DNA of 64,000 bases, from assembly GCA_965370045.1 (NCBI GenBank), contig CBDUSI010000001.1:18691-82690 (forward strand), written 5' to 3'. The position numbers and the translations under genes were made by a program. Positions 1 through 64,000 of the stretch are shown one piece after another. The notes under the pieces were generated by a model, which made no database searches, was not told the origin of the DNA, and saw only the letters and a list, made by a program, of their open reading frames with translations. The stretch comes from an uncultured bacterium. Its GTDB lineage: Bacteria > Planctomycetota > SZUA-567 > JAKLDR01. Position 1 is the first letter of the stretch; every line of letters begins with the position of its first letter.

Positions 1-459
1 GGTCTTCTGGCGGTGGCGCAGTATCTGGTAGGCCTCCTCGCGCTCGCGGCCCACCAGCCAGGTGATGCGCCGGTCGGAGAAGACCTCGCGCAGGTCGCGC
101 AGCTCGGCGGCGGCGCGGAGCATCGCCGGGTCCTTCTCGAGCAGAACTATCTCCGCCTCGGAGTTGCAGCGCTCCAGCAGGACCTCCAGGTGGTAGCCCA
201 GCCCGAAGCCCAGCACCAGGAAGCCCTGCAGGCCCTGGGGGTCGACCTCGCCGATCAGCTTCTCGGCCTCGCCGCGCGGGGCGTACTTGCTGTGCAGGGT
301 GGTGGCGGTGCCGTCCTGGTGGGTAACCCGCAGGGTCCAGTCGTCGTCGCGGGTTTCAATCTGCTCGGCGCCGGGCAGCGGCCCGGCGGCGGCGACGGCC
401 TCGGCCAGGGCGGGGACGACGCCCCGCAGGGTGGCCAAGTTCTGCTCCAGGCGGCTCAT
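1..459 (-). CDS. hypothetical protein, 3' part only; the gene runs off the window start
   Basis: Minus-strand reading frame starts at ATG 459 (MSRLEQNLATLRGVVPALAEAVAAAGPLPG...) and is open to position 1. It is absent from the ORF track only because the window edge truncates it. It sits 8 nt downstream of the 468..1055 minus-strand gene, so the two are probably an operon. Confidence 0.4.
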   Translation of the reverse strand, partial: MSRLEQNLATLRGVVPALAEAVAAAGPLPGAEQIETRDDDWTLRVTHQDGTATTLHSKYAPRGEAEKLIGEVDPQGLQGFLVLGFGLGYHLEVLLERCNSEAEIVLLEKDPAMLRAAAELRDLREVFSDRRITWLVGREREEAYQILRHRQKT

Positions 460-467
460 GTGATCGT

Positions 468-1055
468 TCAGGTCCCGGCCATGCCCTTGACCATGGCGGC
501 CAGCTTCTCGAGTTGCCCGGCCAGCTCGTACTCGGCGAGGTCCGCGGCGGCCACCGCGTCCTCGCTCTTGAGCGCGGGGGGCAGCTCGCGCATCGCGTTG
601 ATCACGCCCTCGACGCCGGCCTCGAAACCCTCCGGCGCTGGGGCGGCGGCCAGGGCCGCGGCGGTGATCAGCGCCTGGATCAGCTGCCCGTAGGCGCCGA
701 CCACGCCTTCAAAACGTTCGATGCCTTCCTTGCGCTCGCCGCCGCGCAGCAGGTCGGCTATCTTGCGGACCTCGTCGGCCAGCTGGCCCAGCGCGCTGGC
801 CGCCTCGCCCAGCCCGTGCCGGCCCCACTCGGCGGCCGGGGCGGTGATGACCTCCACCTTGCCAAGCTCGGCGTGCGCCCGCGCGGCAGCCTCGACCTCG
901 GCGTCGGGCATCAGCTCCTCGCCGTCGAGCTTCACGGTGGTGATGACCAGTTGCCCGCCGGCCAGCTCGTCGCGCAGCGCGGCCAGCAAATCCCCCAGGC
1001 TCGGCCCGGTCCCCTCGGGAACCTGCCGCACCTGCCCGTCGACGTAGAGTTCCAA
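468..1055 (-). CDS. hypothetical protein (195 aa, Ala/Glu-rich)
   Basis: Complete ORF with codon usage typical of this high-GC genome. The overlapping plus-strand ORFs (13..693, 513..1238) are repetitive low-complexity antisense artefacts. No recognisable domain. Confidence 0.45.
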   Translation of the reverse strand: MELYVDGQVRQVPEGTGPSLGDLLAALRDELAGGQLVITTVKLDGEELMPDAEVEAAARAHAELGKVEVITAPAAEWGRHGLGEAASALGQLADEVRKIADLLRGGERKEGIERFEGVVGAYGQLIQALITAAALAAAPAPEGFEAGVEGVINAMRELPPALKSEDAVAAADLAEYELAGQLEKLAAMVKGMAGT

Positions 1056-1327
1056 GCGTCACCTCCTCGCAGTCCCGGCATTCTTCACAATATGCGCGCG
1101 GCGTCAAGAGGTCGGCCACGCCGCCGGAGAAGCCCGGTTTGGTCGGTTACGCCTGGCTGGCGCTGCCCTCGGCGGCGCGGACCCTCAAGCTGGCCGGCCC
1201 GGTTGCCTGCTGGCAGCCGGGTAAAATCAGAAGAATAGTCCCGGAACGCCGAGTCGCGGCGCGTAAGTCGCCCTTATGCGCGCGTTACGGCAATGTGCAC
1301 TATTCTGGCGATTTGCGCATATTCTGC

Positions 1328-1356
1328 TTGACATTCGTGGTAGTTCGGTGTATAAT
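1328..1356 (+). promoter_or_regulatory. perfect sigma70 consensus promoter: TTGACA (1328-1333), 17-nt spacer, TATAAT (1351-1356)
   Basis: Read directly as cTTGACAttcgtggtagttcggtgTATAATac. Nearly the same element recurs at 36467-36495, sharing cttgacattcg and tataataca, upstream of a paralogous gene. Confidence 0.7.
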
Positions 1357-1373
1357 ACATGCAGGTGACGATG

Positions 1374-2111
1374 ATGAGCGATATGACGCGCGAGCAGTAC
1401 GAGACCCTGGCGTTGGACCGCCTGGCCGAGCTGGCCCGCAGCGAGAACGAGCGAATCGCGCTGGAAGCCGCGCGGACGCTCCTCGTTCACCTGCGGCTTT
1501 CTTTACCACCAAGACACCAAGACACAAAGGACAACGGAGAGGCTGGTCGCGGCGAGGCGGTCAATCACGCTCTCGCTTCTCTGCCCGCGCTCCCGGGGTA
1601 CGGGTCCGTCGCGGCGGGGGCCGTTTCGCAGGAAGGTGAGGGATGTTCGCGAGACAATAGTTCTTCTTCGTGCCTTGGTGACTTGGTGGTTGATAAGGAC
1701 GTTGAAAGAGCCCGGGAGCATGTCCTGCGGGCGATGGACAGGTGCGCGGGATTGCTTGAACACGAAAACCCCTTCGTCGTCCTGCGCGCCGCGCGGGAAA
1801 TCTTGCAGCATTACCGTCATCTGTGCCGCGAGCGGTTCAAGTGGACGGCGTGGTCCGAGGTGAGAGAACGCAGCGCGAAGAAGCGGCGGGGCGTGGCCGC
1901 GCTCGCCAAGGTCGCGGGCCTGGGCCGCGATCTCGCGGGGATTCGCGGGGCCATCGACCGGGAAGAGAACTCCGAGGGCGCGGAGGAATACCGGGTCTGT
2001 CCGCCTCCTCCGATTGACTGGGACGCCACTCAGGAAGGCCCTTCTGGGTCTGCGTCCCACGAAGAAGGGGAGGGCAGCCCGCCCGACCCCGACGAACGCG
2101 CGCCGCCCTGA
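1374..2111 (+). CDS. hypothetical protein, paralog A of the 36550..37191 gene (shared SENER-I/V-AL-x-AA-x-x-LL motif)
   Basis: ORF track 1359..2111. The ATG at 1359 lies inside the -10/TSS region, so MSD at 1374 or MMSD at 1371 is the more likely start (aggtga 1363-1368 just upstream). It shares the N-terminal MSD and the ENER(I/V)AL(E/R)AA..LL motif with the 36550 gene. Pro/Glu/Gly-rich acidic C-terminus. Confidence 0.55.
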   Translation: MSDMTREQYETLALDRLAELARSENERIALEAARTLLVHLRLSLPPRHQDTKDNGEAGRGEAVNHALASLPALPGYGSVAAGAVSQEGEGCSRDNSSSSCLGDLVVDKDVERAREHVLRAMDRCAGLLEHENPFVVLRAAREILQHYRHLCRERFKWTAWSEVRERSAKKRRGVAALAKVAGLGRDLAGIRGAIDREENSEGAEEYRVCPPPPIDWDATQEGPSGSASHEEGEGSPPDPDERAPP

Positions 2112-2178
2112 GTTGGGAGGCGGGGGGCGTGAAGGGTGAAGAGTGAATAGCGGGGAATGGAGCGCTCTCGACTGGCTC

Positions 2179-2202
2179 CTCCAGACTCCGGACTCCAGAC
2201 TG
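2179..2202. repeat. 24-nt element of three tandem heptamers: ctccaga ctccgga ctccaga ctg
   Basis: Direct heptamer repeats read in the sequence. A 22/24-identical copy (ctccagactccagcctccagactg) lies at 37424-37447. Both copies are downstream of the paralogous MSD..ENER genes. This copy is 41 bp upstream of the -35 of the 2243 promoter. Confidence 0.6.
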
Positions 2203-2242
2203 AACAACTGGCCACTGACCACCGGCAACCGAACAGGATGTC

Positions 2243-2271
2243 TTGACATGTTGCCGTATGACCGGTAGATT
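2243..2271 (+). promoter_or_regulatory. sigma70-like promoter: TTGACA (2243-2248), 17-nt spacer, TAGATT (2266-2271)
   Basis: tcTTGACAtgttgccgtatgaccggTAGATT, followed by the RBS gaggagg and the ATG at 2299. Confidence 0.5.
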
Positions 2272-2298
2272 AGTGTAGGCGAGAGGAGGCGTGGACCG

Positions 2299-2712
2299 AT
2301 GGATGTTAAGGGAGCATATCGCGCTTTTGGACCACTCACGATTGCCATTCGCAGGCGCAAGGGCCGCTATGAAGCTCTGATCAAGGAGTTTGCCATCTGG
2401 GCGGAGGCCCACAGTCAAGTCCGGGTATGGACCGAACTGGAAAAGCTGGTGGCGGGCTACATACAGTCTCAGGCTGTTGCGCTGAGCCGCCACGATTACC
2501 GCAAGGTGCGTTTCGGCAATCCCGTTCCTCGCGAAGAGTGGGAGAAGTGGCGTCGGGGAGAAATCTACAAGACGGCCATCGAGGTCCATGTCACCCAGGC
2601 CAAGATGCCGTACAAGAAGGTCCGGCCCCTGCCCGACATCCGGGAGTTCATCAGCATTGACGAGCCCTTCGTCAGACAGCGGGATGTGCAACTGAGCCCC
2701 ATTGGGGCCTGA
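2299..2712 (+). CDS. hypothetical protein; possible HicB-like partner (antitoxin candidate) of the downstream HicA
   Basis: Complete 137-aa ORF with a strong RBS (gaggagg). Its stop is 5 nt before the hicA-like gene, so the two are probably co-transcribed. No clear DNA-binding domain can be recognised. The HicB assignment is inferred from position only. Confidence 0.45.
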   Translation: MDVKGAYRAFGPLTIAIRRRKGRYEALIKEFAIWAEAHSQVRVWTELEKLVAGYIQSQAVALSRHDYRKVRFGNPVPREEWEKWRRGEIYKTAIEVHVTQAKMPYKKVRPLPDIREFISIDEPFVRQRDVQLSPIGA

Positions 2713-2717
2713 CCCCC

Positions 2718-2954
2718 GTGCCTTCGCCCATACGGAAAGGCGCCTTCAAGCGCAAGCTGCGCCGCCTGGGCTGCACCCTGACCAAAGAACGGGGGAAGGG
2801 AAGTCATTTCTGCGCCGAGCGTGTTCTTGAGGACGGCACGGTGCGGACCTACTACTTCCCTACGGTTCACGGCCGCCATGTCAAGGCGGAGTACGTAAAA
2901 TACGGCGTGATTGCGGCCCTGGGGTTCACCCGAAAAGACTGGAACAACGCTTGA
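2718..2954 (+). CDS. hicA: HicA-family (YcfA-like) mRNA interferase toxin
   Basis: 78 aa. KRKLRRLGCTLTKERGKGSHFCAE matches the HicA/YcfA dsRBD-like core with the conserved G-S-H. Size and basic composition are typical of the family. Confidence 0.7.
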   Translation: MPSPIRKGAFKRKLRRLGCTLTKERGKGSHFCAERVLEDGTVRTYYFPTVHGRHVKAEYVKYGVIAALGFTRKDWNNA

Positions 2955-2983
2955 TTGACTTGCACCCTTCCAGGCGCCATACT
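2955..2983 (+). promoter_or_regulatory. candidate promoter TTGACT-N17-CATACT upstream of the lipoprotein gene
   Basis: ttgaTTGACTtgcacccttccaggcgcCATACT, about 130 nt upstream of the ATG at 3112. A 10-bp tandem repeat ccggattccg x2 (3038-3057) lies in the leader. Confidence 0.3.
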
Positions 2984-3111
2984 GGATGGGCAGAAATGGG
3001 AGCACCGTGAGGGCTGCGGGAAATGGGTGAACTGTCCCCGGATTCCGCCGGATTCCGAATTGTGGGAACCTTCCGGAGTGCTGAGCGTCTAAAGACAGGG
3101 GAGGGACTACT

Positions 3112-4536
3112 ATGACAATGAAGACCCTCGTCGTGGCCGCCAGTGCGGCACTGGCCGTTCTCTTGGCGGCTGGCTGCCAGCCTCATCCACCCGAGCCCGT
3201 CACAGCAGTACTGGCTCCGCTACCAGATCCCGGCCAGCCCTGGCCGAAAGGAGATACAACCGTTCTGGCGCGCTGCGTGAAGACGGACTTCTACGCGACC
3301 ACGACTCGCGGACAGTGGCGCTCGGAGTGGTTCTTCTACAGGCTTCACGTCATACGAACGGAGAGAGGACGCTGGCCACACTCCGAGGTGAAGCTTGTGT
3401 GGCGGAAGCGGCTTCCCCTCCCCGGCTCGAAGTGGCGCTACAAGATGGCAGCTGATCCTTTTCACCTCAGCGGTGTCTTTGCCATCGACCTGGATACCAG
3501 CAAGAGCCCGGCACAAATTGTGGGCCATGAGCGACGCAGTTGCCTCCCGCCGCACGCCAAGCTGACGCTGTCTGCGCTGCAGAAGCCGAGCAAGGTAATG
3601 CTGGACCGCATGACTGCTAAGGTCCATGAACGGGCGAGACGAGTGGGAACACGCACCGATCTGCGGATAAGGTTCGTGGAGGCAACACGCGACAGCTATG
3701 TTGTCTATCACGATTACGAAACCTTGGTGTTGGACAAGAAGTCGCTGAAGGTCAGTCCTTTCGGGGTCAAGAAATGCGCTGGTGCCTTCTGGCAGGAGGG
3801 GCCCTGGTACTGGAAGCGCACATATCCCCGCGCCAAGCTGGGCCTGAGCGGCAAGGTCGCGGACGTCCGCTGCGGACCGTGGATAGCCATCAGTTGCGGA
3901 GCGGCTACCGGCATCCTGGAAGGCGATGTCTTCGAAATACGGCACGGTGGCAAGAAGCTGGGGCGTGCTAAGGTCTCTACGGTCTGGAACAAGTTCGCGG
4001 GACTCAAGCCGTTGGACTCGATGCGCTGGAAAGCTGGTGACGATGCCGTGCTGGTTCAACTGGCGCCGAAGAAGCCGATCAACAAGACACCCTACGCAGA
4101 ACACTTGACAGGCACTTGGCGTGATGGGCAAGCTTCCTTTGACTTTAAGATTCTCAAGGGAAGGCGGCGAGGGTTCTTCAAGGCAACGATCACGATCCGC
4201 AATCTCACAGACAAGCCCCTGTTGTTCCCGACGCCGATGTTGATGCCGGCCGCCGGCGATACCAACAAGAACAACATACGGGTCTACGATGCGAAAGGCA
4301 ACAAGTTAGGATTCGGCGCCTCACATCCGCATAGTGATGGCTTAAGGCCGGTGGTCGAGATTCCGGCGCAGACCTCCAGGTCATGGAGCTTCCAGTTGAA
4401 GAAGTACTGGCCGCAGATGTCCTCGCCAGGTGTCTACGCCGTCGAGTTCTGGTACTTCTCCAATGAGAACCATCTCTTGGCTACGTGGAAGGGGCGAGTG
4501 AAGATGTACCACTTACTGATCAAGAGTGGGAACTAG
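3112..4536 (+). CDS. hypothetical lipoprotein (474 aa), noticeably lower GC than its surroundings
   Basis: Lipobox LLAAGC after an N-terminal signal peptide. RBS ggggaggg 6 nt upstream. No recognisable domain. GC is roughly 55-58% against about 70% elsewhere. Confidence 0.6.
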   Translation: MTMKTLVVAASAALAVLLAAGCQPHPPEPVTAVLAPLPDPGQPWPKGDTTVLARCVKTDFYATTTRGQWRSEWFFYRLHVIRTERGRWPHSEVKLVWRKRLPLPGSKWRYKMAADPFHLSGVFAIDLDTSKSPAQIVGHERRSCLPPHAKLTLSALQKPSKVMLDRMTAKVHERARRVGTRTDLRIRFVEATRDSYVVYHDYETLVLDKKSLKVSPFGVKKCAGAFWQEGPWYWKRTYPRAKLGLSGKVADVRCGPWIAISCGAATGILEGDVFEIRHGGKKLGRAKVSTVWNKFAGLKPLDSMRWKAGDDAVLVQLAPKKPINKTPYAEHLTGTWRDGQASFDFKILKGRRRGFFKATITIRNLTDKPLLFPTPMLMPAAGDTNKNNIRVYDAKGNKLGFGASHPHSDGLRPVVEIPAQTSRSWSFQLKKYWPQMSSPGVYAVEFWYFSNENHLLATWKGRVKMYHLLIKSGN

Positions 4537-4719
4537 CGGATCGCCGATGACCGCCCCCGCCCCTTCGTGGAGACTGAAGCAATCCGGGGCCGCTGACCGA
4601 TAAGACACCCGACAGACGGGGCGGGCGGTAGGTTCCTCCCGACGGCAACTAGCAACCGGCTACCGGCTACCGGCTCAGAGCCCCTTGCGGTCCCGGCTGC
4701 GGCGGTCCTTGACCAGGCG

Positions 4720-5682
4720 TCACTCCGCCTTGTCGTTCGAAAGTGTTTCGCGCGCTTCCTCGACGTCACGCGCGATCTGCTCGACCAAGACCCGGTCGGA
4801 GCTGAAGCGCCGCTCGTCGCGCAGCTTCTTCACGAACTCCACCTCCACGGTCTGGCCGTAGAGGTCGCCGCCGCCTTCCAGCAGGTGGGTCTCGACCAGG
4901 AGATCCGGTCGCAGGCCGTCGGGGAGAGCCGGCGTGCCGGTCGGCCGGAAGCCCACGTTAGTAACTGACTTCAGCGCCGCGCCGCCTTGCACGCGCGCCC
5001 AGGAGGCGTAGACCCCCATGGGCGGGCGCACCTCGCGGAGCAGGTCCAGGTTGACGGTGGGGAAGCCCAGCTCGCGCCCGCGGCCCCGGCCGGGCACCAC
5101 CGCGCCAAGCACGCTCACCCGCCGGCCCAGCAGGCACTCGGCCAGTTCCAGATTGCCATCCTGGATGGCCCGGCGGACTCCTGAGCTGGAAACCACCTTG
5201 CCGCATTCCTCCACCGGTCCCACGTGGCGGACCTCGAAGCCCAGCCTCTTCCCGATGTCGCGCAGCTCCTCGAAACCCGCCGCCCCGCCGCGGCCCAGCC
5301 GCGCGTCGTGGCCCAGCACCAGGCCCCGGGCTTTGAAGCCCGTTGACAGGTATCGCTCGGCGAAGTCCCCGGCGCTCAACGCGGCCAGCTCGGCGCTGAA
5401 CTCCAGCTCGAGGACCAGTTCGATGCCCAGCCGGCCCATCAGCGCCGTGCGGTGCTCGGGGCTGGTCACGAGGTCGGCCTTCTCGGCCCGGCCCAACACG
5501 CTTCTCGGCGGGCGGGTGAAGGCCACCGCCGCGGGCCGAGCGCCCAACTCCCGCGCCCAGTTGACCACTTCGCCGAGCACCGCCGCGTGGCCCACGTGCA
5601 CCCCGTCGAAGGTGCCCACCGTCACCACCGTCCCGGCGTGGCGGTCGGCGGCCAGCTCCTCCAGCGAGTGGCAGACGTTCAC
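4720..5682 (-). CDS. ribF: bifunctional riboflavin kinase / FMN adenylyltransferase
   Basis: N-terminal GTFDGVHVGH nucleotidyltransferase motif plus a C-terminal riboflavin-kinase domain. GTG start 6 nt after the stop of the upstream pfkB-like gene. Confidence 0.9.
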   Translation of the reverse strand: MNVCHSLEELAADRHAGTVVTVGTFDGVHVGHAAVLGEVVNWARELGARPAAVAFTRPPRSVLGRAEKADLVTSPEHRTALMGRLGIELVLELEFSAELAALSAGDFAERYLSTGFKARGLVLGHDARLGRGGAAGFEELRDIGKRLGFEVRHVGPVEECGKVVSSSGVRRAIQDGNLELAECLLGRRVSVLGAVVPGRGRGRELGFPTVNLDLLREVRPPMGVYASWARVQGGAALKSVTNVGFRPTGTPALPDGLRPDLLVETHLLEGGGDLYGQTVEVEFVKKLRDERRFSSDRVLVEQIARDVEEARETLSNDKAE

Positions 5683-5688
5683 GGCGGA

Positions 5689-6912
5689 TCAGCCTTCCTT
5701 GCGGGCTTCCAGCGGCGCGCTGCGCAGCATCCCGCGCCAGTCGCCGCGGCGGGCCAGGAAGGACTTCAGATTCTCGCGGTCGAGGATGCCATACTTCGCG
5801 CCCATGATGGTGACCACGCTGGCCGCGTTGGCCGAGGCCCAGGCCAGCGCGCGGCCCACGTCGTCGGGGTCGTCGATCAGCGCGGCCACGAAGGTCGCGC
5901 CGAAAGCGTCGCCCGCGCCCAGCGAGCAGACTACCGGCACCTCGAAGACCGGCATGATGTATCGGGTCTCTCCGTCGAAGCACTGCACCCCGCGCCCCCC
6001 GTCGGTGATGACCACGGCTCCCGGGCAGTACTCGCGGATGCGCGCGAAGAGTTCGTCGAGGTTGCGGGCCCAGGGCTCCATGAGCACCGCGCGGGTGGGG
6101 CAGGCCTCCACGCAGGCGTTGCAGCGCACGCAGCGCTCCTCGCCGACCACGCGGATGCGGTCGCCGTCGCGCAGGAATATCCCCTGCGAGCAGGCCTCCA
6201 CGCACTGGCCGCACAGCGAGCAGCGTTCTTCGTCCACGTAACGGCGCAGGTCCGTGGCCCCCACCAGCTTCTCGGCCTCCTCGCGGTTGAGGATCAGAAT
6301 ATCGGTCGCGCCCAGGACGTCCTTGAAGCCATCCAGCCCCTGGCGGAACTGCGTCGAGCCGGGATTGACCGCCAGCTTGACGCCCTTCTCCTTGGCGAAT
6401 TCGGCGATGCGGGAGTAGAGCTCGGCGGCCTTGCCGTGCAGGGAGCACAGGTATATCCAGCTGGAAGCGGCCAGCCGGTCCCAGTCGATCATCTCCTCGG
6501 TCAGAAGGGAACTCGCGCCCCGGTAGGTCAGCACGGTGCGCTCGCCGTCGAAGGAGCTGATGATCACCGAGTAGCCGCTGCGCTCCGACCCGTGGCGGGC
6601 CAGCAGCGAGGCGTCGGCGCCGTGCCCGACGAGCTCCCTCTCGATGTCCGCGGCGGTGGCGTCGGCGCCCAGGCAGGCCACGGCGGCGACCTTGAGCCCC
6701 AGCGTGGCCATGGCCGCCGCGGCGTTGGTGGCCCCCCCGCCGGTGGTGAAGAAGATGTTGCTGACGTTCTGCTTGCCGCCGTGGTCCAGGCAGAGGTAGG
6801 CGGTTTCGCCGCGCATCTCCTTGATGTTCATGATTTTGGCCAGGTCCGAGCGCACGAATACGTCCCGGGTGGCGCTGCCCACGGTGATAACGTCGCATGC
6901 GGCCTGGGTCAT
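5689..6912 (-). CDS. PfkB-family (ribokinase-like) carbohydrate kinase with an inserted 2x[4Fe-4S] ferredoxin domain
   Basis: N-terminal GG dipeptide region (TTGGGATNAA), C-terminal PfkB motif SLGAGDAFGATFVAAL, and an internal CSLCGQCVEACSQG ... CVRCNACVEACP segment with two CxxCxxCxxxC(P) cluster motifs (about nt 6090-6230). Confidence 0.85.
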   Translation of the reverse strand: MTQAACDVITVGSATRDVFVRSDLAKIMNIKEMRGETAYLCLDHGGKQNVSNIFFTTGGGATNAAAAMATLGLKVAAVACLGADATAADIERELVGHGADASLLARHGSERSGYSVIISSFDGERTVLTYRGASSLLTEEMIDWDRLAASSWIYLCSLHGKAAELYSRIAEFAKEKGVKLAVNPGSTQFRQGLDGFKDVLGATDILILNREEAEKLVGATDLRRYVDEERCSLCGQCVEACSQGIFLRDGDRIRVVGEERCVRCNACVEACPTRAVLMEPWARNLDELFARIREYCPGAVVITDGGRGVQCFDGETRYIMPVFEVPVVCSLGAGDAFGATFVAALIDDPDDVGRALAWASANAASVVTIMGAKYGILDRENLKSFLARRGDWRGMLRSAPLEARKEG

Positions 6913-7079
6913 CGTCTAATTCCCCGATCTGCTCCCGGAAAGGCACCTTACGGGGCCATGATAGCACCGGGCCGCTGGGAGGTCAAATAGGCTAAGATTC
7001 AGGTGGTTCTTGGGCGATATATTATATAGTGTAGGGTGTTCTAGCCGCGCGTCATCGCGCCGCGCGGCGGGAGGCATGC

Positions 7080-7652
7080 GTGGCACATATCCCTCGAGTC
7101 ATGGTCGTCGAGGACGATCCCCGTATCCGGCGCATCGTCACCAAGGTGCTGACCAGCTGCGGGATGATGGTGCGCGCCGCCTCCGACGGCGTCGACGCGC
7201 TCAACGCCTTCACCCAGAGCCGAAACGAGCCCGAGCTGGTCTGCGCGGACATCAAGATGCCCAACATGGACGGCAAGGAGTTCGCCAAGCGCCTGCGCCA
7301 GCAGGGCGTCAACGCGCCCATCATCTTCATATCGGGGACCATTCAGAAGGCCCAGGAGGGCTACCGGGCCAAGAGCCACATATACCTGATGGCCAAGCCC
7401 TTCAGCCCGACCAAGCTCGCGGAAATCGCCAAAGAGATGATGGCCAAGCCCCGCCCGCAGATGGGCCCGCGGCTGGCCCTCCCGCCGGCCCAGCAGCCCC
7501 AGGACCTGCCCCCGGCGCCCACGCTCCCGCCCAAGGGCTTCGACTCCGGGGAGTTCCCGTCCCAGAAGCCCCCCCCTCCGAAGCCGAAGCCCCCCTCACC
7601 GTTCGAAAAGTTCCTCTCCCCGAAGCAGAAGCCCCCGTCTCCGAAGCAGTAA
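7080..7652 (+). CDS. response regulator, CheY-like receiver domain with a proline-rich C-terminal tail
   Basis: VMVVEDDPRIRRI...ADIKMPNMDGKEF...IIFISG has the receiver-domain Asp pocket and phospho-acceptor Asp. The C-terminus is PPKPKPPSP low-complexity with no output domain. Confidence 0.8.
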   Translation: MAHIPRVMVVEDDPRIRRIVTKVLTSCGMMVRAASDGVDALNAFTQSRNEPELVCADIKMPNMDGKEFAKRLRQQGVNAPIIFISGTIQKAQEGYRAKSHIYLMAKPFSPTKLAEIAKEMMAKPRPQMGPRLALPPAQQPQDLPPAPTLPPKGFDSGEFPSQKPPPPKPKPPSPFEKFLSPKQKPPSPKQ

Positions 7653-7686
7653 TTCTTATTGCTTTATTATGGAAGGCGTTCGGCGG

Positions 7687-8010
7687 TCACTCGCCGGGAT
7701 TCTCGACTACCTCGTAATCCATCATCCCGTCGACCTTCATGCGCTCCAGGAACCTGACCAGCGCCGGGCTTACCAGTATCCGGAGCGACCGGCCGGTTTC
7801 CGCGGCGCGCGCGCAGGCCGCCACCAGCGCGCCGATCTGCGGGCTGGCCACGTACCCCAGGCCGCCGAGGTCGATTACCAGGCGGGGCTCGTCCGAGTCG
7901 AACAGTTGGCGGCAGGCCATCTCCAGCTCGCGGCCGTGAAAGGGCAGCTCCTTGGTGGCGGTGAGCCGGCCGCCCGTGATCTTCAGGTGGGGAAAGCTTT
8001 CAGCGGTCAT
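7687..8010 (-). CDS. STAS-domain protein (anti-sigma-factor antagonist, SpoIIAA-like)
   Basis: 107 aa. The LVIDLGGLGYVASPQIGALV pattern is typical of STAS/anti-anti-sigma proteins. Convergent with the response regulator. Confidence 0.7.
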   Translation of the reverse strand: MTAESFPHLKITGGRLTATKELPFHGRELEMACRQLFDSDEPRLVIDLGGLGYVASPQIGALVAACARAAETGRSLRILVSPALVRFLERMKVDGMMDYEVVENPGE

Positions 8011-8217
8011 GCCCGGATTCTAGCCGCCGGCGGCGTGATTTTCAACGTTCAGGACCAGCCGCCATAGGCCCGACCGGTGGCGCGACCTGGCAAGCACGCC
8101 CTCCGGCCGGCGGCCAAACCGAAGGAGAAGCACGCCTCGGTCAATCGCCCAAGGCGCTCTGCCACAGGGCGTTGTGTCATATCGTCGGGCGGCGAGCCGT
8201 TTTTCCACATGAGTCTC

Positions 8218-8246
8218 TTGACATATCACCACAGCCATGATACACT
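8218..8246 (+). promoter_or_regulatory. sigma70-like promoter: TTGACA (8218-8223), 17-nt spacer, TACACT (8241-8246)
   Basis: ctcTTGACAtatcaccacagccatgaTACACT, followed by RBS AAGGAG (8261-8266) and the ATG at 8273. Confidence 0.55.
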
Positions 8247-8272
8247 ATGATAGAGCAAGAAAGGAGATTGAA

Positions 8273-9844
8273 ATGGCTGCCAAGAGGAAACGCACCAAGA
8301 AGAAGGCCGGGGTGAAGAAGCCGGCGGGCGGGACGCGTTCTGCATCGAAGGCCCCGAAAGCGACCCGCAAGATCCCCAATGGAGGCGGGGGCGAGCTGGT
8401 GGACATGGACCAGGCCATCCGCCTGCTCAAGACCACGCGGCCTACTTTCTACCGCTGGTTGCGCGCCGGCAAGGTCAAGGGCATGAAGGTCGGCCGCCAG
8501 TGGCGCTTTTACAGGAAGGACATAGAAAGCTTCCTGAAGGGCGAGGAGCCCCGTGTTGACCTGCCGGTGAGCATCGGGCCTCTGGTCGCCGAACTCACCG
8601 AGCGCGGCGAGGAGTTGGGCGTCAAGGACCTGCCGCGTCCCGGGAAGGGCGGCATGGACGGGGTCATTGAACTGATGTTTGGCCTGGCAGTGGGGCTGCA
8701 GGCCTCGGACGTGCACATCGAGCCCTTCTCAACCAAGGCCGGGCAGGACACCGTCGGCATGATCCGCTACCGGATTGACGGCGTGCTCCACCCGGTTGCG
8801 GAATTTGACATGCGCCTGCTGCCGGCGCTGATCGAGCGCCTCAAGGCCGCGGCGTCCTGCGACGTGCGCGAGAAGCGCAAGCCCCAGGACGGCCGGATCG
8901 TCCTCAAGATCGGAGACCGGGCCCTGGACCTGCGCGTCAGTTTCGTGGGCCCGGTGATGGGCGAGGCGGCCACGATCCGCATCCTCGACTCCAGCGCCGT
9001 GTCGCTGAAGCTGGAGCGCATCGACTACGCGCCGCGTGATCGCGAGCGGCTGCAGAAGGCCATTCGCTCTCCGTGGGGACTGGTGCTGGTCACCGGGCCC
9101 ACCGGCTGCGGCAAGACCACGGTGCTCTACTCCTGCCTCAACGAACTCACCGGCCCGGGGGTCAAGACCATGTCGCTGGAGGATCCCGTCGAGTACCTGC
9201 TGCCCTGGGTGACGCAGATAGCCATCAGGCCGGCGGAGGGCCTGACCTTCGAGCGCGGCGCGAGGTCGGTCCTGCGCTCCGACCCCGACGTGATAATGGT
9301 CGGCGAGATCCGCAACCGGGAAACCCTGGCCATCTGCCAGCAGGCCGCGCTCACCGGCCACCTGGTCTTCACCACGCTGCACGCCGACGAGGCGGCCAGC
9401 GCGCTGAAGCGCATGGTGGAGATCGGCAGCGAGCCCTTCGTGGTCGCCGAGTCCACCCGGCTGGTCCTGGCCCAGCGCCTGGTCCGCAAGCTCTGCCCCG
9501 AGTGCCGGGAGCCGCAGGAGCCCTCCGAGGGCGTTCTCAAGCACGCCGCGGAGCTGGCCCGCGCCGGGGGCCTGGGCTGGGAAACGCTCTCCGCGAAGTT
9601 CCACGGCCCGGTCGGCTGCAAGCGCTGCGGCCGGACCGGCTTTCGGGGCCGCACGGTCATCACCGAGGTGCTGGAGATCACCGCCGAGGTGGGCAACGCC
9701 CTGCGGCGCGGCGCGACGGTCGACGAGCTGCGCTCGGTGGCGGTCAGCCAGGGCATGACCACCATGGCCGCCGACGGCATCCGCCGCGCGGCGCGCGGAG
9801 AGGTGGTGCTCGCCGAGGTGTTACAAGTCTTGGGGTTGAGGTAG
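8273..9844 (+). CDS. GspE/PilB-family secretion ATPase with an N-terminal Lys-rich tail and an excisionase-type HTH domain
   Basis: Walker A GPTGCGKTT, Asp/His boxes, and the tetracysteine motif CPEC...CKRC typical of GspE/PilB. The N-terminus is MAAKRKRTKKKAGVKKP... followed by MDQAIRLLKTTRPTFYRWLRAGKVKGMKVGRQWRFYRKDIESFL (HTH_17/excisionase-like). Start 8273 chosen over ORF-track 8237 because of the AAGGAG RBS. Confidence 0.85.
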   Translation: MAAKRKRTKKKAGVKKPAGGTRSASKAPKATRKIPNGGGGELVDMDQAIRLLKTTRPTFYRWLRAGKVKGMKVGRQWRFYRKDIESFLKGEEPRVDLPVSIGPLVAELTERGEELGVKDLPRPGKGGMDGVIELMFGLAVGLQASDVHIEPFSTKAGQDTVGMIRYRIDGVLHPVAEFDMRLLPALIERLKAAASCDVREKRKPQDGRIVLKIGDRALDLRVSFVGPVMGEAATIRILDSSAVSLKLERIDYAPRDRERLQKAIRSPWGLVLVTGPTGCGKTTVLYSCLNELTGPGVKTMSLEDPVEYLLPWVTQIAIRPAEGLTFERGARSVLRSDPDVIMVGEIRNRETLAICQQAALTGHLVFTTLHADEAASALKRMVEIGSEPFVVAESTRLVLAQRLVRKLCPECREPQEPSEGVLKHAAELARAGGLGWETLSAKFHGPVGCKRCGRTGFRGRTVITEVLEITAEVGNALRRGATVDELRSVAVSQGMTTMAADGIRRAARGEVVLAEVLQVLGLR

Positions 9845-9858
9845 AAGGGGCGGCAGCG

Positions 9859-10740
9859 CTAGCGCCGGTCGGTGCCGCGCTCGCCGTGGCCGGGCTGGAA
9901 GCCCGAGCCGCCGGAGCCGCTCGCGGCCACCTTCCCGTAGGGCAGACCGTGCTTGCGCGCCACCTGGCGGCCGGTGTGAGTGCGGTACCACAGCGACCCC
10001 CTGTAGAGGTCGGCGCCCAGCCGCGCGGAAACGAAGGACAGGAACTTCGCGGTGGAGTAGTAGAATATCTCGTCCCTGAAGCCGCGGGTCTTCTCGTACT
10101 TGCGGGAGTGCAGGTGCATGTCCAGGCGGGTGCCCTTGCCGTCCGTGTCGTAGTGCTCCTGCCGCTCCCAGATGAACTTCTCGCGCAGCGGGGTGCGGAT
10201 CTCCAGGGGCACACCGTCGTCGGTCATGCGGATGATGTCCTCGAAGGAGCGGTGCGGGGCCGCGCAGGCGTAGACCCGGTAGGTCACCGACAGGCGCTTG
10301 GGGGGGTATATCTCGAAACTGTTCACGGTGGCCACCAGCACCGCGTCGGCCCCCGCGGCGCGCGCGGCGTACACCGCGTCGAGCGCCGAGCGCCCCAGCT
10401 CGATCTTCTCGTCATCGGCGGGCGTGCGCCGCTCGTTCCTGGCGCGCTTGGTCAGTTCCAGGTTGGCCTGCTTGGCGGCGGCGGCCAGCTGCTGGGGGTA
10501 GATCACCTTGAAGCGCTTGTAGGGCACGATCTCGTCGGCCAGCAGGCGCGGGAAGACCTCCGCGTACTTGCCCAGCTTCCCGGAGTCGTCCCGGACGGGG
10601 GCGATGGCCAGCTTCTCGATGTCCGCGAAGCGGGCCAGGCGGTCGCGCCACTTGGGGAACTTGGCCGTCCGCCGCGGCCGGCAGCCGGCGAAGGCCAGCA
10701 CGGCCAGCGTGGCGGCGGCGAGGAGAGTCACGCGGCGCAT
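9859..10740 (-). CDS. hypothetical lipoprotein
   Basis: Signal peptide with lipobox LAFAGC. No recognisable domain. Confidence 0.55.
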   Translation of the reverse strand: MRRVTLLAAATLAVLAFAGCRPRRTAKFPKWRDRLARFADIEKLAIAPVRDDSGKLGKYAEVFPRLLADEIVPYKRFKVIYPQQLAAAAKQANLELTKRARNERRTPADDEKIELGRSALDAVYAARAAGADAVLVATVNSFEIYPPKRLSVTYRVYACAAPHRSFEDIIRMTDDGVPLEIRTPLREKFIWERQEHYDTDGKGTRLDMHLHSRKYEKTRGFRDEIFYYSTAKFLSFVSARLGADLYRGSLWYRTHTGRQVARKHGLPYGKVAASGSGGSGFQPGHGERGTDRR

Positions 10741-10750
10741 AATACGGTCC

Positions 10751-11935
10751 TTACTCGTCGCTCGAGCCGCCGGCGGAAACCGCCGGGGGCGGGGGCGCCA
10801 TGTAGGTGTGCAGCGCGTCAGTGCCGGTCTTCTCCTCCGGAGCCTTCGGCGGGGGGTTCTTTTCCTTGGGGCCGGGGGTCGCGCCCGTCACCGAGCCGCG
10901 CGGCGAGGGCAGCAGCGGGTTGAGGCTCCAGATGTTCTTGGGGCCCTTGGCCATCGAACAGAAGTAAATGCGGTCGCGGCCCTTCTTGTCGCGAGTCCAG
11001 ACCGGGTGGCTCTCCGGCTCACGGCTGGAGGTCAGCTTGACCAGATCCTGGCCCTGGAGGTTGACGATCCAGATGTCGTCGCCCCTGAGGATGCGCCCGG
11101 CCTCCTGGGCCTCGCTGCTCTCGTGGACGGTGGCGAAGACCAGGTAATCGCCCTTGGGGCTCCAGTTGGGGTTGATCGCCGCCCACTTGTCGCTGCAGGC
11201 GATCTCGGTGGGCTTGGTGACGTTGAGATCCTCGTCGATCTCCACGGTCCAGACCGAGTACCAGCGCGGCTCGCGGCTGCGGGCCCGCTGGAAGGCGATC
11301 ATCTTGCCGTCGGGGCTGAACTTGGGAAAGAGGCCCTGCCCCAGGTAACGGGTCCGGCCGCTGTCGATATCCTTGACGACGATCTCCCACCTTCCGGCGC
11401 GGAGATCGTAGCTGCTGAAGGCCAGCCAGTTCTTGGTGGGGTGGAAGCTGGGGGAAATCTCGTCGGTGTTCATGCTCAGGGTCACCCAGGTGGGCCGGCC
11501 GCTGCTCTGGACCGGCTCGATGCAGATGTCCCAGTTGCCGCGCCGGTTGGTGGCGTAGGCGAAGCGCTTGCCGTCCGGGCTGAAGCAGGGCTGTATCTCC
11601 GCATGGGCGGTGTTGGTCAGCCGGGTGACCGTCGCGGCGTTAACATCTTTCATGTAAATATCCGGGGTCCGCGAGTGGCGGGTGGAGGCGAAGAGCAACT
11701 TCTTGCCGTCGGGCGAAATCGAGGGGTCGTAGTCGCCGCCCTGCCGGGTAAAGGTGTTCTGCTCCATGGTCTTGTAGTCGTAGGGCAGGCCGGTGCGCAG
11801 GGGGCCGTTGTGGTAGGGATAGACCTCCTTGAGCCCCTTGTGATGGGCCACCGGCTTGGACGTCTTGCAGCCCGCGACCGACATGAGGACGCCGAGGGCC
11901 AACAGAGCCGAGAGAACCAGGAAACCGCGCTTCAT
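10751..11935 (-). CDS. TolB-like periplasmic beta-propeller lipoprotein (PD40/WD40-like repeats)
   Basis: Lipobox SVAGC. Repeated SPDGK motifs (SPDGKKLLFAS, SPDGKRFAYAT, SPDGKMIAFQ, SPKGDYLVFAT). RBS AAGGAGG. Confidence 0.75.
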   Translation of the reverse strand: MKRGFLVLSALLALGVLMSVAGCKTSKPVAHHKGLKEVYPYHNGPLRTGLPYDYKTMEQNTFTRQGGDYDPSISPDGKKLLFASTRHSRTPDIYMKDVNAATVTRLTNTAHAEIQPCFSPDGKRFAYATNRRGNWDICIEPVQSSGRPTWVTLSMNTDEISPSFHPTKNWLAFSSYDLRAGRWEIVVKDIDSGRTRYLGQGLFPKFSPDGKMIAFQRARSREPRWYSVWTVEIDEDLNVTKPTEIACSDKWAAINPNWSPKGDYLVFATVHESSEAQEAGRILRGDDIWIVNLQGQDLVKLTSSREPESHPVWTRDKKGRDRIYFCSMAKGPKNIWSLNPLLPSPRGSVTGATPGPKEKNPPPKAPEEKTGTDALHTYMAPPPPAVSAGGSSDE

Positions 11936-12160
11936 CTGAGCGCCTCCTTATTAATGTTGCAGTCCGACGTAACTTTATCGACCATCGGGAAGCGCCCCCT
12001 TGAGCCAAAATGGCGATTATCGGACGCGCGAGGGGCCCGGAAGGCCCTGCATTTCAGGCGTTTGAGAGGTGGCCCCGGGAAGTCCGCGGACCCCGTGAGC
12101 CGGCCTCGTCCGGCGCGCCCTCCTTGATTTTGGCCCGCCGGCGGCGAGACTGTTCCGATC

Positions 12161-13492
12161 ATGGCGAAGAAGGAGAAAAAGGAGCCCGCGCGCTGGGCCA
12201 GCGCGGCCATCGTCGGCCGGCCCAATGTGGGCAAGAGCACCCTGTTCAACGCCCTGATCGGCCAGCCGGTGGCCATTGAGGACGCCATGGCCGGGACCAC
12301 CCGCGACCGGCTGATCCACGCCGCCCAATGGGACGAGCGCCGCCTCGACCTCATCGACACCGGGGGCATGGGCATCATCGACCTGCCCGAGCTGGCCGGC
12401 CGCATCGAGTCGCAGATCGAGGTGGCCATCGAGGAGGCCACCGCCCTGGTCTTCCTGACCGACGCCCGCGACGGGCTGACCGCCGCCGACCGGGAGATCG
12501 CCGCGCGCCTGCACCGCGCCGGCAAGCCCGTGATCATGGCCGTCAACAAGGTGGACAACGAGCAGCGCGAGCCGGCCGTCGCGGAGTTCAGCGCGCTGGG
12601 CTTCGGCGAGCCCCTGGCGGTCAGCGCGCTCCACCGCCTGAACCTGGATTACCTGAGGGAGGCGCTGCTGGCGGCCATGCCCGAAGCTCCGCCCCCGCCC
12701 CGGGGGGAGTTCTCCATCGCCCTGGTCGGCCGGCGCAACGTGGGGAAATCCACCTTCGTCAACTCCCTGGCGGGCTTCGAGCGGGTGGTGGCCGACGCGC
12801 GTCCGGGGACCACCCGCGACTCGGTGGACGTGGTCGTCGAGCAGAAGGGGCAGCACTACACGATCGTCGACACCGCCGGAGTGCGCAAGCGCGGCCGGCC
12901 GGAGAACGCCCCGGAGTACAAGAGCCTGCTGCGCTCGGAACGCGCGCTGGAGCGCGCCGACGCCGTGGCCCTGATGCTCGACGCCATGGAGGGGGTCGGG
13001 GCGCTGGACAAGCGCCTGGGGATGCTCGCCGCCGAGAGCGGCAAGCCGGTGGTCATCGTGGTCAACAAGTGGGACCTCACCAAGGAGGAGGACACCACCG
13101 GGGAGTACGAGGAGTACCTCGGGAAGCAGCTGCCCGGGCTCTCCTTCGCGCCGGTGGTTTTCACCGCGGCCCTGGAGGGCCGGCGGGTCTGGGCGGTGCT
13201 CAAGCTGCTGCGCGAGCTCTGGGAGCTGGCCGGACAGCAGACCGGCACCGCGCTCCTCAACCGCATCGTGAAGCGCATCCTCGACAAGCAGCCCCCGCCG
13301 TCGAGCAAGCGCCAGATACCCAAGATCCGCTTCGCGGTGCAGACCGGCACCCGCCCGCAGCGCTTCACTGTGCAGACCGTCCGCGCCCACGCGCTGCGCG
13401 GCAGCTACCGGAAGTTCTTCGAGCGCCGGCTGAAGGCGGAACTGGGCCTGGACGAGATCCCCGTGCTGGTCCGCTTCCGGGAAAAGAAGTAG
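12161..13492 (+). CDS. der: ribosome-associated GTPase Der (EngA), tandem GTPase domains
   Basis: Two G1 motifs, GRPNVGKST and GRRNVGKST, each with DTAG/DTGG and NKxD motifs, plus a KH-like C-terminal domain. Confidence 0.92.
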   Translation: MAKKEKKEPARWASAAIVGRPNVGKSTLFNALIGQPVAIEDAMAGTTRDRLIHAAQWDERRLDLIDTGGMGIIDLPELAGRIESQIEVAIEEATALVFLTDARDGLTAADREIAARLHRAGKPVIMAVNKVDNEQREPAVAEFSALGFGEPLAVSALHRLNLDYLREALLAAMPEAPPPPRGEFSIALVGRRNVGKSTFVNSLAGFERVVADARPGTTRDSVDVVVEQKGQHYTIVDTAGVRKRGRPENAPEYKSLLRSERALERADAVALMLDAMEGVGALDKRLGMLAAESGKPVVIVVNKWDLTKEEDTTGEYEEYLGKQLPGLSFAPVVFTAALEGRRVWAVLKLLRELWELAGQQTGTALLNRIVKRILDKQPPPSSKRQIPKIRFAVQTGTRPQRFTVQTVRAHALRGSYRKFFERRLKAELGLDEIPVLVRFREKK

Positions 13493-13528
13493 GCTAATAG
13501 CCGCCTCCGGACGCGCGCCCCTTACTGT

Positions 13529-14617
13529 ATGAGCACTCCCGTGGATTCTGCCATGCCGCCTGCCGGAAAGCGCCGCTGGTGGTGGCTGCGGATGGTCGCG
13601 ATCTGCGCCGCGCTGGTCGCCGGGTTGCTGGCCATCGCCTTCACCGCCCCGGTCGCCTATCAACGTTATCGCGCCTGGCGCTACCCGCCGGAGTACGTCC
13701 AGAAGATATATGACGTGCGGGACTTGACCTTTCGGATTACATCTTTCTGCGGACTTGCCGTGGGCCCGGCTTCCAAGGGATTGGTGCGCCCGGACCCGGA
13801 CGGGGGCCTGCTCTCCGGCGGCGAGATTGCGGGCCGGATCAGAAAGCTCATCGGCGAAGATAAGTGGACGGGAGACGCCTCGATCGAAGAGAGAAACGGC
13901 CAACTGATAGTGGTGCATGTCCCCGAGGTCCACGAGAAGATATCCGTCTTCCTGAAGGAGCTGCGCACCGGCGGCGATTGGGGAGTGATTCTCAGGACCC
14001 GCTTCATGGTCGGCGCGGACTTCGCCGCGATATTGAAGCGTCTGGGCGCAGCTCCCGGCGCATCGCTCTCCGACGCGGACGCGGAGAAGCTCGTCGCCAT
14101 CGCCGAGCGCCGCGGAGCGGAAACCCGCAACGCCATGTCCGTGACCGACCTCGTTGGCTGGGAGAAGCGCATCGACGACCCCGAAACGGAGATACCGTGC
14201 TCCACCGGCTGGCAGGTCTATATCGAGAGACTCGCAAGCCGCGAGTACCTGTACGGATTCGATGAATCCGGGAAGGCCGTGAAGAGCATAGTGTGGACCG
14301 GGATGGCCCTCAACGTCCGCCCGAAGGTGTCAGAGTGCCGGACGCGGGTCATGCTTCGCCTGGACGCGGGTTATTGCGGCGTACTGGCCATGCAAGAGCA
14401 ATCCACGCCGCGCGGCGAGGTGGAGGTCCCGGTTCTCGACGAGCGCCGGCTGAAGAAGACCGTGACGCTTCCCGACGGCGAATGGACCGCGTTGGTGCTG
14501 GAACCCGGCACAAAGGACTCGCGTGCCGAGGGGCCGATCCTGGTGCTGGTCGGCGTGCAGATCGTGCGACCCTCCTTGGACGAAAGGTTCTTCCGGGAAG
14601 TGGAAACCAAGCTCTAG
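13529..14617 (+). CDS. hypothetical membrane-anchored protein (N-terminal TM, no recognised domain)
   Basis: N-terminal hydrophobic segment WWWLRMVAICAALVAGLLAIAF followed by a 330-aa soluble part. Confidence 0.5.
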   Translation: MSTPVDSAMPPAGKRRWWWLRMVAICAALVAGLLAIAFTAPVAYQRYRAWRYPPEYVQKIYDVRDLTFRITSFCGLAVGPASKGLVRPDPDGGLLSGGEIAGRIRKLIGEDKWTGDASIEERNGQLIVVHVPEVHEKISVFLKELRTGGDWGVILRTRFMVGADFAAILKRLGAAPGASLSDADAEKLVAIAERRGAETRNAMSVTDLVGWEKRIDDPETEIPCSTGWQVYIERLASREYLYGFDESGKAVKSIVWTGMALNVRPKVSECRTRVMLRLDAGYCGVLAMQEQSTPRGEVEVPVLDERRLKKTVTLPDGEWTALVLEPGTKDSRAEGPILVLVGVQIVRPSLDERFFREVETKL

Positions 14618-14683
14618 GACCGGCCCCCCCGCCTTGCACCCGTCAGCCCTCCTTGCTACACTCCGCGCGGGAGGAAACGCGCC

Positions 14684-15859
14684 GTGGACCTGGTCTTCGC
14701 CAAGCTCGCCGCCAAGTACAAAGGGGCATTGCTCGACGACGTGCTGCCCTTCTGGCTGCGGCATTCTTTGGACGAGAAACACGGCGGATACCTGACCTGT
14801 CTGGACCGCGCGGGCCAAGTCTACGACACCGACAAGTTCACCTGGCTGCAGGCCCGCGAGGCCTGGCAGTTCGCCGCGCTCTACAACCGGCTCGAAGAGC
14901 GCGAAGAGTGGCTGCGCGCCGCGAAGCTGGGCATCGACTTCCTCAAGCGGCACGGCCGCGACGCCGACGGCAACTGGTACTTCTCGCTGCGTCGCGACGG
15001 CCGGCCCACTGTCGAGGCCTATAACATCTTTTCGGACGGTTTCGCGGCGGGGGCCTTCAGCCAGTACGCCATTGCCGCCGGTGACGAAGAGAGCGCCGAG
15101 ATCGCCCTGGCCACCTACCGCAACATCTGGCGCCGCAAGGAGGATCCCAAGGGACGCTTCTCCAAGGCGGCGCGCGGCGCGCGCGCGTTCGTCCCCCTGG
15201 CCATGGCCATGATCCTGGTCAACCTCACGCTGGAAATGGAAACGCACCTCCCCGAGTCCGAGCGCGAGGCGGCCCTGGACGGGTGCCTCCGCGAGATACT
15301 GGAGGTCTCTCGCGACAAGGCGCGCGGGATCGTCTACGAGAACTCCGCGCCGGACGGCTCGCACCCCGACTGCCTCGACGGGCGGCTCTACTCGCCGGGC
15401 CACGGCATCGAGGCCATGTGGTTCGTCCTGGACGTCGCCCGCCGGAGGGGCGACGCGGCGTTGGCCGCCGACGCGGTCGAAACCGCCCTGGCCACGCTGG
15501 AGCGCGGGTGGGACCCGGAGCATGGCGGCATCTTCTATTTCCTGGACGCCGAGGGCCGCCCGCCCGACAGGCTGGACTGGGACCAGAAGCTCTGGTGGGT
15601 GCACCTCGAAGCGCTGGTGGCGCTGGCCATGGGCTACGCTATCACTGGCGACGCGCGCTGCCTGGACTGGTTCCGGCGCGTTGACGAGTGGGCCTGGGCG
15701 CGCTTTCCCGATCCGGAGTTCGGCGAGTGGTGGGGTTATCTTAATCGCCGCGGGGAGCTGCTGCTGCCCTGCAAGGGCGGCAAGTGGAAAGGCTGTTTTC
15801 ATGTGCCCAGAGGGTTATGGATGGTCTGGAAGGAACTCGAGACGCTGAGCGCGCGCTGA
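14684..15859 (+). CDS. N-acylglucosamine 2-epimerase (AGE) family protein (sugar epimerase/isomerase)
   Basis: The (alpha/alpha)6-barrel AGE-family signature runs through the protein (DDVLPFW..., GGYLTCLDRAG, TWLQAREAWQFAALY, WWVHLEALVA). Confidence 0.75.
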   Translation: MDLVFAKLAAKYKGALLDDVLPFWLRHSLDEKHGGYLTCLDRAGQVYDTDKFTWLQAREAWQFAALYNRLEEREEWLRAAKLGIDFLKRHGRDADGNWYFSLRRDGRPTVEAYNIFSDGFAAGAFSQYAIAAGDEESAEIALATYRNIWRRKEDPKGRFSKAARGARAFVPLAMAMILVNLTLEMETHLPESEREAALDGCLREILEVSRDKARGIVYENSAPDGSHPDCLDGRLYSPGHGIEAMWFVLDVARRRGDAALAADAVETALATLERGWDPEHGGIFYFLDAEGRPPDRLDWDQKLWWVHLEALVALAMGYAITGDARCLDWFRRVDEWAWARFPDPEFGEWWGYLNRRGELLLPCKGGKWKGCFHVPRGLWMVWKELETLSAR

Positions 15860-15860
15860 C

Positions 15861-18800
15861 CTACCGCCGGCTGTCCGGCAGGAACTCCACCCGCTTCTCG
15901 CCGACCAGCTCGCAGAGGTCCTCGTGCAAGCGGTCCGAGGGGTTGACCCCGCCGCTGCCGGCCTGCAAGGTGACTACTTCGCCCTCGCCGGTCTCCACCT
16001 GGAAGTAGATCGGCTTGGACCCCTTGTGCGCGGCGAGCACGCCCTTGAGCTCCTCGAGCAGCTCATCGTCGAGCTCCCCCGAGCCGAAGCGCAGCACCGC
16101 CGAGCCGGCCAGCTGCCAGCGGGCCTCCTCCAGGGGGATTACCTCCTCGACGATTATCGAGAGCCGCTCCATCTTGCGGTCGGCCCGGCCGCGCAGGAAG
16201 ATCAGCTTGTCCGCGCGGAGCTGGTCGGAGTACTCCTCGTAGGTCCGCGGGAAGGCTACCGCTTCGACGCTGCCTTCCAAATCCTCCAGCACCAGGCGGG
16301 CCATGCGCCGGCCGGCCTTCTTGGTGACGGTTATCTTCACCTGCGCGAGCAGCCCGCCGAGCAGCACGTCCGCGCCGTCGGGCAGCCCGGCCAGTTTCCC
16401 CGTCGAAGTGGAAGAGAACTTGCCGATCAGCTCGGTGTGGCGGGCCAGCGGGTGGCCGGATAGATAAAAGCCCAGCACGGCCTTCTCGAACTCCAAGAGG
16501 CGGTTCTCCGGCCACTCGGGCATCTCGGGGGGGCCGGGCCGGTCCTCATCGCTCTCGCCGACGAAGCCGGCGGAGTCCAGCAGGGTCATCTGCCCCTGGG
16601 CGCGGTCGCGGGCCAGGCGGCTGCCCGAGGCCAGCGCGGCGTCCAGCACCGCGGCGCTCTGGGCGCGATTGGCCCCCGTCGAGTCGAAGGCCCCGGCCTT
16701 GATCAGCGCATCTATGACCGAGCGGTTGCAGGACCGGGTGTCCACGAACTCGCAGAAGTCGAAGACGTCGCGGAAGGCGCCGTGCGTATCGCGGGCGGCG
16801 ACGATGGCCTCCACCGCCTTGCTGCCCACGCCCTTGACCGCGCTGAGGCCGAAGCGGATCTTTCCTCCCGCCACGGTGAAGACCGCCCCGCTGGCGTTGA
16901 CGTCGGGGGGCAGCACCTCGATGTCCAGCCGGCCGCACTCGCTGATGTACTCGACGACCTTGTCGGTGTTGCCGGAGTCCAGGGTCAGCACCGCGGCCAT
17001 GAACTCGACGTGGTGGACCGCCTTGAGCCAGGCGGTCTGGTAGGCCAAGAGCGCGTAGCAGGCCGAGTGGCTCTTGTTGAAGCCGTAGCCGGCGAAGTAC
17101 TCGATCTCCTGGAAGACCTGCTCGGCGATGGCGCCCTTGATCTTGTTATTCTTGGCGCCCTCCACGAACTGGTCGCGGTACTGGGCCATGACCTCGGGGA
17201 TCTTCTTGCCCATGGCCCGGCGCAGGTTGTCGCCCTCGGAGAGCGAGAAGCCGGCCATCTTGGCGGCCAGGGCCTGGACCTGCTCCTGGTAGAGGATGAC
17301 CCCGTGGGTCTCCCTCAGGATGGGCTCCATGATCGGGTGGCGGTAGGAGGGCTTCTGGCGGCCGTGCTTGCAGTCCACGTACTGCTCGACCATGCCGCTG
17401 CCCAGCGGCCCCGGGCGGAAGAGGGCCACCAGGGCGATGAGGTCCTCGAAGCAGTCCGGCCGCAGGCGGACCACCAGCTCGGTCATGCCCGAGCTTTCCA
17501 TCTGGAAGATGCCCTTGGTCTCCCCGCGGGCCAGCATCTGGTAGGCGCGCTTCTCGTCCAGGGGGAACTTCGCGGGGTCGAGCTCTTTCCCGGTGGTCTC
17601 CTTGACCAGCTTGCAGGCCTTGTCTATTACGGTCAGGGTCTGCAGGCCCAGGAAGTCCATCTTGAGCAGGCCCAGCTCCCCGCACATCTTCATGTCGTAC
17701 TGGGTGCTGACCGTCTCCTCGCCCGGCGGCCGGTAGAGGGGCACCAGCTCGGCCAGCGGCCGGTCGCTGATGACCACCCCGGCGGCGTGGGTGCTGCAGT
17801 TGCGGGCCAGGCCCTCCAGCCCCTTGGCGATGTCCATCAGCCGGCCGACCGTTTCGTCCGCCCCGTACAGGTCTCGGAGCTCCTTCTCGCGCTCCAGGGC
17901 CTTGGCAATGGTCATCTTCGGCTCGGGCGGCACCAGCTTGGCGATGCGGTCCACCTCGGGGATGGGCACCTCCAGCACGCGCCCGGCGTCGCGGATCGCG
18001 GCCCGCGCGGCCATGGTCCCGAACGTGATGATCTGGGCCACCGACTCGCGGCCGTACTTCTTGGTGACGTAGTCGATGACCTCGCCCCTGCGCTCCTGGC
18101 AGATGTCGATGTCGAAGTCCGGGGGCTCGTTGCGGCCCTCGTTGAGGAAGCGCTCGAAGATCAGTCCGTACTTGAGGGGGTCGAGGTCGGTGATCCACAA
18201 GGCATAGGCGACGATCGAACCCGCGCTCGAGCCGCGCCCCGGCCCCACGGGTATGCCCACCGAGCGGGCGTGGCGGATGAAGTCCCAGACGATCAGGTAG
18301 TAGCTGGCGAAGCTCAGGCGGGAGAGCACCTTGATCTCGCGCTCGAAGCGCTCGGCGGCCACCTTGGGGACCGGATCGCCGTAGCGCCGCTTCATGCCCT
18401 CCCAGCCGAGCTTGCGCAGGTAGCCCTCGGGGCTCTCGCCGCCGGGGGGGTGGAAGACGGGCATGTGCTGGGTGTTGAAGTCCAGGGCCAGGTTGCAGCG
18501 GTCGGCGATCTCCACGGTGCGGGTCACGGCCCCCGGGAAGTCGGCGAATTCGGCTTTCATCTCTTCCGGGCTCTTGAAGTAGAACTGGTCGGTCGGGAAG
18601 CGCATGCGCGAGACGTCGCTGAGCTTCTTGCCGGTCTGAACGCAGAGCAGCACGTCGTGGACCTCGGCGTCCTCGCGGCGCAGGTAGTGCAGGTCCGCGG
18701 TGGCCACCAGGGGAATGCCGCTCTCGGCGGAGAGCTCGGCGAGCATCCCGTTGACACGATCCTGCTCGGGGATGCCGTTCTTCTGGACCTCGAGGAAGAA

Positions 18801-19313
18801 GCCGTCCTTCCCGAAGAGGTCGCGGTAGAACCCGGCCGCCTCGCGGGCGCGGTCGGGCTTGCCGGAAAGGAACAGCGTCGGCACCTCGCCGGAGAGGCAG
18901 CCGCTCATGGCGATGAGCCCCTCGGCGTGCTCGGCCAGGACCTGCTTGTCGATCCGCGGGCGGTAGTAGAACCCGTCGAGGTAGGCGGTGCTGGCCAGCT
19001 TGATGAGGTTGTGGTAGCCCGTCGACCCGGTGGCCAGCAGGGTCAGGTGGTAACCGGCCTCGCTCATCCCCGCGGCGTTGCGGTCCAGGCGGCTGTGGTG
19101 AGCGACGTAGCTCTCCATGCCGATGATGGGCTTGATGCCCACCTTCTCGCAGGCCTTGTAGAACTCCACCGCCCCGAACATGTTGCCGTGGTCGGTGAGG
19201 GCCAGGGCGGGCATCTTGAAGCGGTGGGCGCGCTCGGCGAGGTCCGCGATGCGGCAGGCCCCGTCGAGCAGGCTGTAGTGACTGTGGACGTGGAGGTGTA
19301 CAAAATCGGCCAC
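15861..19313 (-). CDS. dnaE: DNA polymerase III alpha subunit
   Basis: N-terminal PHP domain HLHVHSHYSLLDG, polymerase core, OB fold. 1150 aa. Convergent with the epimerase gene, 1 nt apart. Confidence 0.95.
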   Translation of the reverse strand: MADFVHLHVHSHYSLLDGACRIADLAERAHRFKMPALALTDHGNMFGAVEFYKACEKVGIKPIIGMESYVAHHSRLDRNAAGMSEAGYHLTLLATGSTGYHNLIKLASTAYLDGFYYRPRIDKQVLAEHAEGLIAMSGCLSGEVPTLFLSGKPDRAREAAGFYRDLFGKDGFFLEVQKNGIPEQDRVNGMLAELSAESGIPLVATADLHYLRREDAEVHDVLLCVQTGKKLSDVSRMRFPTDQFYFKSPEEMKAEFADFPGAVTRTVEIADRCNLALDFNTQHMPVFHPPGGESPEGYLRKLGWEGMKRRYGDPVPKVAAERFEREIKVLSRLSFASYYLIVWDFIRHARSVGIPVGPGRGSSAGSIVAYALWITDLDPLKYGLIFERFLNEGRNEPPDFDIDICQERRGEVIDYVTKKYGRESVAQIITFGTMAARAAIRDAGRVLEVPIPEVDRIAKLVPPEPKMTIAKALEREKELRDLYGADETVGRLMDIAKGLEGLARNCSTHAAGVVISDRPLAELVPLYRPPGEETVSTQYDMKMCGELGLLKMDFLGLQTLTVIDKACKLVKETTGKELDPAKFPLDEKRAYQMLARGETKGIFQMESSGMTELVVRLRPDCFEDLIALVALFRPGPLGSGMVEQYVDCKHGRQKPSYRHPIMEPILRETHGVILYQEQVQALAAKMAGFSLSEGDNLRRAMGKKIPEVMAQYRDQFVEGAKNNKIKGAIAEQVFQEIEYFAGYGFNKSHSACYALLAYQTAWLKAVHHVEFMAAVLTLDSGNTDKVVEYISECGRLDIEVLPPDVNASGAVFTVAGGKIRFGLSAVKGVGSKAVEAIVAARDTHGAFRDVFDFCEFVDTRSCNRSVIDALIKAGAFDSTGANRAQSAAVLDAALASGSRLARDRAQGQMTLLDSAGFVGESDEDRPGPPEMPEWPENRLLEFEKAVLGFYLSGHPLARHTELIGKFSSTSTGKLAGLPDGADVLLGGLLAQVKITVTKKAGRRMARLVLEDLEGSVEAVAFPRTYEEYSDQLRADKLIFLRGRADRKMERLSIIVEEVIPLEEARWQLAGSAVLRFGSGELDDELLEELKGVLAAHKGSKPIYFQVETGEGEVVTLQAGSGGVNPSDRLHEDLCELVGEKRVEFLPDSRR

Positions 19314-19469
19314 GGAGCGTCCCTCGGGCTTCCGGCTGCCGCCGAACCTGAGGGATCTTAGCGCGCAGGCGGCCCCCGGTCAACAGACGCGCACCGTTCC
19401 AGAATACGCCCCGGTTTGTAATGGCGGGACCCGCCCGGGAAGGTTAAACTGGGGCCGGAGGAGAAACCC

Positions 19470-20594
19470 GTGCGCTGTCCGAAGTGTAACCGCTGGCTGA
19501 CCCGGGCCATGAGCCCGTTCGGGGTGATCTACCACTGCCCGGACTGCGGCGGCCGCATGATCGGGCTGGCCACCCTGCGCCGGGATCGGGTCTCCGATGA
19601 GTTTCGGAACACGCTCTGGCAGGCCTCCAAGTACGCGGCCTTCGGCGGGCGCGCGTGCCCGCACTGCAACCAGTTCATGCGCCAGGTGGACATGCCCGGG
19701 CAGTACGGCGACCTGGAGTTGGACGTCTGCCGTCACTGCCTGTGCATCTGGTTCGACCCCTCCGAGTACCAGGCCATTCCCCACGGACCGGAAGCGCCGG
19801 CCGCCGCGCCCCCGGAACCGCCCCCGGACCTCGAGGCCCGGAAAGCCATGGTCATGCTCGATCTGGAGCGCGACCGCACCCGGCGCCAGCTCACCGCGGA
19901 GAAGAAGTCCGGCCCTCCGGACGAGGCCTGGAAGTGGCTGCCGGGCCTCCTGGGAATGCCGGTGGAGGTGGGCGCCCCGCCGATATCGACGCGACCCCTG
20001 ACCACCTGGGGCCTGGGCGCCGTGCTGGTGATCGCCTTCCTGGCCAGTTGGTCGAGCCTGGAAAGCACGGTTCGGAACCTGGGATTCATACCCGATCAGT
20101 GGTCGCGCTCCGCCGGCTTGACCCTGCTGACCAGCTTCTTCGTACACGGGGGGCTCTTCCACCTGCTCGGCAACCTCTACTTCTTCCTGGTCTTCGGCGA
20201 CAACGTGGAGGACCGCCTGGGCAAGTTCAAGTTCCTGCTGCTGGTCGTCGCCTCGCACCTGGCCGGCACGCTGCTGCACGCCGGGCTCGATCCCCGGGGC
20301 GATGTTCCGGTGGTGGGAGCCAGCGCCGGCATCTTCGGGGTAGTGGCCTTTTATGCGGTGGCCTTCCCGCGGGCGCGCCTGGGGCTGCTCTTCTTCTATT
20401 TCTGGTGGCTGCGTCTGCCGGCCATCGCCCTGCTCATCCTATACGGGGGCCTCCAGATGCTGGGAGCCTGGCTCCAGACCGAAGGAATGGGACAGGTCTC
20501 GAGCCTCGGACACCTGGGAGGCATGGCCGTGGGTATCGTCTTCGCGCTGGTGTGGCGAGTCGGCCAAAACCGGGAAGCGAAAGATGGAACCTGA
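19470..20594 (+). CDS. rhomboid-family intramembrane serine protease with two N-terminal zinc-ribbon modules
   Basis: CPKC..CPDC and CPHC..CRHC zinc ribbons. Six TM segments. Catalytic GASAGIFG (Ser) and GHLGG (His) motifs. Confidence 0.8.
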   Translation: MRCPKCNRWLTRAMSPFGVIYHCPDCGGRMIGLATLRRDRVSDEFRNTLWQASKYAAFGGRACPHCNQFMRQVDMPGQYGDLELDVCRHCLCIWFDPSEYQAIPHGPEAPAAAPPEPPPDLEARKAMVMLDLERDRTRRQLTAEKKSGPPDEAWKWLPGLLGMPVEVGAPPISTRPLTTWGLGAVLVIAFLASWSSLESTVRNLGFIPDQWSRSAGLTLLTSFFVHGGLFHLLGNLYFFLVFGDNVEDRLGKFKFLLLVVASHLAGTLLHAGLDPRGDVPVVGASAGIFGVVAFYAVAFPRARLGLLFFYFWWLRLPAIALLILYGGLQMLGAWLQTEGMGQVSSLGHLGGMAVGIVFALVWRVGQNREAKDGT

Positions 20595-21589
20595 ATCCTT
20601 TGCGGACCTCCTGGCAGCCCGGGAGCGCGCTGCTCCGTTCCTGGAGCGCTGCCTTTAGCCTCGGGCTTCTCCCCGCCGAGATTGGACAGCACCACCACCG
20701 CCAAAGCCAGGCCCACGCCGGCGACCTGCCGGCGAGTGATCTTCTCGCGCCAGAGGGCGCGGCCCAGCGCGGTGTTGAGGATGATTATCAGGCACGCCGC
20801 GGTGGGGAAGAAGACCGTGGCCGGGAGCGCGCTGAGGGCCAGCAGCGCGAAGAACAGGCCGAAGGTGTTGACCGCCCCGACGCCCCCGCCGATCTTAAAC
20901 TCTCTCACCGTTGGCTTGATCCGCTTCAAGGCCATGTACCCTATGGAGCACAGACATGAGACCCCGAAGAGCACCGCCTGGTAGAAGAGCCGCGTGTTCC
21001 GGGCGAGAAGTTCTCCGGCCTCGTCCAATTCTCCGCCCGGACCGGCCAGCAGCAGCTTGGTGTAGAACTCCTGCGCCTTGTGAATCGTGCCCATGGCCCC
21101 GGCCATCACGAAGCACAGCAGCAATATGCCGTCGCCCCTCAGTCCCAGGCGCTTCGCGCCGTCTTGCCCTGCCTCTTTCTTCCCGCGCGGGCGGAGCAGC
21201 ACCACCGCGACCGGCACCAGCCCGAGGGCGATCCACTGCGGGCGGGACATGTGCTCACCCCAGGCGAAGTGGGTGACCAGCACGGGCAGCACCACCCCGG
21301 AACTCACGAAGGCCCAGGTGATGCCCACGCCCGCCAAACGAAAACCGGCGACCATCACCAGGAGGTGCAGCAGGAAGAGCACCCCGTTAACCGCACCCAG
21401 GCCAGCGGCCAGCCCGGGCCCGGCGACCCTCCAGGCCCCGAAGGCCAGCAGCAGCCCCGCCGAGAGGACCGCGGTGAGGACGTAGTTGACCCCCGCCACG
21501 GAGACGGTCCGACAGGAGCGCTTCTGCCCCAGCCGCAGCAGCTGGCTGAAGCAGAGCACGCAGGCTACGTGAACGAAGAGGTAGGTCAC
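20396..21589 (-). CDS. EamA/DMT-superfamily transporter (10 TM) with a low-complexity C-terminal tail
   Basis: GTG start at 21589 with RBS aaaggga. Two EamA-like hydrophobic halves. The frame has no stop until 20396, so the 3' roughly 200 nt overlap the convergent rhomboid gene. The end coordinate is uncertain. The upstream part of the track ORF (to 22420) is antisense to the LplT-Aas gene and is rejected. Confidence 0.5.
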   Translation of the reverse strand: MTYLFVHVACVLCFSQLLRLGQKRSCRTVSVAGVNYVLTAVLSAGLLLAFGAWRVAGPGLAAGLGAVNGVLFLLHLLVMVAGFRLAGVGITWAFVSSGVVLPVLVTHFAWGEHMSRPQWIALGLVPVAVVLLRPRGKKEAGQDGAKRLGLRGDGILLLCFVMAGAMGTIHKAQEFYTKLLLAGPGGELDEAGELLARNTRLFYQAVLFGVSCLCSIGYMALKRIKPTVREFKIGGGVGAVNTFGLFFALLALSALPATVFFPTAACLIIILNTALGRALWREKITRRQVAGVGLALAVVVLSNLGGEKPEAKGSAPGTEQRAPGLPGGPQRIQVPSFASRFWPTRHTSAKTIPTAMPPRCPRLETCPIPSVWSQAPSIWRPPYRMSRAMAGRRSHQK

Positions 21590-21710
21590 GGCATCCCTTT
21601 CGACCGGTCCGCGAGTGTACGGGGTCGGAGAACTCTTGGCAAATGCTGAGCGGTGGCGAAAAACATCTCGCCCGTTGAACGCGGCCCGGCGCGCCGCTAA
21701 GATTGCCGCC

Positions 21711-24700
21711 ATGAGCGAAGAGCCAGCCGCTCCACGCCGGGGTCTCGCCGGCCGTTCCTTCTGGGCCCTGATGGGCACCCAGTTCCTGGGGGCCTTCAAC
21801 GACAACGCCCTGCGCATGGTGGTGGGCCTGATGGTGGTGGCCCACATGGACCTGACCAAGGCCGCGCAGGTGCCCATGCTCGCCGCGGTGACGGCCGTCT
21901 TCGCGCTGCCCTTCATCCTCTTCTCGACGGTGGCCGGGTACCTGGCCGATCGCTTCAGCAAGCGCGCGGCGATCTTCTGGGCCAAGGTCGCCGAGATCGC
22001 CGTCATGGTCCTGGCCGCGCTGGCCCTGTGGAGCCGCAACCCCTGGATATCCCTGGCGGCCGTGTTCCTGATGGGCGCGCAGAGCGCCTTCTTCAGCCCG
22101 GCCAAGTACGGAATCCTCCCGGAGATACTCGACGACACCGAACTCTCCCGCGGCAACGGCCTGGTGGGAATGTTCACCCAGTTGGCCATCATCGCCGGGT
22201 CGATTTTCGGCGGCATGCTGATCGATGCGTTCCACGGGGCAAGGATGCTCTGGATAGGATTGATCCTCGCCGCAGTGGCCGCGCTGGGGACGCTGACCAG
22301 CATCTTCATCGAGAAACTCCCCGCCGCCGGCGCGCGCGCTGGCCTCCGCTGGAACTTCCTGGCCGAGGCCTGGCAGAACCTCCGCGAGGTGCGCCGCGAC
22401 CGGGCGCTGTTCCTCTCCATGCTGGGGGCCTCCTACTTCTGGCTGATGTCCTCGCTGTTCCTGCTGAACTTCTACCTCTACGGCTACAAGCTCATGGAAC
22501 TGGATGGGAAGGGCGTCGGGCTCTACCTGGCGCTGGCCGGGGTGGGCATCGGCCTGGGCAGCCTGGTCGCCGGGCGGCTCAGCGGCGAGAAAGTCGAGTT
22601 CGGCCTGGTGCCGGTGGGCGCCGCGGCCATGGCGCTCTTCAGCTTGCTGCTCTTCTTCGCCGCCGGGTCGAAGTTCTGGGTGGCGGTGGTTCTCTTCCTG
22701 CTGGGCGCCGGCTCGGGCTTCTACCTGGTGCCGCTCTCCGCCTTCATCCAGCAGCGCGCGCCGCGCGAGGCCAAGGGCACGGTGATCGCCACCAACAACT
22801 TCCTCTCCTTCACCGGGATCATCCTCGGCGCGGGCCTGTTCGCGCTGGTGGGCCTGAAGCTCGACCCCGCGCAGGTCTACCTCTTCCTGGCGATCCTCAC
22901 CGTGGGCGTCACCGGCTACATCTTCAGCCTGCTGCCCGACTTCCTGCTGCGCTTCGCGCTGCTCACCTTCACGCGCCTCTTCTACCGCATCAGGACCGCC
23001 GGGGCCGAGAACGTGCCTCGGGATCGCGGGGCGCTGCTGGTCTGCAACCACGTCAGCTACATGGACGCCCTGCTGGTGCTGGCCTGCCTGCAGCGCTTCG
23101 TGCGCTTCATCATGTACCGCCGCTTTTACGAGTGGCCGCTGGTCAACTGGGGCTGCCGCCAGCTCAAGATCATCCCCATCTCCGGAAGCGACCGCCCCCG
23201 GGAGATGGTCAAGAGCCTGCGCGGCGCGGCCGAGCTGGTCCGCAACGGGGAGCTGGTCTGCATCTTCGCGGAGGGTTCCATCACCCGCACCGGCAACTTG
23301 TTGAGATTCCAGCGCGGGTTCGAGCGGATAATGAAGGGGCTGGACGCCCCCATCATCCCGGTATACATCGACCGCATGTGGGGCAGCATCTTCAGCTTCG
23401 AGGGCGGCCGGGCCTTCTGGAAGCTGCCCAGCCTGAGCCCGGGGCGCAGCCGGGTGACCGTCTCCTTCGGCGAGGCGCTGCCGGCCTCGAGCACCAGCGC
23501 GGAGATTCGCCAGGCGGTCTCCGAGCTGGGCACCGAGGCCTTCGCGCTGCGCAAGAGCGACCAGGTGCTGCTCCACGAGGCCTTTATCGCCTCGGCGCGC
23601 TCTGCCAGCGGCCGGCTGTGCATGGCCGACACCACCGGGGCCTCGCTGAGCTACCGCCGCGCGCTGTGGAGCGCCATCGCCCTGGCTGATCACCTGAGAA
23701 AGCGCCTGGCCGGCGGGCCGGAGTGCGTCGGCGTGCTGCTGCCGGCCACGGCCGCCGCGGCGCTGACCAACATTTCGCTGCTGCTGGCCGGCAAGGTGGC
23801 GGTCAACCTCAACTGGACCGCCGGCAGGGAGAGCATCCGCTCGGCGGTGCTGCAGTGCGGAGTCAGACAAATCATCACCAGCCGCGAGTTCCTGAAGAAA
23901 GTCGAGCTGGAGAGCCTGGGCCTGGCGGTGGGCGTGGACTCGCCGCAGCATCTATACGTTGAGGACCTCAAGGCGGCCATCGGGCCCGGGCGCAGGCTGC
24001 TGGCCGCGCTCAAGGGCGAGTTCCTGCCCCAGTGGCTGCTGCGCCTGCTCTACGGGAAGCGCGGGCGGGACATCGACGCGCTTTCGACAATCATCTTCTC
24101 CTCGGGCTCCACCGGCGAGCCCAAGGGTGTGATGCTCACCCACGCCAACGTGATGAGCAACCTGGAGGGCCTCAGCCAGGTATTCGCCGCCGGGGGCAAC
24201 GACCGCATAGCCGGAGTGCTGCCCTTCTTTCACGCGCTGGGCTTCACCGCCACGCTGTGGCTGCCGCTGGTCAAGCGCATCGGCGCGGTCTACCACCCCA
24301 ACCCCACCGACGGCCGCGCGGTGGGCGCTCTGGTCAGAGAGTTCGGGGCCACCGCGCTCCTGGCCACGCCCACCTTCCTGCGCATCTACACCCGCGCGGT
24401 GCTGCCCGGCGACTTCGGCTCGTTGAAAGACGTAATGGTCGGCGCCGAGAAGCTGCGCGACGAAGTCGCCGCGGCCTTCTTCAACAAGTTCGGCGTCCGA
24501 CCGGCCGAGGGCTACGGATGTACGGAGTGCGCGCCGGTGGTGAGCATCAACGTGCCCGACTTCCGCGCGCCGGGGGTCATGCAGAAGGGCACCAAGCCGG
24601 GGACCATCGGCCAGGCGCTGCCAGGGGTCTCGGTGCGCGTGGTGGACCCCGAGAGCTTCGTGCCGCTGGCGCCGGGCACCGACGGGCTGCTGCTGGTCAA

Positions 24701-25181
24701 GGGCGCCAACGTCATGAAGGGCTACCTCAACCGGCCGGAGCTGACCGCCGAGGTCATGCGCGGCGGCTGGTACGTCACCGGGGACATCGCCCGGCTGGAC
24801 GAGGACGGCTTTATCACCATAACCGACCGGCTGAGCCGCTTCAGCAAGATCGGCGGCGAGATGGTACCCCACGGCCGGGTGGAGGAGGAGATAGAGAAAA
24901 TCCTGGGCGGCGAGGAGTTGCTCGTCGCGGTGACCGCCGTGCCCGACGAGAAGCGGGGCGAGCGGCTGGTCGTGCTCCACAAGCGACTGCCCGTCAGCGT
25001 GGAGGAACTCCGCGAGAAGCTCGTGGCCTCCGAGCTGCCCCGGCTGTGGGTCCCGCGCCGCGAGGACTTCCACGAGGTCGAGGACATCCCCGTACTGGGC
25101 ACCGGCAAGCTGGACCTGAAAGGCATCAAGCACCTCGCCGCCGAGAGCTCCGGGGACGCGGGCGGGGCACCGGGCCGATGA
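21711..25181 (+). CDS. fused lysophospholipid transporter LplT (MFS) / 2-acylglycerophosphoethanolamine acyltransferase / acyl-ACP synthetase (Aas)
   Basis: N-terminal 12-TM MFS domain, PlsC-type acyltransferase motif NHVSYMD (HxxxxD), and an AMP-binding domain SSGSTGEPKGV. Start set at ATG 21711 (MSEEPAAPRRG); the ORF-track start 21615 is less likely. Confidence 0.85.
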   Translation: MSEEPAAPRRGLAGRSFWALMGTQFLGAFNDNALRMVVGLMVVAHMDLTKAAQVPMLAAVTAVFALPFILFSTVAGYLADRFSKRAAIFWAKVAEIAVMVLAALALWSRNPWISLAAVFLMGAQSAFFSPAKYGILPEILDDTELSRGNGLVGMFTQLAIIAGSIFGGMLIDAFHGARMLWIGLILAAVAALGTLTSIFIEKLPAAGARAGLRWNFLAEAWQNLREVRRDRALFLSMLGASYFWLMSSLFLLNFYLYGYKLMELDGKGVGLYLALAGVGIGLGSLVAGRLSGEKVEFGLVPVGAAAMALFSLLLFFAAGSKFWVAVVLFLLGAGSGFYLVPLSAFIQQRAPREAKGTVIATNNFLSFTGIILGAGLFALVGLKLDPAQVYLFLAILTVGVTGYIFSLLPDFLLRFALLTFTRLFYRIRTAGAENVPRDRGALLVCNHVSYMDALLVLACLQRFVRFIMYRRFYEWPLVNWGCRQLKIIPISGSDRPREMVKSLRGAAELVRNGELVCIFAEGSITRTGNLLRFQRGFERIMKGLDAPIIPVYIDRMWGSIFSFEGGRAFWKLPSLSPGRSRVTVSFGEALPASSTSAEIRQAVSELGTEAFALRKSDQVLLHEAFIASARSASGRLCMADTTGASLSYRRALWSAIALADHLRKRLAGGPECVGVLLPATAAAALTNISLLLAGKVAVNLNWTAGRESIRSAVLQCGVRQIITSREFLKKVELESLGLAVGVDSPQHLYVEDLKAAIGPGRRLLAALKGEFLPQWLLRLLYGKRGRDIDALSTIIFSSGSTGEPKGVMLTHANVMSNLEGLSQVFAAGGNDRIAGVLPFFHALGFTATLWLPLVKRIGAVYHPNPTDGRAVGALVREFGATALLATPTFLRIYTRAVLPGDFGSLKDVMVGAEKLRDEVAAAFFNKFGVRPAEGYGCTECAPVVSINVPDFRAPGVMQKGTKPGTIGQALPGVSVRVVDPESFVPLAPGTDGLLLVKGANVMKGYLNRPELTAEVMRGGWYVTGDIARLDEDGFITITDRLSRFSKIGGEMVPHGRVEEEIEKILGGEELLVAVTAVPDEKRGERLVVLHKRLPVSVEELREKLVASELPRLWVPRREDFHEVEDIPVLGTGKLDLKGIKHLAAESSGDAGGAPGR

Positions 25182-25196
25182 CCGCTGGCCGACGGG

Positions 25197-25982
25197 CTAC
25201 TTCTCCGGTTTCTTCTTGGCCTCTTCGGCCCGCAGGCGCTTGAGCACCTCGCGCGCGGTGGCGCGCTCCTCCGCGCTGATCTTGGGATCCTTGATCCTGG
25301 CTTCGAGCCTGCGAATCACCTCGGCGGGGTCGGCCTTCCCGGAAGGTTGAACGTAAGCGTCCCGGCGCTCGTCCTCGGGATCGTAGACCGCCCGGTCGCC
25401 GGGCTTGAAGGCCTCGCGGCCCTCGATGATCCGCGCGCCGCTGAGCCCCGGCTTGACCAGCGTCACCTTCACCCGACCCAGGTAGCGGTCGCCACGGTAT
25501 ATGTAGAAGACCCTGCCGGCCTTGACCCCGGCCTTCGCGCCGGCGCCGAGGACCACCTGATCCTTCTTCGCCCGGACGTCCAGCAGTTGGGTGCGGATCG
25601 TTCCGGGCGTTGTCGCGAATTTCGGGGGCTTCTTCTTCGCGGGGGGGCGCGTGGAAATGAAGGTCACCGCCCGGTCGCCGATGCTCAGGGGCTGCTTGCC
25701 GTCGAAGATACTGCCGCCGCAGCGCTTCTCCCAGACGTGTTCGACCCGCACCCGGCCGATCAGCTCCCTCCGGCGGTAGATCTCGAAGACGCAGCCCGGG
25801 GACACCCCGTCGGAGCTCCCGGCGTCGATGGCCGCCTGGTTGCTGCGCTTCAAGACGTCGACGACCTCGGCATGGACCTTGCGAGGGGCGGGCTCCCTCC
25901 CCCGGTCGGGGGGCTTCGGCCCCGATACGCACCCGGCGGCCAGGAGGGGGACCAGACTCAAGAGCAGGAGGCGCGCTTGCAT
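25197..25982 (-). CDS. hypothetical lipoprotein
   Basis: MQARLLLLSLVPLLAAGC lipobox. RBS ggaggag 8 nt upstream of ATG 25982. Lys-rich C-terminus. Confidence 0.55.
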   Translation of the reverse strand: MQARLLLLSLVPLLAAGCVSGPKPPDRGREPAPRKVHAEVVDVLKRSNQAAIDAGSSDGVSPGCVFEIYRRRELIGRVRVEHVWEKRCGGSIFDGKQPLSIGDRAVTFISTRPPAKKKPPKFATTPGTIRTQLLDVRAKKDQVVLGAGAKAGVKAGRVFYIYRGDRYLGRVKVTLVKPGLSGARIIEGREAFKPGDRAVYDPEDERRDAYVQPSGKADPAEVIRRLEARIKDPKISAEERATAREVLKRLRAEEAKKKPEK

Positions 25983-26062
25983 GGCGGCTTCTCCTCCGTC
26001 CGTTAAGAGAGGCGGCACCCGCCCTCGGGCGCCGCCCCTTTCATGACGTCCTGCCGCGCGGA

Positions 26063-27697
26063 CTACTTAGAGTGCTTCTTGGCCAGCTCATCGGCGCGGG
26101 CCTGGAGCGTGGCGGCCAGCTTGGCCTTGCCGTCGGCCTTGGCCTTGGCGGCCAGCCCGGCCAGCTTCTTGGCGAACTGGGCGCCCTGGCCGGCCTTGAG
26201 GTACAGCTTCTCGGCCTTCTTCCAGGCGCCGGAATCCAAGTCCAGGTGGGAAGCGACCAGGTAGTACGTGGAGGCGTCCACCAGGTCGGCGGGCTCGGTC
26301 GCGAACTTCTCGAGCAGCTCGCCGATGCGCAGCACGGCGGCGGCCGCGTCCTTCCCGCGCGAGCCGTCGGCGGTCCTCATGGTAATCGCCGCGTAGTAGT
26401 AGGGCAGGGCGGCCTCGGCGCGCCCCCGGGCGGTCTTGCCCGCGGCCTTCTCCAGCGCCTGGGCCTTGGCGAAGGCGGCTCCGGGAGCGGCCACGTCGCC
26501 GACCTTGACGGACACGAACTTCCTGATGGGAACGACCGCCGGCTTCTTGGGCTCAGGCTTTTTCGGTTCGGGCTTCTTGGGTTCCGGCTTCTTCGGCTCG
26601 GGCTTCTTGACCGCCTTGGCCTTGTACTTCTCGACCTTGGCGATCATCGCCGCGGCTTTCCGGTCGTAGCCGGTGCCCGCGCCGGACTTCTTGGCCACGC
26701 CGAAGGCCTTGATGGCCGCGTCGTAGTCCTTGGGATTCTTCTTGTAGTCGGCCAGCGCCATCTCGTAGAGCGCCCGGGCATTGGCGGTCTTGGCACGCTT
26801 GGCCGCGGCGGCCTTGAGTACCTTGAGCTTGGCGATCATCTTGTCAGCGCTCTTCTCGTACCTGGTGCCGGCCGCGGCCTTCTTGACCTCCTGGTAGCGC
26901 ACGATGGCCGCGTCGTAGTTCTTGCGATCGGCCTTCCAGGCTTTCTCCGCCGCGACCAACATCCCCTTGGCCTGACGGGCCTTGGCCACCGCGGAGTCGA
27001 CCTTCTTGGGCTCCGGCTTCTTGGGTTCCGGTTTCTTGGGCTCGGGCTTTTTCGGCTCGGGCTTCTTGGGCTCCGGCTTCTTGACCGCCTTGGCCTTGTA
27101 CCTCTCGACCTTGGCGATCATCGCCGCGGCTTTCCGGTCGTAGCCGGTGCCCGCGCCGGACTTCTTGGCCACGCCGAAGGCCTTGATGGCCGCGTCGTAG
27201 TCCTTGGGATTCTTCTTGTAGTCGGCCAGCGCCATCTCGTAGAGCGCCCGGGCATTGGCGGTCTTGGCACGCTTGGCCGCGGCGGCCTTGAGTACCTTGA
27301 GCTTGGCGATCATCTTGTCAGCGCTCTTCTCGTACCTGGTGCCGGCCGCGGCCTTCTTGACCTCCTGGTAGCGCACGATGGCCGCGTCGTAGTTCTTGCG
27401 ATCGGCCTTCCAGGCTTTCTCCGCCGCGACCAGCATCGCCCTGGCCTGACGCGCCTTGGCCACCGCGGGGTCGACCTTCTTGGGCTCGGGTTTCTTGGGT
27501 TCCGGTTTCTTCGGTTCCGGCTTCTTCGGCTCGGGCTTCTTGACCGCGGGAAGCGGCAGCTTGGTCCCATCGGCCGGACAGTACTTGGTGCCGTCCTTGA
27601 GCTTCCGCTTGCAGGTAGGACACTCCACCGCAAGGGCCAGCGCGGCGGTCAGGAAAACCGCAGCGACGGCGATAATCGAGGCCTTGATAAGACGCAT
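26063..27697 (-). CDS. membrane-anchored TPR-like repeat protein with (KKPEP)n linkers and an internal 158-aa tandem duplication
   Basis: ATG 27697 with RBS gggagg. N-terminal TM anchor, CPTC..YCP zinc-ribbon-like segment, then two near-identical 158-aa units separated by KKPEPKKPEP stretches, then a TPR-like C-terminal domain. The track ORF extends to 28666, but that part is antisense to the heparinase gene. Confidence 0.65.
   Translation of the reverse strand: MRLIKASIIAVAAVFLTAALALAVECPTCKRKLKDGTKYCPADGTKLPLPAVKKPEPKKPEPKKPEPKKPEPKKVDPAVAKARQARAMLVAAEKAWKADRKNYDAAIVRYQEVKKAAAGTRYEKSADKMIAKLKVLKAAAAKRAKTANARALYEMALADYKKNPKDYDAAIKAFGVAKKSGAGTGYDRKAAAMIAKVERYKAKAVKKPEPKKPEPKKPEPKKPEPKKPEPKKVDSAVAKARQAKGMLVAAEKAWKADRKNYDAAIVRYQEVKKAAAGTRYEKSADKMIAKLKVLKAAAAKRAKTANARALYEMALADYKKNPKDYDAAIKAFGVAKKSGAGTGYDRKAAAMIAKVEKYKAKAVKKPEPKKPEPKKPEPKKPEPKKPAVVPIRKFVSVKVGDVAAPGAAFAKAQALEKAAGKTARGRAEAALPYYYAAITMRTADGSRGKDAAAAVLRIGELLEKFATEPADLVDASTYYLVASHLDLDSGAWKKAEKLYLKAGQGAQFAKKLAGLAAKAKADGKAKLAATLQARADELAKKHSK
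26530..27555. repeat. tandem direct duplication, period 474 bp, copies about 98% identical (within a coding region)
   Basis: Unit starting at 26606 (cttgaccgccttggccttgtacttctcgacc...) repeats at 27080 with only a few substitutions. The units are flanked by ggcttcttgggytccggyttctt (KKPEP-encoding) short repeats. Confidence 0.85.
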
Positions 27698-27850
27698 CGC
27701 ATTTCCTCCCAAAGAGCTGCAAATCGCGGCCCGCCGGACCGCTCCAGACCCCTCGGCGGCGGCCGCTTGGACCCACGAATATCTCCGTAACAGCGCTTCG
27801 GTCAAGGGGAAAAGGGCTGCTTGCGTCGGGCGCAGGGCGGGCGATAATCG

Positions 27851-29932
27851 GTGCCTCAGGAGAGACCGTTCATGACCAACTACGGCAGGCTCTTCGCCGG
27901 TCCGGGCCGGGATCGCCGGGTCCACGGGCGCTTCGTGGTCGACTGGCGCGACTGCGCCGACTCGGACTTCGTGCGTGCGCTTGGCCCGCTCTCGAACAGG
28001 TTGAAAAGGGCCGGGAAGCTGTGGGACTCGGACCGCGAGACGGCTCGCCTCCTGGTGGTCGAGCACTTCCTGAAGCGGGCGGCGCCCAAGTGGGCTTTCG
28101 ATTATCGCCGGAAGCGCGCGCGCGTCCTGGCCAGCCGCAACTTCTTCTTCGACGAATCCGTGGACCTGGCCAGGGCCCGCCGGGCGCTCGCCTACGAGTT
28201 CTACGACTACAACGAGACCGGCAGCTACCTCAAGCTGACCCCCACAGTGAACTGGGACCGGTCCCGCTGCCGCCAATTGGGCTCGGCCGGCTGGCTGACC
28301 ATGGGCTTCGGTTACTGGGCGCTCTTCCCCGCGGCGGGCTACGCGATAACCCGGGACCACCGCTACGCGGAAGTCTTCGCGAACTGCTGGCGGCGCTGGT
28401 TCGGAGTCTTTCCCACCCGGGCCACCGACACGGGGCTCGACGGCTTCTTCGCCTTCAACACCCTGGACCCCGCGTGCCTGGACGGCTGCATGCACACCGG
28501 CCGGCGCGCGCTGGTGATGATCGACGTCCTCTACTCGGGCCTGCTGGCCGCCCTCGAGGCTGACCTGGCCTTCGAGGTGCTCAAGTACCTGTGGTTCGTG
28601 GCCTCGCTCTTCCGCCGGGCATTCGAGGCCCGCGGCCGGCGGTCGGCTTTCGGGCCCGGTAACCACAATCTATTCGACCGGGGCACGGTGCCCTTCTCGC
28701 TGGGGACGGTCTTCCCGGAGTTCGACTGCGCCAACTTCCTGCGCGGAAAGGGCCGCGAGGTGCTCCGCAGGCACGCCGCCGACCCCCGGCGCGGGGCGAT
28801 CCGCCCCGACGGGACCAGCTGGGAGCACAGCGCGCGCTACGCGTGGTACGCGGCGGGAATGCTCCGCCAGCCGCTGGAACTGGCCCGGCTCAACCGCCGG
28901 GCGCTCTTCTCCAAACGTGAAGAACGGCGCGTCGCCGAATTCCTGGAGTCCTTCGCGGACCTCACCGCCCCGGACGGCGGGATGCTCCCCTACGGCGACT
29001 GCCAACCGCCGCGCGCCGGCTGCCACCTGGAGCTGGCCCGCTCGGTGCTGGCCGGCTCGCGCGCCGAGAAGACCGCCAGGAAGCTCAAGGTCGCGACGCG
29101 CGTCCACGCCCCCGCGCGTCGCGCCTCGCCCCTCTCCGGGGAGACGCGCGGCTCGCACTTCTTCCCCGACAGCGGCATCCTGGTGGCCCGCAGCGGCTGG
29201 CGGCCGAGCGACTCGCTGCTCTTCGTAACCGCCGAGCCCCGCGCGAGCTACTCGGGGCACAGCCACCACGACTTCGGCTCTTTTCAGCTGTGGGCCGACG
29301 GCGTCCCGCTCTTCTATGAAGCGGCCACCTGGGCCTACCGCATCGACGAGATCGTGCCCGCCGAGCGCGGCTACTACTACTCGGCTTTTGCCCATAACAT
29401 GTTGACAATGGAGGACTACCGCCCGCGCTCGGTCTTCTTCAAGATGGGCAACGTCAATGACTGGTGGGGCGACCACGAGAACCCCCCGGTCAGGACCGAG
29501 AAACTGGTCCTGGACGGACCGCGCGGGGAAATGATCGTTTCTCACCAGGCTTTCCCGGACATGACAGTCAGGCGCCGCTACCGCTTCGACCTGCGCGAGA
29601 AGTGGCTGGAGTTTACCGACTTCGTTGACGCACGGAAAGCCACGCGGCGCACCTTTCGCCAGTGGCTGCACCTGGCCTTCGGGGCCCGGGCCCGGCTCGC
29701 GGAGGACGGCGAACTGGTTGTCAGGAACCGCGGCGTCAAGGCCCGCTGCCGCTGGAGCGCCTCGGAGCCGCCGCTGGACCTGTCCGTCGAGCCCAGCCGC
29801 GAGGTGCTCCGCGCGGCGAAGGTCTTCCGCCTGGGCCAGCCGCTGCGGGCCTGCGCCGAGAAGAGCACCCGCTCCAGGCGCCTGGAGATAGCCTGCCGGA
29901 TAGAGTGGAAGAGCTCCGCGCGCCGGCGCTGA
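27851..29932 (+). CDS. heparinase II/III-like family protein (polysaccharide lyase-like)
   Basis: C-terminal GHSHHDFGSFQLWADG matches the heparinase II/III (alginate-lyase superfamily) signature. Confidence 0.65.
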   Translation: MPQERPFMTNYGRLFAGPGRDRRVHGRFVVDWRDCADSDFVRALGPLSNRLKRAGKLWDSDRETARLLVVEHFLKRAAPKWAFDYRRKRARVLASRNFFFDESVDLARARRALAYEFYDYNETGSYLKLTPTVNWDRSRCRQLGSAGWLTMGFGYWALFPAAGYAITRDHRYAEVFANCWRRWFGVFPTRATDTGLDGFFAFNTLDPACLDGCMHTGRRALVMIDVLYSGLLAALEADLAFEVLKYLWFVASLFRRAFEARGRRSAFGPGNHNLFDRGTVPFSLGTVFPEFDCANFLRGKGREVLRRHAADPRRGAIRPDGTSWEHSARYAWYAAGMLRQPLELARLNRRALFSKREERRVAEFLESFADLTAPDGGMLPYGDCQPPRAGCHLELARSVLAGSRAEKTARKLKVATRVHAPARRASPLSGETRGSHFFPDSGILVARSGWRPSDSLLFVTAEPRASYSGHSHHDFGSFQLWADGVPLFYEAATWAYRIDEIVPAERGYYYSAFAHNMLTMEDYRPRSVFFKMGNVNDWWGDHENPPVRTEKLVLDGPRGEMIVSHQAFPDMTVRRRYRFDLREKWLEFTDFVDARKATRRTFRQWLHLAFGARARLAEDGELVVRNRGVKARCRWSASEPPLDLSVEPSREVLRAAKVFRLGQPLRACAEKSTRSRRLEIACRIEWKSSARRR

Positions 29933-29991
29933 ACTTGCATCGCCCCGGCCGACGGGCGATACTACACCCGACCCCGGAAGGAGACCAGCCC

Positions 29992-31068
29992 TTGAGCGAT
30001 TCGGACCGAGTCTTCGGAACCCTGGCCGGCTTCCGCGCCGCGGCCCACCGCCTGCAGCGCTGGTTGATCATCCTGGGACTGCTGCTCGCCGTCGGCTGCG
30101 CGATCGCCGCGGCCTGGGGCCCCCTGCCGGCCTGGACGGTCGCCGCCGCCGCGGGGCTGGTTCCCGTGGGCGCCCTGTGGGGCGTCCTCTGGCGCCGGCG
30201 CGTCGAGCGGGCGTTCTGGCGCGGCGCGCGCGTCCCGGAGCGAGGGAAGACGGTGCGCCTGCCGCTGGAGGCCCTGGCGCTGGGGCTGCTGGTGCCGCTG
30301 TTCACCAGTCGGCCCGCGCTGGCCGCTGACTCGCGGCTGATATTGCGTTTGGGCGAGGGCCGGGGGCTGGACCTCGAAGCCCTTTTCGAGGCCGCGGGGA
30401 TTGGCGGCTGGATCGCCCTGGCGCTGGGCGCCCTGGCGCTGCTGGTTGCCCTGTATCTGCTCTTCTCGCTGTGGTCCGGGCACTTCGCGCCCTGGAAGCT
30501 GCGCGACGGGGTGCTCGAGAAGATCGTGAGCGGCGACGTGGAGGGCGCCCGCGAGCTCTGCGCGTCGAGCCGGAGCCTGCTGGCCAGGAGCGTGCTGGCC
30601 GGCCTGCCCGCCCCCGGACAACTGCCCCGCCCCGGAGAGGAGCTGCCCGCCGCGCGGATTGAGGCCTCCGGGCGGCGCGGGGCGGCGCGCTGGCGCGTGC
30701 TGGTCGACTTCCTGGCCGCGGCCGGGCTGCTCGCCCCGGTCGCCGGGCTGCTGGGCACCGTGCTCGGAATGCTGGAGATATTCGGAGCGGTGGCCGCGCG
30801 GGACTCCAGCGCCGCCTGGGTCGCCGCCGGAGCGGTAGCCGCGCTGGTGCCCGCGGTGGTCTCGCTGGCGGTGAGCCTCTTCGCGCTGGGCGCCCACTAC
30901 CTGGCCGGCCTGCGCCTGGGCTCGCTGGTCGCCAAGTGCGAGGCAGCCTGCATGGAGTGCGCCGCGGCGCTGACCGACCTGGGCGCCCACATGCGGGCCC
31001 GCGAGAGAAACGCCGCCGCCGCCCCGGAACTCGAGTCGCCTGAGCGGGAAGAGGAGAAGCAAGAGTGA
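29992..31068 (+). CDS. MotA/TolQ/ExbB-family proton channel protein
   Basis: C-terminal LLGTVLGMLEIF motif and TM topology match ExbB/TolQ. TTG start at 29992, 8 nt after RBS ggaaggag. Confidence 0.7.
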   Translation: MSDSDRVFGTLAGFRAAAHRLQRWLIILGLLLAVGCAIAAAWGPLPAWTVAAAAGLVPVGALWGVLWRRRVERAFWRGARVPERGKTVRLPLEALALGLLVPLFTSRPALAADSRLILRLGEGRGLDLEALFEAAGIGGWIALALGALALLVALYLLFSLWSGHFAPWKLRDGVLEKIVSGDVEGARELCASSRSLLARSVLAGLPAPGQLPRPGEELPAARIEASGRRGAARWRVLVDFLAAAGLLAPVAGLLGTVLGMLEIFGAVAARDSSAAWVAAGAVAALVPAVVSLAVSLFALGAHYLAGLRLGSLVAKCEAACMECAAALTDLGAHMRARERNAAAAPELESPEREEEKQE

Positions 31069-31493
31069 TCTTCCTGCCCGTCCGCGCGCGGAGGACGCCG
31101 ATCTTCATGGCCGCGCCGCTGGCCGGCGGGCTGGCCGCCGTACTGGCGTCCTTCGTGGCCCTGTGGGGCCTGGGTCGCGCGGGGCGGGCCGTGCCCGTGG
31201 AACTTCCCAAGGTGTCCGGCCGCGCCGAGCCGTTGCCGGCGGGCTTCGCCGGACACGTCATCACCGTGCGCCCCGACGGCGGCTACGTCCTGGGCGGTGG
31301 CCGCCTGCCGCGCTCCGAGCTGGCCGCCCGCCTGGCGCGCCTGGGGAAGCTGCCCTCCGCGCGCGCCGAGCGGATACTCATCCGCGCGGACGCGGGCGCG
31401 CCCTTCGGGAAGATCGCCGACCTCCTGGAGCTCTGCCGGGAGGCGGGGCTCGGCGCGGTGCGCTTTGAGGTCCTGGAGGAGTCCGCCCCTTGA
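31065..31493 (+). CDS. ExbD/TolR-family biopolymer transport protein
   Basis: 142 aa. N-terminal TM, then IRADAGAPFGKIADLLELCREAGL typical of ExbD/TolR. Start overlaps the exbB stop (GTGA). Confidence 0.75.
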   Translation: MIFLPVRARRTPIFMAAPLAGGLAAVLASFVALWGLGRAGRAVPVELPKVSGRAEPLPAGFAGHVITVRPDGGYVLGGGRLPRSELAARLARLGKLPSARAERILIRADAGAPFGKIADLLELCREAGLGAVRFEVLEESAP

Positions 31494-33847
31494 ACCGCCG
31501 CCTCTCTGCCCTCTTCCTGGCCGCCGGGCTCTGGAGTTCCGTAGCTGGCGCCGCCGGCGCCGGCGAGAAGCCGCTCAGCGTCGCCGACGAGCAGTACCGG
31601 CTGGCCGGGGCGCTCTTCGCCCGCGGCGAGTTCGCCCGCGCCGCGGCCACCTATGCGTCTTTCGCGCGCAGGCACCGCCGGGATCCCCGCGCTGGCGAGG
31701 CCCACTTCCGCTCTGCCGAGGGCCTCTACCGCGCCGGGGAAAGCAAGAAGGCCCGCAAGGCCTTCGAGAAATGCCTGACTCTCAAGCTGCCCGCCGCGCG
31801 CCTGGCCGCCGCGCGCCTGCGCATCGGGAGCATCTCTTACGCGGCCGGCGACGCGGAGGGCGCCGCGGCGGCGCTCTCGAAAGTGGACATGAAGCGGCTG
31901 CCCGCCGAGGCCCGCCGGGCGGCGGCCTACTTCCTGGGCGCCTCTCTCCTGGAACTGGGCCGCAAGAAGGAGGCCGGACCGCATCTGGCCCAAGCGGCCG
32001 GCTCGAAGCAGGCGGCGCTGGCCGCGCCGGCGCTCCTGGAGCTGGCCCGGATGGAGAGCGAAGCCGGGCGCCGCGCGGGGGCGGCGGGGCACCTCGGCAA
32101 GCTCCTCAAGCGCTTCCCCGGCGCGCCGGAGGCGGCGGAGGCCGGCTTCCGCCTGGCCGAGATTACCCGCCTGAGGGGCAAGCCCGCCGCCGCGCTGGCG
32201 CTATACGCGGCGGTGCTCAAGCGCTCCCCGCCGGGCGAGCTCGCCGCCCGCGCGGCGCTGGGCGCGGCCTGGTGCCACCTGGCCGGGAACGACGCGCGCG
32301 GGGCGTTGAAGATGGCCTCGATGGCCGCGCGCGCGCCGAAGCTGGCCACCGAGAGCCGCTACGTGACCGGCCTGGCGCGGATGGCCGCCAAGAAGTACGC
32401 CGAGGCGGAGGCCGCCTTCGCGGGAATCCTCAAGCTCGCCCCCCGGGGGCCACGCGCCGAGTCGGCCGCCTGCCGCCTGGTCTGGTGCCGGCACCTGGCC
32501 GGCCGCGGCGCGCAGGTGGGGCCCGCCGCGCGCGAGTTCCGGGCGCGCTTCCCCAAGAGCAAGCTGGCCGGCGAGGTGGCCCACGTCGAGGGCCTGGCCG
32601 CCGCGGCGGGCGGTGACGTCGAGGGCGCGCTCGCGGCCCTGGACAAGGCCGCCGCCGACCCCAAGAGCCGCTACGCCGCCGAGAGCGCCTACCGCGCCGC
32701 GCTGCTGTGCTCCGAGAAGGGCCGCCCCAAACAGGCCCGGGCGCGGCTGGAGCGCCTGGTGCGCCTCCATGCCAAGCACCGCCTGGCCGACGCCGCGCTG
32801 GTCCGGCTCGGCGAACTGGCCCTGGGCGCCGGCGACGCCAAGGGCGCCGCCAAACACTTCGACACGCACCTGGCCAGCTTCCCGGCCAGCAAGCTGCGCC
32901 CGGCGGCGCTGCTGGGCCGGGCCCTGGCCGCGGCCGCTGCCAAGGACTGGACCGGCTTCCAGCAGCGCTGCGCTCAACTGGCCAGAGCGCGTCCCGGCGA
33001 TCCGGCCGGCGTGGAGGCCAGCTACTGGCTGGCCTGGAACTACGAGCGGCTCAAGACCTACGACCAGGCGACGGCGGCCTACGTCCGCCTGATTGCCAAG
33101 TACCGCAAGCCACCGCTGGTCTACGAGTTCAAGTTCCGGCTGTCCTGCGCGTACTACCTCAACGGCAACTACCCCAAGGCCGCCGAGGGCTTCCTGGCGC
33201 TGGCCCGCTCGGGCAAGCGCCGGCTGCCCGCCGAGGGGCTGCTGTGGCTGGGCCAGTACCTGGGCGGCCAGGGCCGCGACAAGGAGGCCGCCGAGGTCTA
33301 TGCCCTGGCGGCGGGCTCCAAGGATCCGGCCACCCGCGCCGAGGCCCTGCTGGCCCTGGGCCACCAGGCCCTGCGCGGGGGACGGGCCGCCGGGGCAGTG
33401 GTCCTTTACCGCAAGCTCCTGGCCGAGATTCCCAAGTCCGTGCGCGCCGACGACGCCCGGCTGGGCCTGGTCCGCGCGCTGCGCGAGTCGGGCAAGGCCG
33501 CCGAGGCCCGCAAGATCGCGGCTGGCCTGGTGACCTCGAAGAACGAGCGGCTGCGCCTGGCGGCCCGTGGCGAGCTGGCCCTGGCGGACCTGGCCGTCGG
33601 GAAGGCCGCCGAGGCCGTGGCGGGCCTGGCCCCCCTGGCGACGCTGTACGACGATTCGGAGCTGGTGCCCCGCTGGCTGGCTGGCCTGGCCGCGGCCGAG
33701 GAGAAGCTCAAGAGGAAAGCGGCGGCGACCAGGTGGTACCGGGAACTCATCACCCGCTACCCGGCCAGCCGCGAGGCCAAGGCCGCGTCGGCCAAAACCA
33801 AGATCCCCCTGCCCGAGCCGTCGTCCAAGACCGGGGAGAAGTTCTAA
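31490..33847 (+). CDS. secreted tetratricopeptide-repeat protein (785 aa)
   Basis: Signal peptide, then many Ala/Leu-rich TPR-like units. Start overlaps the exbD stop (TTGA). Stop overlaps the ribE start (TAATG). Confidence 0.7.
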   Translation: MNRRLSALFLAAGLWSSVAGAAGAGEKPLSVADEQYRLAGALFARGEFARAAATYASFARRHRRDPRAGEAHFRSAEGLYRAGESKKARKAFEKCLTLKLPAARLAAARLRIGSISYAAGDAEGAAAALSKVDMKRLPAEARRAAAYFLGASLLELGRKKEAGPHLAQAAGSKQAALAAPALLELARMESEAGRRAGAAGHLGKLLKRFPGAPEAAEAGFRLAEITRLRGKPAAALALYAAVLKRSPPGELAARAALGAAWCHLAGNDARGALKMASMAARAPKLATESRYVTGLARMAAKKYAEAEAAFAGILKLAPRGPRAESAACRLVWCRHLAGRGAQVGPAAREFRARFPKSKLAGEVAHVEGLAAAAGGDVEGALAALDKAAADPKSRYAAESAYRAALLCSEKGRPKQARARLERLVRLHAKHRLADAALVRLGELALGAGDAKGAAKHFDTHLASFPASKLRPAALLGRALAAAAAKDWTGFQQRCAQLARARPGDPAGVEASYWLAWNYERLKTYDQATAAYVRLIAKYRKPPLVYEFKFRLSCAYYLNGNYPKAAEGFLALARSGKRRLPAEGLLWLGQYLGGQGRDKEAAEVYALAAGSKDPATRAEALLALGHQALRGGRAAGAVVLYRKLLAEIPKSVRADDARLGLVRALRESGKAAEARKIAAGLVTSKNERLRLAARGELALADLAVGKAAEAVAGLAPLATLYDDSELVPRWLAGLAAAEEKLKRKAAATRWYRELITRYPASREAKAASAKTKIPLPEPSSKTGEKF

Positions 33848-34488
33848 TGTTCACCGGGATAATCGAGGCCACCGGCAAGCTGCTCGGCGTCGAGAAGCGC
33901 GGCGGCGGCTTCCGCCTGAGCGCGGAACTCGGTCGCCTGGCCGAAGGCACCGCGGTCGGCGACAGCATCGCGGTCTCCGGCCCGTGCCTGACTGTCTCCC
34001 GGCTCGAAGGCTCGGTCGCCGGGTTCGACGCCGTATTCGAAACCGCGGAGCGCACCACCATTCCGTCCTGGCGCGCGGGCCGCGAGCTTAACATCGAGAG
34101 GGCCCTGGCCCTCGGCGCGCGGCTGGGTGGCCACGTAGTCACCGGGCACATCGACGGCCGCGCCCGGGTCCTCAACGTGAAGGAAGTCGGCGACGGTCGG
34201 GAGGTCGACTTCTCGATCCCCGCCGGCTGCGAGCGGCTGGTCGCCGGGAAGGGCTCGGTGGCGCTGGACGGCGCCAGCCTGACCGTCGCGCGGCTCTTGA
34301 GTGACAACAGCTTCCGCGTCGCGCTGGTGCCCCATACTCTGGGGAGCACCACGCTGCGCGGACTCAGGTCCGGCGACGAGGTCAACTTCGAGGCGGACAT
34401 AATGGCCCGCTACGCGGCGCGCCTCCTGGGCAAGGACTTCGGCGGCGGACTCACCGAGGACCAGCTCCGCGAAGCCGGGTTCATGTAG
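33847..34488 (+). CDS. ribE: riboflavin synthase alpha subunit
   Basis: MFTGIIEATG N-terminus and duplicated lumazine-binding halves. 214 aa. Confidence 0.9.
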   Translation: MFTGIIEATGKLLGVEKRGGGFRLSAELGRLAEGTAVGDSIAVSGPCLTVSRLEGSVAGFDAVFETAERTTIPSWRAGRELNIERALALGARLGGHVVTGHIDGRARVLNVKEVGDGREVDFSIPAGCERLVAGKGSVALDGASLTVARLLSDNSFRVALVPHTLGSTTLRGLRSGDEVNFEADIMARYAARLLGKDFGGGLTEDQLREAGFM

Positions 34489-34597
34489 GGAAGAGTCCCC
34501 GTGCGCTGGCGTCGGCAGTCCCGGGAAGGCTGGCGGGTGCCGGTGAAGAAATGTCGGATACAAGGAACTCTTCCTCCCGCTGGAAACGGAGGCATAG

Positions 34598-36295
34598 GTG
34601 TCAAACCTGACGCGCGACATAGGATCGGAAGACCTGAAGATCCTCGATGTTGTCAATCTGCTCAGAGAAGACAAATATCTGATCCCAACGTTTCAGCGGG
34701 ACTTTGTCTGGGATGCTCAGAGCATCAAGAAGCTCTGGGACAGCATGTTTCGCTTCTATCCTATCGGCAGCTTGCTCTACTGGGAGACCGACACCTACCT
34801 GCACACACACCGCAGACTGGGTGGCTTTGAGTTCCCGCACGACGAAGATACGGTGCGCAAGTTCAAGGAATGGAAGTACATCCTTGATGGTCAGCAACGG
34901 GCCACCTCGATTCTCGTCTCTATGCTTGGCGGCAAGGGGCGAGTAGAAGACGAAGAGAATTTCGACTATACGCTCTTCTTCGACGCGACAAAGGCGGAGT
35001 TCTTCTTCCCCACCGAGTTGGAAACGCGCAAGAGGGCCGTGCCTGACGAACGTTTTCTCGTCCGGGTCCGCGATGTACCCGAATGGAAATTCACCTTCTA
35101 CAAGGACATATCGAGCGCCGAGGGTTTCAACGATGAGATTGAGCACAACCTCAACCAAATTCAGCGTATGTTCACCGACTACAAGTTATCAGTCATTCGG
35201 ATCAAGGGCGTGGCGGTCAGTGAGGTCTGCGAGATTTTCGAGCGAATCAACCAAGAAGGGAAGAAACTCCATCCAGTGGACATCGTTGTCGCACGCACGT
35301 ATAGAAACGAGCAGGACGGGAAGCCCGGTTTCTATCTGAGAGACCGCCTGCAGGGGCTAAAGGACATCTTGATCGAAAACGGTAGCCGCTGGCAGGAAAT
35401 GGACGATCTTAGCATCATTCAAATGGTGGCTGTTTGCTTGCGAAAGCGGCATACTGAGGTACGCAATCCTTTCGGGATCACGCCCGCCGCCTTGGACAAC
35501 TTGACGACCCGCCACTTCGAAGAGAACTGGGAGACATGCCAGAAGACGATTCTGGAGACCCTCAAATTCCTCATGGACCAGAAGATTCTCGGTCCGTCAA
35601 TGATGCCCTTTACCTATCTAGCGTTGCCCGTGTGTTATTACTTCGACCGGAACAAGACGGTGAACCGGGATGTTGCCCGCCAGTGGTTCTGGTGGGCGGC
35701 ATTCGCGTTGGACCGGCTTAGTTCTTCGAGTGAGGTCTACGGTTTCTGTGAGGACTTTTTCGACCTACTGGAAAGTGGCAAGGAACCCAAGATACCGAAT
35801 CTTGTTCTATCCAAGACAAAACTCGTTCAGGCCAGTTACTACTATCGCAACGCCCTCAGCCGGGCTGTTCTTGCGTTCTTGGCCAACCAGCATCCGAAGG
35901 ACTTCAGTGACCCGCAAGCCGAGATCCTCGACAACGTGTATCTGCTCTTGTCACAGGCACCCAACTTGCATCACATCTATCCACAGAACTTCTTGAAGAA
36001 CGTTGAAGACCCGTCGGCAGATGCCGCGGCCAACAGCCTGATGAACATCTGCTATCTCCGGGCGCGGACCAACATCAAGATCAGTGATCGGAACCCGTTG
36101 GACTACTTCAAGGACTTCAAGAATGTGCGTAACTTCGAGGGAATCCTGGAGTCGCACTTGATCCCCGCTGAATTCACCGAGCGCGACAGCTTCAGACCAA
36201 GTGACTACCGCGATTTCTTGTTCGCCAGGGTGGAACTCTTCAGTCAGCGTTTGAAGCAAGCGTTACCCGATGTGAGCGTACAGATCGTCGACTGA
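34598..36295 (+). CDS. GmrSD-family type IV (modification-dependent) restriction endonuclease, DUF262 + DUF1524/HNH single polypeptide
   Basis: N-terminal DUF262 motifs IPTFQRDFVWD and ILDGQQRATSI (DGQQR). C-terminal His-Me finger region LHHIYPQNFL...N. GTG start with RBS ggagg. GC is about 50% against about 70% in flanking genes. Confidence 0.85.
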   Translation: MSNLTRDIGSEDLKILDVVNLLREDKYLIPTFQRDFVWDAQSIKKLWDSMFRFYPIGSLLYWETDTYLHTHRRLGGFEFPHDEDTVRKFKEWKYILDGQQRATSILVSMLGGKGRVEDEENFDYTLFFDATKAEFFFPTELETRKRAVPDERFLVRVRDVPEWKFTFYKDISSAEGFNDEIEHNLNQIQRMFTDYKLSVIRIKGVAVSEVCEIFERINQEGKKLHPVDIVVARTYRNEQDGKPGFYLRDRLQGLKDILIENGSRWQEMDDLSIIQMVAVCLRKRHTEVRNPFGITPAALDNLTTRHFEENWETCQKTILETLKFLMDQKILGPSMMPFTYLALPVCYYFDRNKTVNRDVARQWFWWAAFALDRLSSSSEVYGFCEDFFDLLESGKEPKIPNLVLSKTKLVQASYYYRNALSRAVLAFLANQHPKDFSDPQAEILDNVYLLLSQAPNLHHIYPQNFLKNVEDPSADAAANSLMNICYLRARTNIKISDRNPLDYFKDFKNVRNFEGILESHLIPAEFTERDSFRPSDYRDFLFARVELFSQRLKQALPDVSVQIVD

Positions 36296-36466
36296 GCCGC
36301 CGGAATTCCGCGCCCGGAAGTCAAGACTTGCCTCAGTTGCCGGTGGTCGATTGCCGGTTATCAGAAGTCGCGAGCGTACGCCGGCCTCGATATCACCCTT
36401 TCGTCGCATCTAACCGACAGCCATACAGTCACTTACGCCTCATCAGCATTATTCTGTATTATCTTC

Positions 36467-36495
36467 TTGACATTCGGGGCGCTTCGCGCTATAAT
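36467..36495 (+). promoter_or_regulatory. perfect sigma70 consensus promoter: TTGACA (36467-36472), 17-nt spacer, TATAAT (36490-36495)
   Basis: tcTTGACAttcggggcgcttcgcgcTATAATacagc. Near-duplicate of the 1328-1356 promoter, with a shared upstream attctg motif. Confidence 0.7.
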
Positions 36496-36549
36496 ACAGC
36501 ATACACTGACCACTTGCGGCCCAAAGGGGCTATCTTAGGGGGGAGAACC

Positions 36550-37191
36550 ATGAGCGACAAGAACGTGGCGGAGAATGAATTGGGATTGCTGACTGAAATT
36601 GCATTGCTTCGGGCGCATGGACAAAGCTGGAAGGATATCGCCAGCGAGTTGGACGTAGAAAGGCCCCGGCTGCGGGAGGTTACCCGCGCGCACGGTGCGG
36701 TCTACTGGCGGCTGTTCGAGGAGGCCCAGCACCGCGCGTCACTGGAAGCGGCGGCAATGGCGCGGGCCAAACTGGAGACGCTGCTCGAAAGCGAAAACGA
36801 GCGCGTCGCCCTGCGCGCCGCCCAGGCGCTGCTCGGCGACCAGCGCGGCAAGGAGCGCAGCGCCGTCCTGCGCGATCGGAACGACATCCTGGCCGAGAAG
36901 GTCGTGGAGCGCCAGAAGGACGCCGAAAGCTGGCGGCAATTACGTGAAGCCGAAATGACCCTGGCCGAGTACCGCCGTGATGTAGAAAGGCGCATGCGCG
37001 ACGACTCCGAACCGTCGCTCTGGCAGAAGGCTTACAGCAAGCAGTACGGCGGCCGCACTGACAACGGCGGCAGCGACATCATCGCCCTGGCCCGCGCGGC
37101 CGTCGACGAGATGACCGACGAAAACGGCCGGCTCATTGACCCATTAGAGGCCAGGCGGTTACGCGAGGAAAAAAACGGCGAAGCGTCGTAA
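36550..37191 (+). CDS. hypothetical protein, paralog B of the 1374..2111 gene; N-terminal HTH-like segment
   Basis: RBS gggggag before ATG 36550. MSDKNV... N-terminus. LTEIALLRAHGQSWKDIASELDV resembles a sigma region-4/LuxR-type HTH. ESENERVALRAAQALL matches SENERIALEAARTLL in paralog A. Highly charged C-terminal half. Confidence 0.6.
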   Translation: MSDKNVAENELGLLTEIALLRAHGQSWKDIASELDVERPRLREVTRAHGAVYWRLFEEAQHRASLEAAAMARAKLETLLESENERVALRAAQALLGDQRGKERSAVLRDRNDILAEKVVERQKDAESWRQLREAEMTLAEYRRDVERRMRDDSEPSLWQKAYSKQYGGRTDNGGSDIIALARAAVDEMTDENGRLIDPLEARRLREEKNGEAS

Positions 37192-37423
37192 GTCACGGGC
37201 TTTCAGGGGCGCAGGTCATGACAAAACGGGAGATTCCGAACCACGGAGGACACGGAGGAGAAGAGACGGTTGCCACTCGGAGCGGCGCCTTCAGGTGCCC
37301 GACGAGGGGCAATTCACTTGCCAGAACCACGCCAGGGAGGGCGGAACCTCGACGGTTTGACACGAGGTCAAAAGACATCGTTTGGGGAAGGTAAGCCGAA
37401 GGAGAGAGCCCGGGACCAAGAGA

Positions 37424-37447
37424 CTCCAGACTCCAGCCTCCAGACTG
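37424..37447. repeat. 24-nt heptamer-repeat element, second copy: ctccaga ctccagc ctccaga ctg
   Basis: 22/24 identical to 2179-2202. Followed by a second small tandem repeat gttgaaaag x2 (37461-37478). Confidence 0.6.
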
Positions 37448-37496
37448 TGCCCCTTGGCGTCTTGGCGGTTGAAAAGTTGAAAAGCGGCCCGGCGGT

Positions 37497-39137
37497 TCAC
37501 TTCCAACTGGGGAAGAGCCATTCTCCGGGGCTGACCTTGAGGGGCTTGGCCTTGCCGTTGGCGATATCAATAATGAAAGGCCGGGGGTCCGGGCCGGGCC
37601 GCGGGATCATCATTATCAGCCTCTTGCCGCGGGGCGAGAGCGTCGGGTGGTTGGCGCCTTTGAGGCCGTCGCCGAGCTTTTTCACGTCCTTGCCGGCCAG
37701 GTTGCAGGTCTTCCAGAGGGCGTCGGCGTCCAGGAAGAGGATGCGCCGGCCGCCCCGCAGGGCCAGCGGCCGGGAACCCTTGCGGACCTCGGTGAGCTTG
37801 CCGGCGAGGTCCATGCGGCACACGAAGCTGCTGGCGGGCCTGAGGACGTCGACCATCTTGCGCACGGTCATCAGCAAGCTCTTGCCGTCCGCCGACCAGG
37901 ATATGTGCGCGCAGTCCAGCAGCCTGCCCAGCTTGCGAGCGGCGCCGGTCTTCACGTCAACCAGGCACACCTGGGCTTCGGCCGGCTTCTCGCTCATGTC
38001 CTTGTGGAACACGGCCAGTGTCTTCCCGTCGGGCGAGAGCGTCGGGAACATGCTGAACCCGGTGGCCAGCAGCTTGCCGCCCAGTTGCCGGTTGGCGCCG
38101 GTGGAGAGGTCGATCTCGTATATGCCGACGACGCCCTGCACGGTGTTGGTCCCGCTGACGGCCACTTTCTTGCGGCCCTTGAGGAAACATCCGGTGAGCG
38201 ACACCGCGCCCCGGAAGGGCACCCGCCGGTAGCGGCCGGTTTTGACGTTCAGCAGGCAGTTGTCCGGTTCGGTGCGGCCGGCGGCGTGGGCGATCAGCAG
38301 CAAGTCAGTGAGCTTGCCCCTGGTGGGGTCGCTGGTATGGTCAGGCCAGTCGCCCTCCGGAATCGCGAAGTGCTTGCCGTCGACCTTCCCGAGCCACTTG
38401 AAGTCCTCTATCCTGGTGCGCATCCGCCGGGTGCCGTGCTCGACCAGCAGTCCGCTGGCCAGGTCCACCCTGGTGGAGGTCCCTTTCTCGAGGAGCTCCT
38501 TCATCGCCGCAAGCTGTTCCTTGACGCCGGGCCGCTTGAGGAACTTGGGGTCCCGCTTGGCCAGGGTCTTCGCCTGGCGGATCATGTTGGCGAGCTGGCT
38601 GCGCGCCGGCTCGCGCACCGGCGTGCGGTAGGTGGCGACGCCCTTCTCGGTCTTCTCGTACTTGCCCAGCGCGCCGGGCGTCGGGTCAGTGACCACCAGA
38701 AGTTCGGCGCGGAACAGGTAGAGGTACATGGTGGTCTCTGTCAGGGGCGCCTCGAATGGCCGGTACTTGCCACGCCCCCCGCGCCCGGCCCGCTGGGTGA
38801 CGTACCAGGCGCCGTCGCGCTCCACGATGCGCAGTTTCTCGGCGCTCTTGCGCTCACCCGCGCCTCGCTCCGACACGATGAAGCGGCTCTTGTCCCTGGT
38901 GCTGAGCGTTTCGACAACGACCTGCCCGGGCCGCTCGCGCGTGAAGACCGCCTTCCAGGAGGCGGGCGTGGTTTGGAGCTTCGCCGCGGTGCGCTTCCCG
39001 GCGGCCACCACTTCGGCGGGATCGGGCGGCTTGGGCTTGGCCGCACCGCCCTCTCCCGCGGCCGCGACGGGCGGACCGGCCAGCGCCAGACAGGCGACCA
39101 GCCAGGCTTGGCGTACCCGCGGCAGTTTCGGTCGCAT
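37497..39137 (-). CDS. secreted protein with a C-terminal PD40/TolB-like beta-propeller
   Basis: Signal peptide MRPKLPRVRQAWLVACLALAG. Repeated SPDGK/SPRGK motifs. Start ATG 39137 preferred over the GTG at 39161. Confidence 0.65.
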   Translation of the reverse strand: MRPKLPRVRQAWLVACLALAGPPVAAAGEGGAAKPKPPDPAEVVAAGKRTAAKLQTTPASWKAVFTRERPGQVVVETLSTRDKSRFIVSERGAGERKSAEKLRIVERDGAWYVTQRAGRGGRGKYRPFEAPLTETTMYLYLFRAELLVVTDPTPGALGKYEKTEKGVATYRTPVREPARSQLANMIRQAKTLAKRDPKFLKRPGVKEQLAAMKELLEKGTSTRVDLASGLLVEHGTRRMRTRIEDFKWLGKVDGKHFAIPEGDWPDHTSDPTRGKLTDLLLIAHAAGRTEPDNCLLNVKTGRYRRVPFRGAVSLTGCFLKGRKKVAVSGTNTVQGVVGIYEIDLSTGANRQLGGKLLATGFSMFPTLSPDGKTLAVFHKDMSEKPAEAQVCLVDVKTGAARKLGRLLDCAHISWSADGKSLLMTVRKMVDVLRPASSFVCRMDLAGKLTEVRKGSRPLALRGGRRILFLDADALWKTCNLAGKDVKKLGDGLKGANHPTLSPRGKRLIMMIPRPGPDPRPFIIDIANGKAKPLKVSPGEWLFPSWK

Positions 39138-39168
39138 GGCGACGCGCGCCCTGGCGCCCACGGGCTCT

Positions 39169-40518
39169 CTATTTTCCCAGGAGCTTGCGGCGCACCGTCG
39201 CGGCCGCGCGGCGTCCGGCGGCGACGAAGCGTTTGGACGCGGACAGCTTCCTCCGCGCGTAGGGCAGGTTGAGGCGGCCGGTGGCCCCGACGCTCTTCTT
39301 CTTCTTGAGCGCGGCCACCGGGTCGCGATCGGCGAGCTTCCCGAGGCCCAGCCCCACCTGCTTGTAGGCGTCGCGGAAAGGCATACCGCGGGCCACCAGG
39401 TCCAGGGCCTCGTCGGTGGCGAAGACCTCCGGATGAAAGGCGGCTTTCAGTTGCTTTACGTCTACTTTCAGCCGGCGGACGCAGAGGGCGGCCACGCGCG
39501 CGCTGGCCGTCGCGGTCCGCAGCCCGCGCATGAAGAAGCCCTTGGTCTCCTGATTGTCGCGATTGTAACCCGAGGGCAGCCCCCGGGCGATCTCCAGCAC
39601 GGCGAAGAGCTGGGAGTAGACCGTCGCCGTCTTCGCGCGGATCAGTTCCAGCGCGCAGGGGTTCCGCTTCTGGGGCATGATCGAGCTGCCCGAGCAGAGC
39701 TCCCGGGGCAGCTTGAAGTAGCCGAACTCGGGCATGGACCAGAGGACCAGGTCCTGGGCCAGCTTGGAGAGGTCCAGCATCACCTGCGCGGCGGCCGACA
39801 GGCAGACCGCCTCGAACTTCCCGCGGGAGTTGTTGGCGTAGAGCACGTTGTTCTGCGCCTCGCGGAAGCCCAGCAGGCGCGCGGTCAGCGCGCGGTCCAG
39901 CGGCAGGGGCACGCCGTAGCTGGCCGCCGAGCCCAGCGGCGAGCGGTCGATGAGGTCATAGGCGCCGCGAATCAGTTCAACGTCATCCAGCAGGCTCTCC
40001 GCGAACGCCGCGGCCCACAGCCCCACCGAGCTGGGCATGGCCCGCTGCATGTGGGTGCGGCCCACCAGCGGCCAGTTCTTCCCGCGCGCGGCGAGCTTGA
40101 GGAGCTCGCCGGCCGCCTCGCACGCGGCCGCGGCCAGGTCCAGCAGCGCGCCCTTGCCCCAGATGCGCAGGTCGACGATCACCTGGTCGTTGCGGCTGCG
40201 TCCGGTGTGGATCTTCTTGCCCAGCGCGCCGAGCTTCCGCGTGAGGCGGCCCTCGACGGCGGTGTGCACGTCCTCCTCGGAGCGCTTGATCCTGAACTTG
40301 CCCTTGCGCCAGTCGGCGACGGCGCGGGCGAGCTCGCGGCGGAGCTTGCCGGCCTCGGCCTTCCTGAGCACCTTGGCCTTGACCAGCGTCAGTGCATGGG
40401 CAACCGAGCCCAGGCAGTCAGCCTCCACCAGGTCCATGTCCAGGACGTGGTCCTCGCCAACGGTGTAAGCCTCGATCTCCGCGTCGAGGTCGTAGTCCTT
40501 CTGCCACAGTTTGGGCAT
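39169..40518 (-). CDS. argH: argininosuccinate lyase
   Basis: Fumarate-lyase signature GSSIMPQKRNP. HTGRSRNDQV motif. Collinear with E. coli ArgH. Confidence 0.9.
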   Translation of the reverse strand: MPKLWQKDYDLDAEIEAYTVGEDHVLDMDLVEADCLGSVAHALTLVKAKVLRKAEAGKLRRELARAVADWRKGKFRIKRSEEDVHTAVEGRLTRKLGALGKKIHTGRSRNDQVIVDLRIWGKGALLDLAAAACEAAGELLKLAARGKNWPLVGRTHMQRAMPSSVGLWAAAFAESLLDDVELIRGAYDLIDRSPLGSAASYGVPLPLDRALTARLLGFREAQNNVLYANNSRGKFEAVCLSAAAQVMLDLSKLAQDLVLWSMPEFGYFKLPRELCSGSSIMPQKRNPCALELIRAKTATVYSQLFAVLEIARGLPSGYNRDNQETKGFFMRGLRTATASARVAALCVRRLKVDVKQLKAAFHPEVFATDEALDLVARGMPFRDAYKQVGLGLGKLADRDPVAALKKKKSVGATGRLNLPYARRKLSASKRFVAAGRRAAATVRRKLLGK

Positions 40519-40635
40519 GGTGCGTTTCCTCACTCCAGGGGCCTGGCCACTATGGTAATCGCCGGGGGAGCCGGAGTCAAAAGAAAGGGTCCGGGCGCCT
40601 CGCGGCGCCCGGACCCGGATTCGAGCGGCGGCGGC

Positions 40636-43101
40636 TCAGAACCGCTCGGGCGAACCGGCCTCCCGGCGGCGGAGCCTCTCTTCCACTTCCCGCTTGCGCC
40701 TGTCTTCCTCCTCCAACCTGCGCTTGATCTGGTCCATCTCCTGTTCCCGGCGGCGCTGTTCCTCCAGCCGCCACCTTTCTTCGCGCCTCTTGGCGGCGGC
40801 CTCCTCCGGTTTCTCCGCGGGGCCCTTCACCATGATGACGATCTCGTTGCTGGTCACCGAGCCGGTCCAGGCTGGTCCGCTCCGGCCGACGGCCCACATG
40901 CCGTCGCTCTTGTAGCTGGCGCGGATGCGGTACGCGCCGGGCTTCTTGACGATGCACGCGTATCCGCCCCATGGGCTTGGGAAACCGAGGTAGCACGTGT
41001 GGCTCGCGCCAGGCCGCAGGACGGGATACGACTTCGCGTTGGGTGCTCCTGGAGGATTACGCAGCTTCTTGAACTCCACTGCTTCGGCATCCGGTCCGGC
41101 CACATCGAGCTTGACGATGTCTCTCAGCGGAAAGCAGTGTGCGTCGAACTTGAAGGGTTTCTTGCTCACGTTAGTGAAGGTCAACTTGAGGGTGGCACCG
41201 CCGCTCACACCGGACCACGGTCCGGCCCCCCAGGGCTTGTTTGGAGGAGGGCTCAGCCTCAGCTCTTTCCCGCTGGTGACCTCAAGGTTGAGCTTCAGGC
41301 CCTTGACCGCCTTGGCCTTAATCTCGATCTCCACCGGGCCGGCGATGACCGTACCCTGCCAGTACTTCTTACCGGCCAGACTGCCGCGGCTGTAGCTGGC
41401 GGTCACCGTGTACTTGCCAGGCGGCAGGTTCGTGAGTGGCGCGACGCGGGGCTCGGCGATCTTGATGGAACGCGCGGACCGGAACTCCCAGCCGCCTCCC
41501 CCCACCGTGAACATTCTGGCCAGGTACCCGCCCTTACCCAGAGAGCGGTCTACCCCCCCCGCCCGAGACTTGTACGGAGTCGCGTCGTGCGCCAAAAACG
41601 GCGCGCCGCCCTTCCCGGGCCGGAAGACGAACCTCCACTGGGGGCAGCCCTCGCCTTGGAGCTTCAGGTCTTTTTCTCCCACGTTCCTGAGGTGCAGCTC
41701 GAAGCGCATGGGCTGACCGGCGATGACCGTAACGCTCCAAGGCTTGGCCTTGCCGCACACCATGCACACACGCTTGGCCGCCGCGCAGAAGCGGCACATC
41801 CGGGCGCGTATGTTCTTCCTGTTCCGACGGCATTCAGGGCATCCGTTCACACCCCTAACCAGACGGCGGAAGCACCTTTCCGAACACAGTGTGCTGCTCT
41901 TCCAGTCCTTGGCCGCCCCGCCGCCCAGCGGCACGAGCCCCGCCTGCAAACCGTTTACAGCCTTGCCCCAGGCGATCTTGGCTGGCCCGGTAGGGGGCTT
42001 CTTAGTCGGCCCCTTCTCGGCAGCCACCACCTCAAACCGCGTCTTGGCCACGTCGCCGACCTTGATTCCACCGCTGGCGCGGACGATCTCCGCGGTGGTC
42101 TGCTTCTCGTCCACGGCGGCAGCCTTCACCACGCCAACCTTCTTCCCGCCGCGGGAGACGTCGAACTCGAAACCCTTCCTGACGCCTTGCGCCTTTCCGG
42201 CCGAGAGCAGCACCTTGCCGCCGGGGACTACCTTGACCACCCGGCAGCGGATGCGCTTGTCTTCCTTGGCGCCGGCCGCGGGGGGCTTGGTCTCTCCGGC
42301 GTTGACCAGCCTGCCGGCCACCGGCACCGCCGCACCGGCGACCAGCGCCGTACCCAGGACCGCGGCGGCAACCTTCACCTTGAATATGAACATGACTTTC
42401 ACTGCTCCCTTCATCATGAGGAGACTTGCCGAGCTTGCGCCCGCGGCGGCTCCCGCCGCAGCGCCCGCCGCACCGAGGCCCGCGACCTTGCTCGCCAGCG
42501 CCGCGGGCATGGCCTCGACCCCGTGCCCGGTGAGCAGCGCGGCGAGTCCGGCAACGCCCAGTACGCTTCCGCGCTGGGCCAGCCGCTCGCGCAGCTTCTC
42601 CAGCCCCCGCGAGACGCGGCTCTTGACCGTGCCGGTGGGCACGCCCAGTTCGCGGGCGACCTCAGCCTCGGGCCGGCCCTCCACGCAGGAGAGCAGCACC
42701 GCGTCGCGGTAGTGCCGGGGAAGCTTCCCGATGGCTGCGTCGACCTCGGGCCGGACGGCAGTCCAGCCGGCCTCGGTCCGCTCGAGCTGCGCCTGGCGCA
42801 TCTCAGCCGCCTCCTTCTCCGCGCGCCGCCGGCGCTGCGTGGCTCTGAGGTGCTCCCGGGCCACGAGATTGGCTGCCCCGTGCAGCCAGCCGGCCAACGC
42901 TTCCCGTCTGGAGAGGCTGCGGGCCTTCCTGGCCAGGAGCATGAAGACCGCCTGTACGGCGTCGTCGGCCGCGCCGCCGAGCCGGCGCCGGCAGGCCGCG
43001 TAAACCATTGGCCCGTGGCGCCTTGCGATCTCGGCGAAGGCCGCCTCGTCGCCGGAAGCGACGTAGCGACTGACCAGTTCGGCGTCGGTGAGGTCCTTCA
43101 T
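40636..43101 (-). CDS. ECF sigma factor fused to a transmembrane segment and a large Cys-rich extracytoplasmic domain (821 aa)
   Basis: N-terminal sigma70 region 2 (LVSRYVASGDEAAFAEIARRHGPMVY) and region 4 (ELGVPTGTVKSRVSRGLEKLRERL). TM helix at about aa 240-265. Cys cluster CSERCFRRLVRGVNGCPECRR...CRFCAAAKRVCMVCGK. C-terminal charged coiled coil. Confidence 0.75.
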   Translation of the reverse strand: MKDLTDAELVSRYVASGDEAAFAEIARRHGPMVYAACRRRLGGAADDAVQAVFMLLARKARSLSRREALAGWLHGAANLVAREHLRATQRRRRAEKEAAEMRQAQLERTEAGWTAVRPEVDAAIGKLPRHYRDAVLLSCVEGRPEAEVARELGVPTGTVKSRVSRGLEKLRERLAQRGSVLGVAGLAALLTGHGVEAMPAALASKVAGLGAAGAAAGAAAGASSASLLMMKGAVKVMFIFKVKVAAAVLGTALVAGAAVPVAGRLVNAGETKPPAAGAKEDKRIRCRVVKVVPGGKVLLSAGKAQGVRKGFEFDVSRGGKKVGVVKAAAVDEKQTTAEIVRASGGIKVGDVAKTRFEVVAAEKGPTKKPPTGPAKIAWGKAVNGLQAGLVPLGGGAAKDWKSSTLCSERCFRRLVRGVNGCPECRRNRKNIRARMCRFCAAAKRVCMVCGKAKPWSVTVIAGQPMRFELHLRNVGEKDLKLQGEGCPQWRFVFRPGKGGAPFLAHDATPYKSRAGGVDRSLGKGGYLARMFTVGGGGWEFRSARSIKIAEPRVAPLTNLPPGKYTVTASYSRGSLAGKKYWQGTVIAGPVEIEIKAKAVKGLKLNLEVTSGKELRLSPPPNKPWGAGPWSGVSGGATLKLTFTNVSKKPFKFDAHCFPLRDIVKLDVAGPDAEAVEFKKLRNPPGAPNAKSYPVLRPGASHTCYLGFPSPWGGYACIVKKPGAYRIRASYKSDGMWAVGRSGPAWTGSVTSNEIVIMVKGPAEKPEEAAAKRREERWRLEEQRRREQEMDQIKRRLEEEDRRKREVEERLRRREAGSPERF

Positions 43102-43197
43102 GCCCTTCCTCTCCGCATTAGACTGGCCGGAGGGGACACGAGGGTTCCAGGAATTCGGTGTTTTCCGCGAGAGCGCGCGCCGCCTGAGCCGCGCGCC

Positions 43198-44217
43198 TCA
43201 GCACTCGCCCCGCCGGCCCGCCTCGAGGATCTCGTCGATGGTCACCTCGCGCCTCTCCCGGTGGCTCTTGAGCGCGGCCAGGATCACCGCCAGGTTCTCG
43301 GTGCCGACCTGGCCGCTGACCTCGATCTCGGCCTCGCCGCGGATCGCCTTGCCGAACTCTTCGATCTCCTCGACGTTGGCATTGGCCGGCGGAGCGGGAA
43401 ATATCTCCTTGCGGCCGCCGGGATAACGGACCATCACCCCTTGGATGTTGTTATCAGTCTCGATGACCGCCTCGGTGCCGTAGACCCGCACGTAGCTGGT
43501 GCCCGGCGAGATGTAGGTGGAGCCCAGGTAACCCACGTCGCCGCTGGCGAAGCGCAGCACCTGGGCGGTGGTATCCACGTTGTCGAGCTCAATGACCCGG
43601 CGGGCCATCACCGAACTCACCGACTCGATGCGCCCCAGCAGGTAGCGCAGCGTGTCGGCCTGATGAACTCCGAGTTGGGTGAGGGGCAGCGCCGGGCAGC
43701 GCTCCGCGTCGGCTCGCCACTTGCCCTCGGTAAGCCTCAACCCCCCGTTGTGGCTGGCGTGCGCCTCGGCCATGCAGACCTGGCCCGCCGCCCCGGCGTC
43801 CAGGAGTTCCTTGATCTTGCGGTGGGCCCCGTGGCGCCGCGAGTTGTGGCCCACCGAGAGAATCACGCCGGCGGTCTCGCAGGCCGCCATGACCCGCAGG
43901 GCGTCGTCGATCCGGCTGGTGATGGGTTTCTCGATGAAGACGTGCTTGCCGGCTTCGGCGGCGGCTATGGCGTTCTCGGCGTGGATGTCGTTGGGCGTGC
44001 AGATGACCACGCCGTCGATGCGCTCGTCGGCGAGCATCTTCTCCAGCGTCTCGCAGGGCTCGCAGTCGAAGTCGGCGGCGAAGCGCTCACGGGGCTCCAG
44101 CCGGCGGCTGAAGCCGCTGACTACCCGCACCACCTCGCTCTTGACTACCCCCACGGCCAGGGAGCGCGCCCACTTGGCGCAGCCCACGTAACCCAGTCCG
44201 ACGCGGTCATCGCTCAT
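43198..44217 (-). CDS. Gfo/Idh/MocA-family NAD(P)-dependent oxidoreductase
   Basis: N-terminal Rossmann segment LGYVGCAKWARS and EKPI motif FIEKPIT. RBS gagaggaag. Confidence 0.85.
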   Translation of the reverse strand: MSDDRVGLGYVGCAKWARSLAVGVVKSEVVRVVSGFSRRLEPRERFAADFDCEPCETLEKMLADERIDGVVICTPNDIHAENAIAAAEAGKHVFIEKPITSRIDDALRVMAACETAGVILSVGHNSRRHGAHRKIKELLDAGAAGQVCMAEAHASHNGGLRLTEGKWRADAERCPALPLTQLGVHQADTLRYLLGRIESVSSVMARRVIELDNVDTTAQVLRFASGDVGYLGSTYISPGTSYVRVYGTEAVIETDNNIQGVMVRYPGGRKEIFPAPPANANVEEIEEFGKAIRGEAEIEVSGQVGTENLAVILAALKSHRERREVTIDEILEAGRRGEC

Positions 44218-44234
44218 GGTTCTTCCTCTCTCTC

Positions 44235-46523
44235 TCAGGAAAGTTGCAGCCGCTTGCGAATCAGCCACTCGGCGCCCGCCGCGGCCATGAAGATCAGCAC
44301 CACCACCCAGCCCTTGGGCGCGGTGTCCGGGTAGAAGCGCAGCTCACGGCTGCTGGTTCCCTCGCGGGCCTCGGCGACCAGCGAGCCGACCAGCTCGTCA
44401 ATGATGGCCAGGTCGTAGTAGCGCCCGCCGGTCTCGTCGGCGATGCGCCGCAGCAGCCGTTCGTCCAGGTCCAGGCGCTCGAACTCGAGATTAGGCTTGC
44501 CCACCCGGAAGTCGAGCTTGACCTCGCCGAGCTTCCTGCCGCCCTCGCTCGCGCGCACCGTCATGCGGTAGCCCCCCGGCCCGGTCGGCGCGTAGACCGT
44601 CTCGAACTGCCCGGGGCTCTCGGTGATGGCGGCCAGCTGCAGCTTGCTCTGCCCCCCGCCGGGGGCGGCCACCTGGGCCTCGACCCGGGCGCCCGTGGCC
44701 AGCCGCCCGCCCTCCCCGTGGGCCTCGGCCCACAGGCGGACCTTCTCGCCGGGCTGGTAGAGGCGCTTGTCGATGTGCGCGGCCAGGCCCTGGCCGGCGC
44801 TCTGGCGCTTGACGTCCTCGCTGGCCAGCCAGCGGACCAGCTGCCCCCACAGTTTGGCGTAGGGCGTCCTGCGCCCGCGCCCGCGGAGCAGCTCCCACCT
44901 CCAGGTGGGGCCGGCGGCCAGCGCGGCGGTCCGGCCCTTGCCGTAACGCTGCACGGCCAGGACCGGGCGGGGCCGGCCGCCCCCGTCCTTGAGCGTCGGG
45001 TGGACGGCCAGCACCTCGGCCCCGGGTTTCTTGGGCCCCACCAGATTAATGAACTGCAGCTTGGGCAGCTTGCCCGCGTGCTGCTTGCTGAAGAAGTCCG
45101 AGCAGCCGGTCAGCACCGGATGCGCCCGGCCCGGCCCGGTGAGTTCCAGAGAGAAGCTCCCGACCTTGCGCCCTCCCCCGGCAATGTGCACCGGCAGCAG
45201 TTCGGCCAGTGGGGAGCCGGTCCAGCCGCCCTCTCCGTAGGCGGCCTGTCCCGGGAGGCACAGCAGACCCGCGCCCTCGGACACCGCCTTGCGCAGGGCC
45301 GCCAACTGCGCATCCGAAAAGCTGGCCCGTTCGATGTCCCCCAGCACGAAGACGTCGAAACGCCGGGCGGCCTCGAAGCTCTCCGGGAAGAACTTCCCCG
45401 CGCCGGTCCTCCTCTCGCCGGAGGGCGACTGCTCGATGAACAGCCCCTTGCGCGCGCGGTAGAAGCTGGTCACCTCGACCATGGGGTCCAGCGCCCAGTT
45501 GCGGCGCAGGAAGCCGTACTCCGGGCGCAGGCGGCCCTCCACGTAGAGCACCCGGATGCGCGGCTCGGTGACGTTGAGCAGGAACTCCTGCACGTTGTTC
45601 TCGGTGAGGCGCTCGGAGCGGTCGGGCTTGACCTTCACCCTGGCGTTCCAGTCGCCGGCCTTTCTGGGGGTAAAGCGCAGCACCACTTCCTGGTCGCCGC
45701 GGCACCCGTCGAGGGTCAGCTTCACGCGGGCCTTCTCGGGGGTGCCCTGGCCGTCGGCGACCTCCAGCAGCACGTCGACCACCCGTCCCCGAAAGCCGGT
45801 GGCCTCGATGTAGGCGCGGACCTCGCAGACGTTGTCGACCGCCGCGTAGCGCCCGGCATCGGCGCCAGCGACCGCGATGTCCTTGAACTCGCCGCTCTCC
45901 GACAGGCGGGTGCCCACCGCCACGGGGTAGACCGGCAGGCCCAGGTTCTTGAGGCGGGGGGCCGGGTCGGCGCCGGAGTTGTCGGCGCCATCGGTCAACA
46001 GCAGCGCCCCGGCCACCCGCTGGCCGCTGACGTCGGCGAAGGCGCCCTCCAGCGCGGCGGCCAGCGCGGTGGCCTCGCCGTCGGGGCTCTCGTCCCGCAG
46101 CTCGGACGGTTTCTTCAGCTTGTGCGCCGCGGAGTCGAAGGACCAGACGCGCACCTCGAAGTCGGCGTCCAGCCCGTCGAGCGCGCCGCCGCGTCCGAAG
46201 AGCGCGCCGCGGACCCGGTCGAAGCGGCTGGGCAGCCCCGGCGAGTCGGAGATGCTCATGCTCTTGGAGCGGTCGACCAGCAGCAGCAGCGCCGGTCGCT
46301 CGCGGGAACCCAGCTCGTAGCTGCAGCTCGGCCGGAAGAGCACCACCAGCACGAGGAGGAGAAGCGCCACCCGCAGGCTGATCATCGCCACCATGGAGGC
46401 GCGATCGGCAGAGCCCGCGGCCCGCCGGTAGAAATAGACCACCAGTCCGGCGCCCAGCGCCGCCAGCGCCGCCAGCAGCCACCAGGAGTGGCCGCTGTCC
46501 AGGGTCATCTGCGGATTGCTCAC
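44235..46523 (-). CDS. membrane protein with a von Willebrand factor A (VWA) domain (BatA-like)
   Basis: Two N-terminal TM helices, MIDAS motif LLLLVDRSKSMS, C-terminal TM. Either the GTG at 46523 or the ATG at 46508 could be the start. Confidence 0.7.
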   Translation of the reverse strand: MSNPQMTLDSGHSWWLLAALAALGAGLVVYFYRRAAGSADRASMVAMISLRVALLLLVLVVLFRPSCSYELGSRERPALLLLVDRSKSMSISDSPGLPSRFDRVRGALFGRGGALDGLDADFEVRVWSFDSAAHKLKKPSELRDESPDGEATALAAALEGAFADVSGQRVAGALLLTDGADNSGADPAPRLKNLGLPVYPVAVGTRLSESGEFKDIAVAGADAGRYAAVDNVCEVRAYIEATGFRGRVVDVLLEVADGQGTPEKARVKLTLDGCRGDQEVVLRFTPRKAGDWNARVKVKPDRSERLTENNVQEFLLNVTEPRIRVLYVEGRLRPEYGFLRRNWALDPMVEVTSFYRARKGLFIEQSPSGERRTGAGKFFPESFEAARRFDVFVLGDIERASFSDAQLAALRKAVSEGAGLLCLPGQAAYGEGGWTGSPLAELLPVHIAGGGRKVGSFSLELTGPGRAHPVLTGCSDFFSKQHAGKLPKLQFINLVGPKKPGAEVLAVHPTLKDGGGRPRPVLAVQRYGKGRTAALAAGPTWRWELLRGRGRRTPYAKLWGQLVRWLASEDVKRQSAGQGLAAHIDKRLYQPGEKVRLWAEAHGEGGRLATGARVEAQVAAPGGGQSKLQLAAITESPGQFETVYAPTGPGGYRMTVRASEGGRKLGEVKLDFRVGKPNLEFERLDLDERLLRRIADETGGRYYDLAIIDELVGSLVAEAREGTSSRELRFYPDTAPKGWVVVLIFMAAAGAEWLIRKRLQLS

Positions 46524-46779
46524 TGCGGTGAATTATCAATTCGCTGCCCCGACCGTCGAGCTACAAACTGGCGACCGGAGAGGCGTCTACGGTAACTCCT
46601 GTTATTACTGGACATTGCGCCACAACCATGTGTCTTGGCAGTTTGCGCCGCGCAGTCGGTCCGGATTGCGCTTGCGACATTCGCGAAACACGCGCCAAGC
46701 TGCGGCGGGCAACGACGAAACCCGGAACATTTTCTGGAGCGGGTCCGCGCGCGCCCGTCCACGGCTCATGCGTAACTGG

Positions 46780-48315
46780 CTACTTGCCGATCACCTTGAT
46801 CTCGAAAAGCCTGGGCCAGAGCTTGCCGGTCACGAACAGCCGGTCGGCCTTGGGGTCGTGGGCGATGCCGTTGAGCACGTTGGGCCGGTGGCCGCGCCGG
46901 TCCTCGGGTTTCAGGAGCCCCTTCAAGTCTATCCAGCCGGTCACCTTGCCCGTGTCAGGGGCAATGATGGCGATACGGTTCGTCCGGTAGATGTTGGCGT
47001 AGACCTTGCCCTTGACGTACTCGAGTTCGTTGATCTTACTCACGGGTCTGCCCGCGTCACTCACCTCGACCGAGCCCGTCTCCTTGAACGTTGCCGGATC
47101 CAGGAAGCGCAGCGTGGCGCTGCCGTCGCTCATGATCAGACGCTTGCCGTCGTGGGTGATGCCCCAGCCCTCCGTCGGGTACTTGAACTCCTGCAGCTGC
47201 TTGAAGCTCTTCTTGTCGTAGATGAAGCCCTTCCTGGCTTTCCAGGTCAGCTGGATGATCTTGTCCTTGAAAATGGTAATGCCCTCGCCGAAGTACTTCT
47301 TGTCCAGCTTGTGTTCCTTCAGCACTTTTCCGGTCTTGAGCTCCACCTTGCGCAGGGCGGTGCGCCCGCGTAGCCCGGTCCCTTCGTAGAGCGCGCCGTC
47401 CTCGAAGACCAGGCCCTGGCACCAGGCCTTGGGGTCATGGGGATAGGCCTTGACCAGCTTGTAGCCGTAGACTTCGGCCTCCTTGGCCGGGGCCTCGGGC
47501 TCACCGGGCACCGGCACCTGGTACTCGTAGATGAACCGGGCCTTCTTGCCGGTCACGTACATGATGTCGTGATCCTTGAGCGACCGGATGGCGATGCCGT
47601 CTATGATCCCGCTCCTGAGGTCCCCGGGCCCGGCGAAGGTCCGGATGATCTTCCCGCTCTTGGGGTCGATGCGGTAGAGGCGGCCCCGGTACCTGGGAGT
47701 GTAGCTGGACGCCCAGATCGTTCCGTAGCGGTCCATGCCCAGGTCTTCGATTCCCACCAGGCCATGGACTTTCAGCTTCCTGGTCGTCTTGCCCGTGGCC
47801 GGGTCGTACCACAAGAGGTGATCGTCCAGCTTGTTGCCCTCCGCGGTGTAGATAATCGCGGTCTCGCTGCCCGGCTTGAGGGAATTGCCGTCGCGACAGG
47901 TTCCCCAGTTGGTTATGCCCAGGCCGTGCCCGACCACTTCCGCCTTATAATCCTTTTCGCCCAGGGTCAGCTTGAAGAGCGCGCTGTTCTTGTCCTGCTT
48001 CGTCCGGTAGGTGAAATTGTAGAGCGCGCCCTTGTACCAGACGGCGCTCTCGGTGTGAGCCTGGTGCTTGAACTTCCAGGTGCTGAGAACCGCGAGGTTC
48101 TTGCCGGGGTCCAGTTTGGTGAGGCCGGTCTTGGTGGTGTGCCACAGGTAGCCCTTGTAGAAGTCAAGACCCTCTGACCAGGTGTCCTTGTTCGTGCCCA
48201 CGTGAGGATACTTCTTCAGGAGGCGCAGACCGGTCTTCTTCTCGCTTGGCGCCCCGGCGCGGCCCTGGTTCGCCAGCGCCGTCGCCAGCAACAGTGCCAC
48301 GAGGCAGTATCTCAT
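46780..48315 (-). CDS. secreted glutaminyl-cyclase-like (glutamine cyclotransferase family) beta-propeller protein
   Basis: Signal peptide. The C-terminal half matches bacterial/plant-type glutaminyl cyclase (YEGTGLRG..., GWGITHDGKRL, GIAHDPKADRLFVTGKLWP). The N-terminal half looks like a second degenerate propeller. Confidence 0.65.
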   Translation of the reverse strand: MRYCLVALLLATALANQGRAGAPSEKKTGLRLLKKYPHVGTNKDTWSEGLDFYKGYLWHTTKTGLTKLDPGKNLAVLSTWKFKHQAHTESAVWYKGALYNFTYRTKQDKNSALFKLTLGEKDYKAEVVGHGLGITNWGTCRDGNSLKPGSETAIIYTAEGNKLDDHLLWYDPATGKTTRKLKVHGLVGIEDLGMDRYGTIWASSYTPRYRGRLYRIDPKSGKIIRTFAGPGDLRSGIIDGIAIRSLKDHDIMYVTGKKARFIYEYQVPVPGEPEAPAKEAEVYGYKLVKAYPHDPKAWCQGLVFEDGALYEGTGLRGRTALRKVELKTGKVLKEHKLDKKYFGEGITIFKDKIIQLTWKARKGFIYDKKSFKQLQEFKYPTEGWGITHDGKRLIMSDGSATLRFLDPATFKETGSVEVSDAGRPVSKINELEYVKGKVYANIYRTNRIAIIAPDTGKVTGWIDLKGLLKPEDRRGHRPNVLNGIAHDPKADRLFVTGKLWPRLFEIKVIGK

Positions 48316-48329
48316 GTCCAGCTCTCCCG

Positions 48330-50162
48330 CTATCGGGAATCTCCGGATCGCGTCTGGCGAGCCCCGGATACCTTGAGCACCCCGTCGACGAACCGGCCGG
48401 CGGCCTCGCGCACGTCCGCGGGGAGCTCGCGACCGTCATCCGGAGGCATCGCCAGGATGCGCTCTGCGGCACTGGTGCCGAGAAGCTCGTAGACGGGCCT
48501 CGCCGCCCGGACGCACTTGGGCACCCCCTGGAAGCCGAATGCTCCGCCTGCGGTGGGTGCGCTGAGGAAGAGATGCCGCGGGGCAATGGCACCGATGACT
48601 TCAGGGAAGTCGAATGGTATCTTCTGGGCATTCATCTCATAGACCGTCTTGATGCGAGGCATGTACCGGGCCCCGCTCCAGGCCCCCCGCGGCGCGCCCG
48701 TGGAGAAGGAGTCAAACCCGGCAATCGACACAATCACCTTGATCCTGGTGTCAAACGCGGCCAGGAACAGCGCGTTGTGCCCCCCGAGACCGTGCCCGAT
48801 AACGCCGATGCGCCCCGGATCGACCTCGGGGAGGGAGGTCAATAGATCCACGGCCCGCATGTGGTTCCAGATTCCCTTCATCGTCGCGCTGGCGTAGCCG
48901 AGCTCGTAGACTCGGGAGACCTTGGTCCATCCGTTGGCCTCGCTGGTGCCGTAGCCGGGGTAGTCGGGGGCCAGCACCACGTAGCCGCGCCGGGCCAACT
49001 CGGCGGCCATAAGGGCCTCCCGCTGCCCTCCCTTGTAGTTCTGCCTGTGCAGCCACAGCATTGCGGGCGCCAGACCCTTGAGTTTCGTGGGCATGTGAAG
49101 ATAGGCCTGAACGCGGTCGCCCTTCTCTGCGGCGAAGGTGATAGTCTTCTCGGTGACCCCCTCGCCCTCGCTGGTCTTGAGCACCCGCACATCGAGAGGG
49201 ACTTTCCTGTCTTCTCCGGGCAGCTTGCCCATCACCAGTTGCATGTTGGCAAGAATATGCTCCCGGCGCTTCTCCCAGTCCTGAGGGGTCTTCACCGGGT
49301 GCCTGCGCCCCTCGGCGTCCAGGTAGTAGAGGAGGTCAAGCTTGTCCCTGTAGCGGGGGGGCGGCTGGGTCGCGGCCTCGGTGCTCGCGAAGTGCCTGAC
49401 GGCCATGGTGCCCCCGGTTCCCACCGCGGCCGCGGCGGCCAGCGCCGCGGCGGCCAGCTTGATCTTGGCCCAGAGCATGGCCTTCACGGTCCCCTCGGCC
49501 GTGGAAAGGGCCAGCGAGGGGGCCGCCGCCTTGCCCAGGCAGACCGCCTGGACGCTGGCAGCCAGACCCGCCGGTGCCAGCCCAACCGCGTGCTCACCCA
49601 GGAGCGTTACCAGGACCGGGGCCGACATCTGCAGGCCGCGACCGGACAGCTTTCTACGGAGCTTGGCCAGAGCGCCAGCGAGGCGCTTCGACACCATGAC
49701 CTGCGAACAGCCTGCCTCCCGGGCGATTTCCGTCTGGCTTTTCCCGTAGAAATAGTGGAGCACCACGCTTTCCTGCTCGCGCCGGGGCAGGGAAGCGAGC
49801 AGGGAATCGATCTGGGGGCACACGTTCTCCCAAGATGGCGTCCGACTCGATTCTCGCTCTCGCATCATCGCGGCCTCCCTTTCCCGCCGGGCGCGGCGCG
49901 CCCCCTCGCGTTTCAGCCCCAGTGCACAGTTCCTGGCCACCCAGAAGAGCCACCATCCAAGGGCGGCGTCGCGGGGAATCTGGCGGGCGCGCCGCACCAG
50001 GACGAGGAAGGCGGCCTGGGTTGCGTCCCTGGCAGCGTGGGAATCGCCGAGTATCCGCAGGCAGGTGCTGTAGACCCGGTCCGTATGACGGCTGACCAGC
50101 TGGCCGAAGGCCTCGTCCGAGCCGCTGGAAACGTATCGCGCCAGAAGGTCAGCGTCCGTCAT
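48330..50162 (-). CDS. ECF sigma factor fused to a TM segment and an alpha/beta-hydrolase (esterase-like) domain
   Basis: LLARYVSSGSDEAFGQLVSRHTDRVYS (region 2). ...QTEIAREAGCSQVMVSKRLAGALAKLRR (region 4). TM. C-terminal hydrolase with GHGLGG nucleophile elbow. ATG 50162 preferred over the TTG at 50204. Confidence 0.7.
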   Translation of the reverse strand: MTDADLLARYVSSGSDEAFGQLVSRHTDRVYSTCLRILGDSHAARDATQAAFLVLVRRARQIPRDAALGWWLFWVARNCALGLKREGARRARREREAAMMRERESSRTPSWENVCPQIDSLLASLPRREQESVVLHYFYGKSQTEIAREAGCSQVMVSKRLAGALAKLRRKLSGRGLQMSAPVLVTLLGEHAVGLAPAGLAASVQAVCLGKAAAPSLALSTAEGTVKAMLWAKIKLAAAALAAAAAVGTGGTMAVRHFASTEAATQPPPRYRDKLDLLYYLDAEGRRHPVKTPQDWEKRREHILANMQLVMGKLPGEDRKVPLDVRVLKTSEGEGVTEKTITFAAEKGDRVQAYLHMPTKLKGLAPAMLWLHRQNYKGGQREALMAAELARRGYVVLAPDYPGYGTSEANGWTKVSRVYELGYASATMKGIWNHMRAVDLLTSLPEVDPGRIGVIGHGLGGHNALFLAAFDTRIKVIVSIAGFDSFSTGAPRGAWSGARYMPRIKTVYEMNAQKIPFDFPEVIGAIAPRHLFLSAPTAGGAFGFQGVPKCVRAARPVYELLGTSAAERILAMPPDDGRELPADVREAAGRFVDGVLKVSGARQTRSGDSR

Positions 50163-50461
50163 GCTCCCATTCCCCAACGCCGCCGGAAGCCCGAGGTGCG
50201 GCAATGATCCCGGGAGGGCCGCGAGGGCGGATTCTAGCAGTGCCCCCCGGGACCCGCAATGTGCCTCCTGACATCAATTTGCCGCTCGGCAGGCCGGCCA
50301 GAACCAAATTCCGGGAAAACGCGGCGTTTCCTTGGCCTCCATGTGGATTCGTGTCTTGCAGAAACAAGCCCTGAGCGCTATCAATATATAAGCGAGGAAG
50401 CACCAGGGAAGCTTGATCCAGGGCGGCCCCGCATGGGGCCTCGGCAGGACAGGAGGAATTC

Positions 50462-52237
50462 ATGTCCGGCTTCAAGTTAAGCGCCTTCACCGAATGGTCC
50501 ACGCACGACCCCTTCGGCAAGATCAAACCAACCGACGTATCCAAGTATCCAGTCTCGATCACCAACGGCTCCGGCGCGGCCGTGCGCGCGGCCCGCGGAG
50601 GCTACGCCTCCTTCCGCCTGCTGGTCGAAGGCGCCGGCGAGTACAAGGTGCGCGCCTCTGCCGGGGGCGGGATGGAGGTGGACCTGTACAAGGCCTGGTA
50701 CCACCACCTCAAGGTCGAGGGGCAGGAGACGACCTACTGGCCGGACGCGCTGGTGCCGGTGCGCTCCCGCCAGAGCTTCCAGCTGCCCGACCCGGACAAC
50801 AACGTGCCCGGCCAGACCGCGCAGGAGTTCTGGGTGGACATCTTCGTGCCGCCCGACGCCAAGCCGGGCCGCAGGAAGGTCAAGGTGAAGCTCCTCTCCG
50901 GCGCGAGCAGCGTTGACCTGCCCGTCGATGTCGAGGTCATGGAGCCGGTCATCCCCGACGAGCCCTGCATCCAGATGGATCACAACTCCTACGGCAGCCG
51001 GGGATTCGAGACCCGCTACCCCAAGGCCTTCGCCCGCTCGCGTAAGGCCCCCAAGTACTGGCACCAGCAGATCGATATCCTGCACCACCGCTTCCGGTTG
51101 TTCCGGGAGCACCGCGTGCTCTACCACAACCTGAGCTACGGGCACTCCGGCTCCACCGACCCCATCTACCACCCGGAGGTGGTCGGCCGCGGTCGCGACA
51201 TGAAGCTGACCAACTGGGACCTCTACGACCGGCACTACGGGCCGCTGCTGGACGGCAGCGCCTTCGCCACCGCCTCCCCGGGAATGCCGCGGCCGCGCAT
51301 GCCGGTTGCACCCATCTGGGGCGTCTACACGCCCATCAACCCGGACTGGCCGGCGGACTACCTCAACTGGGGCGAACCCGGCTACGAAGTGGAGTTCACC
51401 CGCGGGTTGCGCCAGTTTGACGAGCATCTCCGTGCCAAGGGCTGGACCAAATCGCTCGTCGAGCTGTTCTTCAACCACAAGAAGCGCTACCGCTGGTACG
51501 AGTGGGATGGCGACGAGCCCAAGTACAGCAAGGACGACGCCTACCACCTGACCATGGGCAAGTTCTTTCACCAGACGATCGACGACAGCCCGGTCAACTG
51601 GCGTTACCGCATGGACGCCAGCTGGCAGCAGAAGTCCGAGTGGCAGAGCCTGGCCGGCTCCACCGACTTCTGGGTCTGCGGTCAGTTCATCCGCTGGTAT
51701 CGCCAGGAGCTTCAGGCGGTGCTGGCTCGCGGCGACGTCGTCTGGAGCTACGGCGGCCACCCGCCGATCCAGGCGGCCACCGGCGCGCAGCTGGAAAACG
51801 TCTACAAGACCTGGGTCCGTGGCATTCATGGGTTCACCCACTGGTCGAGCACCTCGCCCGGCGGCGACCCCTGGTTCAACTCCGGTGGTTCAGCCAACGG
51901 CGCCGTCTACCCGGGCGAGCGCTTCGGCATCGCCGGGCCGCTGCCCTCGATACGCCTGAAGGTCGAACGCAACGGCGTGCAGGACGTCGACCTCCTGGAC
52001 CAGGCGGCCAAGTCCGCCGGCACCCTTGAGGAACTGCGCGAGACGCTGTTGGGCAGCGTGCCCGTGAAGGAGGTCTGGGAGAAGCCCCCCCGGGCCGCCG
52101 TGGAGCTGCCGCCCGAGGACTGGGACAGCATCAACCTCAATGCCGAGCACGAGCCGATCATGGAAGGCGGCGGGGAGCAGGACCCGCAGTGGTGGCGAGA
52201 ACTGCGCAAGCGCGCGCTTGAAGGGGAGGTGCGCTGA
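50462..52237 (+). CDS. hypothetical protein (591 aa, Trp/Tyr-rich, no domain assigned)
   Basis: Complete ORF. Start overlaps nothing. Stop overlaps the start of the next gene (TGATG). Confidence 0.55.
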   Translation: MSGFKLSAFTEWSTHDPFGKIKPTDVSKYPVSITNGSGAAVRAARGGYASFRLLVEGAGEYKVRASAGGGMEVDLYKAWYHHLKVEGQETTYWPDALVPVRSRQSFQLPDPDNNVPGQTAQEFWVDIFVPPDAKPGRRKVKVKLLSGASSVDLPVDVEVMEPVIPDEPCIQMDHNSYGSRGFETRYPKAFARSRKAPKYWHQQIDILHHRFRLFREHRVLYHNLSYGHSGSTDPIYHPEVVGRGRDMKLTNWDLYDRHYGPLLDGSAFATASPGMPRPRMPVAPIWGVYTPINPDWPADYLNWGEPGYEVEFTRGLRQFDEHLRAKGWTKSLVELFFNHKKRYRWYEWDGDEPKYSKDDAYHLTMGKFFHQTIDDSPVNWRYRMDASWQQKSEWQSLAGSTDFWVCGQFIRWYRQELQAVLARGDVVWSYGGHPPIQAATGAQLENVYKTWVRGIHGFTHWSSTSPGGDPWFNSGGSANGAVYPGERFGIAGPLPSIRLKVERNGVQDVDLLDQAAKSAGTLEELRETLLGSVPVKEVWEKPPRAAVELPPEDWDSINLNAEHEPIMEGGGEQDPQWWRELRKRALEGEVR

Positions 52238-52779
52238 TGGCTGCGGAGATCAAAGGCAAGGCCGCCAAGGTGCTGGCGGGACTGAAGGAGCTGGCCCGGA
52301 TAGCCAGCGTGCTGGTTGACGGCGACGAAGCCCGGAGAATCGTCTCCGAGCGGTCCCTGAAGTACATCGCCGATCCGGAGCCCGTGAGCCGTCACATGAC
52401 CGGGGACTACTTCGACGTGGACCACGCCACCTTCCTGCGCATGAAGAAGCTGCTTCGGCGGATGGAGAGGCTGGTCGAGTTCCCCTGCTGCACGGCGCTG
52501 TGGGTGCTGGTCAAGGGCGAAGACGACCTGGCCACCCTGGCGGTCCAGAACGGCAGCTTACACCGCTACTGGCAGTGGGGATCGAGCCGGCTGGAGCTGG
52601 AAGGCGAAGTGGCCGAGTGCGCCAAGACCGGCACGGTGACCACCGCGCCGGCCGAGGCCAGCGAGCACATGCTCAGCGCCCTCGCGCCGGTGCGCGACTC
52701 GCTGGGTGACGTGGTGGCCATGGTGGAGTTCACCGCCAAGAACCCGGCGTCGAAGAAGCTGGACCCGGCCTGGAGCTGA
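52237..52779 (+). CDS. hypothetical protein (180 aa), possibly GAF-like
   Basis: Translationally coupled to the upstream gene. Followed by a strong intrinsic terminator. Confidence 0.5.
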   Translation: MAAEIKGKAAKVLAGLKELARIASVLVDGDEARRIVSERSLKYIADPEPVSRHMTGDYFDVDHATFLRMKKLLRRMERLVEFPCCTALWVLVKGEDDLATLAVQNGSLHRYWQWGSSRLELEGEVAECAKTGTVTTAPAEASEHMLSALAPVRDSLGDVVAMVEFTAKNPASKKLDPAWS

Positions 52780-52807
52780 CCGGACTCGGCAAGATTGACC
52801 GCAAGAA

Positions 52808-52840
52808 GAGCGCGCGGGCGGAATCTCGCCCGCGCGTTTC
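52808..52840 (+). terminator. rho-independent terminator: perfect 10-bp GC stem, 6-nt loop, TTTCTTGT tail
   Basis: cgcgcgggcg-gaatct-cgcccgcgcg-tttcttgt, read directly. 30 nt after the stop of the 52237..52779 gene. Confidence 0.8.
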
Positions 52841-52864
52841 TTGTGCCCTGCGTCCGGTTCCCTG

Positions 52865-52893
52865 TTGACATCCGGAGTTGCAGGAGCTAGTCT
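52865..52893 (+). promoter_or_regulatory. sigma70-like promoter: TTGACA (52865-52870), 17-nt spacer, TAGTCT (52888-52893)
   Basis: ctgTTGACAtccggagttgcaggagcTAGTCT, followed by RBS ggaggg and ATG 52950. Confidence 0.5.
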
Positions 52894-52949
52894 ACTAGAG
52901 GGGGGACCGCTCACACACCGTTTGAGGACCGGCGAGGCCGGAGGGTTCA

Positions 52950-55900
52950 TGCCGGAAGCAGATTCCCAACAGCAGATCGGGCGGCTGGCCGTCGAGCGCG
53001 GCCTGCTGAACGCATCACAGCTCCGAGAGGCGCTCCAGGAGCACCAGACGCGCCGTGCGGCCGGATCGCGCGTCCCTTTCGGCGAAGTGCTCATCGATCT
53101 GGAGATGATCACCCGCAGCCAGTTGGAGGGATTGCTGTCCGCGCAGGGCGGCAAGAAGGGCCCCCGCCAGCAAATCGAGGGCTTCGAACTCGTTAGGAAG
53201 CTGGGCGAGGGGGGCATGGGTGCGGTCTACCTGGCCCGGCAGCTCTCCATGGACCGGCTGGTGGCCCTGAAGGTGATGCGCAAGAACCTGGCCCGCAACC
53301 AGGAATTCGTGGAGCGTTTCGTGCGCGAGGCGCGGCTGGCCGGCCGGCTGGATCACGTGAACCTCGTGCACGCGCTGGAGGTGGGCGAGTCGGGCGGCTA
53401 CCACTACCTCGCCATGGAGTACGTGGAGGGCCGGAACCTCTCGGAGATGATGCCCGAAGAGGGGCCCATGGGCGAGGAACAGTCCCTGCAGTTCACCCTC
53501 CAGATAGCCCGAGCGCTGGCCTATGCCCACAAGCAGGGGATCGTTCACCGGGACGTCAAGCCGGACAACATCCTGGTGGACGGGAACGGGGTGGCCAAGC
53601 TGACCGATATGGGGCTGGCCAAGCAGACCGGCGCGGAGACCCACATCACCCAGACCGGGGTGATGATGGGCACTCCGCACTACGTCTCACCGGAGCAGGC
53701 CCGCGGCGCCAGAGACGTGGACGTCCGCTCGGACATCTACTCGCTGGGCGCGACGCTTTACCACCTGTTGACCGGGCAGACCCCGTTCTCGGGCTCCAGC
53801 GCGGCGGTGGTGATGACCAAGCACCTCAATGAGCAGGTGGCCTGGCCCGGAGACGTGAACCCTGATCTGTCCGATGGGTGCTGCCGGGTCATCGAGCGGA
53901 TGATGGCCAAGAAACCAGAGGATCGCTACGCCGGACCCGAAGAGTTGATTGACGATCTGGAGCTGGTCATCGACGGCGCCGAACCCATACACGCGAGCCT
54001 GTCCGCGGGGAAGAGTTCTGTGGGTGCGGTGGGCACGGTGCCGGTCAGGCCGGCGACCGGGAGACAGCGGGCGGTCCGGCACCGGACAACTCGCTACCGG
54101 GAGACGCGGGGCACGCACGGCACACGGGCGCTGCAACCGGTCGGCGACCGGCGAAAGCTGCATCTGCTGGCGGCGCTGGGCGCCGCCGGGCTGGTGCTCA
54201 TAGCCCTGGCGGCTTGGGTTCTGACCCGGCCGAATGGAGGCGAAGAGGAAACTCCGCCGGATGCGCTGAAGATCACCAAGCCCATTCCCGCCCCGCCTCC
54301 GTCGGCGGACCCCAAAGAGGACGAGAAACGCTTCGAGGAGATGTTCAAGTACGCCCAGACGCACTGGGAGGAGAACCCGGAGGACTACGCGGGGGCGATG
54401 GCCAAGTTCCGCGAGGTGATCGCCGCGGCCAAGCAAACGGTATGGGCCATGAAGGCGGAAGACTCCGTCAAGGCGGTGCGCCAGGCGCGGGAGAAGGCGG
54501 TCGAGGCGGCGCTCGCGGAGCTCACGGAAAAGACCGGCAAGCTGGCGGCGGGCGACGACTTCGACGGCGCGTTGGCGCTGCTCGAGAAGCCGCCGGCGAA
54601 GTTCGCGAAGCTGCTGGCCGGGAAGATAGAAGCGGAGCGCAAGGCGCTCAAAGCGCAGGCCGAGAAGAAGCTCCAGGCGGCGATCACCGCGGCGGAGAAG
54701 CACTCCAAGGACGGTAATCCGAAGAAGGGCCTGGACGAGCTGGAAAAGGTGAAGCCGGTCAAGTACGCGGCCTGGGCCGGGAAACTGTCCGTATTGGCCA
54801 AGCGCCTGAAGACGGAGCAGCAGAACACGGCGATGCTGGCCAGGAAGCGCCGGGCGGCAAAGGTCCGCAAGCTGGCGGCGGCGGCGCTGGACCGGTTCGA
54901 CGAGTTGGTGTCGGCAGGGGACTACAGGGAGGCCGCGAAGCACGTGGCCGACGAGAAGAAGAAGATCGAGAAGGACCTCTTGCCGCTGTTGGAGGGCAAG
55001 CTGGACGCAGCCGGAAAGGTGGCGGCCCATCTGGGCACGGCCAAAGCGGCGCGAGAGAAGGCGCTGGAGAAGCTCAAGGGCAAGAAGGTCGAGCTCAGGA
55101 CGCGCGCGGGCGTGTCCACCAAGGGCACGGTCGAGGCGGTCACGGCCGACGCCTTCACGGTGAAGGTGACGTTCAAGATCGGCAGGACCGTGGGCTATAC
55201 CACGCGGACGGTGAAGTTTGCCGACCTGGCAGAGGGGGAGCTTGAAAAGCTCCTGCCCAGGTACGAGCCGAAGACCGCGGACGGCCAGGTGGCGCTGGCG
55301 ATTCTGGCCTTGGGCGCCAAGGACCACGCGAAAGCGGAGAAGTCGCTGGCGGCTGCCGGAGAGCAGCCGCTGGTCACGCGTTACCGGAGAAAGCTGGAGA
55401 TCTCGCGGCTGGGCGTGCCCGAGGCGGCGGCCAAGGAGGCCTGGGAGGCGGACGTCAAGCCGCTGGCCAGGGAGAAGTACACGATTCCCGAGGCCAAGAA
55501 GCTTCTGGCGGTGCTGGGCGGGTACGCGGCCGCGCACGGGGCCACCAAGTTCGCCGCCGGCAAGAAGGCCGAGGCCGATAAGCTCCGCGGCCTGGCCGAG
55601 GCGGCCCTTGAGGCCAGCCCGGAGGGGATGACCGTCAAGCTCAAGAAGTTCTTCAAGGGCAAAGTGGTCAAGTTCAACCCCAAGACGCTGCAGATAGAGC
55701 TGTTCTACGACTTCGAGGATCCCCGGCAGCTTGGCGACTGGTGGAACGGCGGTTTGGGCGAGCGTGGCGGCAAGACCCTCCTGATTGCGGGCAAATGGCC
55801 GCTTCCCCAGACGGCCACATTCAAGCCTCCAATGCTGGCCACGCTCCTGGAGTTCGAGGCCGAGTGCGAGCCCTCCAGGGACCCCCACATCATCTGGCAC

Positions 55901-58900
55901 ATGCAGGCTCTGGGCTACAGCATCCTTGAGGCAGGGCGGGGGAAAGGCTGCGGCACCATGAAGGTGGGTCGGCCGGCCATCCTTAGGAGCGCCAAGATGA
56001 AGCGGGCCGACTTCTCGCTCCAGGCCGGCCGGCGCTATAAGCATCGGGTCGCCATCGCCGGCGGAAACATCTCCTGGTCCGTGGATGGCAAGGAACTCAT
56101 CTCTGCGAAGCACGAGCCGGTCGGCGATCTGCTGGCCCTGGCTACTCTGGGGAAGGAGTCCAGGATCCACTTCGACAACGTGCGCATCGTCGGCACGCTG
56201 GACCGCAGGTGGGCGGCGGCGGTGGCAAACTGGGTGGGCAAACCCTCTCCCTGGCGGGGAACCTGGAAGAAGGTTACCACGCTGAAGGAGAGAGACCCCA
56301 GGCCGGTTACTTCCGCTTTCGACAGCAAGCGGGGGCAGTACATTCTCGTCTTCCGGGACCACTCGCTTCGCGCCTACTCAACTTCTCAAAACAAGTGGGG
56401 AGTGCTTTGCGGGCCGACGGTTGTCGGCGGTCGGAAGCTCGTGCATCGCGGCGTTGCAGGATATGACTCCGGCAAGGACAGGATATTTTTTGCAGCCATG
56501 GGCAGCTCGGCATCTTTCGACATCGCCTCCCGCAAGTGGAGCGAGGCCCCCGCCCTGCCCCCCAACTACGGGGTCAGCCTGGTCTGCGGCAACGGGGTTA
56601 TTCTGGCTCCCAACTGGAGCAAGGGCTCCTCCATTCGCCTCCACCGGCTGGACGAGACCGGCCGGAAGTGGGACGAGAAGGGGACGCGGATGATACCCAG
56701 CCGGGGCATCGTCCAGCGCACCATGGTCTACGACCCGCCGAGAAAGCGTTTCGTCCTGTTCGGCGGGCAGAACTCTCACGAATTCAGCGACACCTGGGCA
56801 TACAACGCGGCCAGGAACGCCTGGACGAAGTTGAAGCCCGCGTTCCACCCGCCGCCCCGCCGGCAACATGAGCTGTGCTATGACTCCGGGAACGACCTGG
56901 TGGTCCTCTATGGCGGCCGCGGCCGGCCCGCCGACAATGAGGCCATCGCCACCGGGGTCTGGGTGTTCGACGCGACGCGCAACTCATGGTTCGAGGTGAA
57001 CTGCCCGGCCAAGCCGCCGGCAGGCAGCGACAAACTCCACTACGACAGCACCGGCAAACGCTGCCTGGTCTGGAACCGCCAGGGCCGCGCGGTCTGGGCT
57101 CTGAAGATCGAGCCCGCTGGCGGCAAGTCCACCTCTCTCCTCCCCACTCCGCTGCCTCCGCCCGTGACGCCGCCCGTGACGCCGCCCGTGACTCCGGCGG
57201 CTGGCGCATTCCGCGCCAAGTGGCAGGAACTCAAGCTCGCCGGCCCAACACCCGGGAAGCGCCGCTCTCATCTGCACACGGCGATTACCTATGATTCCAG
57301 GCGCAAGCGGTGCGTGCTCTTCGGGGGCTACAGGCACAACGACCTCTGGGCCCTGGACCTCGGCAAGGGCCGCTGGAGTTGCCTGCAGAAGAACGATCCC
57401 AAGGACCCCGGCGTGGGCACCTCGCGACCGGGCATACACAGATACACCCGCTTCGTTTACGACGGGGCCGGCGACCGCTGCTGGCTCATTGACGGTCTTG
57501 GATGGGGCCCCGCATGGAGCCGTGACCTCGGGTCCGGCGCCTGGAAGAAGTACAAGAAGCCCAAAGGGCTGTCCGCAAGCTCTAACGACGTCCGCAACGG
57601 CTGGGCCTACAATCCCGCGTCCCGCAAGTTCATGAAGGTGACGATGCACGGGGCCGCGCTCTTCTTCGACCCCCACGGCGGCAAGATAGAGCGCCTGCCC
57701 AAGGGCCCGGCGCACGGTTACCTCGATGGCGGCCTGGCGTATGACCGGAAGAACCGGGTCTTCGTGCTCTTCGGCGGCATAAAGCCCAGCAGGCCCGCGC
57801 TCTGGCCCACCGACACCTGGACCTTCAATCCCCGGACCCGCAAGTGGCGGCAGATGCGGCCGGAGACAAGCCCTCCCGGGCGATCCTGGCACAAGCTCGT
57901 CTGGCACGAGAAACTCGGCGCAATGGTGATGTTCGGCGGCGTGAACAAGAAGGGCGCCCTCAACGACCTGTGGGTCTACGAGACCGCAGGCGACCGCTGG
58001 ACGGAGGTCGCGACGCCGGTCGGACCGCCGCCGCTCCGCGGATACGGAGAAAACGGCACGACTTACGACGCTGAGCGAGACAAGCTGGTCCTCTTCAACT
58101 CCAAGGGGCAGACCTGGACCTTGAATATCGCGCGGGATGGTGCCGCACCGCCTACAACGCCTGGCAAGACCCCTTGGCGGGGCACGTGGAAGAAGATGAA
58201 CGGCCGTATGGCCCGCGCCGGCTACTTCGGCACGACGTTCGACACCAAGCGCGGACTTTACCTTGTCGCCCTCGGGGACCTGTCCGTATGGAGCTACAGC
58301 ATCCGGACCGACAAGTGGGCCCAGTTCTCGGGCGCCGCCCGGGGCGACGGGAAGACGCTCCCCAAGGGGCTCAGCTCCTCGGCGCTGGCCTACGATCCGG
58401 GGCGCGACGGGCTTCTCTTCCACGGCAGCACGGGAAAAGTCGGCGGCGGCCCGGGGACGCTGTTCTTCGATATGAAGACGCGGAAGTGGAAAGCGCTGTC
58501 GGCGGATACGTTCAGGTTCCCCACGCTGGTCTACGGAGGCGGACTGCTCTTGCGCTACACCGGAGGTCCGCCCTACCGCTTTGACTACGCCGGGAAACGC
58601 TGGGAGAGGTTGGGCCTTGAGCGGCCCCCGGGGCGCGCGGTCACGCGTAACATCATGACCTACGATTCTGCCAGGAAGCGGTTCTTCCTCTTCGGCGGCG
58701 GTCCCTACCGACGGCCTCCCTTGAACGACACCTGGACCTACGACCCGGCCGGGAAGAAGTGGACGGAGCTGAAGCCCGCGGCCAGCCCGCCGGCCAGGCA
58801 CGCCCAGTCGACGTGCTACGACTCGGGCAACGACCTGGTCGTGATCCATGGCGGTCTGGACAAATGGCTCCGGCCGAAGCGCTTCACCGATACCTGGGCC

Positions 58901-59056
58901 TTCGACGCGGGGCGCAACTCCTGGTTCAAGATCGAAGCGCCGCCAGGATCCCCGGCCGGCACCGCCAGGCTGGTGTACGATCCGACCAACAAGTGCTGCA
59001 TCGGGTGGGACCCTGACAGCGGCGAGGTCTGGACGCTGAAGTTCCAGCGGAAATAA
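52950..59056 (+). CDS. Hanks-type Ser/Thr protein kinase with a single TM and a giant Kelch-repeat extracellular region (about 2035 aa)
   Basis: Kinase subdomains GEGGMGAVY, ALK, HRDVKPDNIL, DMGLA, SPEQ. TM LLAALGAAGLVLIALAAWVL. Ala/Lys-rich helical region. (PVTP)3 linker. At least 12 Kelch-like blades (YDS-GNDLVVLYGG, RFVLFGG, RVFVLFGGI, etc.). Confidence 0.85.
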
Positions 59057-59084
59057 GTCGTCAACCGGCTGGCGTGGCCGAAGC

Positions 59085-60173
59085 TCAGGGGGCGGACAGC
59101 CCGGGGATGATCCGCACGGCGTTCCGGTGGTAGATATTCTTCAAGACTTCGTCGGGCAGGTCGAGCCCGCTGATGCCCCAGCGGCTGTGTCCCCAGCGAC
59201 CGACGTAGTCCGGATACTCGAACCACTCGTCCCGCGACTCAAGAAACCTGAAATGGCAGCGGTAGGTCTCGACGCTGACCGGCATGTCGGTGCCGAAGAG
59301 CACCCGGTCCTGATAAGCGATCATGAACTCCCGCGCGGCGCGGGGTTGACGGCCGAGCTCGTCGATGCGCGCGGAGAAGTCTATGCACACGTTGGCGTGG
59401 GCGTCGAGCAGCGCCGCCACTGAGGCCAGGTCCTCGGCGTGGTTGGCCACGTGGGGCAGGATGAACGTGGTTTCGGGATGCAGCGCGACCACCCGGTTGC
59501 GCTGTTCCAGGAGCTCTTCTTTCGAGAAGTGCGAGCCGCAGAACGACCAGCCCGGGAACCGCCGGAGGTTGGCGTAGTGCTCGTTGGCCTCGTCGACCGG
59601 CAGGAAGAAGGCCACCGGGTCGGAGGTGTGCATCAGTACGGGGACGCCGAGCTCCCCCGCGCGCTTCCACACCGGGAAGAACCGTTCGTCGTCCACGGGC
59701 ACCATCGCGCCGTGGGGATCGCGGAACTGCAGGCCCAACTCCTTGGTCACCTTGAGTCCCAGGGCTCCCTTGCCGATGTGTTCCTCCAGATCGGCTATGA
59801 CCCTCTCAACGAAGTCGCTCTCCCTGAAGACGGTGAAGTCTCCCCAGCGCGCGAAGCCTGACATGGTCAGAGCCGCGAAGCGTCCAGGGTGGGCGGCAAC
59901 GTAATCGTCCAGGAAGCCGTCGATGCCCTCCACCCGGATGGTGTACCCCGCCTCGTCAAAGGGCATGGCCACGTTGCCGGAGACGTTGACGAAGGTGCTC
60001 ACGCCGACCTGGTCCATGACTTCCAGGAGCGCCTCCGGCGAAAGCTCGCCGAAGAGGTGATTGTGCGCGTCAATGACCGGGAAGCGCGCGCGTTCGGGCA
60101 CGTGGGCCGGCAGGGCGAGCATCGAGCGGGGACGATAGTCCCGCATGGGCAGTTCGCCGCTTCGCTTGGCCAC
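59085..60173 (-). CDS. amidohydrolase-family (TIM-barrel metal-dependent hydrolase) protein
   Basis: N-terminal metal-binding DAHNH, HTSDP and conserved Asp in FGTDMP, typical of the Amidohydro_2 family. Confidence 0.75.
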   Translation of the reverse strand: MAKRSGELPMRDYRPRSMLALPAHVPERARFPVIDAHNHLFGELSPEALLEVMDQVGVSTFVNVSGNVAMPFDEAGYTIRVEGIDGFLDDYVAAHPGRFAALTMSGFARWGDFTVFRESDFVERVIADLEEHIGKGALGLKVTKELGLQFRDPHGAMVPVDDERFFPVWKRAGELGVPVLMHTSDPVAFFLPVDEANEHYANLRRFPGWSFCGSHFSKEELLEQRNRVVALHPETTFILPHVANHAEDLASVAALLDAHANVCIDFSARIDELGRQPRAAREFMIAYQDRVLFGTDMPVSVETYRCHFRFLESRDEWFEYPDYVGRWGHSRWGISGLDLPDEVLKNIYHRNAVRIIPGLSAP

Positions 60174-60195
60174 GGGATCCGACCTCCTCTTCCCC

Positions 60196-61578
60196 CTAGG
60201 GCAGGATGGTCCGAATGCCGGTCATCCTGCAGAAGTCGACCAGCGCCGGGTAAAGACTCTCGCCATAGCCTAGACAGGCGTATTCGTTTGTCCAGTGCTC
60301 CAGGAGTTCGTCCATGTCGCACTGCGCGGTCACGAATCCGTGCGGCCAGAAGGGGATGCCGCACTCGTTCCTGCGGGCTTCCAGCTGGTCGGCCGGCGGC
60401 TCGAAGATCGAACAGCGGGTGATGACCATGTTGAACTCACCATCGACGCGACCCAGGCGGGCGAGCACGCCCTGGCCCTGCTTGCAGAGCAGCTTGACCG
60501 ACAGCCCGCCGGCCTCCCCCTCGGTGGGGATGCCGTGCTCGGCGAAGCCGGCTGGGCCCAGCTTGCTGGCCAGCGACGGGGGGCAGGCGCCGTCGCCGAT
60601 GATCTTGATCTCTCCGCTGGCCTTGTCGATGTGCTGCAGGTCGCCGTAATAGACCGGGTCGTTGCTCAGCTTGTTGAGCAGCAGCACGGTCAGCAGCGTG
60701 TTGAAGTCGCCCAGCGTGGAGGTCCCCCAGCCGTCGTCCAGCATCATGCTCTGCGCGAAGCAGGTGGCCGAGTAGGCGTCGGCCAGGCCGGGAAAGGACT
60801 GGATGGTGTAGAAGTCCCAGTTGTAGTCCTTGACCAGCTTCTTGATGGCCAGGTAGAGCCGCTGCGAACGCTCGTTGACCGCGTTCTTCTCGGGATTCTT
60901 CCCGAAGAGTTCCTTGATGCGGGGCCGCAGTTCCTCGATCGCGCCCGCGGGCACCTCTTCGGCCGTCCGCAGGAGCTCAGCGCTGTCCCGCGTGTCGATG
61001 TCCACGCCGAAGGTCTTCATCCACTGGGAGGGATCGGCGACGCCGCAGGTCTGACCCATGCCCCGCCCGCCGAAGGCGCCGGCGGTGGACATGTTCAGCC
61101 AGTTCTTCATGTGCGCCGCGTGGCAGAAGCTGGCTACCTTCCCGACCTCGCCGGGATCGTCGGCGGCTCCGTAGACGAACTTGTGGTCGATGCCGACTTC
61201 CTTGAGCGCCCCGTGCACCACCAGTCCGCCGACCGGGCGCCAGCCCTGGGAGCCGGGGTGCGTCCAGATCAGCACCCCCTTGCCGCTCGTGGCGAAGTCG
61301 CGCACGGCGGCGACGAGGTGCGCGGCCCAGACCCACGTGCCGGAGAAGAGCACCGCGCAGTCCACCCCGTCGTCGTCCTTCATCTTCTTGAGCGCCGTAC
61401 GCGCCTCTTCCTTGGAAGCTATCACCACCTGGTGCTCGACTAGTCTGACGCCCTGCTCGGCCAGTGCCTTCTTGGAGTCGGCGACGACCTTCTCGTCGAT
61501 GAACGGCTGTCCCATGGGGTCGGCCAGTCCGTCCTTGTGCACGCCGTAGACGATGAATCCCGCGGTAGGTTGAATCAT
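60196..61578 (-). CDS. L-fucose/L-arabinose isomerase family protein (sugar isomerase)
   Basis: 460 aa. Architecture and conserved Glu/His-containing C-terminal region resemble FucI/AraA-like isomerases. The family is assigned at moderate confidence. Confidence 0.6.
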   Translation of the reverse strand: MIQPTAGFIVYGVHKDGLADPMGQPFIDEKVVADSKKALAEQGVRLVEHQVVIASKEEARTALKKMKDDDGVDCAVLFSGTWVWAAHLVAAVRDFATSGKGVLIWTHPGSQGWRPVGGLVVHGALKEVGIDHKFVYGAADDPGEVGKVASFCHAAHMKNWLNMSTAGAFGGRGMGQTCGVADPSQWMKTFGVDIDTRDSAELLRTAEEVPAGAIEELRPRIKELFGKNPEKNAVNERSQRLYLAIKKLVKDYNWDFYTIQSFPGLADAYSATCFAQSMMLDDGWGTSTLGDFNTLLTVLLLNKLSNDPVYYGDLQHIDKASGEIKIIGDGACPPSLASKLGPAGFAEHGIPTEGEAGGLSVKLLCKQGQGVLARLGRVDGEFNMVITRCSIFEPPADQLEARRNECGIPFWPHGFVTAQCDMDELLEHWTNEYACLGYGESLYPALVDFCRMTGIRTILP

Positions 61579-61612
61579 TTCCCCTTCCTCCCTTTCGCTC
61601 CCAAGCTGGCGC

Positions 61613-63124
61613 TCACGGGCGAGTTTCCCCGCCGTGGAACTGCTTCAGCGCCGGGTAGAGTCTCCTGTAGTCCTCGAAACGCCCGGCGTAGTGCGGGGCG
61701 CGGGCGGGGTCCGGCTCCACCGCCGGACCGGTGCGCACCCACTTCTCAGCCAGTGTCTCCGGCTTCTCGCCGGTAGCCGCCGAGCAAGCCAGCACCGCCG
61801 CGCCCAGGCAGCCGGCTTCGGTCACCTCGACGGTGGTGATCTGACGGCCGAGCACGTCGGCCTTGAGTTGGGTCAGCGCCCCACTACGGGCCCCGCCGCC
61901 GACCGCGCGGAACTCGCTCACCGACACGCCGGAAGCTTCGAGGATCTCAACGTTCAGGCGCATCTCCAGGGCTACGCCCTCAAGCAGTGCGCGCAGGATC
62001 TCGCCGCGCGTGGTGGTCAGGCGCAGCCCGAGAATCGCACCGGGCACCTCGGCATCGAAGTGGGGCGTGCCGGAGGGCGTGAAATAGGGCAGGACCAGCA
62101 GCCCGCTGGGCTCCGGAGTCATGCCCGCGAGCACCAGGTCGTAGACGTCGGCGCCGATGCGCCCGGCTTCCCGCACTTCGGTCTGGGCCCACTGGTCGCG
62201 GAACCACTTGAGCAGGTTGCCTCCGGTAAGGCTGTAAGCCACGGTGGTGTAGGCCCCCGGCAGGGCGTGGTCGTAGGTGCACAGGTTGCTGCGGAAGAGT
62301 TCGTCGCTCAAGACCGGCTGGGCCAAGGTCGGGCAGATGCACTCCACAGTACCTGTGGCGTACATGGCGCTGCCGGCGCGGGTCGCCCCGGAGCCCAGCG
62401 CCCCGCAGGACTGGTCGTGCCCGCCGGCGGCGACGACCACGCCCTGGGGCAGGCCCAGCGAGTCGGCGACCGAGCGCGGGATGGTTCCGGCCACGCTTCC
62501 CGAGCGCATCGGCCGCGCCAGTTGGTCGGCGTCCAACCCGGCGGCAGCGAGTATCTCGCCGGACCACTCGTGCTTCCTGACGTCGAAGAGCATGGTCCGG
62601 CCGGCCAACGGCCAGCTCATCGTCGGCTCCAGTCCCAGGCGGAGGTGCAGCAGGTCTTCAAAGCAGTGAAAGCGGGCGGCCTTCGACCAGACCTCGGGTC
62701 GGTTCTCGCGCAGCCAGAGCAGCTTGAAGAGCGTGAAGAGCGGCGCGGCGGTGTGCCCGGTGATTTCATACAGCCGCTCGCGGCCGAACTCCGCGCTCCA
62801 GCCCGCGGCGAGCTCAGCCGCGCGGGCATCGGAGGAGACCATGGCGTTTCCCAGGGCCCGACCCTCCTGGTCGACCGGGGTGAAGGCTTCGCCCTGGCTG
62901 GATATCCCCAGGCTGCGCACCGGGTCCCGGCCGCAAGCGGCGGAGGCCTCGCGGATCACCGCCAGGCATTGCTCGCAGACCAACTCGGAGTCCAGCTCCG
63001 CCCAGCCGGGCTGGGGGGTAAGCAACTCGTACTCCCGGTAGGCCGCGGCCAGCAGTCGGCCCTCTTCGCTGAAGGCCACCGCTTTGCAGCCCGTGGTGCC
63101 CACGTCCAGTCCCATGTAGCTCAT
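61613..63124 (-). CDS. FGGY-family carbohydrate kinase (xylulo-/ribulo-/fuculokinase-like)
   Basis: N-terminal LGLDVGTTGCKAV motif. Second domain GGGARS motif. 503 aa. Confidence 0.85.
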   Translation of the reverse strand: MSYMGLDVGTTGCKAVAFSEEGRLLAAAYREYELLTPQPGWAELDSELVCEQCLAVIREASAACGRDPVRSLGISSQGEAFTPVDQEGRALGNAMVSSDARAAELAAGWSAEFGRERLYEITGHTAAPLFTLFKLLWLRENRPEVWSKAARFHCFEDLLHLRLGLEPTMSWPLAGRTMLFDVRKHEWSGEILAAAGLDADQLARPMRSGSVAGTIPRSVADSLGLPQGVVVAAGGHDQSCGALGSGATRAGSAMYATGTVECICPTLAQPVLSDELFRSNLCTYDHALPGAYTTVAYSLTGGNLLKWFRDQWAQTEVREAGRIGADVYDLVLAGMTPEPSGLLVLPYFTPSGTPHFDAEVPGAILGLRLTTTRGEILRALLEGVALEMRLNVEILEASGVSVSEFRAVGGGARSGALTQLKADVLGRQITTVEVTEAGCLGAAVLACSAATGEKPETLAEKWVRTGPAVEPDPARAPHYAGRFEDYRRLYPALKQFHGGETRP

Positions 63125-63139
63125 GGCCAGCCCATTCCC

Positions 63140-64000
63140 TCAGCGGTACCAGAGCGCCAGGAGGCCCGCGACGGTTCGTTTCATCGTCTCGAAGACGATG
63201 CCCTGACGGTACGCCGTGGTGAAGAAGTCCAGATCCGGCCCGCCGGTCAGCTCGGCGCGCTCTCCGAGCAGCCCCTCTCCCGCCAGCCGGCCTGCGGCCC
63301 CCGGCCCGGCGACCCGCGAGGCGTGGCGGAGCATATCGGCCAGCAGCGCCGGGCTGCTGTCCCGCTCGAGCATGGTCCAGATGTTGACCTTGCAGACGCC
63401 GTCGGCGAACAGGCTGCCCAACTCGCCGGCCGGGACCGAAGAGCAACCGTGCAGCACCAGCCGCGGGCCAACGTGCGCGCTGATGGCCCTGGCCAGTTCA
63501 CCGTGGTACTTCAGCCCGGCGGCGCTGGCGCGGTGCTCGGTCCCCAGATTGGCGACGACCATGTCGACGCCGGTCCGGTCGAAGTACTCTTCGACCCTTT
63601 CCGGCGTGGCCAGCGCATTGCTTTCCTCGCCAGCGGCCTCGGCGATCTCGTCGCAGGCGCCCTCGATCACGACTTCCCTTCCGCGGCGCTCGACGAAGCG
63701 ACGGGTGGCCTCGGCGTTTTCGTCCATGGGCAGCTTGGAGGCGTCGAACATGATCGAGGAGAAGCTGTCCATGCTCCAGTCCAGCAGCTCAGCGTCCAGA
63801 TCGTGCTGAATGTGGTCGAGGTGCACCATCACGTTGAGCCCGCCGAACGGCGAGCCCGACGCGCTCAGCACGGCGAGCTCCGCCAGAAACAGCTTGAGGC
63901 CTATTTCCCAGCTTCGCGTGTGTGTGTAGTTGACCGACTGGCGGCGCCCGGGATAGAGGTTGGTGACCGCCAAGGTGACGGGCAGGTCCGGGCAACCGAT
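63140..64000 (-). CDS. class II ketose-bisphosphate aldolase (FBA/GatY/KbaY family), 5' end beyond the window
   Basis: HLDH zinc-ligand motif, IMFDAS, LVLHGCSS, CKVNI all collinear with GatY/KbaY. The frame is open to nt 64000, so the N-terminus is missing. Confidence 0.8.
   Translation of the reverse strand: MGCPDLPVTLAVTNLYPGRRQSVNYTHTRSWEIGLKLFLAELAVLSASGSPFGGLNVMVHLDHIQHDLDAELLDWSMDSFSSIMFDASKLPMDENAEATRRFVERRGREVVIEGACDEIAEAAGEESNALATPERVEEYFDRTGVDMVVANLGTEHRASAAGLKYHGELARAISAHVGPRLVLHGCSSVPAGELGSLFADGVCKVNIWTMLERDSSPALLADMLRHASRVAGPGAAGRLAGEGLLGERAELTGGPDLDFFTTAYRQGIVFETMKRTVAGLLALWYR

What the first reader, a model, noticed from the sequence alone, without database searches (positions are those of the whole stretch)
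36440..37191. Copy B of the consensus-promoter/paralog module, immediately downstream of the GmrSD gene
Same promoter and related protein as copy A, here inside the low-GC restriction islet. The protein (MSDKNVAENELGLLTEIALLRAHGQSWKDIASELDV...) has a plausible sigma-region-4/LuxR-like HTH, so it may be the regulatory or sensor partner of the nuclease, or an independently mobile passenger. Copy A lacks this HTH but has two copies of the EN..(I/V)AL.AA..L motif.
Basis: partly seen in the sequence, partly recalled or inferred. Interest (0 to 1): 0.6.

Follow-up and report, generated by a model that had tools for sequence, protein, structure and literature searches.

The report
Multi-copy helix-turn-helix gene beside GmrSD
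A small DNA-binding protein gene with its own textbook-perfect promoter sits next to a restriction gene, but it is one of several scattered copies in an uncultured planctomycete and shows no sign of being that nuclease's dedicated partner.

Summary
A perfect TTGACA-17-TATAAT promoter (36467-36495) drives a real 213-aa gene (36550-37191), 255 nt after an intact GmrSD gene. The same 33-nt promoter pattern occurs only once more in the window, at copy A. The helix-turn-helix (HTH) prediction is supported by a high-confidence AlphaFold2 model and by HTH Pfam hits in remote relatives. The best, non-significant fold match is a putative phage small terminase (2AO9).

The "partner of the nuclease" reading is not supported. 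Other B-type copies lie on about 0.9-kb repeat units in four unrelated loci, none next to DUF262/DUF1524. In a related organism the module sits at the same place downstream of ribE, with a lipase and a sulfatase where GmrSD is here. GmrSD is compositionally foreign (52.9% GC, against 64% for copy B), and its 3' end cuts through a conserved outward promoter-like element of the module.

Copy A is an HTH-less paralogue that shares only the post-HTH helices. Three or four of seven modules of both families sit beside a defence or toxin-antitoxin gene, each of a different kind, which points to variable hot spots rather than specific coupling.

Verdict: a lineage-restricted, selectively constrained, multi-copy DNA-binding gene module of unknown role. 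Interest is modest.

The parts
36315..36325 (-). Left-boundary motif CGGAAGTCAAG. Its reverse complement carries the invariant TTGACT, the -35 of a conserved outward promoter-like element ('Pout', TTGACT-17-xATAxT). Here the -10 is missing and the GmrSD stop codon (36293-36295) lies where it should be.
   Evidence: The motif occurs once per B-type copy at the left edge. The alignment of seven modules shows an invariant TTGACT, with the -10 present in six and replaced in window B.
36343..36466 (+). Left arm of the repeated unit, conserved with L002 and L004. It ends in an AT-rich stretch (about 36440-36466, GCATTATTCTGTATTATCTTC) just upstream of the -35, which resembles an UP element.
   Evidence: blastn: window 36343-37228 matches L002 5662-6559 at 80% over 903 nt, and 36343-36552 matches L004 220-428 at 75%. 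Promoter contexts were printed. The UP-element reading is an inference.
36467..36495 (+). Perfect sigma-70 consensus promoter, TTGACA-17-TATAAT. The spacer holds the direct repeat TTCG-N6-TTCG, which is shared with copy A.
36496..36549 (+). 5' untranslated region with a Shine-Dalgarno-like GGGGGGAG, conserved in L002 and L004.
   Evidence: Sequence reads.
36550..37191 (+). Copy-B coding sequence, 213 aa and all-helical. The HTH spans residues about 8-47 (nt 36571-36690). The ARM/HEAT-like hairpin motif LETLLESENERVALRAAQALL spans residues about 70-95 (nt 36757-36834). A long helix runs to residue 151. The linker at about residues 152-176 has lower confidence, and the tail is conserved.
   Evidence: Translation. 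Twelve homologues. dN/dS is 0.13-0.25 among close copies. AlphaFold2 pLDDT is 89. The best fold match is 2AO9.
37192..37232 (+). Conserved 3' tail of the repeated unit (GTCACGGGCTTTCAGGGGCGCAGGTCATGACAAAACG). This is the right end of the homology with L001, L002 and L004.
   Evidence: blastn end points are 37228-37232 in three loci. Sequence reads.
37237..37484 (+). Mosaic of lineage-specific MITE-like (miniature inverted-repeat element-like) and short-tandem repeats lying after the module. It comprises CACGGAGGA x2 (37242-37259), the about 120-nt 'E' repeat (37269-37390), AGACTCC x3.7 (37421-37446), and CCTTGGCGTCTTGGCGG followed by GTTGAAAA x2 (to 37484). It is not part of the gene.
   Evidence: The same E repeat (93% identity) sits inside an inverted-repeat unit in a GTDB Planctomycetia MAG, L036 6602-6724.
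34598..36295 (+). The neighbouring gene: an intact single-chain GmrSD (DUF262 + DUF1524) type IV restriction gene, 52.9% GC. It is context, not a functional part of the module.
1327..2111 (+). Copy A: the same promoter pattern (1327-1359) followed by the coding sequence 1374-2111 of an HTH-less paralogue. A MITE-like inverted repeat (arms 1494-1535 and 1660-1701) encodes its variable middle.

Best explanation
Copy B is an autonomous gene module, not a component of the restriction system.

Shown:
- It encodes a selectively constrained 213-aa all-helical protein. The protein has an N-terminal three-helix HTH, a helical hairpin carrying an ARM/HEAT-like motif, and a helix of about 70 residues.
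- It has its own perfect sigma-70 consensus promoter.
- The promoter, gene and flanks form a repeat unit of about 0.9 kb. The unit is present at several unrelated sites in one soda-lake metagenome, on contigs whose composition matches the window, and in related organisms.
- The family is restricted to a narrow Planctomycetia-like lineage.
- A related organism has the module downstream of the same ribE gene, but with other genes where GmrSD is here.
- GmrSD is compositionally foreign, and its 3' end interrupts the module's conserved outward promoter-like element.

Inferred:
- The low-GC GmrSD cassette landed next to a pre-existing module at a variable hot spot.
- The protein is an oligomeric DNA-binding protein. 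The HTH contacts DNA, and the hairpin plus long helix mediate self-association, as in the small-terminase-like fold it most resembles.
- It is made at a high level.
- It possibly acts on the promoter that the A and B families share, through the conserved TTCG-N6-TTCG in the spacer.
- The HTH-less copy-A paralogue, which shares only the oligomerisation helices, may modulate it by hetero-oligomerisation (a SinI/SinR-like logic).

The cellular target of the protein is unknown.
For: Promoter and ORF.

Functional gene: dN/dS is 0.13-0.25 at dS 0.4-0.7 among four close copies.

Fold and HTH:
- AlphaFold2 pLDDT 89.
- HTH Pfam families hit in 9, 4, 3 and 2 of 45 remote relatives.
- The top nine Foldseek PDB hits are all chains of 2AO9, at probability 0.94-1.0 and TM-score (target-normalised) 0.52-0.56. 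2AO9 is regarded as a putative nonameric small terminase (PMC7672466).

Repeat unit and contexts:
- blastn boundaries are 36343-37232.
- Neighbours elsewhere are DUF4304/ABC, HicAB/PEPCK, diphthamide-synthase-like/DAHP synthase and FGE-sulfatase.
- Tetranucleotide correlation of those contigs with the window is 0.975-0.994.

Rarity: only 12 close homologues among 5.8 billion proteins. There are none in GTDB species representatives, phages, plasmids or IMG/VR.

Synteny: L005 1-397 matches window 34095-34494 (ribE 3' end) at 84% nt and 78% aa, with a lipase and a sulfatase in place of GmrSD.

Composition: 52.9% against 64.0% GC.

Truncated outward promoter-like element.

Copy A homology is confined to the helical half.
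Against: - No biochemical or expression data exist, so DNA binding, oligomerisation and autoregulation are all inferred.
- The structural match to small terminase is not significant by E-value (0.055), and no Pfam or NCBIfam model hits the protein itself.
- Only five B-type loci have usable context, so a loose functional tie to defence islets cannot be excluded. Three or four of seven modules (A and B types) have a defence or toxin-antitoxin gene as a neighbour.
- No transposition hallmarks (terminal inverted repeats, target duplications, a transposase) were found, so how the unit spreads is unexplained.
- It is not proven that the scattered copies lie in one genome rather than in co-occurring close relatives.
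- The right flank of L005 is not syntenic with the window.
Confidence: 0.55

Rival explanations
1. Dedicated regulator or sensor of the adjacent GmrSD nuclease. The HTH protein would control or license the restriction gene as part of a two-gene defence system.
For: Immediate adjacency on the same strand, 255 nt apart. The HTH is real. Defence islands often carry HTH regulators (established knowledge, for example the WYL-type BrxR/CapW regulators).
Against: - No homologue elsewhere is next to DUF262/DUF1524.
- The syntenic locus lacks GmrSD.
- GC content differs by 11 points.
- Copy B has its own promoter, lies downstream of the nuclease, and has no PADLOC hit.
- Fused single-chain GmrSD enzymes are active on their own (PMC4437046, abstract seen).
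Confidence: 0.05
2. General factor of defence or accessory islets. The modules (A and B types, each with an inward and an outward promoter) would act as portable anchors or regulators at hot spots where varied defence and toxin-antitoxin cassettes are captured. They could do this by supplying homology for recombination, by driving or insulating transcription of captured genes, or by silencing them in the manner of a nucleoid-associated protein.
For: - GmrSD lies beside window B and a complete PDC-M45 system beside L008 (E 1e-35 to 1e-62). HicAB lies beside L002.
- A 750-bp cassette with its own promoter and a weak HicA-like ORF is inserted within module A, relative to L008.
- The captured genes mostly lie on the outward-promoter side.
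- The region between ribE and the module differs between two related organisms.
Against: - The sample is small (seven modules) and no measured background rate is available.
- Several modules have only housekeeping or unannotated neighbours (L001, L004, L005).
- Remote relatives sit among housekeeping genes.
- The association could simply reflect permissive intergenic sinks that collect all kinds of insertions, including the MITE-like repeats seen here.
Confidence: 0.2
3. Small-terminase-like packaging or hijacking protein. A stand-alone TerS homologue, as in phage satellites, would recognise nearby DNA and recruit a helper phage's large terminase, promoting transduction of flanking DNA.
For: - The best structural neighbour is the putative nonameric TerS 2AO9 (PMC7672466).
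- Weak TerS PHROG hits: phrog_2538 at E=0.07 over residues 17-123, and six of 45 relatives hit TerS PHROGs, best E=2e-5.
Against: - No large terminase, capsid, integrase or other phage or satellite gene lies near any copy.
- There are no relatives in 50,697 phage records or in IMG/VR.
- All matches are below significance.
- The 68-residue helix and the C-terminal region differ from known TerS cores.
- HTH_23-type domains are also common in transposases and regulators.
Confidence: 0.1
4. Decaying relic: a dead repeat whose ORF is fortuitously open, or an assembly or strain-variation artefact that mimics multiple copies.
For: - Repeat-rich surroundings. E-repeat insertions occur in the 5' UTR, in the N-terminal coding region and in mid-coding positions of other copies.
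- Contigs break at repeats.
Against: - dN/dS is 0.13-0.25 with substantial dS, and the ORF is intact in all copies.
- The flanking genes differ at each locus.
- Copies A and B lie on one 97-kb scaffold.
Confidence: 0.05

Closest known systems
Phage small terminase subunit (TerS), for example the putative nonameric TerS of the B. cereus prophage phBC6A51 (PDB 2AO9)
   Same: An N-terminal HTH followed by a helical hairpin. It is the top structural match (nine chains, TM-score about 0.52-0.56 normalised to the target), and there are weak TerS PHROG hits.
   Different: No phage context, no adjacent large terminase, and no relatives in phage collections. The matches are not significant by E-value. 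A much longer second helix (84-151) and an unrelated C-terminal region are present. The oligomeric state is unknown.
Sigma-70 region 4, LuxR/GerE and HTH_23-type three-helix HTH domains
   Same: The sequence pattern LxxAxxLRAxGxSWxxIAxxL and the predicted helices 8-22, 27-34 and 38-47. Relatives hit HTH_23, HTH_38, HTH_28 and Sigma70_r4_2. There are weak Foldseek hits to GerE and to sigma-A region 4.
   Different: The protein itself passes no Pfam threshold. It has no sigma region 2, no receiver domain and no ligand domain. The HTH is N-terminal and is followed by a long helical domain.
SinR/SinI-type pair: a repressor and an HTH-less antagonist that share oligomerisation helices (B. subtilis; established knowledge)
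   Same: Copy B is an HTH plus a helical domain. Copy A lacks the HTH but is homologous over that helical domain (hhalign 79%) and is driven by the same promoter pattern.
   Different: There is no sequence relationship to SinR or SinI. The two genes are 35 kb apart and both are multi-copy. Any interaction between them is purely hypothetical.
Dispersed bacterial repeats (MITEs, REP-like elements, cyanobacterial-type heptamer short tandem repeats)
   Same: Several near-identical units are scattered in intergenic regions. They are flanked and invaded by small inverted-repeat elements and 7-9-nt tandem repeats.
   Different: The 0.9-kb unit carries a complete gene with two promoters. It has no terminal inverted repeats or target duplications. 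The window's A-type copy carries the 3' end of a DUF2752 gene that is intact at the L008 locus, which points to segmental copying rather than transposition.

Membership tests
Dedicated GmrSD partner (two-gene restriction system) | Homologues recurrently adjacent to DUF262/DUF1524 genes | tested here: not met
   Zero of four other B-type loci and zero of three loci of remote relatives. The syntenic locus L005 has a lipase and a sulfatase instead.
Dedicated GmrSD partner (two-gene restriction system) | Shared origin or composition with the nuclease gene (co-transferred cassette) | tested here: not met
   GmrSD is 52.9% GC and copy B 64.0%. The repeat unit starts after the GmrSD stop codon, and GmrSD truncates the unit's outward promoter-like element.
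Sigma-70 region 4 / LuxR-GerE HTH | Three-helix HTH predicted with confidence | tested here: met
   AlphaFold2 pLDDT is about 98 over residues 11-140, with helices 8-22, 27-34 and 38-47.
Sigma-70 region 4 / LuxR-GerE HTH | Match to the family's Pfam model at or above the curated threshold | tested here: not met
   No Pfam hit for copy B. Only 2 of 45 remote relatives hit Sigma70_r4_2 (best E=1e-3), while 9 hit HTH_23. The domain belongs to the HTH clan, but the sub-family is unresolved.
Phage small terminase (TerS) | HTH plus oligomerisation-hairpin fold | tested here: inconclusive
   The top Foldseek hits are the 2AO9 chains, at probability 0.94-1.0 but E=0.055-0.4 and TM-score 0.52-0.56. phrog_2538 scores E=0.07.
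Phage small terminase (TerS) | Encoded next to a large terminase or within a phage or satellite gene set | tested here: not met
   No phage genes in any locus. No relatives in phage records or IMG/VR.
Phage small terminase (TerS) | Ring-shaped 8-11-mer | not testable with these tools
   Only monomer prediction was available.
Transposable element (IS/MITE) for the 0.9-kb unit | Terminal inverted repeats and target-site duplication at the unit ends | tested here: not met
   The inverted-repeat search found no terminal pair in the window, L002 or L004. The window's A-type copy includes the 3' fragment of a gene that neighbours the unit at another locus, L008.
Transposable element (IS/MITE) for the 0.9-kb unit | Encodes or is served by a transposase | tested here: not met
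   The only ORF is the HTH protein, which has no catalytic domain. No transposase lies in the flanks.
ARM/HEAT repeat proteins | Tandem array of helical-hairpin repeats with the LxxLLxSxDxxVxxxAAxxL signature | tested here: inconclusive
   One such motif is present in B and two in A. The profile hits designed armadillo proteins and beta-catenin only through summed weak matches (best single stretch 14.5 bits). There is no array.
SinR/SinI-like repressor/antagonist pair (works-like only) | An HTH-less paralogue homologous to the oligomerisation part of the HTH protein | tested here: met
   hhalign aligns B 70-163 with A 115-205 at 79% probability, E=1.7e-5. Copy A has no match to the HTH part of the profile.
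SinR/SinI-like repressor/antagonist pair (works-like only) | Physical interaction and antagonism | not testable with these tools
   Needs experiments.

The most novel reading that the evidence does not exclude
The two paralogous module families may form a previously undescribed islet-organising system of this planctomycete lineage. In this reading, small self-promoted cassettes encode a small-terminase-fold DNA-binding protein (B) and its HTH-less partner (A). They mark, and perhaps create, hot spots where unrelated defence and toxin-antitoxin cassettes (GmrSD, PDC-M45, HicAB) are captured. They could do so by recruiting a phage packaging or recombination machinery to flanking DNA, or by acting as a xenogeneic-silencer-like nucleoid protein for the captured foreign genes.
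Probability: 0.1. Interest if true: 0.7.

Novelty: new member of a known kind. Interest (0 to 1): 0.33.

Why it matters
It removes a tempting but unsupported annotation, that of a regulator of a type IV restriction enzyme. It also shows how adjacency inside a low-GC islet can mislead.

On the positive side, it defines a small, unannotated, lineage-restricted protein family: an HTH plus a helical hairpin plus a long helix, with a fold nearest to small terminase. It also defines an HTH-less sister family. Both are spread on repeat units that carry a conserved consensus promoter. About half of the few observable cases sit beside different defence or toxin-antitoxin cassettes.

If that association holds in complete genomes, the modules would be useful markers of variable hot spots in Planctomycetia and a lead to how such hot spots are organised.

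Tried and rejected
- Pfam, NCBIfam and PADLOC scans of copy B gave no family. The only PHROGs result was a weak small-terminase hit.
- Rfam over the whole window, and at a permissive threshold over 36200-37700, gave nothing relevant.
- The first AlphaFold2 model, built on 12 close homologues, had pLDDT 70. Its Foldseek searches of PDB and BFVD gave only weak HTH hits.
- The protein scan of GTDB genomes and of JGI metagenomes returned nothing beyond the 1-kb contig already known.
- tblastn against phages and plasmids, and scans of IMG/VR with both family alignments, gave no relatives.
- A terminal-inverted-repeat search for a transposon-like structure of the unit found none at the ends.
- I considered that the E repeat might be an integron attC-like site, a peptide-coding ORF or a terminator. 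I rejected these on inspection: it has no single long imperfect palindrome, there are frame-breaking indels between copies, and there is no T-run.
- I considered that the shared motif CGGRAGTCAAS might be a recombination site. It aligns instead as the -35 of a conserved outward promoter-like element.
- The window's HicA-like ORF and the HicA of L002 show no detectable similarity to each other, so they are not a shared passenger.
- The genome contigs DNA scan for E gave 47 loci, of which 46 were chance GC-rich matches.
Full report
**1. What is in the sequence**

The stretch 36440-37191 contains an AT-rich segment and then a perfect sigma-70 consensus promoter, TTGACA-17 nt-TATAAT, at 36467-36495 (12 of 12 positions). 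A 54-nt leader with a GGGGGGAG Shine-Dalgarno sequence follows. The ORF runs from the ATG at 36550 to the stop codon ending at 37191 and encodes 213 aa.

With one mismatch allowed, the consensus occurs only twice in 64 kb, at 1328 and 36467, against none in 100 shuffles. The longer pattern CTTGACATTCG-N6-TTCG-N3-TATAATACA is found only at those two sites. The claim of a shared promoter with copy A is therefore correct and far beyond chance.

The gene upstream (34598-36295) is an intact single-chain GmrSD. It matches Pfam GmrSD_N at E=9e-29, with a GmrSD_C match (E=1e-4) just below Pfam's cut-off. In PADLOC it hits PDC-M55C at 3e-36 and HEC-05 at 7e-35. Its stop codon lies 255 nt before the copy-B ATG.

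**2. How A and B are related**

The two proteins share only a short stretch in BLASTP: 14 of 26 identities, E=4e-4, with a second weaker match.
- A profile of the B family and its remote relatives finds copy A as the only other ORF in the window, E=7e-9, and only over the region after the HTH.
- Profile-profile comparison aligns B 70-163 with A 115-205 at 79% probability, E=1.7e-5.

Copy A therefore lacks the HTH. It carries an extra N-terminal copy of the LxxLLxSENERxALxAAxxLL hairpin motif and a hypervariable middle. That middle is the translation of a MITE-like (miniature inverted-repeat element-like) inverted repeat, with arms at 1494-1535 and 1660-1701.

**3. The protein**

No Pfam, NCBIfam or PADLOC model hits copy B. 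Only 12 close homologues exist among 5.8 billion proteins.

An exhaustive HMM search found about 95 remote relatives. They align over positions 7-96, which cover the HTH plus the hairpin motif.
- Of 45 relatives aligned, 9 hit HTH_23, 4 HTH_38, 3 HTH_28 and 2 Sigma70_r4_2.
- Six hit small-terminase PHROGs and five hit a transposase PHROG.
- In some relatives the same HTH occurs in tandem arrays, or in front of a domain that looks like a tyrosine recombinase by eye.

With this deeper alignment, AlphaFold2 gives pLDDT 89, and about 98 for residues 11-140. The predicted helices are 8-22, 27-34 and 38-47 (a three-helix HTH), then 49-78 and 84-151.

The top nine Foldseek PDB hits are all chains of 2AO9, at probability 0.94-1.0, target-normalised TM-score 0.52-0.56 and rmsd about 4 Å over about 95 columns. 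The E-values are only 0.055-0.4. 2AO9 is regarded as a putative nonameric small terminase of a B. cereus prophage (PMC7672466).

The hairpin motif resembles the ARM/HEAT repeat signature, but only through summed weak matches.

The gene is under purifying selection. dN/dS is 0.13-0.25 at dS 0.4-0.7 among the four close copies, and 0.35-0.55 against more distant ones. The A family gives about 0.3 outside its variable middle.

**4. The module is a dispersed repeat**

The window is scaffold_47 of ENA metagenome assembly ERZ23499000. Other B-type genes lie on scaffolds 458, 675 and 10941 of the same assembly, and in two other metagenomes.

The homology with L002 runs from 36343 to 37228 (80% over 903 nt) and stops there. 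L001 and L004 end at the same right border, 37232.

The neighbours are unrelated at each locus:
- L001: DUF4304 and an ABC ATPase.
- L002: two unknown ORFs on one side and HicAB/PEPCK on the other.
- L004: a diphthamide-synthase-like gene and DAHP synthase.
- L005: FGE-sulfatase.

None of these loci has a DUF262 or DUF1524 gene. Three remote relatives are also solitary among housekeeping genes. The tetranucleotide composition of these contigs correlates with the window at 0.975-0.994, against 0.80-0.91 for unrelated GC-rich genomes, so they come from the same genome or very close relatives.

The consensus promoter is conserved in three of five B-type copies (window, L002, L004). L001 and L005 carry a different upstream segment. 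The A family is likewise multi-copy, with 12 homologues. Its L008 copy has the identical promoter.

No terminal inverted repeats or transposase were found. The window's A-type copy even carries the 3' end of a DUF2752 gene that is intact at the L008 locus, which points to segmental copying rather than clean transposition.

There are no relatives in GTDB representatives, phage records, plasmids or IMG/VR.

**5. Relation to GmrSD**

L005 comes from a different metagenome. Its left end matches the 3' end of the window's ribE at 84% nt over 400 nt and 78% aa. It has a B-type gene about 2.3 kb downstream, as in the window.

The genes between ribE and the module differ, however: a GDSL lipase and an FGE-sulfatase there, GmrSD here. 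The right flanks also differ.

GmrSD is 52.9% GC and copy B 64.0%, against a window mean of 67.3%.

Every module carries a conserved outward-facing promoter-like element, TTGACT-17-xATAxT. It lies at the left of B-type units and at the right of A-type units. In window B only its -35 and about 11 nt survive, and the GmrSD stop codon sits where the -10 should be.

The simplest reading is that a foreign GmrSD cassette was inserted next to a pre-existing module at a variable site. Single-chain GmrSD enzymes are active alone (PMC4437046, seen). The regulatory-partner hypothesis is therefore not supported.

**6. A caveat that keeps some interest**

Counting both families, seven modules have context. 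Their defence or toxin-antitoxin neighbours are:
- window B: GmrSD;
- L008 (A-type): a complete PDC-M45 candidate system, with components B, C and A at E 1e-35 to 1e-62;
- L002: HicAB;
- window A: relative to L008, a 750-bp insertion (about 2206-2955) with its own TTGACA-17-TAGATT promoter, an unknown 137-aa ORF and a weak HicA-like ORF at Pfam E=0.09.

The partner differs each time, which argues against specific coupling. It is compatible with the modules residing at hot spots that collect accessory cassettes, or with them helping to organise such hot spots. The sample is too small and no background rate was measured, so this remains a rival hypothesis at about 0.2.

**7. The surroundings are a repeat landscape**

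After the unit, 37237-37484 is a mosaic of 7-9-nt tandem repeats and an about 120-nt 'E' repeat at 37269-37390.

E recurs in several positions:
- in the 5' UTR and again after the gene in L005;
- inside the N-terminal coding region of L004, where two alternative N-termini are stacked;
- in frame inside the coding region of homologue P0006;
- at 93% identity inside an inverted-repeat unit of a GTDB Planctomycetia MAG, L036, where a neighbouring unit lacks it.

This places the lineage in Planctomycetia and shows that E is an independent small insertion element, not part of the gene. E folds somewhat better than shuffles (z=-3.3 on the + strand), has almost no covariation in four copies, and has no Rfam match.

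AT-richer heptamer repeats occur in the window almost only beside the two modules and their islets.

**8. Mechanism, with status of each step**

Shown:
- an autonomous promoter;
- a constrained ORF;
- an HTH plus a long-helix architecture;
- a multi-copy dispersed unit;
- no conserved link to GmrSD.

Inferred:
- a DNA-binding, self-associating protein made at a high level;
- possible action on the promoter the two families share, because the spacer repeat TTCG-N6-TTCG is conserved between A and B although the flanks have diverged. It is only partly kept in L002;
- possible modulation by the HTH-less A paralogue through the shared helices, following a SinI/SinR-like logic.

Unknown: the target, and the way the unit spreads.

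**9. Verdict**

The thing itself is a new, narrowly distributed member of the broad class of HTH DNA-binding proteins, with a small-terminase-like fold, carried on a dispersed repeat. Interest is modest, at about 0.33. It would rise if complete genomes confirm an association with defence hot spots.

Noticed in passing
window 37269-37390 (also L004 455-574; L005 2584-2692 and 3344-3450; L036 6602-6724): An about 120-nt conserved 'E' repeat (CGGAGCGGCGCC...GGTGCCCGA...ACGGTTTGACA..GGTCAAAAGACATCGTTTGG). It is inserted at five different positions in or around B-type genes, and also inside a MITE-like unit of a GTDB Planctomycetia MAG. It has no Rfam match, a fold z-score of -3.3, and almost no covariation in four copies. 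P0006 carries it translated in frame.
   Followed up: partly
window 1494-1701: A MITE-like inverted repeat with 42-nt arms (76% complementary) built from CACCAAGA-type octamers. It lies inside the copy-A ORF and encodes its hypervariable middle. Similar units are at L004 1269-1383 and L036 6543-6800 and 6843-6965.
   Followed up: partly
window 2206-2955: A 750-bp insertion relative to the paralogous module in L008. It has its own TTGACA-17-TAGATT promoter (2243-2271), an unknown 137-aa ORF (2299-2712) and a 78-aa ORF with a weak HicA_toxin match (E=0.09). A GAACAAC repeat lies at both junctions. It may be a toxin-antitoxin cassette.
   Followed up: partly
window 36315-36325 (-) and 2956-2990 (+); L001, L002, L004, L005, L008: A conserved outward-facing promoter-like element, TTGACT-17-(C/T)ATACT/TATGCT, is present at the edge of every A- and B-type module. 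In L005 it faces the neighbouring FGE-sulfatase gene. In window B it is cut by the GmrSD 3' end.
   Followed up: partly
L008 9005-10712: A complete candidate defence system, PDC-M45 (DUF488, DUF488-N3a, DuOB; PADLOC E 1e-35 to 1e-62), lies immediately downstream of an A-type module.
   Followed up: partly
window 2129-2201, 4655-4675, 37242-37259, 37421-37484: Short tandem arrays of AT-richer 7-9-mers (GTGAAGA, CTCCAGA, ACCGGCT, CACGGAGGA, AGACTCC, GTTGAAAA) occur almost only beside the two modules or at the edge of their islets. Other copies have different units (GAAAACT, GACTAGA, GGTTTGG). They resemble cyanobacterial heptamer repeats.
   Followed up: no
window 4720-5682 (-) and 33844-34488 (+): Both module-bearing islets abut riboflavin-pathway genes: a ribF-like gene next to the copy-A islet and a ribE-like gene next to the GmrSD/copy-B islet. 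The gene names were assigned by eye from the translations. This may be coincidence.
   Followed up: no
window 26539-27732: A large tandem repeat with a 474-nt period, about 2.5 copies and up to 95% identity, with internal 15-nt CTTCTTGGGCTCCGG repeats. It is presumably a repetitive coding region.
   Followed up: no
proteins P0040, P0065, P0097, P0108 (remote relatives): The same HTH signature (LRxxGxSWxEIAxxLG) occurs in several other architectures: as tandem arrays of 4-6 copies, twice at the N-terminus of a 594-aa protein that looks like a tyrosine recombinase by eye, and fused to a Uma2-family endonuclease.
   Followed up: no
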